A stretch of 64,000 bases of DNA from Chrysemys picta bellii. Lineage: Eukaryota. The notes below the pieces were generated by a model. The model was given only the letters and a program-made list of their open reading frames with translations, did no database searches and was not told the origin of the DNA. The stretch lies in assembly GCF_011386835.1 (NCBI RefSeq), contig NC_088803.1, forward strand, positions 54,746,001 to 54,810,000, read 5' to 3'. Of the stretch, positions 1 to 64,000 are shown in pieces. The position numbers and the translations under genes are program-made. The number at the start of each line of letters is the position of its first letter. Positions within the stretch are counted from its first letter, which is position 1.

Positions 1-787
1 ATCCAGGAAAGGCCGCCAAAAAATCCGCTTCAGAATTCCTTATAGCAACATGAGCTGCTTCCACCGGGGCTGGAAACCAGGTCACTTTGGGAGGATTTCT
101 TGTCAGTTCTGTGCCTGCCCACTCACATGCCTCTTGCACCTACTGGCGCTTACAGGTTCCAGCACACCTTCTCCATCTCTACGTGATACACGCCTTGTCC
201 CCGAGTCCTTTAGCTGAGCTGTCCTAGGAGTTACAGAACGGTGACTGTTATTTCTCTGAGTTGCTATGAATTTATGTGAAAGAGACTTATGACATTTAAA
301 GCACCTTGGTAACAGCAGAATGAGACCGAGGTCACTCAGTCGCCTTCAAAATGTGTTTTTAAATTTTACAACTATTACAAAAATCACTGTTTGCCTTTGT
401 TTTACGTATTGATCAACATGTTCAAACCTGGCTGCCTAAAGGTAGGCCCCTACCTCCAAAATTAGCCACTTAAATTAATTCTAGAGGAACTGAGCACCTG
501 CCATTCCCACTGGCTTCAAAACAAGTTGTGCATGATCAGTGCCTCTGAAAATCAGGCCAATTTTATTTAAGCGCCTAACTTGATTTTTGTTTTGTTTTCT
601 TCCTTTTCTTACCTGTATCAAAATACTTATTAAAATGCTCTCAGCATGGCCAGTGTCCCATGGACACTTATTCACTTCTAGGTGGGCTAAGAGTTTGGGT
701 CTCTTGACCCAGTCTAGTCTTCTATGTGGCAGCCACGAACAGCTGACATGTACTTAGGGCTGGTCTACACTTAAAAGTTTTGCTGCC

Positions 788-2007
788 TAACAGAACGTTG
801 GGAATCATGAAGAGATAGATAGATAATAAGACAGAAAATATCATATTGCCTCTATATAAATCCATGGTACGCCCACATCTTGAATACTGTGTGCAGATGT
901 GGTCGGCCCATCTCAAGAAAGACATTAAAATTGGAATTAGGGGTATGGAACGGCTTCCGTATAAGGAGAGATTAATAAGATTGGGACTTTTCAGCTTGGC
1001 CAAGAAATGACTAAGTGGTGATATGATAGAGGTGTGATGAAGTGGGAATGTTCTTAATGTTTTCTCTGAGTGCTGTGTGGGTGCCTCAGTTTCCCCTAGG
1101 CATTTCTTGCATGTCTAGGGGTGTGTGATTGTTGCAGAGCCCTAGGGGGCCAGTGTGATGCTGTCTGCACAGAGAATGGCCGACACCCTGTCTCCTGGCA
1201 ACTGATGGCCTGGGCCCCTCCTCTGCAAAGGTGCCAACTGAAGGTGTTGGAGAACAAAAAGATCAGGTGACCTCCTGGCCCGGGAAAGAGACAAAGGGAG
1301 AGGAGGGGATGGAGAGTTTGCAGTTTGGAGCTGGCTGGTAACATGGAGGGGAGCCCAGACAGGGCTCTGGCCTCCCTGGCCCTCCAAGATCGACCTAACT
1401 GATCGGGTCCTGTTGTCTGTACCTGCAAGACCTGTCTTGGACTGTGTTCCTGTCGTCTAAATAAACCTTCTGCTTTACTAGCTGGTTGAGAGTCATGGTG
1501 AATTGCAGGAAGCCGGGGGTGCAGGGCCTTGTCTCCCGCAAACTCTGTGACAAGAGGTCTATAAAATCATGACTGGTGTGGAGAAAGTAAATAAGGAAGT
1601 GTTATTTACTCCTTCTCATAACACAAGAACTAGGGGTCACCAAATTAAATTAATAGGCAGCAGGTTTAAAACAAACAAAAGGAAGTATGTCTTCACACAA
1701 TGCACAGTCAACCTGTGGAACTTGTTGCCAGAGGATGTTGTGAAGGCTAAGACTATAACAGGATTCAAAAAAGAACTAGATACATTCATGGAGGATAGGT
1801 CCATCAATGGCTATTAGCCAGGATGGGCAGGGATGATGTCCCTAGCCTCTGTTTGCCAGAAGTTGGGAATGAGTGACAGGGGATGGATCACTTGATGATT
1901 ATCTGTTCTCTTCATTCCCTCTGGGGCACCTGGCACTGTCCACTGTCAGAAGACAGGATACTGGGCTAGATGGACCTTTGGTCTGACCCAGTACAGCCGT
2001 TCTTATG
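788..2007 (+). mobile_element. 5'-truncated CR1 LINE (ORF2 C-terminus and 3' UTR), interrupted by a solo LTR
   Basis: CR1 ORF2 motifs (LYKSMVRPHLEYCVQMWS; KVNKEVLFT...HNTRTRGH); ends in GTTCTTATG; highly similar to copies at 6695-7760 and 21250-23079. Confidence 0.9.
1033..1552 (+). mobile_element. Solo LTR of an LTR retroelement
   Basis: Starts TGTGA, ends TGACA; 5-bp TSD AGAGG (1028-1032, 1553-1557); internal AATAAA at 1460-1465. Removing it restores the CR1 sequence GATATGATAGAGGTCTATAAAATC. Confidence 0.85.
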
Positions 2008-3010
2008 ACATAGCTATGTCAGTTAGAATTGTGAAAAAAATCACACCTCTAACTGACATCGCTATGCGAGCAACAGCTCCAGACACAGTTATGCCAGCAA
2101 AAAAGTCATTTTGCTGATATAGCTTATTTTGTTCAGGGACTAAATACAAAGTATACTGGCAATATACTGGCTTATATCTTTTGCCAATATAAGCTGTATG
2201 TCCACTAGGAGGGTTTGCTGATATAGCTAAACTGGTATAGCTATACTACACACACCGTCTAGTGTAGACAAGGCCTTAGTAAAACAATAAACAAAAAGGT
2301 TCAAAACTAGTAGGAAAGAGAGCCGTTGCATCCTCTCAAGCCAGAGGTATGGAATTCTACATAGTCCTTCAGATGCTCTGCTTCAATGAATCTGTTTGAG
2401 TCACACTATAGGATCATAACACAGGAGTCTCAGATGCCGGGGAGAATGAGCGAGAAAGCAATCACTTCTCTGACAGCCCTTGGAAGCACTTCATAGAAGC
2501 GAGTATCTTCGATGGCCCCTATTGCCGTAGTCTCTGAGCACGTCTCAATCGTTAAGTGATTTATCCTCACAACATCCCTATGAGGTACGCAAGTACCATT
2601 ATTCTCATTTCACAGAGACTATATGACATGCACAAGGTCACATAGGAAGTCTGTAGCAGAGCAAGGAATTGTGTCTTGGGTCTTGTCTACCAAGAGGCTT
2701 AGAGTATGTCTACACTTTGAGCTAGAGGTGTAAATTCCCAGCTCAAGGAGTCAGGCCTACACTAGCTCAGAGCGAGCTAGCGTATGAAAAATAGAGCGTA
2801 GCCACAGCGGAACAAGCAGGGAGTGGGGTTAGCTACTCGGAGTATGCACCTAGTGTCTCAGGAGGATCACATTCAGAGCAGCTAGCCCTTCCTGACGCTC
2901 ACATTTGGTTTTAAGAATAAATTCCACTCCCAAATTACAGCCACTCAGACAAGTAATAACTTTCCCCCTGGAATGTACAAATAAGCCACCCGACTCACGA
3001 TCCCGTAGGG

Positions 3011-3404
3011 CAGCGGTTCTCAAACTGTGGGTTGGGACCCCAAAGTGGGTCGCGGTGACCCCGTTTTAATGGGGTCACCGGGGCTGGCTTAGACTTGCTG
3101 GGGCCTGGGGCCAAAGCCCAAGTTCAACTGCCCGGGGCCAAAGCTGAAGCCCAGTGGCTTCAGCCCTGGGCAGCAGGGCTCAGGTTACAGGGCCCCCCTC
3201 CCCGGAGCTTCAGCCCTTGGGTTTCGGCTTTGCCCCTCCTTCCCCCGCCCCTGCCTGGGGCGGTGGGGCTCGGGCTTTGCCACCGCCACCCCCTTCCCAC
3301 CCCCTGGGCAGCAGGGTTTGGGTGAGGGTCCCCCCTCCTGGAGCCATGGAGTCATTTTTGTTGTCAGAAGGTGGTCATGGTGCAATGAAGTTTGAGAAAC
3401 CCTG
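3011..3404. mobile_element. hAT (Charlie-type) non-autonomous element
   Basis: TIRs CAGCGGTTCTCAAACT / AGTTTGAGAAACCCTG; 8-bp TSD CCGTAGGG / CCCTAGGG (7/8). Confidence 0.85.
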
Positions 3405-6120
3405 CCCTAGGGAATTCTACCTAACATTGGCCTGGTCTGCTTCCCTGTCAGGCCCTCACGTTGCTGGAACACACAGCCTGTTGCGGGACACACTCCCCAC
3501 CCTCCTGCGGGACACACCCCCACCCACGGAACACTGCCAACAAGAGAAAGAAATACGAAGGTGATGAATAAATACCTAACGAGGACTCACCTAAGTGCAG
3601 GACCTCCATGGTCTGGGCAGCTTGCAGTCGCAGGAGTACTTGTGCCCTCTAAGCTTCCTGTTCTAGTAAATGGAAACAAGTGGGCTTGGCTTTGCAGAAA
3701 ATGAAAGCTGGCTCTTCATCAAACCCTGCTACACAATCTGACGTACTAGCTAGAACCCTAAATGCCACACTGCCTAAGCACAGGGGCAGAGGAATGAGTC
3801 ACAAGTTCATCAGATTGTGATAAGGAATTTATTAAATTGTAACCGAGCATCTCCCCACTCACACTCCTAGGGCCATTATTTCGTCCTTTCAGACTTGGGC
3901 AGCCATTGCTCTGCTCCTCCCACGAAGGGTTTCATGCTCCCTCCATGTTGCTCACTACATACAGAACTGATCCGTAAGGCCAACACATTCTCCTCTCTCG
4001 GACTCCTCATCCACACTTCTGCTGGGATATCGTCCAGCAACCAGCCAGTCAACGATGACCATGTTGAAGGGTGCTTAGGAAGAGCTGATATTATTGACTG
4101 ATTGAAATAATTAGAAAGTTTTCCCCCCACAAACAATCACATTACCCACGAAATGCCTAATCCTGACCCAGTTAAGTCAAGGACAACACTCCCATTGACT
4201 TCAATGGATACAGGCTCAAACCTCCAGTGAACCTATGTACCAGTATGAGCTTATTACTAGCCTTGGCTTTCCTTCCCACTTCTCTCCTCTTGTTCATCAC
4301 ACTCACTTCCTGTGTCTTGTCTTAGACTGTAAACTCTTCAGGGACAAAGACAGTTTTTTCCTGTATGTATGAAAAGCGCCACAGTACACGGGGGTGCCAA
4401 TTCTGATTGATGTCTTTGGGTGCTATTTTAATGCATGCTGATAGATAAAATATAAGCATAGGCAGATAAAATCTGGCCACAAATTAGTAAATCTTTGTCA
4501 AACAATATAATACAATATAATACACGGTAATGTTCCTTTATATTGTAGGCTGGAGGCTTTGGAGAAGTCCACCATCTGTGAACTAGGCCTGAATGAAGAG
4601 TCTGAAAGAGAGAATCCTCCCATCACTTGGCTCACTTTACTAGAAGAAATGGTAAAGTTTCACCCAACCAAATCAATAGAAAGGGCTTTTGTTTGCCTAT
4701 ATCCAAACCTTTATTGAAGCAAAAAAGTTTAGTTCATAAATGCATATGTTGAACCCTTCTGACTGTGCTCCGCTTTGTAACTGATCAAGATGAAGTTTTA
4801 AATCAGATTACAAAACAGAAGAGAAACATCTTTCATGTTCATCCGGTTGGTGAGGGAGGTGCAGAAGAGATGACAAGCTCCAGCTCCCAATGGAGGATTG
4901 GAGCTGCAACAACTTTTTTTCCCAGTTAAATTCCAGCTTATTTTAGATGGAATGAGGGAAATATTTACTGATGATATGATGAAGCAAATGGGTTAATGTC
5001 TACAATTGTGGTCCCTCTGACATCCATAGGGTGAACTGAGTTAGATACCAAATCCAATCTTTACAAGATCCCTCTATTCCCGATTTGGAATTAATAGTAC
5101 AATTTTTCTTGTATTTTTCAAGTTTAAAGCTATCTTAATGGGGAATATTTTACTAGACAAAACATCCCATTGTTCTTGTAAATTCAGCAGTTACAGCTGT
5201 GTACAATTTTGGACATCTAAGTTTTTTTCTTTGTATATACTTAAGTTTTTAAAGGTTTAGTACAAATGACCTTGTGGAGAAAGACTGTTTCTTCATGTAG
5301 TATAAGATTTAAAATATTTAAATAGTCAGGCAAGTTCTAAGGGCTGGACTTCCTCTTCATTAACTCCCCATGACATATTTTTGTTTCATCTGCACACTAA
5401 ACTGCAGTTTCAATCCACTTTTCTCTCTTCTTGGTTTATTTATTTGTATTTTGCTGCTTTAGCAAATACATATTTCAAGGACAGTAAATGATTGTAAAGG
5501 TCTCTGCAGCTGCTCTAAATATGGGTTATACTATCATGCTCCTCTGAGCAAATCTATAGGCAGTTTAACACCTAGCTGCTTTATGGAACCAGCACCAGAC
5601 AGGAAGTGGGAGAGATGACAAATAACCACAGCACACATTCTCCAGTTCATGTTGTCTTCTTTATAAGCCCCTTTTGGGTTGACAGAAAGAAGACCCTGGT
5701 AATTTGCTTGATTTAAAAATAATCTTATGTAAATTTCAAGTGCCAAATTTCCCCCAGACTGATCTGTGGGGAGCCTGTAAGGATGATCTTTGAATGGCAC
5801 TGGATTCCAAGTGCAGCAGCTTACGCCGTGTCCAAAATCCTTCTTGTGTCCCAGGATAGATCTACAATATCTGCTGCCAAATGTGTGCCTGCAAATTCTG
5901 ATGCAAAATCCTGGATTTTCATGCACACACGCATACAAAACAGGCAGTGCCGCACATACATTTGAAAATCAAGATCTGTGTTGTTTAAAGGGCATCCGGA
6001 GGGGTTGAGGTGGAGCCAGCTGCTTCTCATTAGCTGCCCAGCATGCTGGGCATGGGCCGTGGCACAGTAACACAGACTGCACCCTGGCTGCCTGCATTTC
6101 CAGATGTTAACAAGAAGTTA

Positions 6121-6694
6121 GTTAGTAGGAGCATTGCCAGCAGATCGAGGGAAGTGATTATTCCCCTCTATTCGGCACTGGTGAGGCCACACCTAGAGTA
6201 TTGCGTCCAGTTTTGGTCCCGCCACTACAGAAGGGATGTGGATAAATTGAAGAGAGTCCAGCGGAGGGCAACAAAAATGATTAGGGGGCTGGAGCACATG
6301 ACTTATGAGGAGAGGCTGAGGGAACTGGGGTTATTTAGTCTGCAGAAGAATGAGGGGGGATTTGACAGCAGCCTTCAACTACCTGAAGTGGGGGGTTCCA
6401 AAGAGGATGGAGATCAGCTGTTCTCAGTGGTTGCAGATGACAGAACAAGGAGCAATGGTCTCAAGTTGCAGTAGGGGAGGTCCAGGTTGGATATAAGGAA
6501 ACACTATGTCACTAGGAGGGTGGTGAAGCACTGGAATGGGTTCCCTAGGGAGGTGGTGAAATCTCCATCCTTAGAGGTTTTTAAGGCCCGTCTTGACAAA
6601 GCCCTGGCTGGGATGATTTAGTTGGTGTTGGTCCTGCTTTGAGCAGGGGATTGGACTAGATACCTCCTGAGGTCTCTAATATTCTATTATTCTA
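6121..6694 (+). mobile_element. CR1 LINE 3' fragment (second subfamily)
   Basis: Degraded ORF2 (SRSREVIIPLYSALVRPHLEYCVQFWS...[16 protein letters not shown]) ending in a TATTCTATTATTCTA tail. Confidence 0.9.
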
Positions 6695-7760
6695 AATCCA
6701 GCATAACATATGGATTGGTAACTGGTTAAAAGATAGGAAACAAAGGGTAGGAATCAATGGTGAGTTTTCAGAATGGAGAGAGGTAAATAGTGGTGTCCCG
6801 GAGGGATCTGTAGTGGGTTCAGTCCTATTCAATATATTCATAAGTGATCTGGAAAAAGGACTAAACAGTGAGGTGGCAAAATTTGCAGATGATACAAAAC
6901 TACTGAAGATAGTTAAGTCCCAGGCAGACTGCGAAGAGCTACAAAGAGATCTCACAAAACTGGGTGACTGGGCAACAAAATGGCAGATGAAATTCAGTGT
7001 TGATAAATGCAAAGCAATGCACACTGGAAAACATAATCCCAACTATACATATAAAATGATGGGGTCTAAATTAGGGGTTACCACTCAAGAAAGAGATCTT
7101 GGAGTCATTGTGGGTAGTTCTCTGAAAACATCCATTGAATGTGCAGTGGCAGTCAAAAAAGCGAACAGAATGATTAAGAAAGGGACAGATAATAGGACAG
7201 AAAATATCATGTTGCCTCTATATAAATCCATGGTACACCCACATCTTGAATACTGTGTGCAGATGTGGTCGCCCCATCTCAAAAAAGAGATATTGGATTG
7301 GAAAAGGTTCAGAAAAGGGCAACAAAAATGATTAGGGATATGGAACAGCTTCTGTATGAGAGAAGATTAATAAGCCTGGGACTTTTCAGCTTGGAAAAGA
7401 GGCGACTAAGAGGGGATCTGAGAGAGGTCTATAAAATCATGAGTGCGGTGGAGAAAGTCAATAAGGGAGTGTTATTTACTCCTCCTCGTAACACAAGAAC
7501 CGGGGTCACCCACTGAAAGGAACAGGCAGCAGGTTAAAGCAAACCAGAGGACAAGGCGCAGTCGCCCCGCGGAGCTCGTTGCCAGAGGCTGTTGTGAAGG
7601 CCAAGGCCGTGCCAGGGGTCGGTAAGGCCGGGATCAGGTCCTGGGGCCGGGCCCATCCATGGGCACTAGCCAGCTTGGCAGGGATGGTGCCCCGGCCTGT
7701 TGGCCAGACGCGGCGCCCGAACGGGCCACAGGCCCTCGGTCACTCCCAGCCTGTCCGAAC
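6695..7760 (+). mobile_element. CR1 LINE fragment (RT region to 3' UTR) with a GC-shifted 3' end
   Basis: RT motif SVLFNIFISDLEKG...KFADDTKL; frameshifted; the 3' part still aligns to the other CR1 copies but is GC-enriched. Confidence 0.9.
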
Positions 7761-7779
7761 AGGGGTCTAGGGGCCTTGC

Positions 7780-8093
7780 CCGGGCTCCCGCAGCGAGCAC
7801 TGCGCTTCCCTAGCCGGGCTCCCGGTCCCCGCCACTAGCGGCGCGTTGGCCGGTCCGCGCTCGGACGGGCCGGGCCGGGCCGGGCGCCTCCGGCTCGCTG
7901 CCCCCGCGGGCCGGGGAATGGCCAGAGCCCCTCAGCCCTGACTGGGACTCAGCCCCTCCCCGAACAAGATGGCGGCCCGGTTGCCATAGCAGCCCGTCGC
8001 GCTTCCTACTGGCGAGTGCGTCGCAGGTGTGATGACGTCAGGTCAGTCCCGCTCCTTCCGGTGCGGCGGGTCGGGGGCGCTGCTCGAGCCGGG
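7780..8093 (+). promoter_or_regulatory. DNTTIP1 CpG-island promoter
   Basis: CpG-rich; YY1-type CAAGATGGCGGC (7965-7976), full CRE TGACGTCA (8033-8040) and ETS-type CTTCCGG (8055-8061) just upstream of the ATG at 8094. Confidence 0.75.
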
Positions 8094-11000
8094 ATGGGGG
8101 CCGCCCGGGATCCCGAGCAGCAGCCGGGGCCGCCGGGGGAAGGGGGCCCGGAGGAGGGGGACGGGCAGCTGGTGAGCACGGTGAGAGCCGGCGGGGCGGA
8201 GCCGCCCGGCCCGGCCCCGCTCCCGCCCGGTTGGCGCCGTAAGGCAGAGCCCGGGGCGCCCCGGGCCGGGCCGGGCGGGGCAGGCGCTGGGCGGCCCCCG
8301 CTCTCGGGGCGGCCTGTAGGATTTGCCTGACAGCCCAGAGCGCCCCCCCCCCGATCTAGGGGAGGCATCTGTGCCCCCCCCCGCCGGGGCCCTGAGGTGG
8401 GCGGGGGGCCCCTCTCTGGGCCCTGCTCGCTGCAACCCCCCCTCTGCTCCTCCTCCCTGCAGAGCCCCTGGAACATCATGATCAAGCACCGGCAGGTGCA
8501 GCGGCGGGGTCGGCGCTCGCAGATGACAACAAGGTACAAGCTGCGCCCAGAGCTGGGACCGTCACTTTGGGGTGCTGACAGGAGGTGCCCAGCCTTGCGC
8601 ATCCAGACACAGGGCACTCCTGGCAGGCTGGCTGCTGCTGGAGATGCTTGGGCTCCCTGAAGGGTCTCTGGCGTGTCAAGTCACTGCATCCCGAGTTGTG
8701 CAGGCACTCGGGGATTATCTTGTCTCAGGCAGTTCAAAAGAGCCTCCTCTGACACCCACCAGACCCGCTAAACAATAGGATTAAACCCAAGCACATGGGG
8801 TTTAATACCAGGAAGAAGCAACATTGTCTAGAGGACTGAGCAAAGGCACAGGGTATAGGAACTCGGAAATTCTGATCCTGGCTCTGCCATTAACTCCCTG
8901 TGCGGTGCTGAGCAAGGCATTTTGCTGATCTCGGTCTTGGTTTCTCTGTCTGTACCCAGGGAAGTAATGTGCGTACAGTTCTTTGAAGACTGAAATGCTC
9001 TACAATTGCTAAGTGGTGGTGGTCACTGTGAGATGTCCTGGGGTCTAGTGGTAGCTCAGGTCACTGGCTCAGCAGCTTGTGCAATCCTGGTGAAGTAGAG
9101 GTTCAAAAGAGCATAAGAACGGTCGTACTGCGTCAAACCAATGGTCCATCTAGCCCATTATCCTGGCTTCCAACAGTGGCCGATACCTCTGGGGTACCTG
9201 GCAATGAACAGAGAAATCATCAAGTGATCCATCCTCGTCATCCAATCCCAGCTTCTGGCAATCAGAGGTTTAGGGATATGTGAAGTTGGGTCCCTGACCA
9301 TCTTGGCTAATAGCCACTGATGGACATGTTCTCCAGGAACTTATCTAGTTCTTCTTTGAACCCAGTTATACTTTTACATCACTTGCAAACGACGCTCCTC
9401 TCTAGCTGATGCTTCAAGCAGTGATGAATTCAGAGGGGTATTGTATCCAGCACTTCTTTTCTGTTGGGAGATCTAGGTTTGGAGTCAGTGGGTAATTCTG
9501 CTGCTAGGTTTGGAGTGGAAATAAGCTTGCAGCCTGTGTTGTTAGAGTTGTGTCCTTTGTAGAGGTCTGTAAACTCTGGTGGACATCCATGTGGGTGAGA
9601 ACATTTGGGACAGCATTGTCGAGTGGGATTCTGGGCCTGGGGATTTTCTGAGCTGGGTGTGGCAGTAAGGGTGGGTGGAGTAATTTATCTCGTGTTCAGT
9701 TTTACAGATCCTGCCGTCTCCATGGATTTGCTGCGAGCTGTTCTGCAGCCTAGTATCAACGAGGAGATCCAGATTGTCTTCAATAAATACATGAAGGTAA
9801 AAGCTCATTAGGAAAGGGAAATCTCTTGGGCGGACATCAGCCTTCTACCTCCAGCCTGTGCTGTTAGGCACTGACCCAGTGAAACCCCAGCCCTGTAGCC
9901 CTCTTTACATACACAACATAACCTTGTGAACTGGGTAAGAAGGGCAGGTGAGTGCTGCTCAGTCTAATCCTGAAAGGGTCACACTCGGAGAGCTCCCAGT
10001 CCCTTCTGGAGGAGTCGAAATGCACACAGGTAAGATGAAACTTTAAAAATGAGTTCTGCTGGACAACAGCGAGTGACCAGAGAGGATGGAGTCTGCTACC
10101 AAGGGGTATGGAACTTCCTAATGGGATTGCATCCCTTGTGCTCAGTGCTGACCCTGATGACCATACGGTATTTGGTTGTAGCATGAGCAGAGGTGGCTCC
10201 AGGAGTCACCAGCCCCTGACTTTGTGCAGATGAGAGCCTAGTTCCAAGGAGGCAGCCCCCTGTGGAAAGAGGTTAGAGCAGCCAGCATCATTCTAACCGT
10301 CTCTTGGGCCCCTTTCCAGTTTTTCCAGAAGGCAGCAGTTAACGTGAGAGAGAACGTCGGGGAGGAGGTGGACCCAGAGCAGCTCATCCAGGAAACATGT
10401 CGGAGCTGCCTAGAACAGGTAGGGATGTGCAATTGCCACACGCAGCTGGGGTCACCGCCCTCTGGGAGTAGCCTTGTAAGAAAGAACCCAGGGATGGAAA
10501 TATCTGCCCCACAATCTCCTGAGGATACAGAGCATCGCAGGCTGGGTGCCCAAAACCTCACAGGACAAAATGTCCTTGCTAACATGCCTTTGTATCTAGG
10601 TCAGTGATACTCAGATTGCGGCTCGCCAGTCACCAGTGGCTCCTTAATGCGTCTCCTGCAGCTCTTTGCAGTACGTGATATTAAGACGTGTGTGATTTAA
10701 TTATTAACCAATCAGGGTGCTTTTACTGTGTTGTTAAGCAGTTGTAGTTAATAAAATAATAATACATGGTCAGTCATTTTGCTCTGAGAATTATACAGTA
10801 AATGAAACAATGAATTCACACTCCTGTGGCTCTTTTGGGTAATGTTGATCGCTAATTTGGCTCCTGAACCACTGAGGTCTGAGTATCCCTGACCTAGGGA
10901 GAGCTGGTTGTATGGATCAGCCAGCAGAGGGCTCTGGTGGAAGGAACTTCATGCTCTTCTCCAGCTCATGCACACTGTGGTGATGTTGGCCTCATAAGCA

Positions 11001-14000
11001 TGACCTGGATGAGGAGCCAGGGGTATGGAGCCAGCTCTGAGCTGCTTCTCCTTTCCCTAGTTCTGGCTGATGCAAAGCCAACTGACAAGGAATTTCAGGG
11101 GTGATTCTAGGCCCCCAGCAGCGTTGGGATGATCCCATCACTGCTGTAACCCAGTCAGCCTGGCCTGGAGGTTGGGACCTTCCCTTTCCCGTCCCAACCG
11201 TGACACTGTTCTCCAGGCCTGGGGCACCTGCAGGTCAGACTATTGCCGTGTGCTCTGCATGGGGCTGCCCCTTACGGCCAGCCAGAGTCTGGCGCTGGTG
11301 CAGAACGCAGCACTCGCTTACTGAGCGGGGCACTTCTCTGGGAGCACATGACCCCATGCGCCGGGATCGGCACTGGCTGCCCATTGGTTTCTGCAGCCCT
11401 AAATAGCCTGGGACTGGCCTTACCTCAGAGATCAACACCTCTCTCCCTGGCCAGGCCTCCACTGCCTCTGTTGGAGAGGCACTCAAATTGGATCCCTTAG
11501 TTGTAGAACAGAGAGGGTGGCTGGCAGGGCACTCCTCTGTGAGGGCCCCAGGACTCTGGAACTTGCTCTTCCTGGGCTGAAATACCCAAATGTGGTGACC
11601 TGGGCACAGTGCCCAGTCCTCTGTTTGATGCAGGTTTGGAGGGGCTGAGGTTTTGCGGCTCAGAATGAGGAAGTGGCAGGGAGGAGCCCATTGTGTAGGT
11701 GGCTAACTGGCTGAGCTCCTGTCTGCAAGATTATTCTAATGCTGCTGGGGTTTGGTTGTAATACTAATGATCTGTTGGGGCACCTACATTCCGGGAGAGG
11801 CGTCTCTCATCTTAAATTGAAGTAAATAAACCTTAATTGAATTTCACAATTTTCTGCTCGTTAATAGAGAGGCGCTGCAAACTCCTAGTGAATGATCAGC
11901 TTCGCCTTTCCTCAGCCAGAGTTTGAACTATGGGAATGATTAAGGGATTGGAAAACCTGCCTTCAAGGAGCTCCATTTATTTAGCTTAAAGAGAAGGTTA
12001 AGGGGTGACTTGAGCCCAGTGTATAAGTACCCAACTGGGGCACAGAAATTTGATGGGGACTTTTCAGTCTAGCACAGGGGCGGGCAAACTTTTTGGCCTG
12101 AGGGCCGCATCGGGTTTTGGAAATTGTATGGAGGGCCGGTTAGGGTCCTCTCTGGTCACTCGCTGTGCCTCCCTAAACAGCCAGGCGTGGCCTGGCCCCC
12201 ACCTCCTATCCACTCCCGGCCCCCCTCAGGACTCCTGACCCATTCAACACCCCCCCCCCCCGCCGCCCTCTGACCGCCCCGACCCCTATCCACACCCCTG
12301 ACCGCCACCCCAAATTCCCCTGCCCTCTATCCAACCCCACCTGCTCCCTGCCTCCTTACTGTGCTGCCTGGAGCACCGGTGGCTGGCAGCGCTACAACCA
12401 CGCCACCTGGCTGGAGCCAGCCAGTCCACCGCACAGCACAGAGCACCGGGGTGGCTGGGCTCTACAGCTGCGCTGCCCCAGGAGCTTGCAACCCCGCTGC
12501 CCAGAGCATTGCGCCAGTGGCACGGTGCGCTGACGCTGTGGGGGAGGGGAAGAGCAGGGGAGGGGCCAGGGGCTAGCCTCCCGGGCCAGGAGCTCAGGGG
12601 CCGTGCAGGAGGGTGCCGCGGGCCGTAGCTTGCCCACCCCTGGTCTAGCAGATGAAAGTCTAACACAATCCAACGGCTGGAAGTTGAAGCAAGACCAATT
12701 CAGACTGGAAATAGGGTGCAAATTATTAACAGCGAGAGTAATTCACTATTGTGACAATGTACCAAGGGTCATGGTGGATTCTCCATCACTAGACATTTTT
12801 AAATCATACGTGTGTGTTTTTCTGGAAGATCTGCTCCAGTTCAAACAGGAATTAATTCAGGGAAGTTCTCTGGCCTGTGTTATTTGGGGGGTCGGGGCAG
12901 TATCAAACTAGATGATCAGCCAGGTCCCTTCTGGCCTTTGTGACTCTGCGTTCATGTTAGTCCAGTGATCTGAGCCAGATATGCCGCGTGTAAAAGCTGT
13001 TATAGGAATCAAATTAATCTGTGAATGCCTCTTGGGGAGAGAACCTGTCCCACAGCTAGCCTCCTTCCTGGTCCTCTTGGGGCCCTGAAGTACAGCAGCT
13101 TCCTGGAGGCAGATAACCCTTTCCTCTCTCCCCACAGGCTAAGCTGCTGTTCTCTGATGGCAAGAAGGTGATACCCAGACTGATCCACGAACAGTCAGTG
13201 CCAAAGGTAGAGCTGAGCTTCAGGGACCTGGGCTGGGAGTCTGGGGTTGGGCTTCTAATTGCTTTTTCTGTAGCAGTGGCTTGGCAGAAGCTAGGAGAGA
13301 CCCATAGCAGTATTCGATTCTTATCTGCTGATAGTGATGATCAAGAAATGGAACCAGAACCTGTAAGGGGGTGGAGCAGGGATCTCCTAGCCAGTCTGTC
13401 CTTTGTAAAGCCACCTGGCTGCAGAGGAGACCTCTGTGTAAGTGGATTTCTTGCCTCTCTGTCAGTCCTTCCGATGAGGAAATGGAATTGGGGAGAGTGA
13501 AGGCTGGGAGAGGAGAGGACTTGGACAGAGCAGTGAGGGGCCCAGACCTGGTCTCTGCCTTGGGCAGGTAGAACCCCATGTGCCCATCTCTAAGGATCAG
13601 GCTGGGGTGGCTCCACCTGCTTGAGTGGCACGCATTTCTAGGTGCAACGGAGAAGAGGGTAGTTGTCTGGGTGGCTAGAGTGCTTCCATGAGAGAGACTG
13701 GAGAGGGAGAAGGGCTGTGTTCATTCCATCACCAATTTCTTTGCCAGCGTGCCCGGCAGATGGAAGAGGAATCGAGTCGGCGAGGAAGCCCTGTTCCCAA
13801 AAAGGTAAGGACCATGCAAGGACTCCACCCCGACACACTGCCTCATGGGGAAGCTTGGCCCTCGTTTCTCGTGCAGGCCTCACTGGCTGCTCCCTCCCCA
13901 TCCCTGAGAGAGGGTTAGGAAGGGGGCAGCCTCCAGGGCAGCCTGTGGCCCCCACTCTACTCAGCAATGCTAGCTCCTTTTGCCCAGTCTCAGCATTTCT

Positions 14001-17000
14001 TATAGCTGCTCTTAACCGTTTCATCATGTGGTTGGGAGAGCCGCCTTCCCAGCAGGGAATGCACGTGTGCTTCTCAGGTGAGTGCTGGATGAGTGAGCAA
14101 ATGAGGGATTTCTCTCTTGCAGAGGAAGGGGCGACCTCCAGGGCAGAGCCTGCTGAATGATCGTGGAGCCCCAGGTGTGGCCACGTAAGTGTGGAGATAA
14201 AAGGGGGGAGACACAAGGCTGGCTGAGGAAGGGTAGGGCAGCCCAGCTATCTTTCTCCTGGTGTGTTTCTCACAAATGGATTGCCAAGTGGGCAAGATGC
14301 TTTCAGCTGAGGTTGACTCGTCCTCTCTCTGAGTCCAAGCCCTACAGGGAGGCAGTTCCAAACACGAGAGCTGCAGGGCAGAAGGTTTTTGGCTGTGGTG
14401 AGATTGTGCATTTGGGCAAACAGGAGGCTCAGGCGAGGGGAGTGAAGACACACGTGGTCGGCTGGAGCCTGGCCACGAAGGGGTTTAAATGCAAGCTCAA
14501 ACAAGCGAATGAGGAACCTATAGATGGGAGTGCTGTGGCCCCACTCCCTGCCAGTGAGAAGGCAGAAGCATAGTGCATGTGCTGGAGACAGGAGGTCAGG
14601 GACTCAGAAGCCATAGAGAAGGAAATTGCAGTAACAGAGGTGACGAAGATCTGCCGAGAAGATGGAGACCTGTGTAGGATTTGGGCCAAGTCAAGGCAGC
14701 TGCACATAGGGGCAGTGAGCCACGCAGGTGGCAATGACAGATTTTCAGCCATATGGGATGTAGAGGAAAACTCATGGCCAAGCGTGGCATTCAGGGTAGG
14801 GCCTCTGGAGGGAAATGGAAGGTCTGAGTCAAGAAGGAAGAGGAGTGTCTGGAGCTCAACTTGGGGGCGCCTCCTGGCTAAGAGAAGCATTTCTCTGTGT
14901 GAGACCTGCACAGCTTTTCTTCAGCTAAATGAGCCTGGTCAGTGAGGCCGGGGGGAGGGTCACTGAAGGGCCTGAAATATGTGTGGCTGAGTATTGTCAG
15001 GGTAAGGTTCAAGGCAGGATCAGAGGAGCCAGGGGCCATCCAAGAGAGCAGAGGCCATGAGTCTTGTGGGACTCAGAGAGGAGGGGTTGATGTGGAAGAG
15101 GATCCAGCACCAGAGAAATGGGGGGGTGGGGGCGGAGGGATATTCAGGGGTGCTCTGTCTGTCTGGAGAGGGGGAGGGGATGTATGTCCTGATCAGGAGA
15201 GCAGAATCGTTTCAGGCTGTAAGCAGCTTGGATTAGTAAAATCTAGGGCTGGCAAGATGACCAGCCCTCCCCATGGGGTCTGCTCCTGACAGGCCCTTTC
15301 CTAGTGCTTTTTATCCAGTGTTGATTTAAATTCTTTTGTGGCTTCTTGGCATGAGTCCTCTGGGAATTCAGGCCTCTTCTGTGTTTTCCCCGTCAGGTGG
15401 AAGCTCAAATCCTGTGAGCCAGTGCGCCGGGAGGGACCGAAGGTACAGTGTGCAGCTGGCTGCCTTTCGCTGGGCTTGGCTCAGTAGTGCTCCACGCAGC
15501 CTCCCTTCTCCCCATTGCCTCTGGCAGTGATCGTCCTGCCACCCACAGGAACAGAGGCTGATTCTAGGCCAGGCTTTACCCAGCTCTGCCACCTCCCTGC
15601 AGTGGCAAAGTAGGGAGAGCAATGGGCTGGGTGGAGGCCCTCATCTCCTGCCTCCCTACCCACTCCCCGGTGCAGCCCAGCAGCTTGGAGGACATAGACT
15701 CCTCCTGGCTATGGATGATCTGTCCCAGGGCAGCACGTTCTGCTGGGAAGGCCAGAGAAACTCCACTGCCTGTTCGATCAGTCAAGGTATGAGACGTATT
15801 TTCCCCTCCATGGAGCCCACGAGCCTGCAGCTTGTCAGCCCCACCAGAGCCACTGGGGCCCCTGCAAGAGTTTGCCACAGAAATCTGAGGCTCAAAGGTG
15901 GGGTGCTGGATCTGGATCTGTTGGGTTTCTAATCTCTGCCCCTTTCCCAATCGCTCTGTAGTGGGATCCAGCCCGGCTGACTGAGTCCACAACCTTTGTG
16001 CTGGGATCTCGAGCAAACAAGTAAGGAATCGTCCTGTGGGGTGCTGGCTCTGTGCCCTGTAGTTCTGGGTGAGGGGAAGAAGGGGGCAGCGGCACTGTCT
16101 CTGGGGCTGGAGCCCATGGTTCTCCTCTCACTAGTTAAATATCTCTGCACTCTGAAGCAGAGTGGGAAGGGCACGGGCTCTGGGGACGGAAGGAAGCCTC
16201 CATACATCACACTTCAGCTGCCCCTGTGCACAGGCCTAACCCCCCTTCCCCCACCATGTTCCTGTTTCAGGGCTCTTGGAATGGGAGGAACCAGAGGGCG
16301 ACTCTACATCAAACACCCCCATCTCTTTAAGGTCAGAAACCTCAGCACAATGCTTCCCTTTTTGGGGTTTGCTCAGAACTTGCTTGTGACGGGGGTGGGG
16401 AATATATCCTTGTGCTTGTATGTTCTGTCCCCTCTCACACCCTGCTGACGTTGCTTGTCGTCTCCTGGGGCAGGGATGTTACCTCACAATAGATTTAAAA
16501 ATGCTGTTAAAGCTAATGTAATACACTAGACTTGCTTCCCGTGGGGTGATGAATTTGCCTGGCACAGGAGGCTTTGCCTTGAGGAGTAAGCAGGATGGGA
16601 CTGAGTCCTCATTCATAGACGATCTCTTACTGGGAGACATGGGGTTACCCCTGGGTTTCCACAGAGGAGGACGGGCCTGGGCTCTGAGTCCACACCCAGA
16701 AGTTGCCCCATGATGGTGGCTACAGATGTTGGTATGTCGCTTGTGGTGTTCTCACCTTGCTGCTCTGTTGCAGTATGCGGCTGATCCTCAAGACAAGCAC
16801 TGGCTGGCAGAACAGCAGCACATGAGGGCCACAGGGGGCAAGATGGTGAGTGTGGCCAGGCCTGGCTCCTGCCACAGCCTGGGATCTTGATGGGGACGGG
16901 GAGAGAATCGTAAAGTAAACTGGTTCAGAATTAAGTGTGCAAATAAGCAGAAGCCAGTGTAGTAAGCAACGGATTCCAGGGGCCCGGGTTTGCTCGTCCA

Positions 17001-17958
17001 TACTGCAGCCCCTTCAGAGCACCGTCTGGCAGGCCGCTCTCTGCACCTCGTCACTTGGGGCTGAGATTTGGCAGCTGTTGCTTCAGCCTAGGAAGTCATC
17101 CGCTTTGATGCGACTGTTATGATGATGAGGGTTTGTAAGAGTGAGCAAGGTGGAACCGTGAGATACAGAAAACCACTTCCCCTGGACTCTCAGGAGCAAT
17201 TCTGCTCACACCTGACCTGGTTTCTTTGAGGTATTGGGGGATGGGTGCTATTTACAAAGCTAGCACCGCTACTTCATGCCAGCAGATCTCATTTCTGAGT
17301 AGCCAAATGGAAAATCTTCTTAGCCTGTGTATGTTCAACCCGAATGGCTCCTAACCATCTCTCGTTTCCCAATTGCTGCAGGCGTACCTCCTCATAGAGG
17401 AGGATATTCAGGATCTGGCAGCCAGTGATGATTACAGGTGAGGCAAGGAACCAAGACTTCAGCTGTGCTGAAATCCCTGCCCTCTCCCCTTATAAAACAA
17501 GAAATGACTGGGGGAGGGGATGGGGGAGTCGTCATACCCACAGGGCGCAAGAGAGCGAGCAAGGTCAGGAGGCAGAGTGGGTCCTGCCTAGTATTGTGCT
17601 CTACCGATGATCTCAGCACCCACGACTGGGATGAGACTTCTCAGCACCCAGTGTGTGCCCACCATGCTGCACTCTCCTGAAAATCAGACTTCTCCTGGGA
17701 GCCCTGCTGTCTGGACAATCTTACCTCAGTCGTGGGTGCGGAGTTTTCCTGAAACTGTGACCAGACAGTGTCTGTGTCCCTCCCCACATGCTCACTCCTG
17801 TCTCCCACTTGCTCACCAGGGGCTCTCCTGATTTGAAGCTGGAAGAACTAAAACCTTTTATCCCACCTGCATGGATGACTGAAAAGATGCAGAAATATAT
17901 GGAGACACTTCGCCATGAAGGGGACCCACAGCCTCCAGAGGGAACCCATGAAACATAA
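8094..17958 (+). CDS. DNTTIP1: Deoxynucleotidyltransferase terminal-interacting protein 1 (MiDAC subunit), 13 exons, ~321 aa
   Basis: Exons 8094-8171, 8463-8533, 9700-9796, 10320-10418, 13138-13206, 13748-13804, 14123-14184, 15397-15442, 15962-16020, 16271-16331, 16774-16845, 17382-17437, 17820-17958; phases are consistent. Peptides PWNIMIKHRQVQRRGRRSQM, FTDPAVSMDLLRAVLQPSINEEI, RKGRPP, WDPARL..STTFVLGSRANKALGMGGTRGR, YAADPQDKHWL. AATAAA at 18291-18296. Confidence 0.96.
9112..9376 (-). mobile_element. CR1 3' UTR fragment, antisense in DNTTIP1 intron 2
   Basis: Reverse complement of the CR1 tail (CATAAGAAC..., CCATCTAGCCC, GGCTAATAGCC). Confidence 0.8.
11930..12930 (+). mobile_element. Old CR1 3' fragment, interrupted by a hAT MITE
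   Basis: Degraded ORF2 (SNGWKLKQDQFRLEI...SPSLDIFKS) and a CR1-like tail; continuous across the MITE. Confidence 0.7.
12075..12642. mobile_element. hAT (Charlie-type) non-autonomous element
   Basis: TIRs CAGGGGCGGGCAAACT / AGCTTGCCCACCCCTG; perfect 8-bp TSD GTCTAGCA (12067-12074, 12643-12650). Confidence 0.9.
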
Positions 17959-18785
17959 GAAACCTCACCCTCCCTGCCAAGTGGCGCCCAGTCACAGCCT
18001 GTCACAACATGGACTCTCACGGGAGTTTCCCTATCTTTCCTTCCTTTGTGTTTCACTGGACATGTTGGGGCTTGTGCTTTTGTTGGCCCAGGTACCAGAA
18101 TGCTGCCCACAGGGAACAGCAGTGCAGAGCTGTGATTAAACCTCCTGAGAGTTGTTTGGGCCATTCCCCTTAGTCAGTGGTGGCTGGCAGTAAACAAAGT
18201 CACTGGCTGCTTCCTGCTTCTCTTCAGAGCTGCACTTTTCTATTTGTGTGAACTTCCTGTTTCAGATCCTCTGTGTACAAACAGATTTGTAATAAATGCT
18301 GCTGCCAGAACCCGCTGTGCCCATGCAAAGGCAGTTACCGTGGGGGGAAATAGCTGTAGTGGGAAAGAGGGATATGGAGCTGTTCCTTATACAGAGCTAA
18401 TCAGGGAAGGAGTGAGAGTTTCTCCCACTTCTTGGGGCTAGGGAAAGAGGACATTTGAGCTGCTACTCCTGCCTCCTTATGGAGAAGGTTCTTTAGTAGT
18501 GCTCCCATTGCTGATAGGGCAGAGGGTCTAGAGTTTGAATTCCTGTGCTGCCATATTCCTCAGTGCTTTGGCCACAGCCAGCCTGCTGGCATCCATCAGC
18601 TGCTATCATTAAAGCTGGGCCCTGCTTCCTCTGTGGAGCTGTGATTTTACAGACAGAAGTGATGACTTATCCAGCACCCCAACCTGCACGTTGCTCCACA
18701 GAGCCAAGCTGGGTAAGTTACATCTTTAGTTGGAGGGGAGAGAGATAAGCTTTCAGCTACACCGAGCTCTCCTGCAGGTCCCTGC

Positions 18786-18908
18786 TAGGGTCACCATATG
18801 TTCTGATTTTATAGGGACAGTCCTGATTTTTGGGGTCTTTTTCTTATATAGGCTCCTATTACTCCCCCCCCCCCCCTGATTTTTTACATTTGCTGTCTGG
18901 TCACCCTC
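18786..18908 (+). mobile_element. ~123-bp hAT MITE (TAGGGTGACC family)
   Basis: TIRs TAGGGTCACCA / TGGTCACCCTC; perfect TSD GTCCCTGC; same family as 19229-19336 and 61172-61295. Confidence 0.85.
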
Positions 18909-19228
18909 GTCCCTGCCCAGGCAGCGTGGGGGGTCTCTGCCTCGTGGAGCTTGCTACCGAATAGAGAACTTAAGGGCTGCCCTGGAAAACAAGCTGCTTG
19001 TGCCCCAGAGTCTGGGCTCCCTGGCACGCAGCACATGGTGTTCTGCTTGTTACATGTGTGTGTTCCCCAAGGCTGGGCTAGGCTGGCTGCACAGGGCGGG
19101 GGAGGCTGTGGGTGCAAAGGCCTGTGCAGCTGCCTAGGCCGGGTGGAGCAGGCCGGCTCTGCAATGCGGAGGCCCGGGCTGGCTTGACCCTCTCCCAGCA
19201 GCCGGGCCCGTCTGCCCTGGTCCCTAGG

Positions 19229-19336
19229 TAGGGTGACCAGCTGTCCTGATTTTATAGGGACAGTCCCAACATTTGGGGCTTTTTCTTATATAGGCTCCTA
19301 TTACCCCCCACCCCTGTCCGGATTGCTGTCTGGTCA
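19229..19336 (+). mobile_element. 3'-truncated hAT MITE (TAGGGTGACC family)
   Basis: Near-identical body to 18786-18908; the right TIR is cut after TGGTCA. Confidence 0.8.
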
Positions 19337-19381
19337 GCAAGTGTCGGGGGTAGCCGGGTTAGTCTGTACCTACAAAAACAA

Positions 19382-19563
19382 CAAGGAGTCTGGGGGCACC
19401 ATACAGACAAACAGATTGATGGGGGCAGAAGCTTCACTGTCAGTACAGAATGCCTGCCTCTGTCCCCTTCACTCCCTGCAGCTGCAGAAGTGGGGTTTTA
19501 CCCACGACAGCTTCTGCCCCCATCAATCTGTTCGGCTGTAAGGGGCCCCCGGACTCCTCCTTG
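19382..19563. repeat. Inverted repeat, probably a Penelope-like pseudo-LTR relic
   Basis: Arms 19382-19433 and 19509-19563 share a perfect 24-nt core (AACAGATTGATGGGGGCAGAAGCT); related to the hairpin at 56654-56740. Confidence 0.7.
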
Positions 19564-19639
19564 TTCTTGTCTGGGCACCGTATCGCTCGGCTGGGGCTGC
19601 CCCCAGAACTGCTGGTTACTGGTCCTTTAAGAGCCCTGC

Positions 19640-19878
19640 CCCGCCCTTCTCGGCCTCGGCCACCGTCACAGCCAATCCCGGGTAATTGACATTCCACCGG
19701 GCCAATCCTGAGGCCGATGGAGCCGGAGGCCGGTTGCCTGGCCGCCCCCGTCGAGCCGCGATTGGCTGGATCGAAACAAAACGGGCCGCTGATTGGCTGA
19801 GGAGGCGGAGGTCCGTTTCAAACGCCGGAGCGGGAGCGAGCGGCCGCGGGAGCGCGGGCGGGGCTAAGTAGCGCTGCG
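19640..19878 (+). promoter_or_regulatory. UBE2C cell-cycle promoter (NF-Y boxes and CHR)
   Basis: CCAAT at 19672 and 19702; ATTGG at 19761 and 19792; TTCAAA (reverse of TTTGAA, CHR) at 19817-19822; CpG island. Confidence 0.75.
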
Positions 19879-22800
19879 ATGGCCTCGCAGAACGCGGACC
19901 CCGCCGCCCGGCCCAGCGCCGCCCGCAAGGGGACCGAGCCCGGCAGCAGCGCGGCCCGCGGCTCCGTGGGGAAGCGGTGAGCGGGCGGGAGGGTCCCGTC
20001 CGGGCCGGTCCGGTCCGGTCCGGTCCGGTCCGGCACCGGGCGGGCCGGGGAGCTGCGGGCCGGTGGGTTGGGGCGGACCGGCGGGAGAGGCCGGGCGGGA
20101 GGGACCGGCCAGTGGGTTGGGTGGACCGGCGGGAGGGGAGCTGGGGACCGGCGGGCGGACCGGCGGGAGGGACCGGGCCGGGCGGACCGACCGGGGAGCT
20201 GCGGGCCGCGCCCCCTGACCCTGTCCCCTCTGTCCCGCAGGCTGCAGCAGGAGCTGATGGCGCTGATGGTGAGTCGGGCCGCCGGGCGCTGGGGCCGGGC
20301 CGGGCCGGGGGATGCTCCCTGGGGCCGGGGCGGGTTGGCCCCGGGCCCGCCCTGGGGGCTGCGGCGGGGGGTGGCCGGGCCGGGCGCTCGCTCCTAACCC
20401 GTGTCCCGTCCCCGCTCAGATGGCCGGCGACAAAGGGATCTCCGCCTTCCCCGAGTCGGACAATCTCTTCCGCTGGATCGGGACCATCGACGGTGCCGCT
20501 GGGACGGTGAGCGAGGGGCCGAGCTGGGCTGGGGGGACTGGCGAGCCCGCGGCTCTGGGGAGCAGGGGGGCACGGAGGGGTCAGGGTCCGCCCGGCTAAC
20601 GCCTCCCTGCCTGTCTCCCCCAGGTGTACGAGGAGCTGAGGTATAAGCTCTCCCTGGAGTTCCCCGACGGGTATCCCTACAACGCCCCCACCGTCAAGTT
20701 CCTCACCCCCTGCTACCACCCCAACGTGGACACGCAGGGCAACATCTGCTTGGACATCCTCAAGGACAAGTGGTCGGCGCTCTACGACGTCCGGACGATC
20801 CTGCTGTCCATTCAGAGCCTGCTGGGAGGTGAGGCTGCCTGGGCATCGCCCCCCGGTGTCCTGCGGCTCTGAGTTCCTGGGCTCCCCTTTCCCATCCCAG
20901 CCTCCTCCCGCTCCCCTTGCTTGCCCAAAGCATGTCCTTGCCTCCGAGTGTGCACCGTGATCAGCCCATCACGCTGACCAGTATTGCTTCATCATTCCCT
21001 TGTGCTCCTCCATCTGCTGTCTCATCCGATACTGGGACCGTCACGGCAGCTCTCTGGGGCAGGGACGGAGCTTTTGTTAGGTTTGTACAAGGCCTGGTAC
21101 GATTGCGGCTTTGTCCGTGCCCGGGGTTCCTAGGTGCTACCATGATACAAATAGAATAACTGCTACAGCGGACAGCGATCAGGCTGGGGTGTGAGCCAGG
21201 GGAGGAAGGCATCATGGCGGGAAGCATGTGACCAGACGCTAAACAACCAGTGGGGCCAGGGGACGATGGAAGGGCCAAAGGAGCACTCAAGGAGATGAGG
21301 CCATTGCGGAGAAACTAAATGAATTCTTTGCATCAGTCTTCATGGCTGCGGATGTGAGGGAGATTCCCAAACCTGAGCCATTCTTTTTAGGTGACAGATC
21401 TGAGGAACTGTCCCAGATTGAGGTGTCATTAGAGGAGGTTTTGGAACAAATTGATAAACTAAATAGTAATAAGTCACCAGGACCAGATGGTATCACCCAA
21501 GAGTTCTGAAGGAACTCAGATGTGAAATTGCAGAACTACTAACTGTAGTCTGTAACCTATCACTTAAATCAACTGCTGTACCAAATGACTGGCAGATAGC
21601 TAATGTGACACCAATTTTTTAAAAGGATTCCTGAGGTGATCCCAGCAATTACAGGCCTGTAAGCCTGACTTCAGTACTGGGCAAACTGGTTGAAACTATA
21701 ATAAAGAACAATATTGCCAGACATATAGATGAACCTAATTTGTTGAGGAAAAGTCAACATGGTTTTAGTAAAGGGAAATCATGCCTCATCAATCTACTAG
21801 AATTCTTTGAGGGGGTCAACAAGCATGTGGACCAAGGGGATCCACTGAATATAGTGTACTTAGGTGTTCAGAAAGCCTTTGACAAGGTCCCTCAAAGGGT
21901 CTTACGCAAAGTAAGCTGCCATGGGATAAGAGGGAAGGTCCTCTCATGGACTGGTAACTGTTTAAAAGACAGGAAACAAAGGGTAGGAATAAATGGTCAG
22001 TTTTCAGAATGGAGAGAGGTAAATGGTGGTGTCCCCCAGGGGTCTGTACTGGGCCCAGTCCTATTCAACATATTCATAAATGATCTGGAAAAAGGGGTAA
22101 ACAGGTGGCAAAATTTGCAGATGATACAAAATTACTAAAGATCATTAAGTCCCAGGCAGACTGCAAAGAGCTACAAAAGGATCTCACAAAACTGGGTGAC
22201 TGGGCAACAAAATGGCAGATGAAGTTTAATGTTGATAAATGCAAAGTAATGCACATTGGAAAACATAATCCCAACTATACATATAAAATGATGGGGTTTA
22301 AATTAGCGGTTACCACTCAAGAAAGAGATCTTGGTGTCATTGTGGATAGTTCTCTGAAAATATCCACTCAATGTGCAGCGGCAGTCAAAAAATGAACAGA
22401 ATGCTGGGAATAATTAAGAAAGGGATAGATAATAGGACAGAAAATATCATGTTGTCTCTATATAAATCCATGGTACACCCACATCTTAAATACTGTGTGC
22501 AGATGTGGTTGCCCCATCTTTAAAAGATGTATTGGAATTGGAAAAGGTTCAGAAAAGGGCAACAAAAATGATTAGGGGTGTGGAAGGGTTTCCATATGAG
22601 GAGAGATTAATAAGACTAGCATTTTTCAGCTTGGAAAAGAGACAGCTAAAGGGAGATCTGATTGAGGTCTATAAAATCATGACTGGTGTAGAGAAAGTAG
22701 ACAACACAAGAACTAAGGGTCACCAAATGAAATTAATAGGTAGCAGGTTTAAAACAAATAAAAGGAAGTATTTCTTCACACAACCTGTGGAACTCCTTGC

Positions 22801-23675
22801 CAGAGGATGTTGTGAAGGCCAAGACTGTAACAGGGTTCAAAAAAGAACTAGATAAATTCACGGATGGTAGGTCCATCAATGGCTATTAGCCAGGATGGGC
22901 AGGGATGGTGTTCCTAGCCTCTGTTTGCCAGAAGCTGGGAATGGGCAACAGGGGATGGATCACTTGGTGATTACCTGTTCTGTTCATTCCCTCTGGGGCA
23001 CCTGGCATTGGCCACTGTCAGAAGACAGCATGCTGGGCTAGATGGACCCTCGGTCCTACCCAGTAGGGCCGTTCTTATGGAGTGGGGTGAGCGTGTTGCT
23101 GTGTAAGAAACAGGAAGCCTACTCTGTCCTCACACTGACCCTCCCGTCTCCCAATCCTCAGAGCCGAACGTTGAGAGCCCCCTGAACACACATGCGGCCG
23201 AACTCTGGAAGAACCAAGCAGGTGAGTGTCTCCCGTTGGGGTCCGTTAGGCACCGTGGCTCTGGGTTACTCCTGGCTGAGCTGCCTACAGGCCCAGCGCA
23301 GGGTTACAGCTGCCCTCCAGTGCCTGGGCATGGAGAGGAGGACAGCTGCCTTCAGACCTGTTTGGGTAACAATCCCCGTCCCCAGGGACGGTACCTGATT
23401 GGGGGGCCTGGGACTTGGGCACTCACTCGGCCTGGCTTCGTTGCCGAGCTCTGGCCCAGTAGAGGAGGGTGTCTTCCTTCCTAGCCTGTCCCAGGGTGAC
23501 TTCCTCTCGCCAGCTGCAGGAGCTGGAATAGCCTGAGTGGAGAGAGCCCCGGGTGAACCCCCTGTGCTCCTCTGCGAAGTCTGCCCCTCTCCAACAGCTC
23601 TCCCCTCCCTCCCCAGCCTTCAAGAAATACCTGCAGGAAACGTACGCAAAGCAGGCCAAGAGCCAGGAGACCTGA
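19879..23675 (+). CDS. UBE2C: Ubiquitin-conjugating enzyme E2 C, 6 exons, 178 aa
   Basis: Exons 19879-19976, 20241-20268, 20420-20506, 20624-20828, 23162-23221, 23617-23675. MASQNADP...[10 protein letters not shown], catalytic [15 protein letters not shown], ends [24 protein letters not shown] at 23815-23820. Confidence 0.98.
21250..23079 (+). mobile_element. ~1.8-kb 5'-truncated CR1 LINE in UBE2C intron 4
   Basis: RT motifs ([18 protein letters not shown]; [20 protein letters not shown]; KFADDTKL) with frameshifts and stops; ends GTTCTTATG. Confidence 0.93.
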
Positions 23676-24492
23676 TGCCTGTCCAAGCCGCAGCTCTTTG
23701 TCTGTCTGTCCCTATCTGCTCTCTGGAACTGTCCTCTGACTGCTCTGTACAGGACTCTGTATCATACGCTGGTTTTAAATTAATTCTGCAGGTGGAACCC
23801 ACGGTTACTGTATAAATAAACTCTCGTTTTTTAACTTTGGTTTTGCACAGATCATGGTACTTGCATTGGGCTGGGTGGTGTCTTGGGCCGCGGTGACCCC
23901 TTCTGGCCGGGCTGCCATGCACAGCAAGAACCGAGCCCAGGGCACTTGGAGCCAAGAGGGCCTGGCCTTGCCTTGAGGCAGCTCTCGGCTGCTGATCTGC
24001 CACCGCCTGGGGCCAGTCACCCCAGCAGATGGGGATTCAAGCACAGATCTCTGTGACCTCCACGCACCTCCATCACCACCACCACTGTGGGTGTGGAAAT
24101 GGTTCCCTGGGGCAGGGGCACTTTGTAGGCTCTACAGGGAACGAACACAAGTGGGAGAACGACATTTATTAATCCCCCAGCAGTCTCCTCTGCCACGACT
24201 CCCTCCAGTGCCGGGGGGGTGGGGGCTCTTTGCCACCCTTCCCTTGGCCTGCAGTGCCCCCCCACCTTGCCACCGCTATCCCACATGCTCCCTGAGCTGA
24301 GTGCCCTGCTGGCAGGGGAGCCCTCAGCCAACCTGTTCCTACCCCAAGCCAGAGCACCTCTTCCTGCTTCTCCCAGCTGGGCGCCATGTGCTCAAAGAAA
24401 CTTGCCTTTCTGGGCTGCTGTGGCCAAGGGTCCCTGTTCTGGGTTTTCTCCTGGGGGGAGCAAAGTCCTGCCCCTTTGCAGGGGGGCGCTAG

Positions 24493-26009
24493 TCATGACA
24501 ATGTGCAGCAGAGTGCAGGCCAGCCCTGACGCTGCCCGCAGCACCCTGGGCCACCTGCCACCTCTGCAGCCTGTCTCTCGCTGCACGACCCCTCTGCCTC
24601 ACAGGCCAAGCTGCTGCCCGGCCCGGCCTCTTCTGTGGCCTCCACTGTCCAGACAGGGACATTGACTCTGGTCTCCATCTCCAGCAGCATGGTCCCCACA
24701 CGCTCAATCTGCTCCTCCAGGCTAGGGGCAGCACCCAGCTGCTCCGTGCTCCTGGCGCCCTTGCGGCTTGGCCTCCTCCACGGCTTGTGCCCTCCATCTG
24801 TGGCCTTCCCCGTGAGGCCAGTGCTCACCAGCGGCCCCCCCCGCCCCTGCAGGGGGAAGAGTTGGAGGAGATGATGGGCCCTGTGCAGGTCTTGGTGGAA
24901 GAGCTCCAGAGCGGACAGGGACAGCACCCACAGCCTCTCCAGCTCCTGCCGCTCCTCGGGGCTGGCCAGCGGCTGCCTCAGCCCGGCTAGGAGCACGTTC
25001 CGCAGCCCTGCAGGGAGACGTGCATCCAGTGTTACCAGCCCGGGGAGGGAAGCTAGCAGAGCACAGCACTGGGCGGGCTCGAGTGGAAGGTAATGGAACA
25101 GCTGCGCTAGCAATGAGCCAGCTGGGATGAAACAGCCTGGTGACGGAGGGCCAAACTGTGAGCCGCGCGCCAGCCGTGGGCTTGTCCAGCAGGCTTGCCC
25201 AAGACATCTGCCTGGTGTATTCTCACCCAGGGGTGGGGTCCCATGCACACCCTTGCAGGTGCAGAACTCTGCCCCCAGCGGCCAGGTCTAATGGGGCGAG
25301 GGGCAGTGGGAGGAGATTAAATATTAACTGTCCCAAGGGGTAGCAAGCAACCCCCTCCCCCCATGGCTCGCAGAGGGATGAGCCCTGGATCGATGCCCCA
25401 CCTGAGCTCAAGTAGCTCCCTTACCTGGCAATGCGAGCGGGCTGTTACTCGCCATGGGGACAAGGCACTGGCGAGGGCTGCCAGCATTCGCTCTCAGAAC
25501 TGCCCATTACTGCCGTGTGTCAGGCCTGGCTCTGGGCAGAAGACGCAGGACAGGAGGGAGGCGGACATGGGGAGCGGGCTCCCATTCGAATGCAGAGGAA
25601 AGCGGGAGCTGGCCGCGCGCGGGCAGGGTGGTCTGTGCGCTGTTAGACCAGCCCAGGCTGTGAGCGCTGTAGCCCCAAGCCTGGGGAAGAGCAGGTGCCC
25701 AGCGCACAGCCCCTGTGCAGTGAGCACCCAGGGGCTGGACTGAAGGGCATTGGCTGTGGGGCAGCCCCAGGCAGGGCAGCACAGCATCATCTCCCCCCCT
25801 CTCTAGCCCTGTTCCTGGCAATAACAGGCTGGGCTCAGTTCCTTACCCTTGCTGAGCTCGTGCACCTCCTTGCTCCGCTCCTGCAGCTCCTCCCGCAGCC
25901 GGGGTGAGTCAGCCGTGCCCCCCAGCTGCAGCGCCAGCTGTCTGTGCCACACAATGACTTTGCTCAGGGAGGTGTGGGCGGCTGCACACTCTCCTCTCAC
26001 CTCCCCCAT
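24493..26009 (-). CDS. RGS9-binding protein (R9AP)-family paralog, 2 coding exons, ~225 aa
   Basis: Exon 1 26009-25847 (MGEVRGECAAAHTSLSKVIVWHRQLALQLGGTADSPRLREELQERSKEVHELSK, donor GTAAGG). Exon 2 25007-24493 (acceptor CCTGCAG; ELERLWV, LFPLQ..PLVSTG, EMETRVNVPVWTVEA; ends LCCTLS*). These match R9AP motifs (VGGSADSQNLRQEL, EFERLWV, MEMKVNVPRWTVQA). The ATG at 26009 has strong Kozak context; weaker in-frame ATGs lie at 26036 and 26087. Minus-strand AATAAA at 24165-24170. Confidence 0.85.
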
Positions 26010-28258
26010 GTTGTGGGAGTCAGGCACATGGGACATCTGCCAGGGCAGGGACCCTGCTGCTGGGTGTTCCCTCTCCAGCGCCTGCATGCAGCCCAGGGCC
26101 TCAGCTGTGCGTGGCTTGCTCCAGTGCCTGCTGGTGGATGGGGAAGCGGCACCAGCCAGTGCGTTGGGGTGCACAGCAGGCTGGTGCTGGGGCCTGCTGT
26201 CGAGGTGGGGTCCTCCACACCTGGGTGTAGCCGGTGGGCTGTGCCACAAAGGGCTCTCACACCCACTTGGGGCCTCGTGCAGGCTGGGGCCTGCTGCTGT
26301 CCGTGATGCAGAACCCCTCTTATCAGCTCCAGCTGTTCTCCCAGAGGCAGGCACCAAGTGGGAAGGCGGCCTGGGCCGAAGCTGTCAGTGGAGTGACCTC
26401 CCCGGGGCAGCAGTCTGGAGGAGCCGGACTCTCCCACACGCCAGCACCGCCTCCCTGCTCCAGTCCTGTCACCGCAATGCTATGCAGTTCTCTTGGTGGG
26501 AACGGGCCTGAGCCGGCGCTGCCAGCCCTGCAAACTGGCTGTCGGAGCCCCTCGGCGTCCCGGTCCCGGGAGCGGCTCCCTCGCTCTCCTCTCCGCTGCT
26601 GGAGTCTCCGCTAGCCGGGCCGAGCCTGAGGCAGATTGTTAGGGGCGGGCTCTGGGGTCCCAGGGGAGCTGCGGCAGGTCTAGGCAGGCGCTGCCTCGCT
26701 ATTTTCCGTGGGTGGGTTTAACCCATGAGGCCCGGGGGGGAGTCCTGGCCTGTGGGGATCCCAAAGTTGCATCTTCCCCCTAGCTGGAAATGTGTCTCCG
26801 GGTGCCATGGCCTGTGGTTGTGGCTCCGGGCTCCCCGGTTGTGGGATCCCACCTGCTGACGGGTCCGGGGGGCAGATCTATGGGCAGCAGGGGGTGATGA
26901 CAGGCCCAGGGTCTGCCCCGGTCTGGCTGTCTCCCTCCCCACCTGAAATGATTACGGGGCTGTTTGAAAGTGATCCTCTAGCATGACCCCCCCGGGGGGG
27001 GGGGCAGTCCCCCGCTGGCGCTGCCTGGGCCACGGCCGTGGATGTGGCCCTGCATCCCAGGGGCTGGCCCAGGGCCCATTGGGGTGGGGCCGGCAGCCTG
27101 AGCTGTGATGGCTCTGGTGACTGGAGCAGAAGCGGTTCCTGGAAGGGAGAGCAGAGGGGGCCCTGACATGGGGTCACCATGCAGCCTCTCTGCTACGCCA
27201 GGCTGGTGATGGCTGCCAAGGTCCCTGGCTTGGAGGGGCTCAGTGTGACTCAGCCTCCCCAGAATAAGAGCACCCCCATATTCCCAGCCCCTGTGGCCTG
27301 TGGGCCAGCCCTGCCCTGAGGTAAAGGGATTCCTCAGTGGTGCCCTGGTCCCGGTCCCAGGCCCTGCCCCTCCAGCTGACCCTGCAACCCCACAAGGGAG
27401 GGCCTGGGTTGCTGCTTGGTTCCTGCACCACAGCCCCTGTGAGGTGCAGAGAGCTGCCAGCCAGCCAGCGAGCTCCTCCCCTGCGGAAAATCTGAGCTCA
27501 CTGCTGGCCTGGTCCCCAGAGGCCATGTGGGAAAGGCAGCCCAGAGCCCAGAGTGCAGCCCCCTGGCCCCACCCAGTCGGCATCAGCCCAGCTGAGACCC
27601 ATGCCTGCCTGGCACTATCCCAGGCTGTGAGCATGGGGGCAGGAGCTGCTCAGCCGTAGATGGCCCTGCTTGCTGAGTGGGGCACCAGGGGCTGCTCTGA
27701 GCAGTTACCAAGTGCTGTGAGCAGGGCTGGACCGGCCACATGTGGTCATACCCACCCCAGGCCCTGGCAACACTCCCCCCCTTCCCTGCCCCAACTCCAG
27801 TGACATGCGCCGAGGCCCGGGCACCTCCTTCAGTGTCATGCCCCTGGGAGGACCTCACATCCCCCCACCCGCTTCCTGCAGACTCCTCCCTGGTTGCCTG
27901 TGCTAGGGTCTCTGGCCAGAGGGTCCCCCACCCGCCCCACTCCCCATATCAGAGCCAGCTAGAATCCAGGCTCCGGCAGGTTCAAACTTTTGACCCTTTT
28001 AATGAGGCTTCAATACTATACACAGCGTTTACAGACGGGGGAAAGGCTCTTTCCAGCCGTGTGAGAGGTGAGTCCACAGCCCACCAGCCCCGGGGCGCGG
28101 CAACAAGGGAGCAGTGGAACTGTACAAAGCGAGCACTTCACGGGGCAGGGGAGGCCAGGCCCTCTGGCTGGAGGCTGCTCCCAGAGTGCGCTTGGCTTTG
28201 CTGTGCGGAGATGGAGCAGGGCTGGAAGCAGGGCCTGGCTCGCAGGAATGTCGGTCCT

Positions 28259-31200
28259 TTACTGCACACCTTCCATCATCTTCAGGAACTCTGCAGGCAC
28301 AAGCAGCCAGACACCTGGTCAGTGCTGGGGGGCTGGGAGCTCAGGGGCGGGGTTGGGAATGGGGATGGGGATGGGGAGGGTGCACCACACCCGTCATGCA
28401 GCACAACTCTCACAGACACCCCCAGGCGCTGGGCTATCAGGGTTCCCTGGCCCCGGCACTCTGTACCAGGCATCCCTCAGCTCAGTGGAGAGGTTGGGAA
28501 GGTGGAGCTCTTGGGGCTTAGGAGAGCTCTGAGCACAGATCCTGCTGGGCTCAATGTGGAGTGGGGAGGGGAGGAGGCCGGCTAAGGGTGGGGGAGTGAG
28601 AGCTCCCCTGGGCAGCCCCACAAAGCCTGGGTGAGGGAGCCCTGGGCCTCACCATCAAAATCGATGCGTCCGTCATTGTTTTTGTCCCCGTCTTTCATGA
28701 GCTCCTCGATCTCCTCCTCAGTCACGCTCTCCCCAGAGGCTCGGAAAATCTCGGTCAGCTCCTCGGCGTCGATGTACCCATCCGCGTTCCTGTGGGGACA
28801 GGGCATGCGGCTCTGAGTGGGGCTGGCCGGGCGGGCGGAGAGCAGGGGCAGCAGGGGACTCTGGGCCCCCAGCCTGGCCCCTGCTCTAGCAGCCGACCCA
28901 GTTGGTGCAGCTGTTCGGGAGCCAACCCAGGAGCCTGGATGACTCAGGCTCAGAGGGAACTTGGGGAGAGACGGGCGTCCCCTGAGCTGAGAGGGAGGCA
29001 GCAACGTTACTCTGGGGACAGAGGTCTGTGGCCACGGGTGAGGCGGCCTGGTCAATGGCCACTGGGCCAAGGACCTTCCTGCAGCCCGGGGGGGCAGCGG
29101 GACTCAGAACCCCCCACGCTGAGCTGGGCTCCCCCGAGCCAGGCCGGCGGAGCTGAGCCCATGCCACGCTGACTCACTTGTCGAAGATGCGGAAGCACTC
29201 TGCCAGCTCCTCCTCCGACTTGCCCTTGGCATCCTCCTTCATCTGCCGCACCATCATGACCAGGAACTCTTCGAAGTCGATGGTGCCGCTGCCTGCGGGA
29301 AGAAGCCGCCCCGAGGTCAGGAACCGCCAGCCCCTGCCCCCTCCCCAGGGATTGTTCCAAGAGGAAGACGCTGCTCACCATCTTCATCCACCTCCTCGAT
29401 GATGGCGTCCAGCTCCTCCTTGGTGGGAGTCTGCCCCAGCATGCGCATGACGGTGCCCAGCTCCTTGGTGCTGATGTCCCCGCCGCCGTCCGCGTCGAAC
29501 ATGTCGAAGGCGGCCTTGAACTCTGCAGGACAGGGCCGAGTTAGCAGGGAGCTGAGAACGCTCCTCAGCTCTGCCCAGCGCCCATCGGCATGGCCAGCGC
29601 TGCTTGGCTCTGAGCCCCGGCATCCCCCAGGTACCGAGGGGTGGGCACAGCCGTGCAGACAGCCCAGTGCCCTCCCAGGCTTGGGAGTAGGATGTGCTGG
29701 TCGGGTCTATCGCCCTCTTCCCTTCCCAGGAGAGAGCAGGTCCTGGGGGAGTCCTGGGGGCAGGTCCCCCTTCAGAGTCACCTTGGGCCAGCAGCTCCTG
29801 TCCTTTCCCCTCTCTGCGGGGAGCTCTGACAGCCCCTCCTGCCCTGTGCCCAGAGGGGCTCGGTTACACTCACCCGCAATCATTTCCTCGCTGAGGAAGG
29901 ACCGCGCTTCCGCCTGCTGGTCCGTCGTCTGCAAGGCAAACAAAACAGCTGCTCACCCAGAGCTCCAGCCCGGGCCCTGCCGTCTCTTCTCGCAGCAGGC
30001 GGGGAGCGGCCAGCTCTGTCCCCTCTCTGCAGCAGGGTGTAGGTGAGGCGGGTCCCTGAGCCACCCAGACCCCAAGGCTGAGCACTGCCACCCCACCCCC
30101 AGCACAGCCCAGCACCTGAGCTCAGAGCCATGCAATTCTGGGCTCAGTCGCACGTCCCAGAGCCCTGCCCCCTGGGCCACTGCCCACCATGGCCCCTGGC
30201 CACTGCCCACCATGGCCCTGGGTGCAGGGCGTGCAGGGAAAGGCAGGCGTGGGCGAGTTACATATGTGATTTACACAGATTATCAGCACTTCACAAGCAC
30301 TGTCGGCTGTGCACCGTCCTGGGAGGTCCCCAGCCAGACCTGCCAAGCGTCTTGTGAGCTCTGTGGCTGGCTCCGAGATCCTGCAGGCCACGGGGAGGCG
30401 CCTGTGTGAACAGACCACTCATGGCCAGTTGCTGCTGCTGGAACCCGGGTCCCTCCCTGCCATGACCTGCCCTCAGACTCAGCTCCCCCACTTCCCACAA
30501 TCCTCTGCCCTGCTGGTGCACATGGTCATCCCCCCCCGGACGCCTCTCCCTCTCTGGGTCATTGGGATTGCGGGGCGCAGCCTTGAGGCTGGGCGTTAGC
30601 CTGAGCGGCCGGCTCCCAGCTCTGCTGGGTGCCCGGTCACTAGCCCAGGCCAGACTGCTCCATCGACACCTGCAGCAGGACCTGCGTGCTGGGCGTTCCC
30701 AGCCCCGGACGTGCGCGGCTATTCTTAGCAGAGACTCGGCTCCCTTGTAGGGGAGCAGCGGGACGCCAGGCCCACGCACCTGTTGGAATCGGATTGAGTT
30801 ACTCCTTGAGGGCCAGGCCCACGCAGCTGGCGGGAGCTTGCGGGCCTGCAGACGGGTGTCTTATGACCCAGAGCTCAGCTTACTGGCCAGCCTGTGCTCA
30901 ATGCTGCTCCTGAATCCCAGCCAGAGCTCCGCTTCCTTGGAGTCGAGACGCAGCCTCCTGCCCCCCAGTGCAGCACTGCCCCACCCCAGCGGATGCCAGG
31001 ACACCAGGGTCCCTGTGCAGGACAGGGGCTGCCTCAGGGCTTCCTCTCCCAGCTGAGTGAGATGGGAGCAGCCCCTGCCCATTCCTCACCCAGCCCTCCT
31101 GGCCCCTTAGTACCTGTGCCCTGTTCTACACCCCTGGGTCGGCGCCATTCGGGGGCTGGGGGTGGGGGGTACAGTATGGGACAAATCTGCAAATCGCAAC

Positions 31201-31664
31201 ATCATCATCTTGTTTTCCTAAATGCCCCAACACCCCCCCACCACACCCCTCGCAGGGACCTTGGCCCTGCAGCCCCGATCCTCCTTCATCTCACACAACC
31301 AGCCCAACCGACTTCACCCCGCTAACGCTCTGATCAGGAGCCGCCCTGCGCTCGGCGCTGTCGCCCGCGTGCACGTTCCCATGGGCAGTGGCTCCTCCTG
31401 AAGCATAACCTCTGCCCTGCAGGACCTGACCGTCCCAGGGCTCCTGTACCAGCCTCTCCAATGGGCCTGAGCTGGTCATCTCCCACCGGGGGAACGCGCC
31501 TGCACCACGCACACGTGCCCCCCAGTCCAGCCGGCTCCTGCTCCCCGACGTCAGACTCTGCAAGCACAAGCCCTTGGCCACTGCTGTAGCGGGGGCCTCC
31601 GGCCGGCCCTGGCCCCAGGCCGCTCCATCTGCTGCCAGGCCGTTCTCGCACAGGCTCTTACCAT
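28259..31664 (-). CDS. TNNC2: Troponin C, fast skeletal muscle, 6 exons, 161 aa
   Basis: Exons 31664-31662 (GCCAAC ATG|GTAAG), 29928-29874, 29522-29379, 29292-29178, 28789-28653, 28290-28259. Four EF-hands ([36 protein letters not shown]); ends [16 protein letters not shown] at 27998-28003 (-). Confidence 0.97.
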
Positions 31665-32604
31665 GTTGGCTGGTCACCCCGCAGTGCCCACAGACCAGAG
31701 TCACCGTGACCTGCAACACACAGACCCCAGGAGCTTCCCCTCAGCCCCTGGCCCCCCTATTTGTACTGTCCTCGACCAGCACGCTGCAGCCAAGCACCAC
31801 GCCATTGGGTGTCACCAGGTGCCGCTCTCGCAACAGCCTATCAGCTGCCTCCCGTTAGCCCTCGCCCCCTGATTGGTGGCAGGGCCATTTTACCTAATTT
31901 AGCAAAAGCTTTATTGGCCGAGCCGTGGGGATTACGAGCAGGTCAGGGAGTCGCGCGAGGAATTCGACCCCTCCAGGGAGCAGGACACTGGAGACACGGC
32001 TCCTCCCTCCCGCATCGGCTGAGCACCTGCCGGGGGCTGGCCCAGGAGGGAGAGGGCTCCAGCTAGAGCCAGCTGGCGTCTGGGGGCCGGGGCCGGCCGG
32101 CCAAGGAAGAGCCCACGGCCCCCGAGAAAGGGGGGCGAGGGGGGGACTGACCTATTGCCTTCAGCACGGCAAGGAGGGTGATTCCATCTGGCCCCCAGGC
32201 TGGGGCTGGGCTGGGGAGGACAGAGGGGTGGGGCAGGGGAAGGCGAGGTAGAGTGGGGGAAGGAGGATGGACAGTGTAGTCCCAGGCCGAGAACGGCTCC
32301 TGCTTTTGTGCTATAAGCTGAGGAACCTCTGTGAGCTCCAGGCCCCCGAGTGGCAGAAGCAGCCGTTCCGCACCAGGGCAAATCACGCCACACCATGCCA
32401 CATGCTCTGCCCCTGCCCCTGCCCCTGCCCAGCCTTCAGCCCGCCTCCTTTCCCAGGTGCCACTGTCCCATGGCTGGCTCATCTCCAGCCCAGTTGGGAC
32501 ATGCGGCTCGGCGTGTTTATCTCTCTTTCCAGATGATCTGGGGTCCCTGCCAGCCAATGTCTACAGCTATTTGGGGGGCTGAGTTTATTCCTTGTTTCTA
32601 GCTC

Positions 32605-32866
32605 CAGGGGCGGCTCTAGCTTTTTTGCCATCCCAAGCACGGCAGGCAGGCTGCCTTCGGCGGTGCGCCTGCGGGAGGTCCCCGGTCCTACGGATTCGGT
32701 GTACCCGCTGCCGAATTGCCGCCGAATCCACGGGACTGGCGGACCTCCTGCAGGCATGCCGCCGAAGGCTGCCTGACTGCTGCCCTTGGAGGGCCCGGCA
32801 GGGCACCCCCCGCGGCTTGCCACCCCAGGCACGCACTTGGAGCACTGGTGCCTGGAGCCGCCGCTG
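32605..32866. mobile_element. Palindromic hAT MITE
   Basis: TIRs CAGGGGCGGCTCTAG / CTGGAGCCGCCGCTG; TSD TCTAGCTC / TCTAGCCC; long internal inverted repeat. Confidence 0.85.
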
Positions 32867-34949
32867 TCTAGCCCCCTCACCCCCCAGTTCTCAGATGTCC
32901 CTGCATTGTCCTGTCTTTCCCCAGCTCCAGCACTTCCTCAGCCCCATGGCTCCCTTTCCTGCATTCCTGTAACTGGCCCCTCAGGCTGGGGCCAGAGCCC
33001 ATCCTGACTGTCCGCCAAACATCTCACCCCAAGAAGCCTCCAGCCGGAGAGCACCAGGAGTAGCAGGGACTACCTGGCCCTGCGCCCGGGGAGTGGAACG
33101 CCCTGCACTGAGAAGACTGGCATGGAGAAAGAGGGGGTGGGACCAGCGCGACTCCAAGAGGCCCCAGCATGGTGGCCGAAGGGCCGGGCATGACACCTGC
33201 CTAGCACTGGATTCTGCCGGAGCACTAGCTGTGCCTGGAGGCACTGTCACAGCACCATGGATGGCAAGTGCCAGCAAAGTGCCCAGGGCTCAGTCCAAGG
33301 AGGGGAGGAGGGTGACATGGGACTACCAGATCCTAGGTTTGCTTCTGGCCTTGCCAAGCCCATCCACTCCACAGCTGAGCCTCGGAGCTGGGCACGGCCC
33401 TGGGGAGACGAGCCAGGCCTGGATTTTCTCATCCACGCAGGGAGCTGCATTCACAACATCTTCCCCATCCTTTCTCCATGAGGGGGCAGAGGCACAGGCC
33501 AGAGGGGAGGGCAGGACATGTCTCCCCATGTGCAGGTTTGCTGGGGGAGGGGAGCCGCTGGAGACAGGCTGGGAGCCCCGGCTAGATAGCCCTGTCCTGC
33601 ATGGAGGCTCAGATTCCTGGCACCCTCTGGAGGTCTCCTGTCATCTCTCCTGTTTACATGGGGATCCTGTTCCCCACCCATCTGGGATCTAGGGAAGGGT
33701 GCTGTCCTTGGGAACACAGCAATAGCAAAAGAAGGGGAACCCCAGTCCCACTCCAGCCCTGGGGGCCCATGGGATTGCCCTAGCCAGGCCATTCCAGACC
33801 CTGGAGTGGATGCCATGTTTACAGCCACGACTGAGAGTGGAGTGGGCAGAAAGGGTCCGTGTGCTGGCTGAGGGGAACATCCAGGGGCATTGCAAGGCTG
33901 GGAACCGGCACAGTCAGTGTCCAGGTGTGTGACGCTTTGGGCATCAACAAGTATGTTACTCTGGAAGCAGGGTCGTCATCAGCGAGAGTCCATCCCCCTT
34001 CCCTCTGTTCCCGCTCCCCATTCCCCCTTTGCATGCACAAAGCCCCGTGGTTCCTGGGGGAGGGCACAGAGCTTCCCCCTGATGTAAATCAACCTGCGTC
34101 TGACATGGAACCTGGGCTTGATCCCTGCCGGGTTAGTGTAGCCGGGGCCAGTTTGCGCTGTCTCATTGCCTAGGGCCCCGCCCTGCTAAGGGCAGAGAAG
34201 GGCACGGCCTCCTTGTGGGAGGGAAAAGTGGCTCCACGACCTCTCAAACCAGCAGTGGTTCTCAGGCTTTAGGGTAGATGCTGCCTCAGGGCTGAGCCGC
34301 TGAAGCCAGAGCCCATAGCCCGAGGAGGCAGGAGTGGGGACAGAGCCCGGGGGCGCACTGGGCCCAGCTCCGACTGATGGGAGCAGCTGGTCTGGGCTCC
34401 CTCGGATATTAATAGACATTCCTAAGAAAAGCTGCGAGGAGGGAGCGGGCGCCTCTCTCTAAATAAGGAAGGGAAGCAGCCGGGCCCCGGCGGGAGCTGG
34501 GAAGGATGCCCAGGCTGTGGGAGACGCAGAGCCCTGGGGAGCCAGCAGCTTCTCACCCATGCCAGGGACAGGACCCAGGGGGCTCCTGAAGGCCTGTGAG
34601 CCCCAGGAATGGGGGGGTGAGTGTGGCCCCAGGACAGTATGTCTGCCTGACCCCTAGGCACTTGCCCTCACACTGCCAGCTGCTCATGCCAAGTACTGAA
34701 ACATTCATGTCCCTGTGGGGAGAGTGGGGGGGGGGTGTCCCAGGGCTGAGACCCCGGTGTGTGGAGCTCCCTGAGATAAACCCACCCTGGGGGGCTACAG
34801 ACCAGCTGGGCTGGTTCTGATTTGGTGCTGTGCGCTCAGGGATACTTTGATCCGGGTTAGGAGTATGTGTAGAGAGCCCCTGGGGCTGGATCCAGATCTT
34901 GGGCATGGAGCATTGAATCCACACACTGGGTTCGATCTGGATTGACTCT

Positions 34950-35340
34950 GGATTCGCTGGGTGGTCGGGGCCGGGGAGGAGAAGGCTGTTGCGGTTGGGT
35001 GCTCTGCGCACGGGGTTCCGGGACATCCGGAGTGGGAGAGAGGGATGGATCCGGATTGGTTGGGTGCTGCTGTGTGTTCAGGATTAACTCCGGATTGGGC
35101 GGCGGAGGCGGATCTAGACGAGGCACCGCGCACAGAAGGAGCCCGGTCGGGATCAGCCAGCCCGGGCTGGGCAGGATCCGGGTTCCCGGGCGGAGGCGGA
35201 GCTGCGCAGGGAGGCTCCAAGGAGGAGCCGCGGCCGAGCGGCCATCGCAGCCTGGACCGCGGCCCCGGTGAGCAGCTCGGGGGGCCGGGGAGCGGCTCCG
35301 GGATAGTGCGGCCCGGCCGGCCCTGCGCTCCCGCGGGCAG
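34950..35340 (+). promoter_or_regulatory. SNX21 CpG-island promoter and probable non-coding exon 1
   Basis: CpG-rich; donor CCG|GTGAGC at 35267/35268; downstream acceptor CTCCTGCAG ends at 36062. Confidence 0.6.
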
Positions 35341-35345
35341 CCCGG

Positions 35346-35535
35346 CCCTACTGACCCCCAGCCCCCGCCCCACTGACCCCCAGCCGCCGCCCCCGCCCCA
35401 CTAACCCCCAACCGCCGCCCCCGCCCCACTGACCCCCAGCCGCCGCCCCCGCCCCACTGACCCCCAGCCACCGCCCCCTTCCCATTGACCCCCAACCGCC
35501 GCCACCCCACTGACCTCCTGCCCCATTAACCCCCT
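35346..35535. repeat. ~28-bp C-rich minisatellite, about 7 copies
   Basis: Unit CCCCACTGACCCCCAGCCGCCGCCCCCG; anchor A at 35372, 35400, 35428, 35456 and 35484. Confidence 0.9.
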
Positions 35536-36079
35536 AGTTGCCTCTGCCGTCTCTGATTGACCCCTGCCCCCTCCCCATTGGCCCCCGCTCCCTCCATGGG
35601 GCACTGAGCTCGCTGCCCCCGCAGCCTGGCAGCTCGTGGCGGGTGCCAGGCAAGCAGAGGGGGCAGCGACCCCGCTGGGGCTGGGGGCAGGCTCGGTGCC
35701 GCAGGGAGTGTCTGTGTCCTGGGGCCTCGTTTCCCTGCAAGTTTGTAGCGAAAACCACAAAGCCCTTGGAGCGGCTGAGTGGGAAGCTCCTGACTGCCCC
35801 TGTCCCCCTCCCGAACCCTGGCCTCAGCCTTGGCCCTACCCCCCCCCCCCATCGCTCAGCCTGTGCCCCCTCCTCTGGGGTCTCCCTGGACTGTGGCAGG
35901 TGCCCCCAGCTCTGACTGCTCACCCTGGTCTCAGCATCTAAAGCGCTATTTCCCTTCTCCCTGCCCGCCTCTGGGTGCAAGCGCCTGCTCCCACGCAGCG
36001 CCTGCTCGCTGGGCAAAACCAGGTTCATTGCCCCCCTTCCTGACCAGCCTCTCCTCCTGCAGCTGCTGAGCTGAGCCCG

Positions 36080-38230
36080 ATGGCCTTCCGCTTCATGCAC
36101 CGCCTGCGGCACGCCCTGGCTGGAGAGGGTGACCTGGAGGGACAGGGTGGAGGCGGCTCAGAGGTGGAGGAATTCCCGGAGAGCTCCGAACTGGAGGATG
36201 ACACTGACGGGCTGTCCACGCGGCTCAGCGGCACCCTGAGCTTCACCAGTAACGAGGAGGAGGAGGAGGCAGAGAATGAGGAGGCCGCTAGCCAGGAGCT
36301 GGGGGATCTGGGTGAGCTGGGGCTGCCCAAGAACCCTGGAGCCATGGAGAATGGAGGCAGGTGCCGGGTCCCCCGTTTACTAGGGTCTGGGGTGGGGGTG
36401 CTGGCCCAGCCAAGATCCTTTTCTGCTGGGGTGGGGATGGAGGCTCTTTTATTCCAGTGGTGCTTGTGAGGCCCAGCCACGGCCCCCTGGTGCTAGGTGC
36501 TGTACAAACCCAGGGCAAAGGCAGCCCCAAGGAGCTTCCAGTCTGAGTGCAAGAGGAGACAGCAGCCGGCGGGGGAGCACAAGGAACCAATGAGACAATC
36601 CAGGCCAGCCTGATGGGCAGTGGGCTCAGGTTGGTTGTGGGCCTCACAGCAATGCACCTGGGAAGGAGGAAGGGAGGGGCTGCTCTGAAGGGTGAGGGCA
36701 GCATGGGAGAAAGCACCAATGTGACACGTATGTGATGTGGGTTGGCATGAGGGGCCAGGGCCAATGGACTGCACGCGCCTGCACCAAACAGGGAGCCCTG
36801 CACTCCCCAGGCCTCTCTCTGCAGGAGGAGAGCCTGGCCCACTGGAGGCGAGTTCTCTCCCTCCCTTAAGCAATGTGGCTGGCCTGCGCCGGCCTGCGCG
36901 GTGAGTGCTTGGCTTGTCTCCGGCGCAGATCCGAGCCCCGCTCCAGCTGAGCGCCAGGGCAGTAACCTCCTGACACGCCAGCTCCAGGACTTCTGGAGGA
37001 GATCGCGCAGCAGCGTCGTTCCCCAGCGGCTGCTCTTCGAGGTCACCAGCACCAGCGTGGTCAGTGAGCGCTCCTCCAAATATGTGGTGAGTGACATCTC
37101 CCGGGGGCCAGGCTGGGACTCTGGAGGGGCTGATGGGGTACAGGCTGCTCAATCCTGCGGGGTGCTGGATGCTTCCCGCTCCTCCCGCAAAGGGAGAAGT
37201 GCTGGGGTCCCAAGCCCCTTGGGAGTGTGCTGCCCTGGGGGCGGAGAGGGAGGGAGGGCGACCGGGGGGGCTGGAGCTGATTCTTGTCTCTGTCTCTCCT
37301 TGTGCTGCTCCGATGGCGCTGGTGGCTCAGACGAGCCTCAGGTAAGTATTGATGCTGTTCCCCAGCCTGCCCCCCTCCCCCTGCTTCTGCCCACCCTCCC
37401 CTGCCCCCCAGGCAGTGGGTCTCTGCTGCCTGTCCCCTTCCCCAGCATGTGCCCACAGGTGCGATCGGTTCGCTGAGCTGCTGTCCCCAGCATTCCCCTC
37501 CCTCGGGCCGAGTCCCGGGCAGACCCTGTGCACCCTCACCGCTCTGCTCCCCCCACAGCTCTACACCATCTACCTGATCCGCTCCGGCCAGTTCGACAAG
37601 GCCCCTGCTGCCATTGCCCGGCGCTACTCGGACTTTGAGAGACTGAACCGGCGCCTGCGCCACCAGTTCGGCTGCGACATGGCGGGCGTCTCCTTCCCCA
37701 GGAAGAGGCTGCGCAGGAACTTCACGGCAGAAACCATTGCCAAGCGGAGCCGGGCCTTTGAGCAGTTCCTGTCCCACCTGTACTCCATCGCCGAGATCCG
37801 CCGCTCCTCCGACTTCCTGGAGTTCTTCTTCCTGCGCGACCTGCAGGCAGCGCAGCGCCTCACCTGCACCGGCATGTACGGCGAGGCCCTGGCCACCTGG
37901 AGCAACGCCTACCGGCTCCAGGACAAGCTGGGCGTCTACAGCTCGGGCCGCTTCCTCCTCACTCTGGCTGGCCTGGTGGTTTGCCACCAGGAGCTGGATG
38001 AGCCGAGTGAGGCTCATCACTACTGCGAGCGGGCGCTGGTGCTCCTGGAGGCCCAACACAGCCACCCCTTGCTGGAGCCCTTCCTTCAGGCCCACATCCA
38101 CCTGTCCTGGAAGGTGGGGAAAGACAAGCGCCAGTCGGAGGCCAGGCTGCAGGGGCTGCAAGGAACGGGGGTGGCTCTGCAGCAGCAGCCCACCCTGAAG
38201 GAGTTCTTGATCAAGGAGGCTTTGGACTGA
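36080..38230 (+). CDS. SNX21: Sorting nexin 21 (PX and PXB/TPR-like domains), 3 coding exons, ~353 aa
   Basis: Exons 36080-36311, 36929-37086, 37559-38230. HRLRHALAG..FPESSELEDD, RQLQDFW..QRLLFEVTS, PX motif RRYSDFERL..FPRKRLRRNFTAETIA; ends LKEFLIKEALD*. AATAAA at 39251-39256. Confidence 0.95.
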
Positions 38231-39426
38231 GTGCCCAGACCCCCAGCACTGGGGCTGTGTGGGGACTGAGCAGCGTGGGTCTCAAGGAAGGAGGCTGCAT
38301 TGTGCATTGGGACTGGAAGAGCAGCAGGGATGGGGTGTGTCTTGAGCCTAGGCCTAGAGGGAGAGCTGCAGGTCGGGCTAAGTGTGCAGTGGCAGGGCTG
38401 TGTCTGGAAGGCGCAGCGGGGAGAGCGGGACGCTGGTGGTGGGGTGGGGTCCTGCACTGGCCCAGCACCTGCCTGTCCTGGGAGCTGGTCTCTGTACTGC
38501 TGACCTGTTCTCTTGGCAACGGCTCGACTCCCGGGGCTGGGCACGCAGCCTCCCTCGTGCCAGGCCGACTCCCCGCAGCCCTTAGGGGAGGGAGCCGCTG
38601 GAACTCGCCAGGCCAGCCTGATACCGTACTAAAGGGATTCGCTGGCTCCAGGCAGAGTCTGGGGCTCTCGTTGGGAACTTCTAACAATACTTGAAGACTT
38701 GGTAGGAAAAGGGGCCGAGACCCCCCAGAGCGGGTTCAGATTAGCCCTCCCCGGCCCCACTGCAAGGAGGCAGCTCTCCAGCCTGGCCCAGGGCAACAGT
38801 GGGGGCTGGGAGGAGAGATCCCCAGGGTGCCCCCCCCCCCCCGTGCCTTGCACTTTGGCTGAGACGTGAAGACACCCAGTCTCTCCCCCTCCCCCTCTGC
38901 CAGGCCTTGCCGTGCTAGGCTACCGGGACTCCCCGGGGCCCCTCGTGGGCCTGCGGCTGGGGCGGGAGAACCGAGAAAGGGAAGCTGCAAGGGCTCTGGC
39001 TGCGCCAGGGAAGAAAGCTGCTGCAGAGACTCCCTGCAGCCTGAGCTCCAGCCCCTCTGGGTCTCCGCCCTCCTCCAGTCCCCCTGGGCGCCCCCTTCGG
39101 CATAGGTCATGGCCACCCCAGGGTGCGGCTGCAGGCAGAGGTATCAACGCCGTGGAGGGGCTGAGTCTCAGTGGGCCATGGAGGCTTTATTAGGGGTAGG
39201 TGGGGGAGGCTGAGGACAGCATCTGACAGGAGACTCTGTAACTAACAGTCAATAAAGCTGATATTCCCGCGGCTTGTGTGTGACTGCGTGATCCCAGCGC
39301 TCACAGGCTGTGCCGAGGCTCCCCACAGCACTGAGATCCTGCTGCCTTGAGGCTCCCAGAGCCTGCTCAAGCCCCTCTCTGCACCCCCAGAGCAGGGGGG
39401 GGATGTGCTGCTGTTGACTTGTCCAG

Positions 39427-42400
39427 CTACAGTTTGCTCTCAGCTGGGCTCTGCGTCACCCTGATGACTCCTTCCTGTGCGCAGGTGACAGCCAGGACTC
39501 CATCCCTGCGCCACAGCCGCCCATGCACCAGCCCTCGGCACCCACCTGCCCGGGAGAGAGAGCAGCCGTTACCCTGTGGCCCAGCAGCTCCCCAGCACCT
39601 GCAGCAGGGGGAGGACTTACCGGCCCAGGGGCTCTCACACTCGTACAGCATCCAGTGGTCAGCTCGGAAGGGGGCGTGGAACCACATGGAGTGGTCGAGG
39701 GACACCATGAACTTGACAGGATGCTGCCGGTGCGGGAGCAGAGCTGTGCCCAGGAAGGCGTAGTCGGAGATGTAGGCAGCCACGCAGCAGTGCAGCTTCA
39801 TATCGCCCTCTCCTGCCAGGCAACCAGAACCACAGCCTTAGAGTTCAGAGGAGCCCTGTCGGGCCATGCTCCTCCTCGCGGAGCGGGGCCCTTGGGGACA
39901 CAGCTGTGGAGCTGCTGGGGCCCAGCTCCCTGAGGAGAGTGGGCCAGGCCCCCCTCCGATGCTGCGCTATACCTGGCCGCTGAGCTGAAGAACATGGTGA
40001 CTGAGCCAGCAGCTGCAAAAGGCGAGTCCCTGCTGCACCCTGAACTGTCGGCCTAGCCTGGGTTAGGGAGGCGGTGGGGATGTGCACACGTTTCTGCCCA
40101 CGGGCCATCACTGGCTTGGGAGCGAGAGGTAGGAGATCACTGGCAGCTCCCCCCCCAGGACAGGGACTCAGCGGTGAGGCTGCACCCAACCCAGACACAG
40201 CGCAAGGACCGGGCCTGCCCCTCCATGCCAGGTGTGGCCAGGCAGGCTCAGCAAGGCAAGGGGGGGGGGGGGGGAATCCAAGTGTGGGTTGAGAGGGTTC
40301 TGTGGGGCAATCTGGGTGCGGGTGGCTCAGTGCGGGATCTGGATGCACAGGGGCTTGTTGAGGGGCTTTGAATGCAATGGGACTCTGCAGGGGGGGTCCA
40401 GGTGAAGGTAGTTAGGGCTCAGCGGGGGAAGGGGGGGTCTGGATGTAGGGGTGATAGAGCTGAGCAGTGGGGGGTCCAGGTGAAGGTAGTTAGGGCTCAG
40501 CGGGGGAAGGGGGGGTCTGGATGTAGGGGTGATAGAGCTGAGCAGTGGGGGGTCCAGGTGCTGGGGGTGTGGGGCTCTGAGTGGGGATCCAGGTGAAACT
40601 GACTGGGGCTTAGTGGGGTGGGAATCCGTGTGGCTCGTCAGGGTGGTCCAGGTGCATAAGGAGTGGGGCTCAGTGGGAGGGTCTGGCAATGAGGGGGTCT
40701 GGATGCACGGGGGTTGCGCGGATGCGTGAGTACCTCCTTGTACAGGGATCCCACCCCCTACAGCTGAGAAGCGAGGGGTGCAGGAAGCAGTGGGGGGAGT
40801 TTGTAGAGCTTCCTGCACCTGGGGGAGAAATCTGGGAGTGGGTCTGACCCGGCCCCAGATGCCCTGTAGGGGAAGAGGAAGTCCCGTCCTCCCCAGCCAG
40901 GACTAGGAGCTGAGCCCACCAGCTGGATCTTCCCTAGTCCTACCCTCTGCCCTACAGTGATTTACCTGGGCACTTGAAACATATGGCTGGGGAGAGTCAC
41001 ATGACCACTCTTGTGGCTTCCCTTTGCTTCCCCATCAGAAAGTCATTTTTCTGCAAGGAAACAAAGAAATCTGCAGGGAACATAAATTCTGCACCTGCGC
41101 AGTGGTGCAGAATTCCCCCAGGAGTAGGCTTCTCTGTAAAACTCTAGACCTACATCTTGGATATGTGGCCAAAGGGCTTCAGACCTCTGCCAAGGTAGCC
41201 GCAGTTACCAATTGCATTGCGGCACTTGGCCCTTAGGATGAAATCCAGGATCATTATTCCCACGTTACAAAGGGGGACACTGGCAAGTGTTGACTAGAAC
41301 TTGCCCTCAGCCACAGAATGAGTCAGTGGTAGAGCTGGGCATAGGCCCCAGGAGTTCTTAGCTACCATTCCCGGCTCACCTTGCTGGGAGCCTGGAGTAG
41401 GTCATGGGGAATGCCCTGGGGGTGCATGCTGGAAGCAGTTACCTAGTCCTTGACACAGGACTTACCAATGTAGCCTCGTGCTCGAACCCAGAACAGCTGC
41501 TTGGGCTCCTGAGACAGCTGACAGAGTATCTCCGGTGGGTTCACAGGCTTGATCTCAATTGGCACCTCCTGGGCCAGAATCTTGTTGAGTCCCAGCCTGT
41601 ATTTCTCCACCAAGTTGGGATCCCTTTAGAAAACAAACACAATGACACGAGTGCTAGATTCCCAGCAAGGGCTGCTGCTGTGAGGTCAGGGCTACAAGGG
41701 CAGCCCAGCTGCTTTGGCGGGGAATCCCCACATCAGCTGCAGTAGTGTCAGCTCACCGCCCCAGGACGCAGGTGCTCTGGCAGAGCTCTCAGGGAGCTCC
41801 CCATTGCCAGACAATCACAGTCGCTCTCCTCCGCTGCTGCTGGACCCCTCCCTCTGGGCTGAGTCCGCTTAGCAGGCTATGCGCTGCCTCTCCCCAACCA
41901 TTCCCCAGCACAGCAAATGAGGGCAGAAACTGTCCTCTCCATTCACTCACTGCAGGTATTTCTGAATTAGCTCTTCTTGAGTCAGCAGCTCCTCCGGAGG
42001 CGGCACAGTGGGCATGGTGAACTGGTGCTGAACGGGGCTTTCCTGGGTCTGCTGGAAGGAGGCCTGGCAGATGAGGATTGGCTTCCCATGCTGAATTGCC
42101 TTCACTGAGCGAACAGAGAAGCTCTTCCCTGTGCGTGTGCGCTCCACCTGGTATAGAACCGGCACCGTGGGATCCCCTGGAACAGAGTAAGGCTGTGTGG
42201 CATGGAGCAACATCTCTGTCCTGGCTATCCAAGGGCAACCTTGAGAGAACTACCACCACATGACAACCACAGGGGAGAGGGATAGCTCAGTGGTTTGAGC
42301 CTTGGCCTGCTAAACCTAGGGTTGTGAGTTCAATCCTTGAAGGGGCCACTTAGGGATCTGGGGCAAAATCGGTACTCACTTCTGCTAGTGAAGGCAGGGG

Positions 42401-45189
42401 CTGGACTCTATGACCTTTCAAGGTCCCTTCCAGTTCTAGGAGATGGGATATCTTCATTTATTTATTGAATACAAGCACCTGAGCCCTGCCAGCTGCTGTC
42501 CGAAGGGGATTACATTTACAGGAGACAGGACCCTCTGCCTGGCCCCCTCATCTGCATTAAGGTCAGGATCTAATCCAGAGCTGCCCTGGAAGCTATCAGC
42601 TGATGCCTCCTCAGGTGAGTTTCCTACCCAAGGATCCCTCAGTGAGGAGTAGTTTCTATGAGGACTCTTTGCTGCCGCTTCTACAGAGGCAGCAATGTCT
42701 GCTTCAGGCTCGCAGTCCCTGGAGGGGACTAGCTTTGCTGGGTGACTAACACAGAGCAGTGCACTAATTCCCACCACCCCTGAGCTCAGGCACTTGACCC
42801 ATTTTACAGCTGTGTAAAACAAGGCAGCGAAGTGCTGTGCAATATGAAATCCCAAACCCCCCACAGATAGGTGCTGTTCCTCCAGGCAGCAAAGGCCCCC
42901 AGATCTGGATGGCTCTGAAGATCATGCATCAACCTCAGCTTACTCTGCATGTACCAGCAAGAGAAGCTCCCTCACTTTACCCCAGCAACAGCTGGGCACT
43001 GCACCGTGATGGGAATATCCAGGGGACTCCACCAGCTCCTACTACAGACCAACATCCTCCCCACCACACTACAGAGACTCCGGGTGAAGTGTTGGCTGGA
43101 GCATCCTTGGCAGATTAACCAGGCAACCCTCTATTCTATGTAAATTCTTATACCGCGCTTGTCACCACAGTATCAGAGCACCTTCCAATCCTCCATTAAG
43201 TGACATGACTATTATGTCATGTGGTGGTAGTTCTCTCCTCCTCTGACCCAGGGGCGAAGTGTCTTGTTTCTGCAGCTACATACAGTAACTCCTCGCTTAA
43301 TGTTGTAGTTATGTTCCTGAAAAATGTGACTTAAGCGAAACGATGTTAAGCAAATTGAATTCCTCCATAAGAATTAATGTAAATAGGGGGGTTAGGTTCC
43401 AGGGAAATTTTTTTTGCCAGACAAAATAAATATTTTTATATACACACACAGGAAGTTTTAAACAAACAACTGAATACTGTACACAGCAATGATGATTGTG
43501 AAGCTTGGGTGAGGTGGTGGAGTCAGAGGGTGGGATATTTCCCAGGGAATGCCTTACTGCTAAATGATGAACTAGCACTTGGCTGAGCCCTCAAGGGTTA
43601 ACACATTGTGTTAATGTAGCCTCACACTCTACAAGGCAGCATGAATGGAGGGAGGAGATACAATAGACACATGGCAGTGGCTGCAAACATTCCCTGCGGA
43701 AACTGAACAGTGATGAAGAACCCATGTTATCCCACGGGAGCGCACCACTCCCTCCACTTTCCAAAGTGCCAGGGGGAGGGGGGCATATGTGTGAGAGACA
43801 GAGAGACACTATGTGTGTGAGAGAGAGACATGCATTGCCCCTTGAAGTACGGTGACCTCACTGTAAGTACATTGCCCTTTTAAGGAGATCAGCAAGTTGA
43901 GACAGCAGCTGCTGACAGCAAGCTCCCTCCCTCTTGAGCCCTGTTGTGTCCTCCCTCCCCCCTGCTCTGTGGAGATGGGGTACAGGAGCAGCAGGAGGGT
44001 GACACCCTGACATCAGCACCCTTCTCCCCCTGCTGCACAGCAAGCAGGAGGCTCCCAGGAGCCACTCCAAGGCAGAGGGCAGGAGCAGCACATGGCAGTA
44101 GGAGGAGGGACAGTGGGGGGAGGCCCAGCAAGTGATAGCCTGCTGGATGGCTGCCGCACAGGGTACTTAGGGGAGCTGATAGGGGGGCTGCCTGCCCACC
44201 GTGGTTCCAAGCCCCCACCACTAGCTCCAATGGGCTGCTCTTCCTGCAAGCAGTGGACAAAGCAGTGGCTGCCAAGTTATATGGGAGCATTGCACAACTT
44301 TAAATGAGCATGTTCTCTAATTGATCAGCGACAAGGAAACAACCTTAACCAGGACGACGTTAAGTGAGGAGTTACTGTATCCCACTCCATGCACGTCGCT
44401 CTTTGTGCTATGATAGCACAGTCAAGATCAAAGAAATGCCCCTTGGACCTGGGCCAGCACCAGCCCCCCCTCCAAACCACCCTCCTGCGGGGGGCGGGGG
44501 ATTTCCTGACCTTGTGTTTACCTGCTCGCACAAAGTAACAGTGCAGGGAGTGCGCATGGACGTCCTCACTCACGGCCTTGGCAGCTGCCACCAGAGCCTG
44601 CCCCACTATCTGCCCGCCAAACAGCCTCCGGGTGACAGGGACCCAGTAGTGCCTCCCTCTGCAGGAAGAGGAAGGAGGCAGAGATCAGTCCGGGGGGCAC
44701 TGGGACCACGGCATGACTCTGGCTTGGGGCTTCGCGGAGCGTCTCTCAGTGCCGGGGTCACTGACCTGCCGTCCACCCGGGGCGGGCGGGGGCGCGGGGA
44801 TCCCCCCCACCCCCCGCTAACGAGCTTGTGCAAAGCGCAGCTCGACGCGAGCTCGGCGGGCGGGAGCCCCGGGGGAGACGCCGAACGGCGCCCCCGCTCC
44901 CCATGGCCCTGCCCCGGCAGCAGTGCGGCCTGCGCCCGGCCGGGGGCCCCGATCCCGCGGAGCTGCGGGGGGAGCCGGGCCCGGGGGCAGCGGGGAGCGG
45001 GGCCGCCCGGCACCTGAACAGATCCAGGTCCAGGGGCTCCAGGCTGAGGACGCTGGTGACCAGGACGCTGCGCAGGTCGCCGGGGGGCGCCGGCTGCTCC
45101 CCCTCGGGCAGGTCCCCGCTCCCGGGAGACTCGGCTCCCGCCCCCGCCGCTGGAACCCGCAACCCGCCGGCGCTCGTGGAGGCCGCCAT
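39427..45189 (-). CDS. ACOT8: Acyl-CoA thioesterase 8 (peroxisomal), 6 exons, 335 aa
   Basis: Exons 45189-45014, 44658-44522, 42176-41951, 41623-41466, 39812-39621, 39545-39427. LFGGQIVGQAL, HSLHCYFVRAGDP, AYISDYAFLGTA, VSLDHSMWFH, AQEG; C-terminal PTS1 SKL*. Minus-strand AATAAA at 39186-39191. Confidence 0.97.
40391..40560. repeat. 78-bp tandem duplication (about 2.2 copies) inside a G-rich interspersed repeat, ACOT8 intron 4
   Basis: TCCAGGTG anchors at 40397, 40475 and 40553; the two full units look identical. Confidence 0.85.
42272..42464 (+). mobile_element. Turtle tRNA-derived polIII/SINE
   Basis: tRNA-like head with A box (TAGCTCAGTGG) and B box (GTTCAATCC), then a CR1-derived tail GACCTTTCAAGGTCCCTTCCAGTTCTA. 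Confidence 0.9.
43283..44377. mobile_element. Tigger-like (Tc1/mariner) non-autonomous element
   Basis: TIRs CAGTAACTCCTCGCTTAA / TTAAGTGAGGAGTTACTG, flanked by TA on both sides. Confidence 0.88.
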
Positions 45190-45600
45190 CTTCTTTAGTC
45201 ACGTGACGCACAGTCCACCAGTAATGGCCTCGCTACAAACCGGAAACGACCTCTAAGGCGGGCTACTAGAGGCTTTAACATTAACACACCCGCTGATTGG
45301 CTGTAGGTCCTGCCCATCATCCTGTACATCCGGTATCTTCTTGAAGAAGCAGGAAGTACCCGCCTAAGAGATGAGGGCGGGACGTGCGATCTGATTGGAC
45401 TGATCAATTGTCCGTCACTAGTCACTTGATTCCCAACGTGTGTGTTGATTGGTGAGGCTGCTGTCAGTCCAGGATCATAGCCTCTGATTGGCCAATTAGC
45501 TGAGGAGGGCGGTGGCTGTGGCTGGGTTAATATGAGCTGAGCTGGCTCACGGACCGTCTCCATCTTCATCATCAGCCGTAGAGGCAGGTGGGGTTGGTCC
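45190..45600. promoter_or_regulatory. ACOT8/ZSWIM3 bidirectional promoter
   Basis: Head-to-head genes next to a CpG island; GTCACGTGAC at 45198-45207; at least four GATTGG boxes; ETS-like CCGGAA / CAGGAAGT. Confidence 0.7.
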
Positions 45601-46074
45601 CGTGCCCAGGGTGAGCCAGAGGCAGGAGCCCCAGTGGGGGGAGGAAGTAGAGGGGCCAATCTGCCTTCCCAGCCCTGGGCTGGTTCCAGGCAGGGGGGAG
45701 CAGGGCTGGTTGAACTGCAGTTGGCCTGGGGCCTGCCCTGGGAGCGGGTCTCCGAGGAGGAGCCCAGTGAAGGTGCTGCTGGGGTGGCAGGGGGAGCAGA
45801 AAGGGTTAAGTTCTGTTACAACTTGGGATGCCCTGTAAAGCTGGGGAAAAGATGGGGGTGGCTACTGGGGCCAAGTAGAAACCCAGGAATCTGCGATGGG
45901 GTTACAAAGGGCCTGGTTCTGAGACACGCAGGACGTTGCCTATAGAAGTTGAGGTGTGTGGAATGCTGTGCCACGAAGCTGGAGTTCTTCTATCCAAGTC
46001 GCATTCCAGCTCTAAACTCAGGGTGAGGCTCCAGAGAGCCTAGAAGTGGCAGTAGAGCACATGCAGGGGACTGA

Positions 46075-50228
<4,154 letters not shown>

Positions 50229-51689
50229 AATGCCAGAGGTTCTGTAGTCAAACTTGGAGATTCGACAAGCTATTAATGGGAGCTGATGGTTTAATCCTCT
50301 CCCAGCCTCTTATGGTTCTCTCCCCATTCCCAGTCCCAGGAGACTCAGGGTTAACTGTTAACTTCCAAGACTGTTTTGATGATCTCAGTAATAAACTTGA
50401 GACTTTCCTGTGTGCTCATGTGTCTTCTCAGACTAGCCATGTTGTGGGGTGGGTTTTTGTTGTTTTTTTGGGGGGTAAGAGATTATAGGTGGTTAGAATA
50501 TGGCAATTCCCACTTGCCAAGTACATGCTAGGTGCCTGTGTGAGAACCTCAGGGCTGCTGCTATCAGGCCAGTAATGCTCCCTGTGGGATGATCTCCTTA
50601 GCCCAGTCATCTGCCACAGAGGCCTGAAAACTCAGCTGAACCTGGTATAGAGGCTTTACACTCAAAACCTGGTTATAGTGATGAAGTTTCCTAACTCACT
50701 ACTTTGGTTTCTGAAAACTAATTCTTGGTTTTTAAATTTGGAGTGAACTTGTTCTCATTGCTTGCTGTGGTAAGACTTTAAAAAAAAAAAAAAGTATTTG
50801 GCTTTGAACAGGCAGAGAGATGCAAGTCCAGCTGCCTTCCTCCCTACATTCTCTGTTGTGCACTATTTAAGGGCTGTGCCCTGCTCTCCTCTAAGTAGCA
50901 GCTGGAAGAAAGTGCAATAATGCGTTTATGGTTTGTACGTTGCTGTTTGTGCTGAGACCACTGCTAGCAGTGGTCAGTTTGCTGCTTTGTATTTAGACCA
51001 AATTAATTGTTAAAATATGGTTCTGACTTTGTTTTGTCATTAAATTTGTTTTCCATTTTGTCTTGGGCCATAGCCTGTCCTTCATGCTTGGCTTAAACTG
51101 CTTCTTTTGCTTATAGTCCCATAGTGGTTTCTAACCAAAAGCATGTGAAGTATTGCTGAGGCAGCTGTCCTCTGCAGTCTTTGAACTTCAGCCCTACAAA
51201 CATGAAATATGTGCCTTCCTCAATTGTATTCAATGTGGAAGTGTCCTAAGGGGAAGTGGTTTGGGAGCTCTGAGTGGAAGGGTTGTTTTAATATTTTTGT
51301 ATACAAATAACTCACTTAGCTGAGGATTTTTGTTTGCTGTAATAGAACCAATGTCCATCCTTGAAAGGAAAGATAAACAGGCCCTTTCTCTTCAGTTGAT
51401 CAGGATTTCCTGCTTTCCTTTGCATACTGCCAGGGGCCTCTTTTCAACTGGGAAACTTGGAATAGCAGCGTGGGGCAATGCCACAGGAAGCAAAACTAAA
51501 TCCCCAGCATGGACTCTTGTCTGCACTAAACTGCTGCTAAGCTATTATCACACTCCAGACCCTATGTTAGTCCATGGTGGCTTTAAGGAGAGCTTTCCCC
51601 ATTGTGCAAGTGTGTGCATGCATAATAGAGGTTATTTTGCCTTTCTGAAAGATCAGCTAAGCTCAGTTTTTGTCCGCTGAAAGTAACAG

Positions 51690-52200
51690 AGGAGAGAGAC
51701 CTAGCTGTGTCATTTGATCAGAGGAGCCCTATGAGTCATCTGTAATGACCCTAACATCAGACTGGGATATTGGGATGGAGTGGGCCAATGCTCTGAGGTG
51801 GTAGAGAGTTCTTTTTCCCAAGTGCTTGGCTCATGGGTCTTGCTGAGGGTATAACTGATTTCCCTATTCCAGAGTGGGAAGGAATTTTTTCCCCCAATCA
51901 GATTGGCAAGAAACGTGGGGGTGGGTGTCACCTTCCACTGCAGCATGGAGTGGGGGGTTGCTGGCTAGGCTCATCTGCATATATCAGTAAGTCAATTCCC
52001 TGCTATTTGCAAGGGCCTTGGCCAGTGGGGAGCCTCACTCCCTCCAGTTCTCTGTGGCACACTTTAGCTTAGTGTTCTGAGGGCTGCAATCCATGGGTCT
52101 CATCCTGTTGGTTGATTTGGGCTTGGTGCAGGGGGGGGCTGGGTGCTAGTGAGTAGCCTGTGGTATACAGGAGGTCAGACTAAATGATTGGGTGCTGCAT
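51690..52200 (+). mobile_element. Old CR1-like 3' UTR fragment
   Basis: Ends in a CR1-type tail CAGGAGGTCAGACTAAATGAT, similar to the tail at ~12880-12930. Confidence 0.5.
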
Positions 52201-52599
52201 GCTAACCTTAAACTGTGTGACCTTGAGGCCCATTTTAGGTCAGAGATGAGCTTGTGTGGAGGTGCCCAAATCCATGTGTCACGTGGCACCATATCTCTTG
52301 CACAGGGTCTAGTTTTGGGCCTCCCTGAAGCAGCAGCTGCATGGTAGGGGTTGAAGCAGGGCCAGTGCAGCCCAGGGCCATGCCTTGGTGGGACAGTAGC
52401 AGATCAGCTATTGGGATGACTGGGCCCAGGGCCTGGCCAATTGGGCCCCCTAATGCCCGGCAAGAGAGCTGGGCAGGAGTGGAGCAGAGAGAGCCCCCCA
52501 TGCCCCACCCCTGCTTCCCAGCAGCAGCAGTCCCCAACTGGAGTGCTAGGTGGGCGGGGAAAGCCCCTGCTCGCCGGCAGAAGTACCGGTGGGGGGAGC

Positions 52600-53187
52600 C
52601 CTAGACCCAGGACTGGGGGAGCTCTAGCGCCCTGCGGGGGCCGCAGGACCAGGGCCGCTCTCGCAGCCCCCTGGGGGAGGGAATGACCGAGCTGCTCTGG
52701 GCTTGGAGCCATGGTGGGGGAAGGGGCGGAATGGAACGCTCTGGCCTCCCCAAAACCTGAACCCGCCTCCAGCCCCCCCTTCCCCAGCTCCCGGGGGGCG
52801 GGGCCTGGGCCTGCAGGCTGTCAACGCCTGGGGGGTCACATGACCCAGTCCACCATCGTCACGTGACCGCCCTGCGCTGCCGGAGCCCTCTTGCGCCGGA
52901 TCCGGGAAACGTTGCTGGGACCTTCTCGGCCGCTCCCATTGGAAGACGTGTAACCATGGAGCCCAGACTTCCGCTCCCGGCCATGCTATACTCTGATTGG
53001 TTAATCTGTCCGTTCTCTCTGTACTGTGATTGGTGGATTAGCCAGCAGAGAGCGGGATCTCTTCTGATTGGCTGGGGGGGGGGGGGTCAGGAACAGCCGC
53101 TTTATGATTGGTGGTTTGGTTGGCAATCAGTCAGTCCCCCGGGCCAAGCGAAGATGGTGGCGATGACGGGCCAGGCGCCGCGTTAAG
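52600..53187 (+). promoter_or_regulatory. ZSWIM1 CpG-island promoter and leader exon
   Basis: GTCACATGAC (52835-52844), GTCACGTGAC (52858-52867), four GATTGG boxes, AAGATGGTGG; donor TAAG|GTGAGA at 53187/53188. Confidence 0.7.
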
Positions 53188-53291
53188 GTGAGAGGGGCCC
53201 GGACGGCTCCTCGCGCGGGGCGGGCCCGGGGAGTGGGGCACGCCGGGACCTTCTGTCCCCGTGCGGAGGCTCCTGCAGGGTCCGGGCTTGG

Positions 53292-53552
53292 CGGGCTGGA
53301 GCTGTGCATGCCGGGAGTGGGGGGCCGCCCACCCCCTCCACACACACTAGGGCGGGGCTGGAGCAGTGCATGCCGGGAGTGGGGGGCCGCCCACCCCCTC
53401 CACATACACTAGGGCGGGGCTGGAGCAGTGCATGCCGGGAGGTGGGGGGCCGCCCACCCCTCCACACACACTAGGGCGGGGCTGGAGCAGTGCATGCCGG
53501 GAGGTGGGGCCGCCCACACATCCACACACACTAGGGTGGGGCTGGAGTAGTG
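53292..53552. repeat. ~62-bp minisatellite, about 4.2 copies, ZSWIM1 intron 1
   Basis: GGAG anchors at 53298, 53360, 53422, 53484 and 53544. Confidence 0.9.
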
Positions 53553-53963
53553 GGTGCTGGGACCTCTCCCTTCCCTTGGGCCCCACCTCACATAGTACAG
53601 CTCCGCGGGCTGCAATCTGTCCTTATGCCAGAGAAGTGCTGCCCCCTGCAGACTGCACCCACTCCGTTGGGCAAAGTTTGGGCATCGCTCTGTTAATCTC
53701 TAGTCTTGTGTCTGCTAGTGTGGGAAAGTGTTGCATTTCATTGCCCTGCCCGCTATCTAACTACTCATCCTTCTTCCTCCTTCCCAGTAGGTCCATCCCC
53801 ATCCAGTACAGCATGAATCTGGCTGAGGCAGTGTGGATGTTGTGATGGTAACCAGGTCGCTGGCATTCCCAACGTGGCTGGATCATAGGGAATCGCCCAA
53901 TCGCAAAGAGAATCAGGTGGTGAATGCTGTAACAAAAGGGGGAATAGACCCCTCATATTAACA

Positions 53964-55832
53964 ATGGCCCTAGTTACTGTGAAGGAACTGCTGAGCTTTG
54001 ATTGTGGTTCGCTGGTAGCTTACCAATTAGATAAAAACTCTCAGCTGGACTCTATCAGCTTCCAGACTGTCCTCATGAGAAACATATTTGTGCATTTTCC
54101 TGATGTCATATTCATCCACAGAACCCACAATCCCAGGGGCAAAGCTCTGTATATGTTCATGGTGGACAGACCTTTCCTGAAGCTGCAGGGTGAGATGACT
54201 AAGGTAATTCATTTTGCTGTCCCAGCTAAAGAATCTGCAGAAAGCCTGGCTCACATGTATAGGACCTTCAAGGCCTTCAACCCTGAGTGGAAGAAAATTA
54301 AGACCTTTCTGGTAGATCCACACTTTCGATTGTTGCAGACTCTTTCTGAAGCATTCCCATCTGCAGAGGTGCAGCTATCTGTTTTCCATGTATGCAAGCA
54401 CCTGCAGCAGAAGATTCATCAGATGTCTTTGGAATGCATCTCAGAGAGACTGATCTTAAATGCCTTGAGGAACACTATGTGTGCAGCCACTGAAAGCAAC
54501 CTGAGAATGATGCACACAATCCTGAGTGACTTTGTGAAACCAGACTTGCTTCCCCAGCTTCATACTCACTGGCTTCTCAATGACAAGATATGGGCTATGC
54601 ATAGATGGAGGAATTGGATGGAATGCAATCAGTATTTTAAAGACTTGGAGATCATCACACGGGGCTTAAGCCAGGTCTTCTGCACTGGACTGTCTCTGGA
54701 GATCTGCATCACTTCTCTAGCGAAACACTACCAGAAGTGTGTTTCAAAGAGGCCCCCTGATGCTGTGTTGTTCTCTGTTAACCCTCTTAACAGTACCATG
54801 TCTACTGAGACAGTTTTTCAGAGCCTGCCAGCTCAGGACTCGCCACCAACCTCTCACAACCCCCAAATAGCTCTTCAGAATCAACCAGCTCAGAGTTCTC
54901 CACCAGTTTCTCCCAGTCTCACAGCAGCTCATCAGAAATGGCCAGGTCAGAATTCCCCTCTAAATCCCCTAGTGGTTCTTCCGCATCCCCTGCCAGCTCC
55001 TCCAAGCCCCCTGCTTCTTCAGAATCAGCTGGCAGCCCCTCAGATCTTCCCTTTTCAGAACCAGCCAGCTCAGTATTCTTCACCAGTTTCTCTCAATCTC
55101 ACAGCAGCTCATCAGAAATGGCCAGGTCAGAATTCCCCTCCAAATCCCCTGGTTCTTCAGAATCCCTTGCCCGCCCCTCAGAGTCCTCTGCTTCCTCAGA
55201 ACCAGCTAGCAAACCCTCAGAGCCCCTTGGATCCTTTCTCCCATGACATTAAACTGGAGATCATCACTGAAGACCCAAAGGGTGACCAAGATGTGGAGTG
55301 TAACCAAGAGACTGAAGACTGCATCAGGCAGTCACTGAGAGACATTTGCACAGAGCCGGCAGCCAGATTATGCTTGAACGAGTTTGCAGTGGCACAGAAG
55401 TCTGTGCAGCTAATAGGCACCAATGAAGACATAGTCAATATACAGATCCTCGAAGACACCCACAAAGTGAACCAAAGGGGCCTGAAAAGCTGCACATGCC
55501 ACTTCAGTCAAGCTTTCCAGCTGCCCTGCAGGCACATCCTGGCTGTGTTGAACTCTGATAAGAAGATCTTACAGCCGGAGATGCTGAGCGAGCAATGGCA
55601 GAAGGAACCTAATATCTCTCAGGCAGGGCAAAATGGCACTGATGGCCTCTTGGAGGTTCTGAAAAGCTCCTGGAATGAGTCCCTGGATAAATCCTTAGCA
55701 GTGTCCTTTCTTACAGCGGAGATTAGCCGGCTTCTTACCCAGTGCAGCAGTGAGGAGTTTGATCGGAGATACAACACCCTCCGAGAATTGGCCGATAGCT
55801 GGATTGGACCTTATGTTCAGGTGAAGCTGTAG
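53964..55832 (+). CDS. ZSWIM1: Zinc finger SWIM-type containing 1, single coding exon, 622 aa
   Basis: FPDVIFIHRTHNPRGK, LHTHWLLNDKIW, SWIM CTCHFSQAFQLPCRH; ends RYNTLRELADSWIGPYVQVKL*. Paralogous to ZSWIM3. Confidence 0.95.
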   Translation: MALVTVKELLSFDCGSLVAYQLDKNSQLDSISFQTVLMRNIFVHFPDVIFIHRTHNPRGKALYMFMVDRPFLKLQGEMTKVIHFAVPAKESAESLAHMYRTFKAFNPEWKKIKTFLVDPHFRLLQTLSEAFPSAEVQLSVFHVCKHLQQKIHQMSLECISERLILNALRNTMCAATESNLRMMHTILSDFVKPDLLPQLHTHWLLNDKIWAMHRWRNWMECNQYFKDLEIITRGLSQVFCTGLSLEICITSLAKHYQKCVSKRPPDAVLFSVNPLNSTMSTETVFQSLPAQDSPPTSHNPQIALQNQPAQSSPPVSPSLTAAHQKWPGQNSPLNPLVVLPHPLPAPPSPLLLQNQLAAPQIFPFQNQPAQYSSPVSLNLTAAHQKWPGQNSPPNPLVLQNPLPAPQSPLLPQNQLANPQSPLDPFSHDIKLEIITEDPKGDQDVECNQETEDCIRQSLRDICTEPAARLCLNEFAVAQKSVQLIGTNEDIVNIQILEDTHKVNQRGLKSCTCHFSQAFQLPCRHILAVLNSDKKILQPEMLSEQWQKEPNISQAGQNGTDGLLEVLKSSWNESLDKSLAVSFLTAEISRLLTQCSSEEFDRRYNTLRELADSWIGPYVQVKL

Positions 55833-56653
55833 TTCAGAACTGAGAGCTCCGTGCCTCTGCTCTCAGCCTCTTCGAGGTGTGACTCTCCTGCTTTCTGGGC
55901 CTCTGGGAGAAGTGAGGTGTGAAATACTATAAAAACATCTGATTAAATGTAGTTCCTCCAGTGGTATGTCTTCCACTTTATTCTCCTTAGAAACTGTATA
56001 AATGTGGGCCTTAAATCTGCATCATGGTAGTTTCCCCTTTGGCTTCAGATCCTAAATGTCTATTGGGTGAACACTTCCTCTTGCTATGAGACCTAAGGAG
56101 GTGGACTTAGGTAGGAATTCTGTCTCTGACCCAGCCAACAGGAAACCCAGCTGGGAATGGAATGGGGGAGGAGGGTAATAACCTGGGACTAACTTGCCTG
56201 AACCATAGTTCATGCATTCAGACACTCATGGGATCCTTTTGCTATCTGTTGTTGCAGCTGGGTTCATGTGGGTTAGTCCCAGGATGTGTATCTGAGCCAG
56301 CCTGTGGTTCCCTTCCCTTTCCTGTCATGGTGACATGGGGCTTCCTACTAGTCTGGTAGAGCAGGATTTGCTCATGTGAAGTCAGACCTTTGTTTTGAAA
56401 CCATGTCTTTTGTTTTTCTCTTCTCACTTCATTGCCTCTAATTATTTAACTGAACCTGGTTGTTAAGGAGCCACAAACCCCGGAGGGTAGCAACCCATGC
56501 TACCAGGGAGCTGCTGTCTGCAGCCTCTGCTAGGAGCACTGGAGTGGTTTGGCTGGTTATGGCAGCTCTTAATTCCACATAAACTTGCCCTCTATCGTCA
56601 ACAGGCTTGTGTCACTGACATGGGAGGAGGGAACAAAACAGTGTTACCATAAA

Positions 56654-56740
56654 TCTGTAAAAAGCAACAAAGAATCCTGTGGCACCAATACATCTGTTAG
56701 TCTATAAGGTGCCACAGGACTGTTTGTTGCTTTTTACAGA
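56654..56740. repeat. Fold-back hairpin, Penelope-like relic
   Basis: Arms 56654-56686 and 56708-56740 are near-perfect reverse complements around a 21-nt loop. Confidence 0.85.
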
Positions 56741-57304
56741 TCCAGACTAACACGGCTCCCCTCTGAAACTAGAGTTACGGTAAGACAAACAGCGAAGTGG
56801 AGAAATCGGAGATTTAAATGTACTGTAGTGGGCATGCAGAGGAGAGAGCAGTCCCAGTCCCAGTCCCAGCCAGTAAGAGCTGCTGCACGACATGGGGATA
56901 TATGGATGGGTTGGTGCGTGGACCCTCTCTGGCACCTTCAGGCAAGGAGACCCTGGGGGCAGGGAGATGTAGATATAATTTTCTGTACCAGTCAACAGGG
57001 AGTGGTGAGGGAATAGGACAGAAGGTGCTATTTAGGTCAGTAATTTGTTCCACCCTGGGTCAGCCTGGTTTATTCATGTCATGTCAAACTGTTTGTGGTT
57101 TGTTTTGTTTTGTTTTGGCTCAATGGTTCATTCACAGTTTTGTTAACATCAGAATCCACACTCCATTCACAGGAACAGAACTACTGTATGGTCAAAGATT
57201 TCCTTTTGTGCTAGAGTTCTGTAATATAAACTCCTTTATGTAAATATAGCATCAAATATTTTCCTAAAAGCCTTTTGCTTTGAATTGTGAATTTCTCCTT
57301 GGCT

Positions 57305-59556
57305 TTACTTCTCAAAGTGTGCTATGGAAGGGGGCTGGAAGCCTCTGTCTACTGGTCTCTTCCTCTGTCTGTCTGTCTTCCAGAACTGTGCATTCCCTGT
57401 CCTTTCTGGAGTTCTCTCCCCCTGTACACCTTGCTCTGGATTCTCTGCCATGAAGTTCTGTGCAGCTCTGATCAGATCCTCCTCTTTAATCCCTGGCACA
57501 GGCACTGTGGGGATGCCAGCTATCATCATGGCAAGAGTGAGGATGCAAATGTCTGGAGGAGGGTTCTGCACTGACTGTTGACCTCTGTTCTTACTGAGTT
57601 TTATGGGCATAAGAAAAGCACCTCTGGGAGGAAATCCAAAGGTAGCCAGTGGGAAGTCTCCCCCTGGGCTGCCCAGCTCACCAACGTGCTGCCCATTCCT
57701 TTGCTGGGTTGGAGGATATCCTTTCACAGAGGCACTTGGATACATGCCAGAGGGGCCACATGGCTGCTTGTCTCTGACCCATTCAGATGGATAATCCCAT
57801 ATAGAGATCTCATCCTGTTTATGCTGGGGAAACTTTCTAGAATACCTTCCACAATAGTGTCCACTATAAGGCTCCCACCTTATGTCCCTGTACCCTGATC
57901 TGCTACTGAGAGGGAACCTTGGACTCTGCTGGGCACCACTACAAGGCTGCTTTAGTGTCTTCTGATACACAAGGGTTGCTTCTACATGTGAAGGAGCTGC
58001 AATTTCCTGTGTTTTCCTTCTGAGCACTCCTGGAACCAAAACCCCAGCAGGAAGAGATGTCTCCCCACACTGATAAACACTTAGTGGATTGCTCTTTGCC
58101 ACTTGGAGCTGTCTGCTGGCATCTGTGAGGGGGAAGGAAAAGAGAAAACGTAGGAGCAGACTGATTATTAATAGCAGATTGTGCTTCTGCCAATCCTCAA
58201 TAGGTAGGCTCCAGGGCTAAGGCAGGTCTCTGCATAAACAGCCTTTCAACCACTGAAATCAAGGGGCCATGCTTTCAGAGGGGTCTTGCTGTGCTCTAAC
58301 TGAGCACATTAACATTCTGTGGTGTGCCCCAGCACTGGGCATTGCAAATCTGAGGCCTAGGTTTGAAAATGTTGTCCTGCATGTTCCTAGATAGGTGCCC
58401 GAAGAGCAAGAAGTCAGTGTGTGGCAGAATTGATTTACAATCTACATAGTTTGTACCAGGGTTTCCGCTGCATTCATACCACATGGCTGTCCATTTCATC
58501 CACCTTTCCATGTGCAACACTGGAAATAAGTCACCACTATTTTTGAGTAAACATCTTTCCTAAGAGAAATTACACCAGTGGAATGAGAACTAGGCTGTAA
58601 TTTTCATTCCAGGTGCAGGGCTCAGGAGAACTCTCCTCCTGCATCCCACTCCACCCTGTGAGCTGGAAGCCGCATGGGTTAGTGATAGCACGTTGCACTG
58701 GCAGCTGCATTCCAATCCCAGCTCTTCTGTACTTTTTCTTAGTGAGCTAGGGCCCGATTTTCAAAGAGAGGCTTGCTTTGTGTGTGCAAACACCTGCCCT
58801 GCCATTGGTGGGATTGACAGACATAGTCTGCAAAGAACTGATCCTCACATGATGCTGGCTCTTTGTTTCCAGCTAAAAGAAAGGAGTCCGGCTTGAGACC
58901 TTTAGCCTCTCTTTTCAGCCCCCTCTCTGTAGTGTGGTGAGAGTCAGTTCACATTTGATCAGTGCTTTGAACATGGAGAGCGTGCTCTTAATTCTAAGGA
59001 GTATGAGGCAGGCTTTCCTGCGGAATTGAATAAGGAAGGTCCTGCAGACTTGGACGTTGCTGCCCTACTATGGGACAGAGTGATGCTGACCCATCAAGAG
59101 TGTATTATCTGTAAAAATGGACCAGCTATACTACAGCTACGTTGGGGGCGGGGAAGGGGGGGGGGTGGAATCACCTCCCATCCAGATTGGGATGGAGGAT
59201 TAGAGCTCAGTTACGGGGAGCTCCAACACTAACTGTTCCTGGACCATGAAAAGGCCTTGTACAGAGCACCGATTGTTGAGATAATTATGATCTAGTCGTG
59301 TCCTGTTTACGTGCCACCTCGGGATGGCATTTTATTTGGGCCTCCGTATGAAGTGTGGATTGTGATATAACAAGCCCTTAATCCTAAATCTCCTATTTGA
59401 TGGGTAAATTTGCCATGCAGCAAACAGATCTTTGAGTCACCTTCCAATCACTTTCTGGTTTCTGTACAAAATGCTTCCCTATTGGAAGGAAAAGCAGTTA
59501 CCTTGGATAGAAGTTAAAAAACCTGAAGACGCTTTTTCCTTCCCAAAATAAGACAT
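57305..59556 (-). CDS. SPATA25: Spermatogenesis-associated protein 25, 2 exons, ~290 aa
   Basis: Exon 1 59556-59502 (MSYFGKEKASSGFLTSIQ, donor GTAACT); exon 2 58122-57305. Conserved block PDICILTLAMMIAGIPTVPVPGIKEEDLIRAAQNFM. Confidence 0.9.
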
Positions 59557-60443
59557 TGCCAGTGTAGGAATCAGGCTGGTGCCTCTTCTCCCCATAATGT
59601 ACCAGCACTGACCTCTCCCCATTCTAGAACCAGCATCACAGGCCCTGACCTTACCTCACACTGGAACCAGCAAGCCACTGACCTCCCTGCCTGCTTATGC
59701 CACAATTCTAACTCTGTCATCCCCCATTGAGATCCTACAAAGCAGGGAACTATCCCTCTGCTTCATCTATTCCGGGTCTAATAGCTCTGAGTCCCTCTGT
59801 GCCTGGAAGAAGCAGCCAGGCCTCCACGTTTACCTGGATTGTCCCTTCGGAACCTTCTTGTGCAGGATGCTGATGGGAAATGAACCTCCCCCAACCCCTT
59901 TGGTTAGGGCAAGTTTATCGTCACTGAATTATGTGACTCTGAAGTAGCTGACAGCAATTGACACAACCTCAGGGGGATATTCTGTGCTACCCTCTCTCCA
60001 TTGCTATGTGGAGGAGTCTGAGACTAGGCCACACCAGTCAGTACTCCCAACAATTTGCTTCTGTTTTGAAGCACTTTATTATCCTCTCATTTCTACAACA
60101 ATCTGGCACATGCACCAATCCCTCGGTGTCCCTTTGTGTGCAGGGAATCCCCCCATTGCTGCTATTGACTGTCTGTGCTGCAAGGCTCTGCCATTCCCGT
60201 GGTCTCTGTGCCATTTATGGCACTGCACACTTCCACGGCACAGTGGATGTCAGGATGGGTGTAACTGCTGAGGTTCCAGTCAGCTGCTGTGAAGTGGGGG
60301 GACCACCTCTGCTCCTGGGGCTCCTTGAGTGAAGATGGAAGAGCGGTTCTGGAAGCATGGATCCCTTTCTGGAAGGCCATTCTTGGTCACTCACAGGGGC
60401 TTCAAGTTTGAAGGGCCTGCCTGCTGAGGGAGATCTTGCCATC

Positions 60444-63400
60444 TCATTCATATTTGCAGAAGTTCTTCAGGAGCGGAGGCAGGTCCAGCCCATCAATGGC
60501 CAATCGGTGGACAATGTGCTTCTGGATGACCAGTCGACAGAGGGTCTGCAAGGAAGGGACTGAAAGAGGAAGGAAAGGAAAAAGCTGAGGTTGCTGCTCT
60601 GAGGCAACCTTAGGAGGCAGGTGGCTCTGTCACAGAAGAGAAGAGCCACTGGGCCAGTGGCTCCTGGAAGGCAGTTTGTTCTGGGACAGCAGCAGATTAA
60701 TCTGCTTCAAGGACACCATTAATTCAGCCTCACAAAGATCTGCCTGCTGATTACGCTGGGGCAAGGCTCTCCTGCTTTCCTTGGGAGAGCTACTGCTGAG
60801 AAGCACAACATGAGAGTGAAGGATGGAAGTACTTACTTTTCTAGCCTCCCAGTAAAGGCTAGGAGAGCAGTTTATGTGCCTGTGCTGGTGCATTTGCATG
60901 ATGGATTTTGAAAAGGCCCTATTAATTCATCTAAAGGCTGCGTGAACTTCCGATCCCCTGCCCTCCTCTCTATCTCTTCCTGTCCCTGAGTTAGCAGACA
61001 CAGCAGGATTGAATGTTGGATCCCTCTGAGGTCTGGCTGGGGTTTCCCAGAGAGACTGGTTTCACAACAGTGTTACGATTAACTGGTTAGAGCTGGTTTA
61101 GTGAGTGAGTTCTCTGTTCCCTTGCAGCAGTGCTCCTGCTGGGCCGCAGGCTCTGATCCCACCCCCCACATTAGGGTGTCCAGACAGCAAATGTGAAAAA
61201 TCAGGACAGGGGGTGGGGGGTAATAGGAGCCTATATAAGAAAAAGACCCAAAAATCGGGACTGTCCCTATAAAATCGGGACCTCTGGTCACCCTATCCCA
61301 CATAGTCCCAGCGGATTTCTTGTAAGGCTCTCGACACTCAGCAGAAAAAATAAAATCTCCAGCGTGCTTCTAGACCTTTTCTTTCTGAATTCTTTGAGTT
61401 AGTGGGTGCTGGTAAAAGTCTCCAGAGAATCCTGGAGAGTGAATTCGCTATCCACCGTACAGCCCAGGCAGCAGCAGGGCCTGCTCCCCCCATGTTATCC
61501 TGCTACAGTGCCCCACCCCTGACTACCTCTCGGGGAGGAGCGATGGAGAGTTCAAAGGGTGGAATGGTCTGGCCATTGTGTCAGCCCTGTGGTTAAGAAC
61601 CCGTCAGCTGTGATTAATCTGAACTCTTGCTCAATGTCTCTGTAAAATGGCTGCCTTAAGTGCTGGTGACTTCCAGGAATTTGAGGTGCAATCTGAGGCA
61701 GAGATAGAAGTAGAGCAGTACTGAGTCCAAACGTGTTACCACTGTTTAGAGGATGTGTCTGACCTTGGGAGTATTTTCAAGTAGTTTGTTTACCTTAACT
61801 TGGAGGCACTGGGCTCTCGGGTTGTTATGACCAGGGGACTAGGTAAGAAGTGTCCCTGTCGCTATCTGCAGCAATCTCTTCCTCCCCATGTCCACTTGCC
61901 CTGAATCTCCCTTGTGACCCACAAGCATCACCAGTGGCCGCAGCTTGTTCTATGTTTCCTCTGCAAACTGTCTCCTGGCCAATAAACAGTAAAACTTCTC
62001 TTTAGATGCTAAGAAAGCTTTGCAGAAATAGAAATCACTGAAGCCTTAAGTGAGAGAAGAGCCAGAGTCTGCCTCCTGCATCAGTTCCAGCCATCTTACG
62101 AAGCCCTAGTGAACATTCTGAGGCAACTTGCCTGGTACTGCAACTGCCCCCAACAGCTTCCAGCCTAGAGGGCCGACGGGGAAAAAGATATTGATTCACA
62201 TTCTGAGCTGGACACAGGCCCTCCACAAAAGGTGTGGTCCAGTCCAGGAATAACATGAGAGGTTGCTTGCTACCAAAGTTGCTCATTAGAGCATTGGGGT
62301 CCTGTTAGATCAAAGTAGGTTTAATGATTGATAATTGCACATGCAAACACATGAGTCAGGTTCAAAATATCATCCTAGGACTGAAAAGCCTGCACAGCAG
62401 CGCGTATCTTATCTCCCTGTGTTTGGACATTCACAGAACTAACTCAAAACAACTAGCAGAGAAACCACTGGATTTTAGCCTTGGTACCAAAATAATCTGA
62501 ACTTTAAGCCAGTGAAACAAGGGAAGGCTTCCCCTACATCGATAAGTCACTCTTCTGCCTGTTCCATAGTTACAGTTGTTCTTTGGTTTTACTGTAGTGC
62601 TGTACATGTGGCCTCACATCTAGAATCCAGGTATCAGCCAATAAGCACTGATCCATTACAACAAATGTGGCATGTTAGCCAGCATAGCAATTCTTATGTT
62701 ACTAGCCATTAACATGTCAGGAGTTCTTCCACAGCCTCCTTGTCTCACTTAGTACTTCGCCTCTCTAAGGTAGTCAATGAGGTGACTAATTAGCGATGGT
62801 GGATTTTGTGACATGGCCACCTGTCCCATCAGGAATTTGACTGAGACACCAAACTGATTGCACACCTCGTCCACTGAACAGCTTTGCGATGGAAATGACT
62901 TTACCACTACTGGAGTGGGCTGGATGGCCCCATACCCACTATCCCTATCTATGAACATCTTCACCAGAGGCCGTAACACAGGAGTCCCTGGATGTTCTGC
63001 AGGACATAAATGGCAACACACTGTTTCTGCTCCCTGCACCCAAACCTCAGCCCAGAACTGCCTCTCCAAGCTGATCCCAACTTGGAAATGTCACAAAAAT
63101 GAGAGCAGGCAGGAGCTCAGAGACGATAGGTGGGCAGGGCAGGGCAGGGAGGCAGAAACTAGAGCTATGGAGATCAGGACACAGAGGTGAGAGCCTCAGG
63201 AGTGTAGAGAAAAGAGGCTGGAAGGTCAGACAAATGAGTGTTGGGGAACCTGAGCTAGGTTCTGATTTTCAGGGCTGAAGCTGTATCCAGCAGGAAATGA
63301 GTGCTTTCTCCCGTCTAATCTGTCAGTCTTGTGCTCAGCACCATGGGAGCTGAGCTTGTGCCCCTGGGAGACTGTGACATTTAATCTTACTGGATTTAAG

Positions 63401-64000
63401 TAGTTTTTTTGAGCCCCACCGCACTCTGATCTCCCTGAGCTCTGATCCAGCCAGAGGGGCCTGTCCAGGATGGTTCTACAGGGAGGGGAGGAAACAGATA
63501 CCTACAGCCATATTCCACTTGGATGACACGGACGCTCTTGGTTGAAGCAAAGACATCGATCACTGCATAGAGTGGGCGGGAGGCAGGGAGGCTCCTGGCA
63601 CTCGGTCCCATGTCCTCTCCATTGATGATGATGTGCATGTCTGCCATCCCGTCAGACCGGACGGCATACAGCACCCCAATCCTGCTCCTCCGGGCTGTCG
63701 GGGGCAGCACATTTGTCTTGTACAAGTCATCCAGCATGTGGCTGTACTGGCTGGGCCTGCTTCGTCCCACCAGCTTGTCTCGGGGAATCCTGACTTGTTC
63801 TATGAGCAGGTAGGGGTCTGAGAGGAAGCCTTGGACCCGAGCCTCCGAGCCATCTGGAATAACACGGTTGTGATGCCTGGTGATGGCAAAAACCCAGGTG
63901 TCCCCCATATTGACCAGGTCTGGGAGCGAATACTCGGGCACCACATCCAGGCTTCTTGGGTCATGTGCTGTTAGCCCCACCCGCAAGTGGCCACACCAGC
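60444..64000 (-). CDS. NEURL2: Neuralized E3 ligase-like protein 2 (Ozz), 5'-partial: NHR domain and SOCS box
   Basis: Exon 1 runs from the window end to 63506 (WCGHLRVGLTAHDP...PLYAVIDVFASTKSVRVIQVEYG). Exon 2 60559-60444 (PSLQTLCRLVIQKHIVHRLAIDGLDLPPLLKNFCKYE*). Minus-strand AATAAA at 60075-60080. Confidence 0.95.
61172..61295 (-). mobile_element. hAT MITE (TAGGGTGACC family)
   Basis: Reverse-complement copy of 18786-18908; TSD CCCCACAT / TCCCACAT. Confidence 0.85.

Follow-up and report, generated by a model that had tools for sequence, protein, structure and literature searches.

The DNA analysed here, a stretch of 64,000 nucleotides (the window), carries at 24493-26009 on the minus strand, between TNNC2 and UBE2C, a two-exon gene with an uninterrupted product of 225 aa. 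The gene, its parts and its neighbours are located as follows.

20642-20830, plus strand: UBE2C core exon (UQ_con, E 1e-26), downstream neighbour, convergent
24145-24492, minus strand: 3′UTR with AATAAA at 24170-24165, transcript end inferred
24493-25007, minus strand: coding part of exon 2, 515 nt, 170 codons plus TGA at 24495-24493
24496-24552, minus strand: Cys-rich tail GPGCCGQRQGWPALCCTLS with a CC pair further upstream and CC-TLS at its end (CaaX, X = Ser)
25008-25846, minus strand: single coding intron, 839 nt, GT..AG, phase 1
25847-26009, minus strand: coding part of exon 1, 163 nt, 54 codons plus 1 nt, encoding the first and the greater part of the second helix of a syntaxin-like bundle
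26010-26087, minus strand: in-frame upstream extension, 26 codons, with weak-context ATGs at 26087 and 26036
26400-26640, no strand: patch enriched in CpG, 400-600 bp ahead of the ATG, a candidate for the promoter or a 5′UTR exon
27998-28294, minus strand: TNNC2 3′ end, upstream neighbour on the same strand, stop at 28261-28259, ATTAAA at 28003-27998
29386-29538, minus strand: first EF-hand exon of TNNC2 (EF-hand match)

All sequence features claimed in the original prediction for this DNA, namely two exons, phase-1 splice sites, a Kozak ATG, an AATAAA signal and a CpG-containing upstream region, were found where it had placed them. The splice donor reads AAGG/GTAAGG and the acceptor CCCTGCAG/GG. 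Exon 2 supplies the remainder of helix 2 together with helix 3, a disordered linker, a SNARE-like helix with the block NVPVWTVEAT and the Cys-rich tail. The AATAAA of the 3′UTR is the only such signal on the minus strand within 23300-24600 and lies about 350 bp from the convergent plus-strand AATAAA of UBE2C (23815-23820). The CpG region is a modest patch and no large island, with 16 CpG, a GC content of 0.70 and a CpG observed/expected ratio of 0.66 at 26400-26599.

The start codon at 26009-26007 stands in a strong Kozak context (CACAACATGG, A at -3, G at +4), and the alignment of exon 1 to its alligator counterpart runs from 25994 downward. In other turtles, NCBI models begin at the upstream ATGs, resulting in proteins of 251 aa. 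Among turtles, the extension showed a pN/pS of 0.92 compared to 0.35-0.47 for the remaining coding sequence; it carries no ATG in Carettochelys and could not be aligned to alligator. Because the extension evolves neutrally and Carettochelys has no ATG there, the ATG at 26009, given in the original prediction, is a better start than those at 26087 and 26036. The 251-aa model was set aside on the same grounds, and the 26 codons probably represent 5′UTR rather than conserved coding sequence.

A homologue search revealed 83 homologous clusters from turtles, crocodilians and birds, all of them named RGS9-binding protein or RGS9-binding protein-like, with a Terrapene protein of 92% identity as the top homologue. 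These clusters, together with the recurrence of the two-exon phase-1 structure in other sauropsids, confirm that the gene is real and not a chance ORF. The position and phase 1 of the intron are identical in Terrapene, Natator, Emydura, Carettochelys, Alligator and Morus. The flanking genes, previously named from sequence as UBE2C and TNNC2, were confirmed by the UQ_con exon and the EF-hand exon, respectively; the cross-species alignment stops near 27960, at the 3′ side of TNNC2. The synteny comparison that had been called for was carried out with Terrapene, Natator, Emydura, Carettochelys, Alligator, Morus and degu, and the order SNX21-TNNC2-gene-UBE2C-DNTTIP1 was found to be kept in four turtles, alligator, gannet and degu. 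In zebrafish, the R9AP-like gene adjoins ube2c/dnttip1. Lying between TNNC2 and UBE2C, the turtle gene occupies the ancestral location.

Three R9AP paralogues have been described, namely R9AP, R9AP-B and R9AP-like (Lamb et al. 2018, PMC5795056), the last of which is termed RGS9BP3 in a recent preprint (bioRxiv 10.1101/2025.10.31.685797). According to the former study, R9AP-like has one intron inside the coding region and a 5′UTR intron, R9AP-B has two coding introns and canonical R9AP has none (PMC5795056). The window gene has one coding intron, in phase 1, as published for R9AP-like and in contrast to canonical R9AP. After a full HMMER search, the window protein grouped within the R9AP-like clade in IQ-TREE phylogenies, with a support of 100/100 (67 rows) and of 100/99 (45 rows, rooted on invertebrates), together with zebrafish Q504F3 and with coelacanth, sturgeon, skate, shark, frog, marsupial, degu, crocodilian and bird proteins. 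R9AP-B was recovered as the sister of this clade (96/83 and 98/92), and canonical R9AP stood apart. The gene at this locus is, as predicted, an intact member of the R9AP/RGS9BP family and differs from true RGS9BP, and the tree does not place its product as the RGS9BP orthologue. We consider it about 85% probable that the window gene is the turtle orthologue of vertebrate R9AP-like (RGS9BP3, zebrafish zgc:109913), one of three ancient R9AP paralogues.

Canonical R9AP and R9AP-like coexist in Calonectris, Buteo, bilby and coelacanth, and canonical R9AP, a protein of 237 aa with a transmembrane helix, is present in Alligator sinensis and in birds carrying R9AP-like. Of a sauropsid cluster of canonical RGS9BP with 235 members, the 15 listed include birds and Alligator sinensis. 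By extension from crocodilians and birds, turtles would likewise possess both genes.

The gene is already known and annotated, and it adds no new component to vertebrate G-protein signalling. It is the R9AP-like of Lamb et al. 2018, or RGS9BP3, and the NCBI annotation "RGS9-binding protein-like" already exists for it in turtles, crocodilians and birds; the suspicion voiced in the original prediction that it may be annotated but unstudied was thus exactly right, and its presentation as a newly noticed gene was not. The designation as a third family member also needs correction, as the three R9AP paralogues plus R7BP make it one of four. Nor is the gene a peculiarity of turtles, since R9AP-like occurs from sharks to birds. 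Of the proposed retention in turtles and loss in mammals, the second part agrees with the reported absence of R9AP-like from almost all placental mammals (PMC5795056), the source on which its absence from the human interval also rests, but does not apply to mammals as a whole: opossum, koala and bilby retain the gene, and degu retains in the TNNC2-UBE2C interval a copy that has lost the CaaX tail.

The turtle gene is intact and under purifying selection. The previously suggested dN/dS analysis yielded pairwise values of 0.25-0.65, along with conserved splice sites and intron phase. Bootstrap upper bounds were below 1 except in the two closest pairs, Terrapene-window (0.26-2.21) and Terrapene-Natator (0.37-1.21), and deeper comparisons gave 0.25-0.5 with upper bounds below 0.8. 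The SNARE-like helix showed a pN/pS of 0.35, and the window protein has all 13 residues that are invariant or nearly so across the family. Several turtle pairs reached a dN/dS of 0.5-0.65, which is high for a signalling scaffold, and terminal branches of birds measured 0.06-0.13 for R9AP-like compared to 0.004-0.015 for canonical R9AP. Because dN/dS is high and the clade evolves far faster than canonical R9AP, the function of R9AP-like may have drifted.

Expression of the turtle gene is possible, with indirect support from small contig sets enriched in exon 2 and 3′UTR, a stretch which makes up one third of the region compared with them. In two of these sets, which were guessed to be RNA, no run being on record as such, 59 of 78 (X3) and 55 of 68 (X4) matching words fell into this stretch. 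The Logan-derived bird ORFs P0039, P0045, P0055 and P0064 were rejected as cDNA, as they read through a short in-frame intron and are unspliced; likewise, turtle P0005 and P0113 and crocodilian-like P0018 carry intron sequence and were rejected as transcript evidence. No spliced turtle transcript was found among the Logan-derived proteins.

Structure prediction suggested a syntaxin-like three-helix bundle followed by a disordered linker, one short SNARE-like helix and a disordered Cys-rich tail, with the helices 2-27, 36-65, 71-104 and 151-168 modelled at pLDDT >90. The predicted model shows the architecture of the R9AP/R7BP superfamily, in which an N-terminal three-helix bundle is followed by a heptad or SNARE-like helix. 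Structural matches were best to Swiss-Prot R9AP-like entries, followed by R9AP and then by R7BP and syntaxin-12/7; R9AP proteins reached TM values of 0.62-0.67 by query. A family profile matched the Habc domain of syntaxin-12 (2dnx) with E 2e-11. Nothing in Pfam exceeded the threshold, Syntaxin_2 alone appearing at E 0.09-0.25, and a Foldseek search of the PDB gave no match at E <= 0.001, with syntaxin and Sso chains following from 7e-3. No R9AP-like protein is recorded with PF28461, the marker of canonical R9AP in the precomputed table.

No transmembrane helix was found anywhere in the protein, its maximal Kyte-Doolittle mean over 19 residues being 0.65, compared to 19-residue hydropathy maxima of 2.5-3.0 in representatives of R9AP and R9AP-B. 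The cysteines of the tail are instead predicted prenylation and palmitoylation sites. The terminal CC is invariant in an alignment of 12 sauropsid sequences, and a CaaX ending was present in 61 of the 75 sauropsid cluster representatives as well as in R9AP-like of marsupial, frog, coelacanth, zebrafish, shark and skate. At position X of the CaaX, turtles and crocodilians have Ser, birds Leu. The upstream CC pair occurs in turtles, marsupials, frog and fish and was lost in crocodilians and birds. The Cys-rich CaaX tail without a transmembrane helix as a trait of R9AP-like was derived in the present analysis and not from literature; it does not appear in the paper defining R9AP-like (PMC5795056).

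Comparison with known systems showed nothing essential that differs between the turtle gene and R9AP-like/RGS9BP3 of other vertebrates (Q504F3, Q5M8K0), which share the clade, the phase-1 intron, the UBE2C/DNTTIP1 neighbourhood and the bundle-linker-helix-CaaX architecture. In photoreceptor outer segments, R9AP (RGS9BP) serves RGS9-1/Gbeta5L as a transmembrane anchor. Its helical region is homologous to that of the turtle protein (33-34% identity to mouse, bovine and human; TM 0.64-0.66 by query), but R9AP has a C-terminal transmembrane helix where the turtle protein has a lipidation motif, and its gene lies at another chromosomal site, has no coding intron and evolves far more slowly than the clade of the turtle gene. 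Assignment to canonical R9AP was therefore rejected on the hydropathy value of 0.65, the 839-nt intron and the tree grouping. R9AP-B (RGS9BP2), the sister clade, has the same helical core and differs in having kept the transmembrane tail.

In neurons, R7-RGS/Gbeta5 has R7BP (RGS7BP) as its palmitoylated shuttle anchor. R7BP resembles the turtle protein in its syntaxin-like bundle and in a C-terminal cysteine lipid anchor, predicted in the turtle protein (TM 0.47-0.53 by query), and by this analogy the turtle protein probably works like R7BP. R7BP carries a polybasic stretch and a palmitoylated CC and no CaaX (PMC2171691). It belongs to another clade, and the turtle protein was rejected as an R7BP on the basis of 13-17% identity (structural alignment) and a tail which has one basic residue, is not polybasic and ends in CaaX. 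The Habc domains of syntaxins (syntaxin-12 2dnx, syntaxin-7, Sso1/Sso2) share the three-helix bundle, with Foldseek matches to closed syntaxins; unlike syntaxins, the turtle protein has no full-length SNARE motif, only an 18-residue helix being modelled confidently, and no transmembrane anchor.

By analogy with R9AP and R7BP, the helical bundle would bind the DEP/DHEX module of an R7-family RGS (RGS6/7/9/11)-Gbeta5 complex, and the tail would keep this GTPase-accelerating complex on membranes by a farnesyl group on the CaaX cysteine and palmitate on neighbouring cysteines. Such a lipid tail would be a removable anchor with a logic nearer to that of R7BP than to the fixed transmembrane R9AP. 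That the bundle binds R7-RGS/Gbeta5 and the lipid tail acts as membrane tether, both together, we judge at roughly even odds, and the role as an additional GPCR shut-off module, or lipid-anchored R7-RGS/Gbeta5 tether, is one that we only infer. On a bolder reading, which we judge somewhat less likely than not, R9AP-like would be a third, reversibly lipid-anchored R7-RGS/Gbeta5 tether of non-placental vertebrates, working in their retina or pineal, held by a prenylated CaaX and palmitate and tuned by lineage, with geranylgeranylation predicted in birds and farnesylation in turtles, crocodilians, marsupials, frogs and fish. GRK1 and GRK7 are separated by a farnesyl/geranylgeranyl split, which the lineage split of R9AP-like, if real, would parallel; the placental loss of the gene would then represent a simplification of G-protein shut-off. 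What makes the protein of interest is the conserved CC-aaX lipidation tail in place of the R9AP transmembrane anchor, which would provide non-placental vertebrates with a removable RGS anchor. Expression of R9AP-like is known from the eyes of frog and fish.

Other explanations have to be weighed against these readings. A true R9AP-like orthologue might no longer anchor R7-RGS/Gbeta5, or might never have done so, and might serve another membrane role, e.g. in trafficking or in regulating a different DEP-domain protein. The fast evolution relative to canonical R9AP, the moderately high dN/dS and the syntaxins as nearest solved folds are consistent with this, as are the statements that a part of R9AP-B and R9AP-like in phototransduction is not established (PMC5795056) and that RGS9BP3 has no known function (bioRxiv 10.1101/2025.10.31.685797). 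We nevertheless regard it as unlikely, as the window protein keeps every residue that does not vary among R9AP, R9AP-B, R9AP-like and invertebrate homologues, R9AP proteins are the closest predicted structures (TM 0.62-0.67 by query) and R7-RGS anchoring is the only known function of the family. Far less probable is a decaying or non-functional relic heading for loss as in placental mammals: dN/dS intervals including 1 in the two closest pairs, the missing spliced turtle transcript among Logan-derived proteins and the degu copy without CaaX tail would fit decay, yet frame, splice sites, intron phase and the CC-aaX end are intact in 5/5 turtles, alligator and birds, lineages that separated long ago, the deeper dN/dS values stay below 0.8 at their upper bounds, and constraint is patterned, with a pN/pS of 0.35 in the SNARE-like helix against 0.92 in the upstream extension.

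The true turtle RGS9BP orthologue, relocated and with an intron gained, would agree with the plain naming of the clade entries P0016, Q504F3 and Q5M8K0 and with the absence of turtles among the 15 listed of 235 canonical sauropsid cluster members. This explanation is extremely improbable given the separation of R9AP-like from canonical R9AP at 100/99, the 237-aa transmembrane R9AP in Alligator sinensis and in the same birds that carry R9AP-like, the coding intron and lacking transmembrane helix of the window protein, and the place next to UBE2C common to zebrafish. The R9AP-like orthologue thus remains our preferred identification of the turtle gene.

The plain name "RGS9-binding protein" is carried in this clade by alligator P0016 and by the zebrafish and X. 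tropicalis entries of Swiss-Prot, Q504F3 and Q5M8K0, a naming which can mislead orthology-based work on phototransduction.

The predicted two-exon gene with a phase-1 intron and a 225-aa product was confirmed, its exons, splice sites and ATG context being located as described. The gene is demonstrably intact: exons 1 and 2 join in phase 1 to a stop-free reading frame, and the start codon lies in the context CACAACATGG. Its own AATAAA, expected to converge with the UBE2C signal about 350 bp away, was likewise found, and the CpG-containing stretch expected upstream proved to be a modest patch.

Features of the R9AP-like gene and its neighbourhood (window positions)
26400-26599: modest CpG patch, 16 CpG, observed/expected 0.66, GC 0.70
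26009-25847, minus strand: exon 1, coding, 163 nt; ATG at 26009, donor AAGG/GTAAGG
between 25847 and 25007, minus strand: intron, 839 nt, phase 1; acceptor CCCTGCAG/GG at 25008/25007
from 25007, minus strand: exon 2, coding, 515 nt; TGA at 24495-24493
24170-24165, minus strand: AATAAA, sole minus-strand copy nearby
23815, plus strand: AATAAA of UBE2C
20642-20830: UQ_con exon of the flanking UBE2C (E 1e-26)
29386-29538: EF-hand exon of the flanking TNNC2
28261-28259: stop codon of the final TNNC2 coding piece, with ATTAAA at 28003-27998

In Terrapene, an insertion of ~675 bp directly downstream of TNNC2 (locus L001, 7388-8064; compared with window ~27966-27970) is presumably an interspersed repeat, because similar sequence (74% identity) occurs elsewhere in the window at 1031-1495.

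The 83 protein clusters retrieved with exon 2 as query all belong to turtles, crocodilians or birds, and nearly all bear the name "regulator of G-protein signaling 9-binding protein(-like)"; the best match, a Terrapene protein, is 92% identical. The gene is therefore already annotated in these three groups, as the original prediction had allowed. Vertebrates possess three R9AP proteins, R9AP, R9AP-B and R9AP-like, with 0, 2 and 1 coding introns, respectively, and an additional 5'UTR intron in R9AP-like; almost all placental mammals have R9AP alone, R9AP-like being known among placentals from the degu only (Lamb et al. 2018, PMC5795056). A 2025 preprint uses the names RGS9BP, RGS9BP2 and RGS9BP3 and states the function of RGS9BP3 as not known (bioRxiv 10.1101/2025.10.31.685797). 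The gene in the window is real, already described and annotated, and not turtle-specific; such limited interest as it retains lies in its function and the lipid tail.

The identity of the gene was established phylogenetically. A HMMER search of 1.84 billion representatives with a profile built from 12 sauropsid proteins gave 148 hits, of which 67 near-full-length rows entered a first tree. Here the window protein belongs to a 26-row clade (support 100/100) which includes zebrafish zgc:109913 (Q504F3), coelacanth, sturgeon, bonytongue, seahorse, skate, shark, the frog Ascaphus and degu. Its sister (96/83) is a transmembrane-tailed group identified from source names as R9AP-B (newt, seahorse, knifefish); outside both lie two more transmembrane-tailed groups, canonical R9AP (caecilian, Galemys, echidna) and a hagfish/lamprey group, and a 29-row invertebrate clade with Saccoglossus, nemertean, mollusc and annelid proteins. 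This topology recurred when 45 named rows were put into a second tree with an invertebrate root (R9AP-like 100/99; sister R9AP-B 98/92), whose R9AP-like branching matches the species tree: frog, (degu + marsupials), (turtles, (alligator, birds)). The trees did not place the window gene as the true RGS9BP orthologue, canonical R9AP being separate. Both proteins are present in Calonectris, Buteo, bilby and coelacanth, and are thus separate genes within the same species; Alligator sinensis has a canonical R9AP of 237 aa and A. mississippiensis an R9AP-like protein. From crocodilians and birds we infer that turtles carry canonical RGS9BP beside R9AP-like. The plain name "RGS9-binding protein" on R9AP-like entries, namely Swiss-Prot Q504F3 (zebrafish) and Q5M8K0 (X. 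tropicalis) and the alligator protein P0016, can mislead orthology transfer.

The order SNX21(PX)-TNNC2-gene-UBE2C-DNTTIP1 was found in Terrapene, Natator, Emydura, Carettochelys, Alligator, the gannet Morus and degu, and the zebrafish gene adjoins ube2c/dnttip1; the position is therefore ancestral and no turtle novelty. All six sauropsid loci have the phase-1 intron at the identical codon; it measures 144-944 nt. Marsupial orthologues of 224-228 aa in opossum, koala and bilby were retrieved when the degu protein was used as query. Retention in turtles stands as predicted; the proposed loss in mammals therefore has to be read as loss in most placentals, within or at the base of this group. The degu copy, the only placental one (L007, 10001-19022), lies in the TNNC2-UBE2C interval with both main exons conserved; its intron holds an assembly gap (N run 11193-17043), and its annotated C-terminus is a third piece (18930-19019) lacking a CaaX end. 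It may be decaying or mis-modelled, because its branch is long.

Because there is no single reference for the spliced window protein, the Terrapene orthologue served as target for an AlphaFold2 model (46-row alignment; mean pLDDT 75.5, >90 in helices). Helices span residues 2-27, 36-65, 71-104 and 151-168, while 105-150 and the tail are disordered. The top Swiss-Prot model matches, Q5M8K0 and Q504F3, are both R9AP-like, followed by mouse, bovine, chicken and human R9AP (33-34% identity, TM 0.64-0.66), R7BP (13-17% identity) and finally syntaxin-12 and syntaxin-7. The family profile matches the solved Habc domain of syntaxin-12 (2e-11); Foldseek against the PDB gave weak syntaxin/Sso matches only, and a Pfam search no above-threshold match. 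The window protein keeps 13/13 residues invariant or nearly so family-wide. The predicted R9AP/RGS9BP family assignment is correct, and the fold class is established.

The window protein lacks a transmembrane helix: the 19-residue hydropathy scan found no hydrophobic segment (maximum 0.65, compared with 2.5-3.0 in R9AP and R9AP-B). Its lipidation motif is conserved. The protein ends in GPGCCGQRQGWPALCCTLS; across the 12-sequence sauropsid alignment the terminal CC does not vary. Of the 75 sauropsid representatives covering the last exon, 61 have a CaaX end (CC-aaX in 59/61), the other 14 being mostly UniRef-only models with C-termini diverging from the conserved tail. Elsewhere the tail ends in CIVA (marsupials), CMVS (frog), CVIS (coelacanth), CLLS (zebrafish), CIIS (shark) or CTIA (skate), and an upstream CC pair is common to turtles, marsupials, frog and bony fish. 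The marsupial tail (P0395-P0397), ..GCC..(11 aa)..HCIVA, resembles the turtle CC...CaaX layout. Among the representatives P0001-P0083, turtles and crocodilians (12) have Ser as X, the last residue of the CaaX box (window 24496-24507), and birds Leu (47/61). By the established CaaX rule, Ser or Ala at X predicts farnesylation and Leu geranylgeranylation. Because X differs by lineage, the tail of the same orthologue is predicted to be farnesylated in turtles, crocodilians, marsupials, frog and fish and geranylgeranylated in birds. The paper defining R9AP-like mentions CaaX for GRKs only (PMC5795056).

By analogy with what R9AP and R7BP are known to do (PMC5795056, PMC2171691), the helical bundle would bind the DEP/DHEX module of an R7-RGS/Gbeta5 complex, and the prenyl and palmitoyl tail would place the protein on membranes, possibly reversibly. 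We rate both steps together as about as likely as not; the chief alternative is a non-RGS role acquired by divergence. In a run index, exon 2/3'UTR words were enriched in small contig sets that may be RNA.

Pairwise Nei-Gojobori dN/dS values are 0.25-0.65 and not near 1, which bootstrap intervals exclude in all pairs but the two closest (Terrapene-window, Terrapene-Natator). Judged from these ratios, the gene is under constraint. Within the protein, turtle pN/pS rises from 0.35 in the SNARE-like helix block through 0.40 (tail) and 0.44 (linker) to 0.47 (helical bundle). In birds, R9AP-like evolves roughly tenfold faster than canonical R9AP of the same species (end branches 0.06-0.13 versus 0.004-0.015, 45-row tree).

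The 26 codons upstream of the ATG at 26009 (window 26010-26087) show a turtle pN/pS of 0.92, as for neutral evolution, lack an ATG in Carettochelys and are not alignable with alligator; translation therefore probably begins at the ATG at 26009, and the 251-aa NCBI models of other turtles, which begin at a weak-context ATG further upstream, are probably over-extended. Start-codon use may differ among turtles, because Natator has Val (GTG) in place of this Met. Birds have a short intron (144 nt in Morus, L006, 10001-10783); where it is open and in frame, which is so in several birds, ORF callers read through it and add ~30-40 spurious residues, as in the Logan ORFs P0039, P0045, P0055 and P0064.

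Follow-up and report, generated by a model that had tools for sequence, protein, structure and literature searches.

The R9AP-like protein of the turtle Chrysemys picta bellii is likely to have exchanged the transmembrane anchor of R9AP for a farnesyl plus palmitoyl anchor, with geranylgeranyl as the predicted prenyl group in birds. The gene was found on the minus strand of the window, i.e. the whole stretch of 64,000 nucleotides that was analyzed. Because transmembrane tails are present in R9AP, R9AP-B, the lamprey and hagfish proteins and the invertebrate relatives and none is present here, a prenyl plus palmitoyl anchor was taken as the best reading of the C-terminal end, and lipids probably keep the protein at the membrane. 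Neither the gene nor its family is new; what is new is the prediction, well supported, of a lipid anchor. No prenylation motif or lipid anchor was described for any R9AP-like protein in the literature searched, and Lamb et al. 2018 discussed CaaX boxes and prenylation for GRKs only (PMC5795056).

Gene structure, transcription and family assignment

The R9AP-like gene was modeled with two coding exons. Its features, in window coordinates, are as follows.

25847..26009, minus strand: coding exon 1, with the ATG at 26009-26007 and the end ...aag g/gtaagg
25008..25846, minus strand: the one coding intron, of phase 1 and 839 nt, whose position is shared by the turtle, alligator, sparrow and frog orthologues
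24493..25007, minus strand: coding exon 2, starting after ctccctgcag and including the TGA stop at 24495-24493
24150..24492, minus strand: 3' UTR, with AATAAA at 24170-24165 and RNA contig ends at 24153-24257

The joined coding sequence of 678 nt is open and yields a protein of 225 aa with the C-terminus ...GPGCCGQRQGWPALCCTLS, directly followed by the stop. Exon 2 codes for helices 2 and 3 of the bundle, the linker, the SNARE-like helix (...MLLEMETRVNVPVWTVEA...) and the Cys-rich tail; minus-strand translation of 24493-25005 gave ...EVAGGPGCCGQRQGWPALCCTLS and then the TGA stop. The preliminary description had given the same end, with CTLS followed by a stop, but had placed it at 24493-24545. 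This interval holds the stop, the last 16 codons and part of the next one, and the 19 residues quoted plus the stop occupy 24552-24493. Upstream of the MGEV start, two in-frame ATGs (26087-26085 and 26036-26034, minus strand) would extend the protein to 251 or 234 aa (+26 or +9 residues), and the first of them (26087) is the start used by the NCBI turtle models. RNA contigs extend to 26131-26287 and therefore contain both ATGs. The conserved part of the protein begins only near ...GECAAAH.

RNA evidence came from assembled Logan contigs of four runs (X1, X3, X4 and X7), placed on 23300-26400. X7 is a run from a related species. The contigs of X1, X4 and X7, which represent three studies and two species, share a joint between 25006 and 25846 across 839 nt, bounded by CT..AC on the plus strand and hence GT..AG on the minus strand. 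The contigs therefore derive from RNA, and the gene is spliced as modeled. Intron sequence was present in X1, so that this run contains pre-mRNA or DNA.

The fold was predicted with AlphaFold2 from a 34-sequence alignment headed by the Terrapene protein, which is 94% identical to the turtle product. Helices were obtained at residues 2-27, 36-65, 71-104 and 151-168 with pLDDT >90; no helix was predicted past residue 175, and residues 185-225 had pLDDT <50. With E from 5e-3 and target TM-scores up to 0.7, Foldseek gave as best PDB matches the syntaxins Sso2, Sso1, syntaxin-12 (Habc) and syntaxin-1. A sequence profile run against the PDB returned the Habc domain of syntaxin-12 at E=6.7e-4. AlphaFold2 and Foldseek together gave the three-helix (Habc-like) bundle plus SNARE-like helix of the R9AP/R7BP family, the architecture described for R9AP and R7BP (PMC5795056). 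In Pfam no family scored above threshold, Syntaxin_2 staying below it at E=0.12-0.25; matches to Gasdermin_C and BAR_3 were discarded as noise. The core of R9AP binds R7-family RGS/Gbeta5 complexes, and the R9AP-like paralogue may bind R7 RGS-Gbeta5 as well.

In a word search with exon 2, 83 turtle (74-92% identity), crocodilian and bird proteins were returned under the name "regulator of G-protein signaling 9-binding protein-like". Frogs were added by a profile search, and an exhaustive HMMER search led to 177 representatives, for 30 of which names were obtained. The word searches for R9AP-like proteins returned no squamate orthologue. With the clade profile, R9AP, R9AP-B, and lamprey and hagfish R9AP were found at E 1e-33 to 1e-43, the R9AP of caecilian and desman at around 1e-41 to 1e-42; R7BP was not among the 150 best profile matches.

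In the maximum-likelihood tree the window sequence was placed among turtles, inside an R9AP-like clade (SH-aLRT 99-100, 24-25 rows) that also comprises crocodilians, birds, frogs, degu, coelacanth, sturgeon, bonytongue, zebrafish zgc:109913, seahorse, skate and shark. R9AP, R9AP-B, lamprey and hagfish R9AP and the invertebrate homologues fall outside this clade, all relatives with a transmembrane helix among them, and the tree needs only 3 changes of anchor type. Lamb et al. 2018 distinguished three paralogues, with no coding intron in R9AP, two in R9AP-B and one in R9AP-like (PMC5795056). The turtle gene is an orthologue of the third of these, the vertebrate R9AP-like (RGS9BP-like) paralogue already named in that study, so the name R9AP-like, under which it was first described here, could be kept. 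The same copy is called RGS9BP3 in a 2025 frog preprint, where its function is stated as unknown.

Three turtles, alligator and sparrow share the order TNNC2 (EF-hand), R9AP-like, convergent UBE2C (UQ_con), to which DNTTIP1 is added as the following gene in the alligator and the sparrow; a frog R9AP-like gene likewise has UBE2C on its downstream side. The Natator locus was collinear with positions 28500-21935 of the window. Exon 2 is under moderate purifying selection, with dN/dS values of 0.22-0.51 among turtles and 0.46 against alligator.

The C-terminal end and its conservation

As previously noted, the R9AP-like protein has no hydrophobic helix in its last 50 residues. The 19-residue Kyte-Doolittle maximum was 0.65 for the whole 225-aa product and 0.21 for the last 50 residues, compared with 2.83-2.94 for the tails of three R9AP proteins, and AlphaFold2 predicted coil in this region. 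The C-terminal transmembrane helix of R9AP proper is thus missing by hydropathy and by the model. The tail is acidic, lacks a polybasic stretch and carries three elements of interest.

24496..24507, minus strand: CaaX box CTLS, predicted farnesylation site (C 24507-24505, T 24504-24502, L 24501-24499, S 24498-24496)
24508..24510, minus strand: Cys -5, adjoining the CaaX Cys, predicted palmitoylation site (CCaaX); Cys -5 is present in 86/95 of the sauropsid and frog C-x-x-x models and in shark and skate too
24538..24543, minus strand: upstream CC pair (-16/-15, in GPGCCG), candidate palmitoylation sites; GCC is found at equal distance in other turtles and in frogs

The turtle end thus has Cys at -4, Leu at a2 and Ser at X, with cysteines at -5, -15 and -16 near the CaaX Cys as a possible second signal. 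Residue a1 is Thr, not aliphatic; a1 is the least constrained position of the CaaX box. Between the window and the X7 species, a G>A change at 24503 makes CCTLS read CCILS, the end of the Terrapene protein P0001 as well, and keeps the CaaX box. An in-frame deletion of 3 bases (24531) affects the linker that separates the CC pair from the box. In this comparison indels are tolerated in the tail upstream of the box and not inside it.

Retention of the terminal Cys in orthologues had been set in advance as a test of the proposed anchor. Among the sauropsid and frog models, 95/120 end in C-x-x-x, and the Cys is also kept in coelacanth, sturgeon, bonytongue, zebrafish, shark and skate. Turtle ends are CCTLS (7), CCILS, CCTAS and CCRLC, crocodilian ends CCTVS and CCTIS, and frog ends CMVS. 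Birds, paleognaths included, end in CCRVL (36), CCGVL (23) or relatives of these; emu ends in CTVL, X is L in 79 models, and the one bird exception is CCGVP. Among fish, coelacanth ends in CVIS, zebrafish in CLLS, shark in CCIIS, skate in CCTIA, paddlefish in CLTS or CLMS and seahorse in CAWS, with unusual last residues in sturgeon (CLMP) and bonytongue (CMLH).

A C-terminal alignment of diverse lineages from shark to bird had Cys -4 in 19/19, and the other positions among the last 25 reached at most 10/19. Of the 19 lineages, 16 have V, L, I or M at position -2; nine end in S, five in L and one in A, and at least one extra Cys occurs within 16 residues in every lineage. The chance rate of Cys at -4 is roughly 1 protein in 50. 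Since Cys -4 is invariant while no other tail position exceeds 10/19, a chance C-x-x-x end was ruled out, and recognition by a CaaX prenyltransferase is the sole explanation we can offer for the fixed distance of this Cys to the C-terminus.

The last residue selects the enzyme, S/A/M/Q/C leading to FTase and L/F/I/M/V to GGTase-I (PMC11304957, PMC5795056). GGTase-I canonically accepts Cx[V/I/L][L/F/I/M/V], and in yeast a strong gel shift from prenylation was seen with CTVL (PMC11304957). The change from S to L coincides with the bird stem and predicts a switch from farnesyl to geranylgeranyl on this lineage. In the supplements of the yeast screens of 8000 CXXX motifs with FTase and GGTase-I, no per-motif values were found for CTLS, CILS, CTVS, CMVS, CVIS, CRVL or CGVL; CTVL and CVLL occur there as plasmid names only.

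Cys -4 is missing within the clade in degu (P0133), in the pipefishes Nerophis and Stigmatopora and in the clingfish Gouania (P0149, P0155 and P0157 are the fish). The pipefishes and the clingfish retain CC..C clusters, which would suit a tail that is S-palmitoylated only and in which the C-x-x-x spacing is incidental. R7BP provides a precedent, as it ends in CCLVSS, is palmitoylated and is insensitive to prenylation inhibitors (PMC2171691). Such a tail is nevertheless an unlikely account of the turtle protein, because Cys stands exactly at -4 in all lineages aligned while other tail positions vary, position -2 is predominantly aliphatic, and the last residue is mostly S, L or A, switching cleanly from S to L on the bird stem. 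Degu is the only placental mammal with the R9AP-like paralogue; its CaaX end is lost and its branch is long (1.31).

A different use of the terminal cysteines, in metal binding, a disulfide or redox chemistry, or a functionless end of a drifting paralogue, was also considered. The very Cys- and His-rich tails of fish, e.g. zebrafish ...CCHHHNCKVGCLLCLLS, and the moderate constraint on a gene that has gone from nearly all mammals (PMC5795056) point in this direction. It is, however, very improbable: across the range from shark to bird the reading frame has stayed intact, the gene is transcribed, spliced and evolves at dN/dS below 1, crocodilians and birds have no His/Cys cluster and keep the CC of CCaaX alone, and a metal site would not require an exact four-residue distance from the end.

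The farnesyl plus palmitoyl anchor originally proposed from CTLS, the adjacent Cys and the upstream CC pair therewith stands as a prediction supported at the sequence level. According to this prediction, the syntaxin-like R9AP core (three-helix bundle and SNARE-like helix) would be kept, and a linker of roughly 40 residues, acidic, disordered and terminating in CCTLS, would take the place of the tail-anchor helix. Cys -4 would be prenylated by a cytosolic enzyme, for which farnesyltransferase is proposed because the last residue is Ser, as geranylgeranyltransferase-I is for the bird Leu. The last three residues would then probably be cleaved and the new end methylated at the ER. S-palmitoylation of Cys -5 and the upstream CC pair would add the second membrane signal, which the acidic tail cannot give. 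The outcome would be a peripheral, potentially reversible membrane anchor for an RGS complex. Trafficking by PDE6D, as suggested in the preliminary description, is like the reversibility a conjecture.

Hydrophobic tails and the antisense strand of UBE2C

The remaining 25 of the 120 models, mostly from Ensembl/UniRef, end otherwise than in C-x-x-x, and several have hydrophobic tails such as ...LLALGLLVVCLPHILLVC. Their origin was traced to the convergent neighbor.

23614..23675, plus strand: last coding exon of UBE2C, with the poly(A) site at 23834

The minus strand of the window at 23675-23616, antisense to this exon, has a hydrophobic reading that is the source of false tails, and models of different species use all three antisense frames. 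Other alternative tails were, among the tblastn matches listed, antisense to the penultimate exon, an intron and the 3' UTR of UBE2C. At the sparrow locus the plus strand inside annotated UBE2C yields ...HVCSEGSRCLALQTVAGSAGGR with a stop, and a 20-residue tail, i.e. the tails of models P0053 and P0099. As the alternative tails are antisense UBE2C sequence, their conservation is due to UBE2C. The poly(A) sites of the convergent genes lie about 315 bp apart (UBE2C at 23834, plus strand; R9AP-like at ~24150, minus strand), and this proximity of the 3' ends accounts for merged gene models. The divergent tails look like annotation artefacts. One X1 contig (23614-24212) passes the UBE2C poly(A) site into the 3' end of the R9AP-like gene.

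At least 14 public Ensembl/UniRef models of birds and turtles have UBE2C-antisense C-termini (window 23154-23966, minus strand; L002:9119-9400), including P0009, P0011, P0013-15, P0024, P0035, P0048, P0053, P0077, P0099, P0114 and P0118. A practical result is thus a set of public R9AP-like models with false C-termini from the opposite strand of UBE2C. A downstream transmembrane exon, the other finding named beforehand as refuting the anchor, was rejected as a candidate, the alternative tails lying on antisense UBE2C in the tblastn matches listed and at the sparrow locus.

The hydrophobic tails of several database models (P0035, P0048, P0077 and P0099) could also be taken at face value, with a tail-anchored isoform, spliced to a downstream hydrophobic exon, as the functional product. 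The sparrow antisense frame, which stops straight after ...ILLVG, would agree with this. We consider such an isoform extremely unlikely as the functional product. The tails are antisense to the last UBE2C exon and stem from three different frames among species, and the turtle frame runs on without a stop and is therefore not a tail anchor. The RNA contigs also speak against it. They cross the stop codon unbroken in X1 (24194-25008), X3 (24218-24804), X4 (24257-24506) and X7 (24461-24720, with a further contig at 24153-24300), run on to the AATAAA signal, and include no splice joint at this locus other than that of the coding intron in any of the four turtle RNA runs. Assembled contigs drop rare isoforms, so that a major alternative 3' exon is excluded and a minor one is not. 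When the minus strand was scanned for hydropathy between 24700 and 15000, nothing hydrophobic turned up except LINE-derived stretches and the antisense of the last UBE2C exon.

The LINE-derived stretches were located as well. An ORF run with CR1-type LINE reverse-transcriptase sequence occupies 21740-22855 of the window on the plus strand, upstream of the last two UBE2C exons and presumably inside an intron of that gene; read in antisense, it accounts for the other hydrophobic stretches of the minus-strand scan.

Comparison with R9AP, R7BP and dually lipidated proteins

In photoreceptors and neurons, how fast G-protein signaling is shut off depends on the place at which R7-RGS/Gbeta5 complexes are anchored. 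The known anchors are of two kinds, a transmembrane helix in R9AP and a palmitoylated dicysteine in R7BP. R9AP (RGS9BP), the tail-anchored RGS9-1/Gbeta5L anchor of photoreceptors, is homologous to the R9AP-like protein over the whole core. Both have a ...VN.P.WTVEA motif ahead of the anchor and the same predicted bundle plus SNARE-like helix. The R9AP tail, however, ends in a transmembrane helix (...LLAAVALAVCVAKLS), whereas the R9AP-like protein ends in CCTLS and has no hydrophobic segment. R9AP has no coding intron and R9AP-like has one, and R9AP-like lies at a different locus (TNNC2-UBE2C).

R7BP is palmitoylated on both cysteines, and its localization is reversible, controlled by palmitoylation and reliant on a polybasic stretch (PMC2171691). 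It is not prenylated because four residues follow the last Cys of CCLVSS (PMC2171691), so the distinction drawn in the preliminary description between the R9AP-like end, transmembrane R9AP and palmitoylated, non-prenylated R7BP holds. R7BP and the R9AP-like protein are both relatives of R9AP without a transmembrane helix and with a dicysteine near the end, the lipid anchor being a prediction for the latter. They differ in that three residues follow the Cys in the R9AP-like protein, which makes a true CaaX box, and four in R7BP, and in that the R9AP-like tail is acidic and R7BP relies on a polybasic stretch.

The true CCaaX end and the acidic tail without a polybasic stretch resemble two-signal anchors of the H-Ras type. 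H-Ras combines a prenylated CaaX Cys with neighboring Cys residues that are palmitoylated. Other dually lipidated CCaaX proteins are RhoB (...CCKVL), TC10 and paralemmin (...CCSIM), and the bird R9AP-like ends HCCRVL resemble the end of RhoB. In fold and function all of these are unrelated to the R9AP-like protein, and the likeness, confined to the anchors, is a predicted one.

If the prediction is true, most non-mammalian vertebrates have retained a third, prenyl-based anchor over some 450 million years, and the least-studied paralogue gains a testable biochemical identity. The protein would then be expected to be sensitive to farnesyl- and geranylgeranyltransferase inhibitors and to prenyl-binding chaperones. 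It would form an evolutionary bridge between R9AP and R7BP, and the farnesyl-to-geranylgeranyl switch in birds would be flagged.

A wider scenario can be put forward, although we regard it as doubtful. Transmembrane and CaaX anchors might be an old interchangeable pair whose ends were split among vertebrate paralogues, the helix going to R9AP and R9AP-B and the CaaX box to R9AP-like. The CCLVSS of R7BP would then be a CCaaX end with one additional residue, by which prenylation was lost, and the bird S-to-L change would be a farnesyl-to-geranylgeranyl transition of the kind seen between rod and cone GRKs.

A homologue from the annelid Owenia fusiformis (P0176, P0276 and P0277), on which this scenario draws, has annotated isoforms that are identical for 333 residues. 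According to the annotated models, one form has the CaaX box CTIL at its end (...RSRLCTIL) and the other a polybasic stretch with a transmembrane helix; alternative 3' ends may switch the anchor type in this species.
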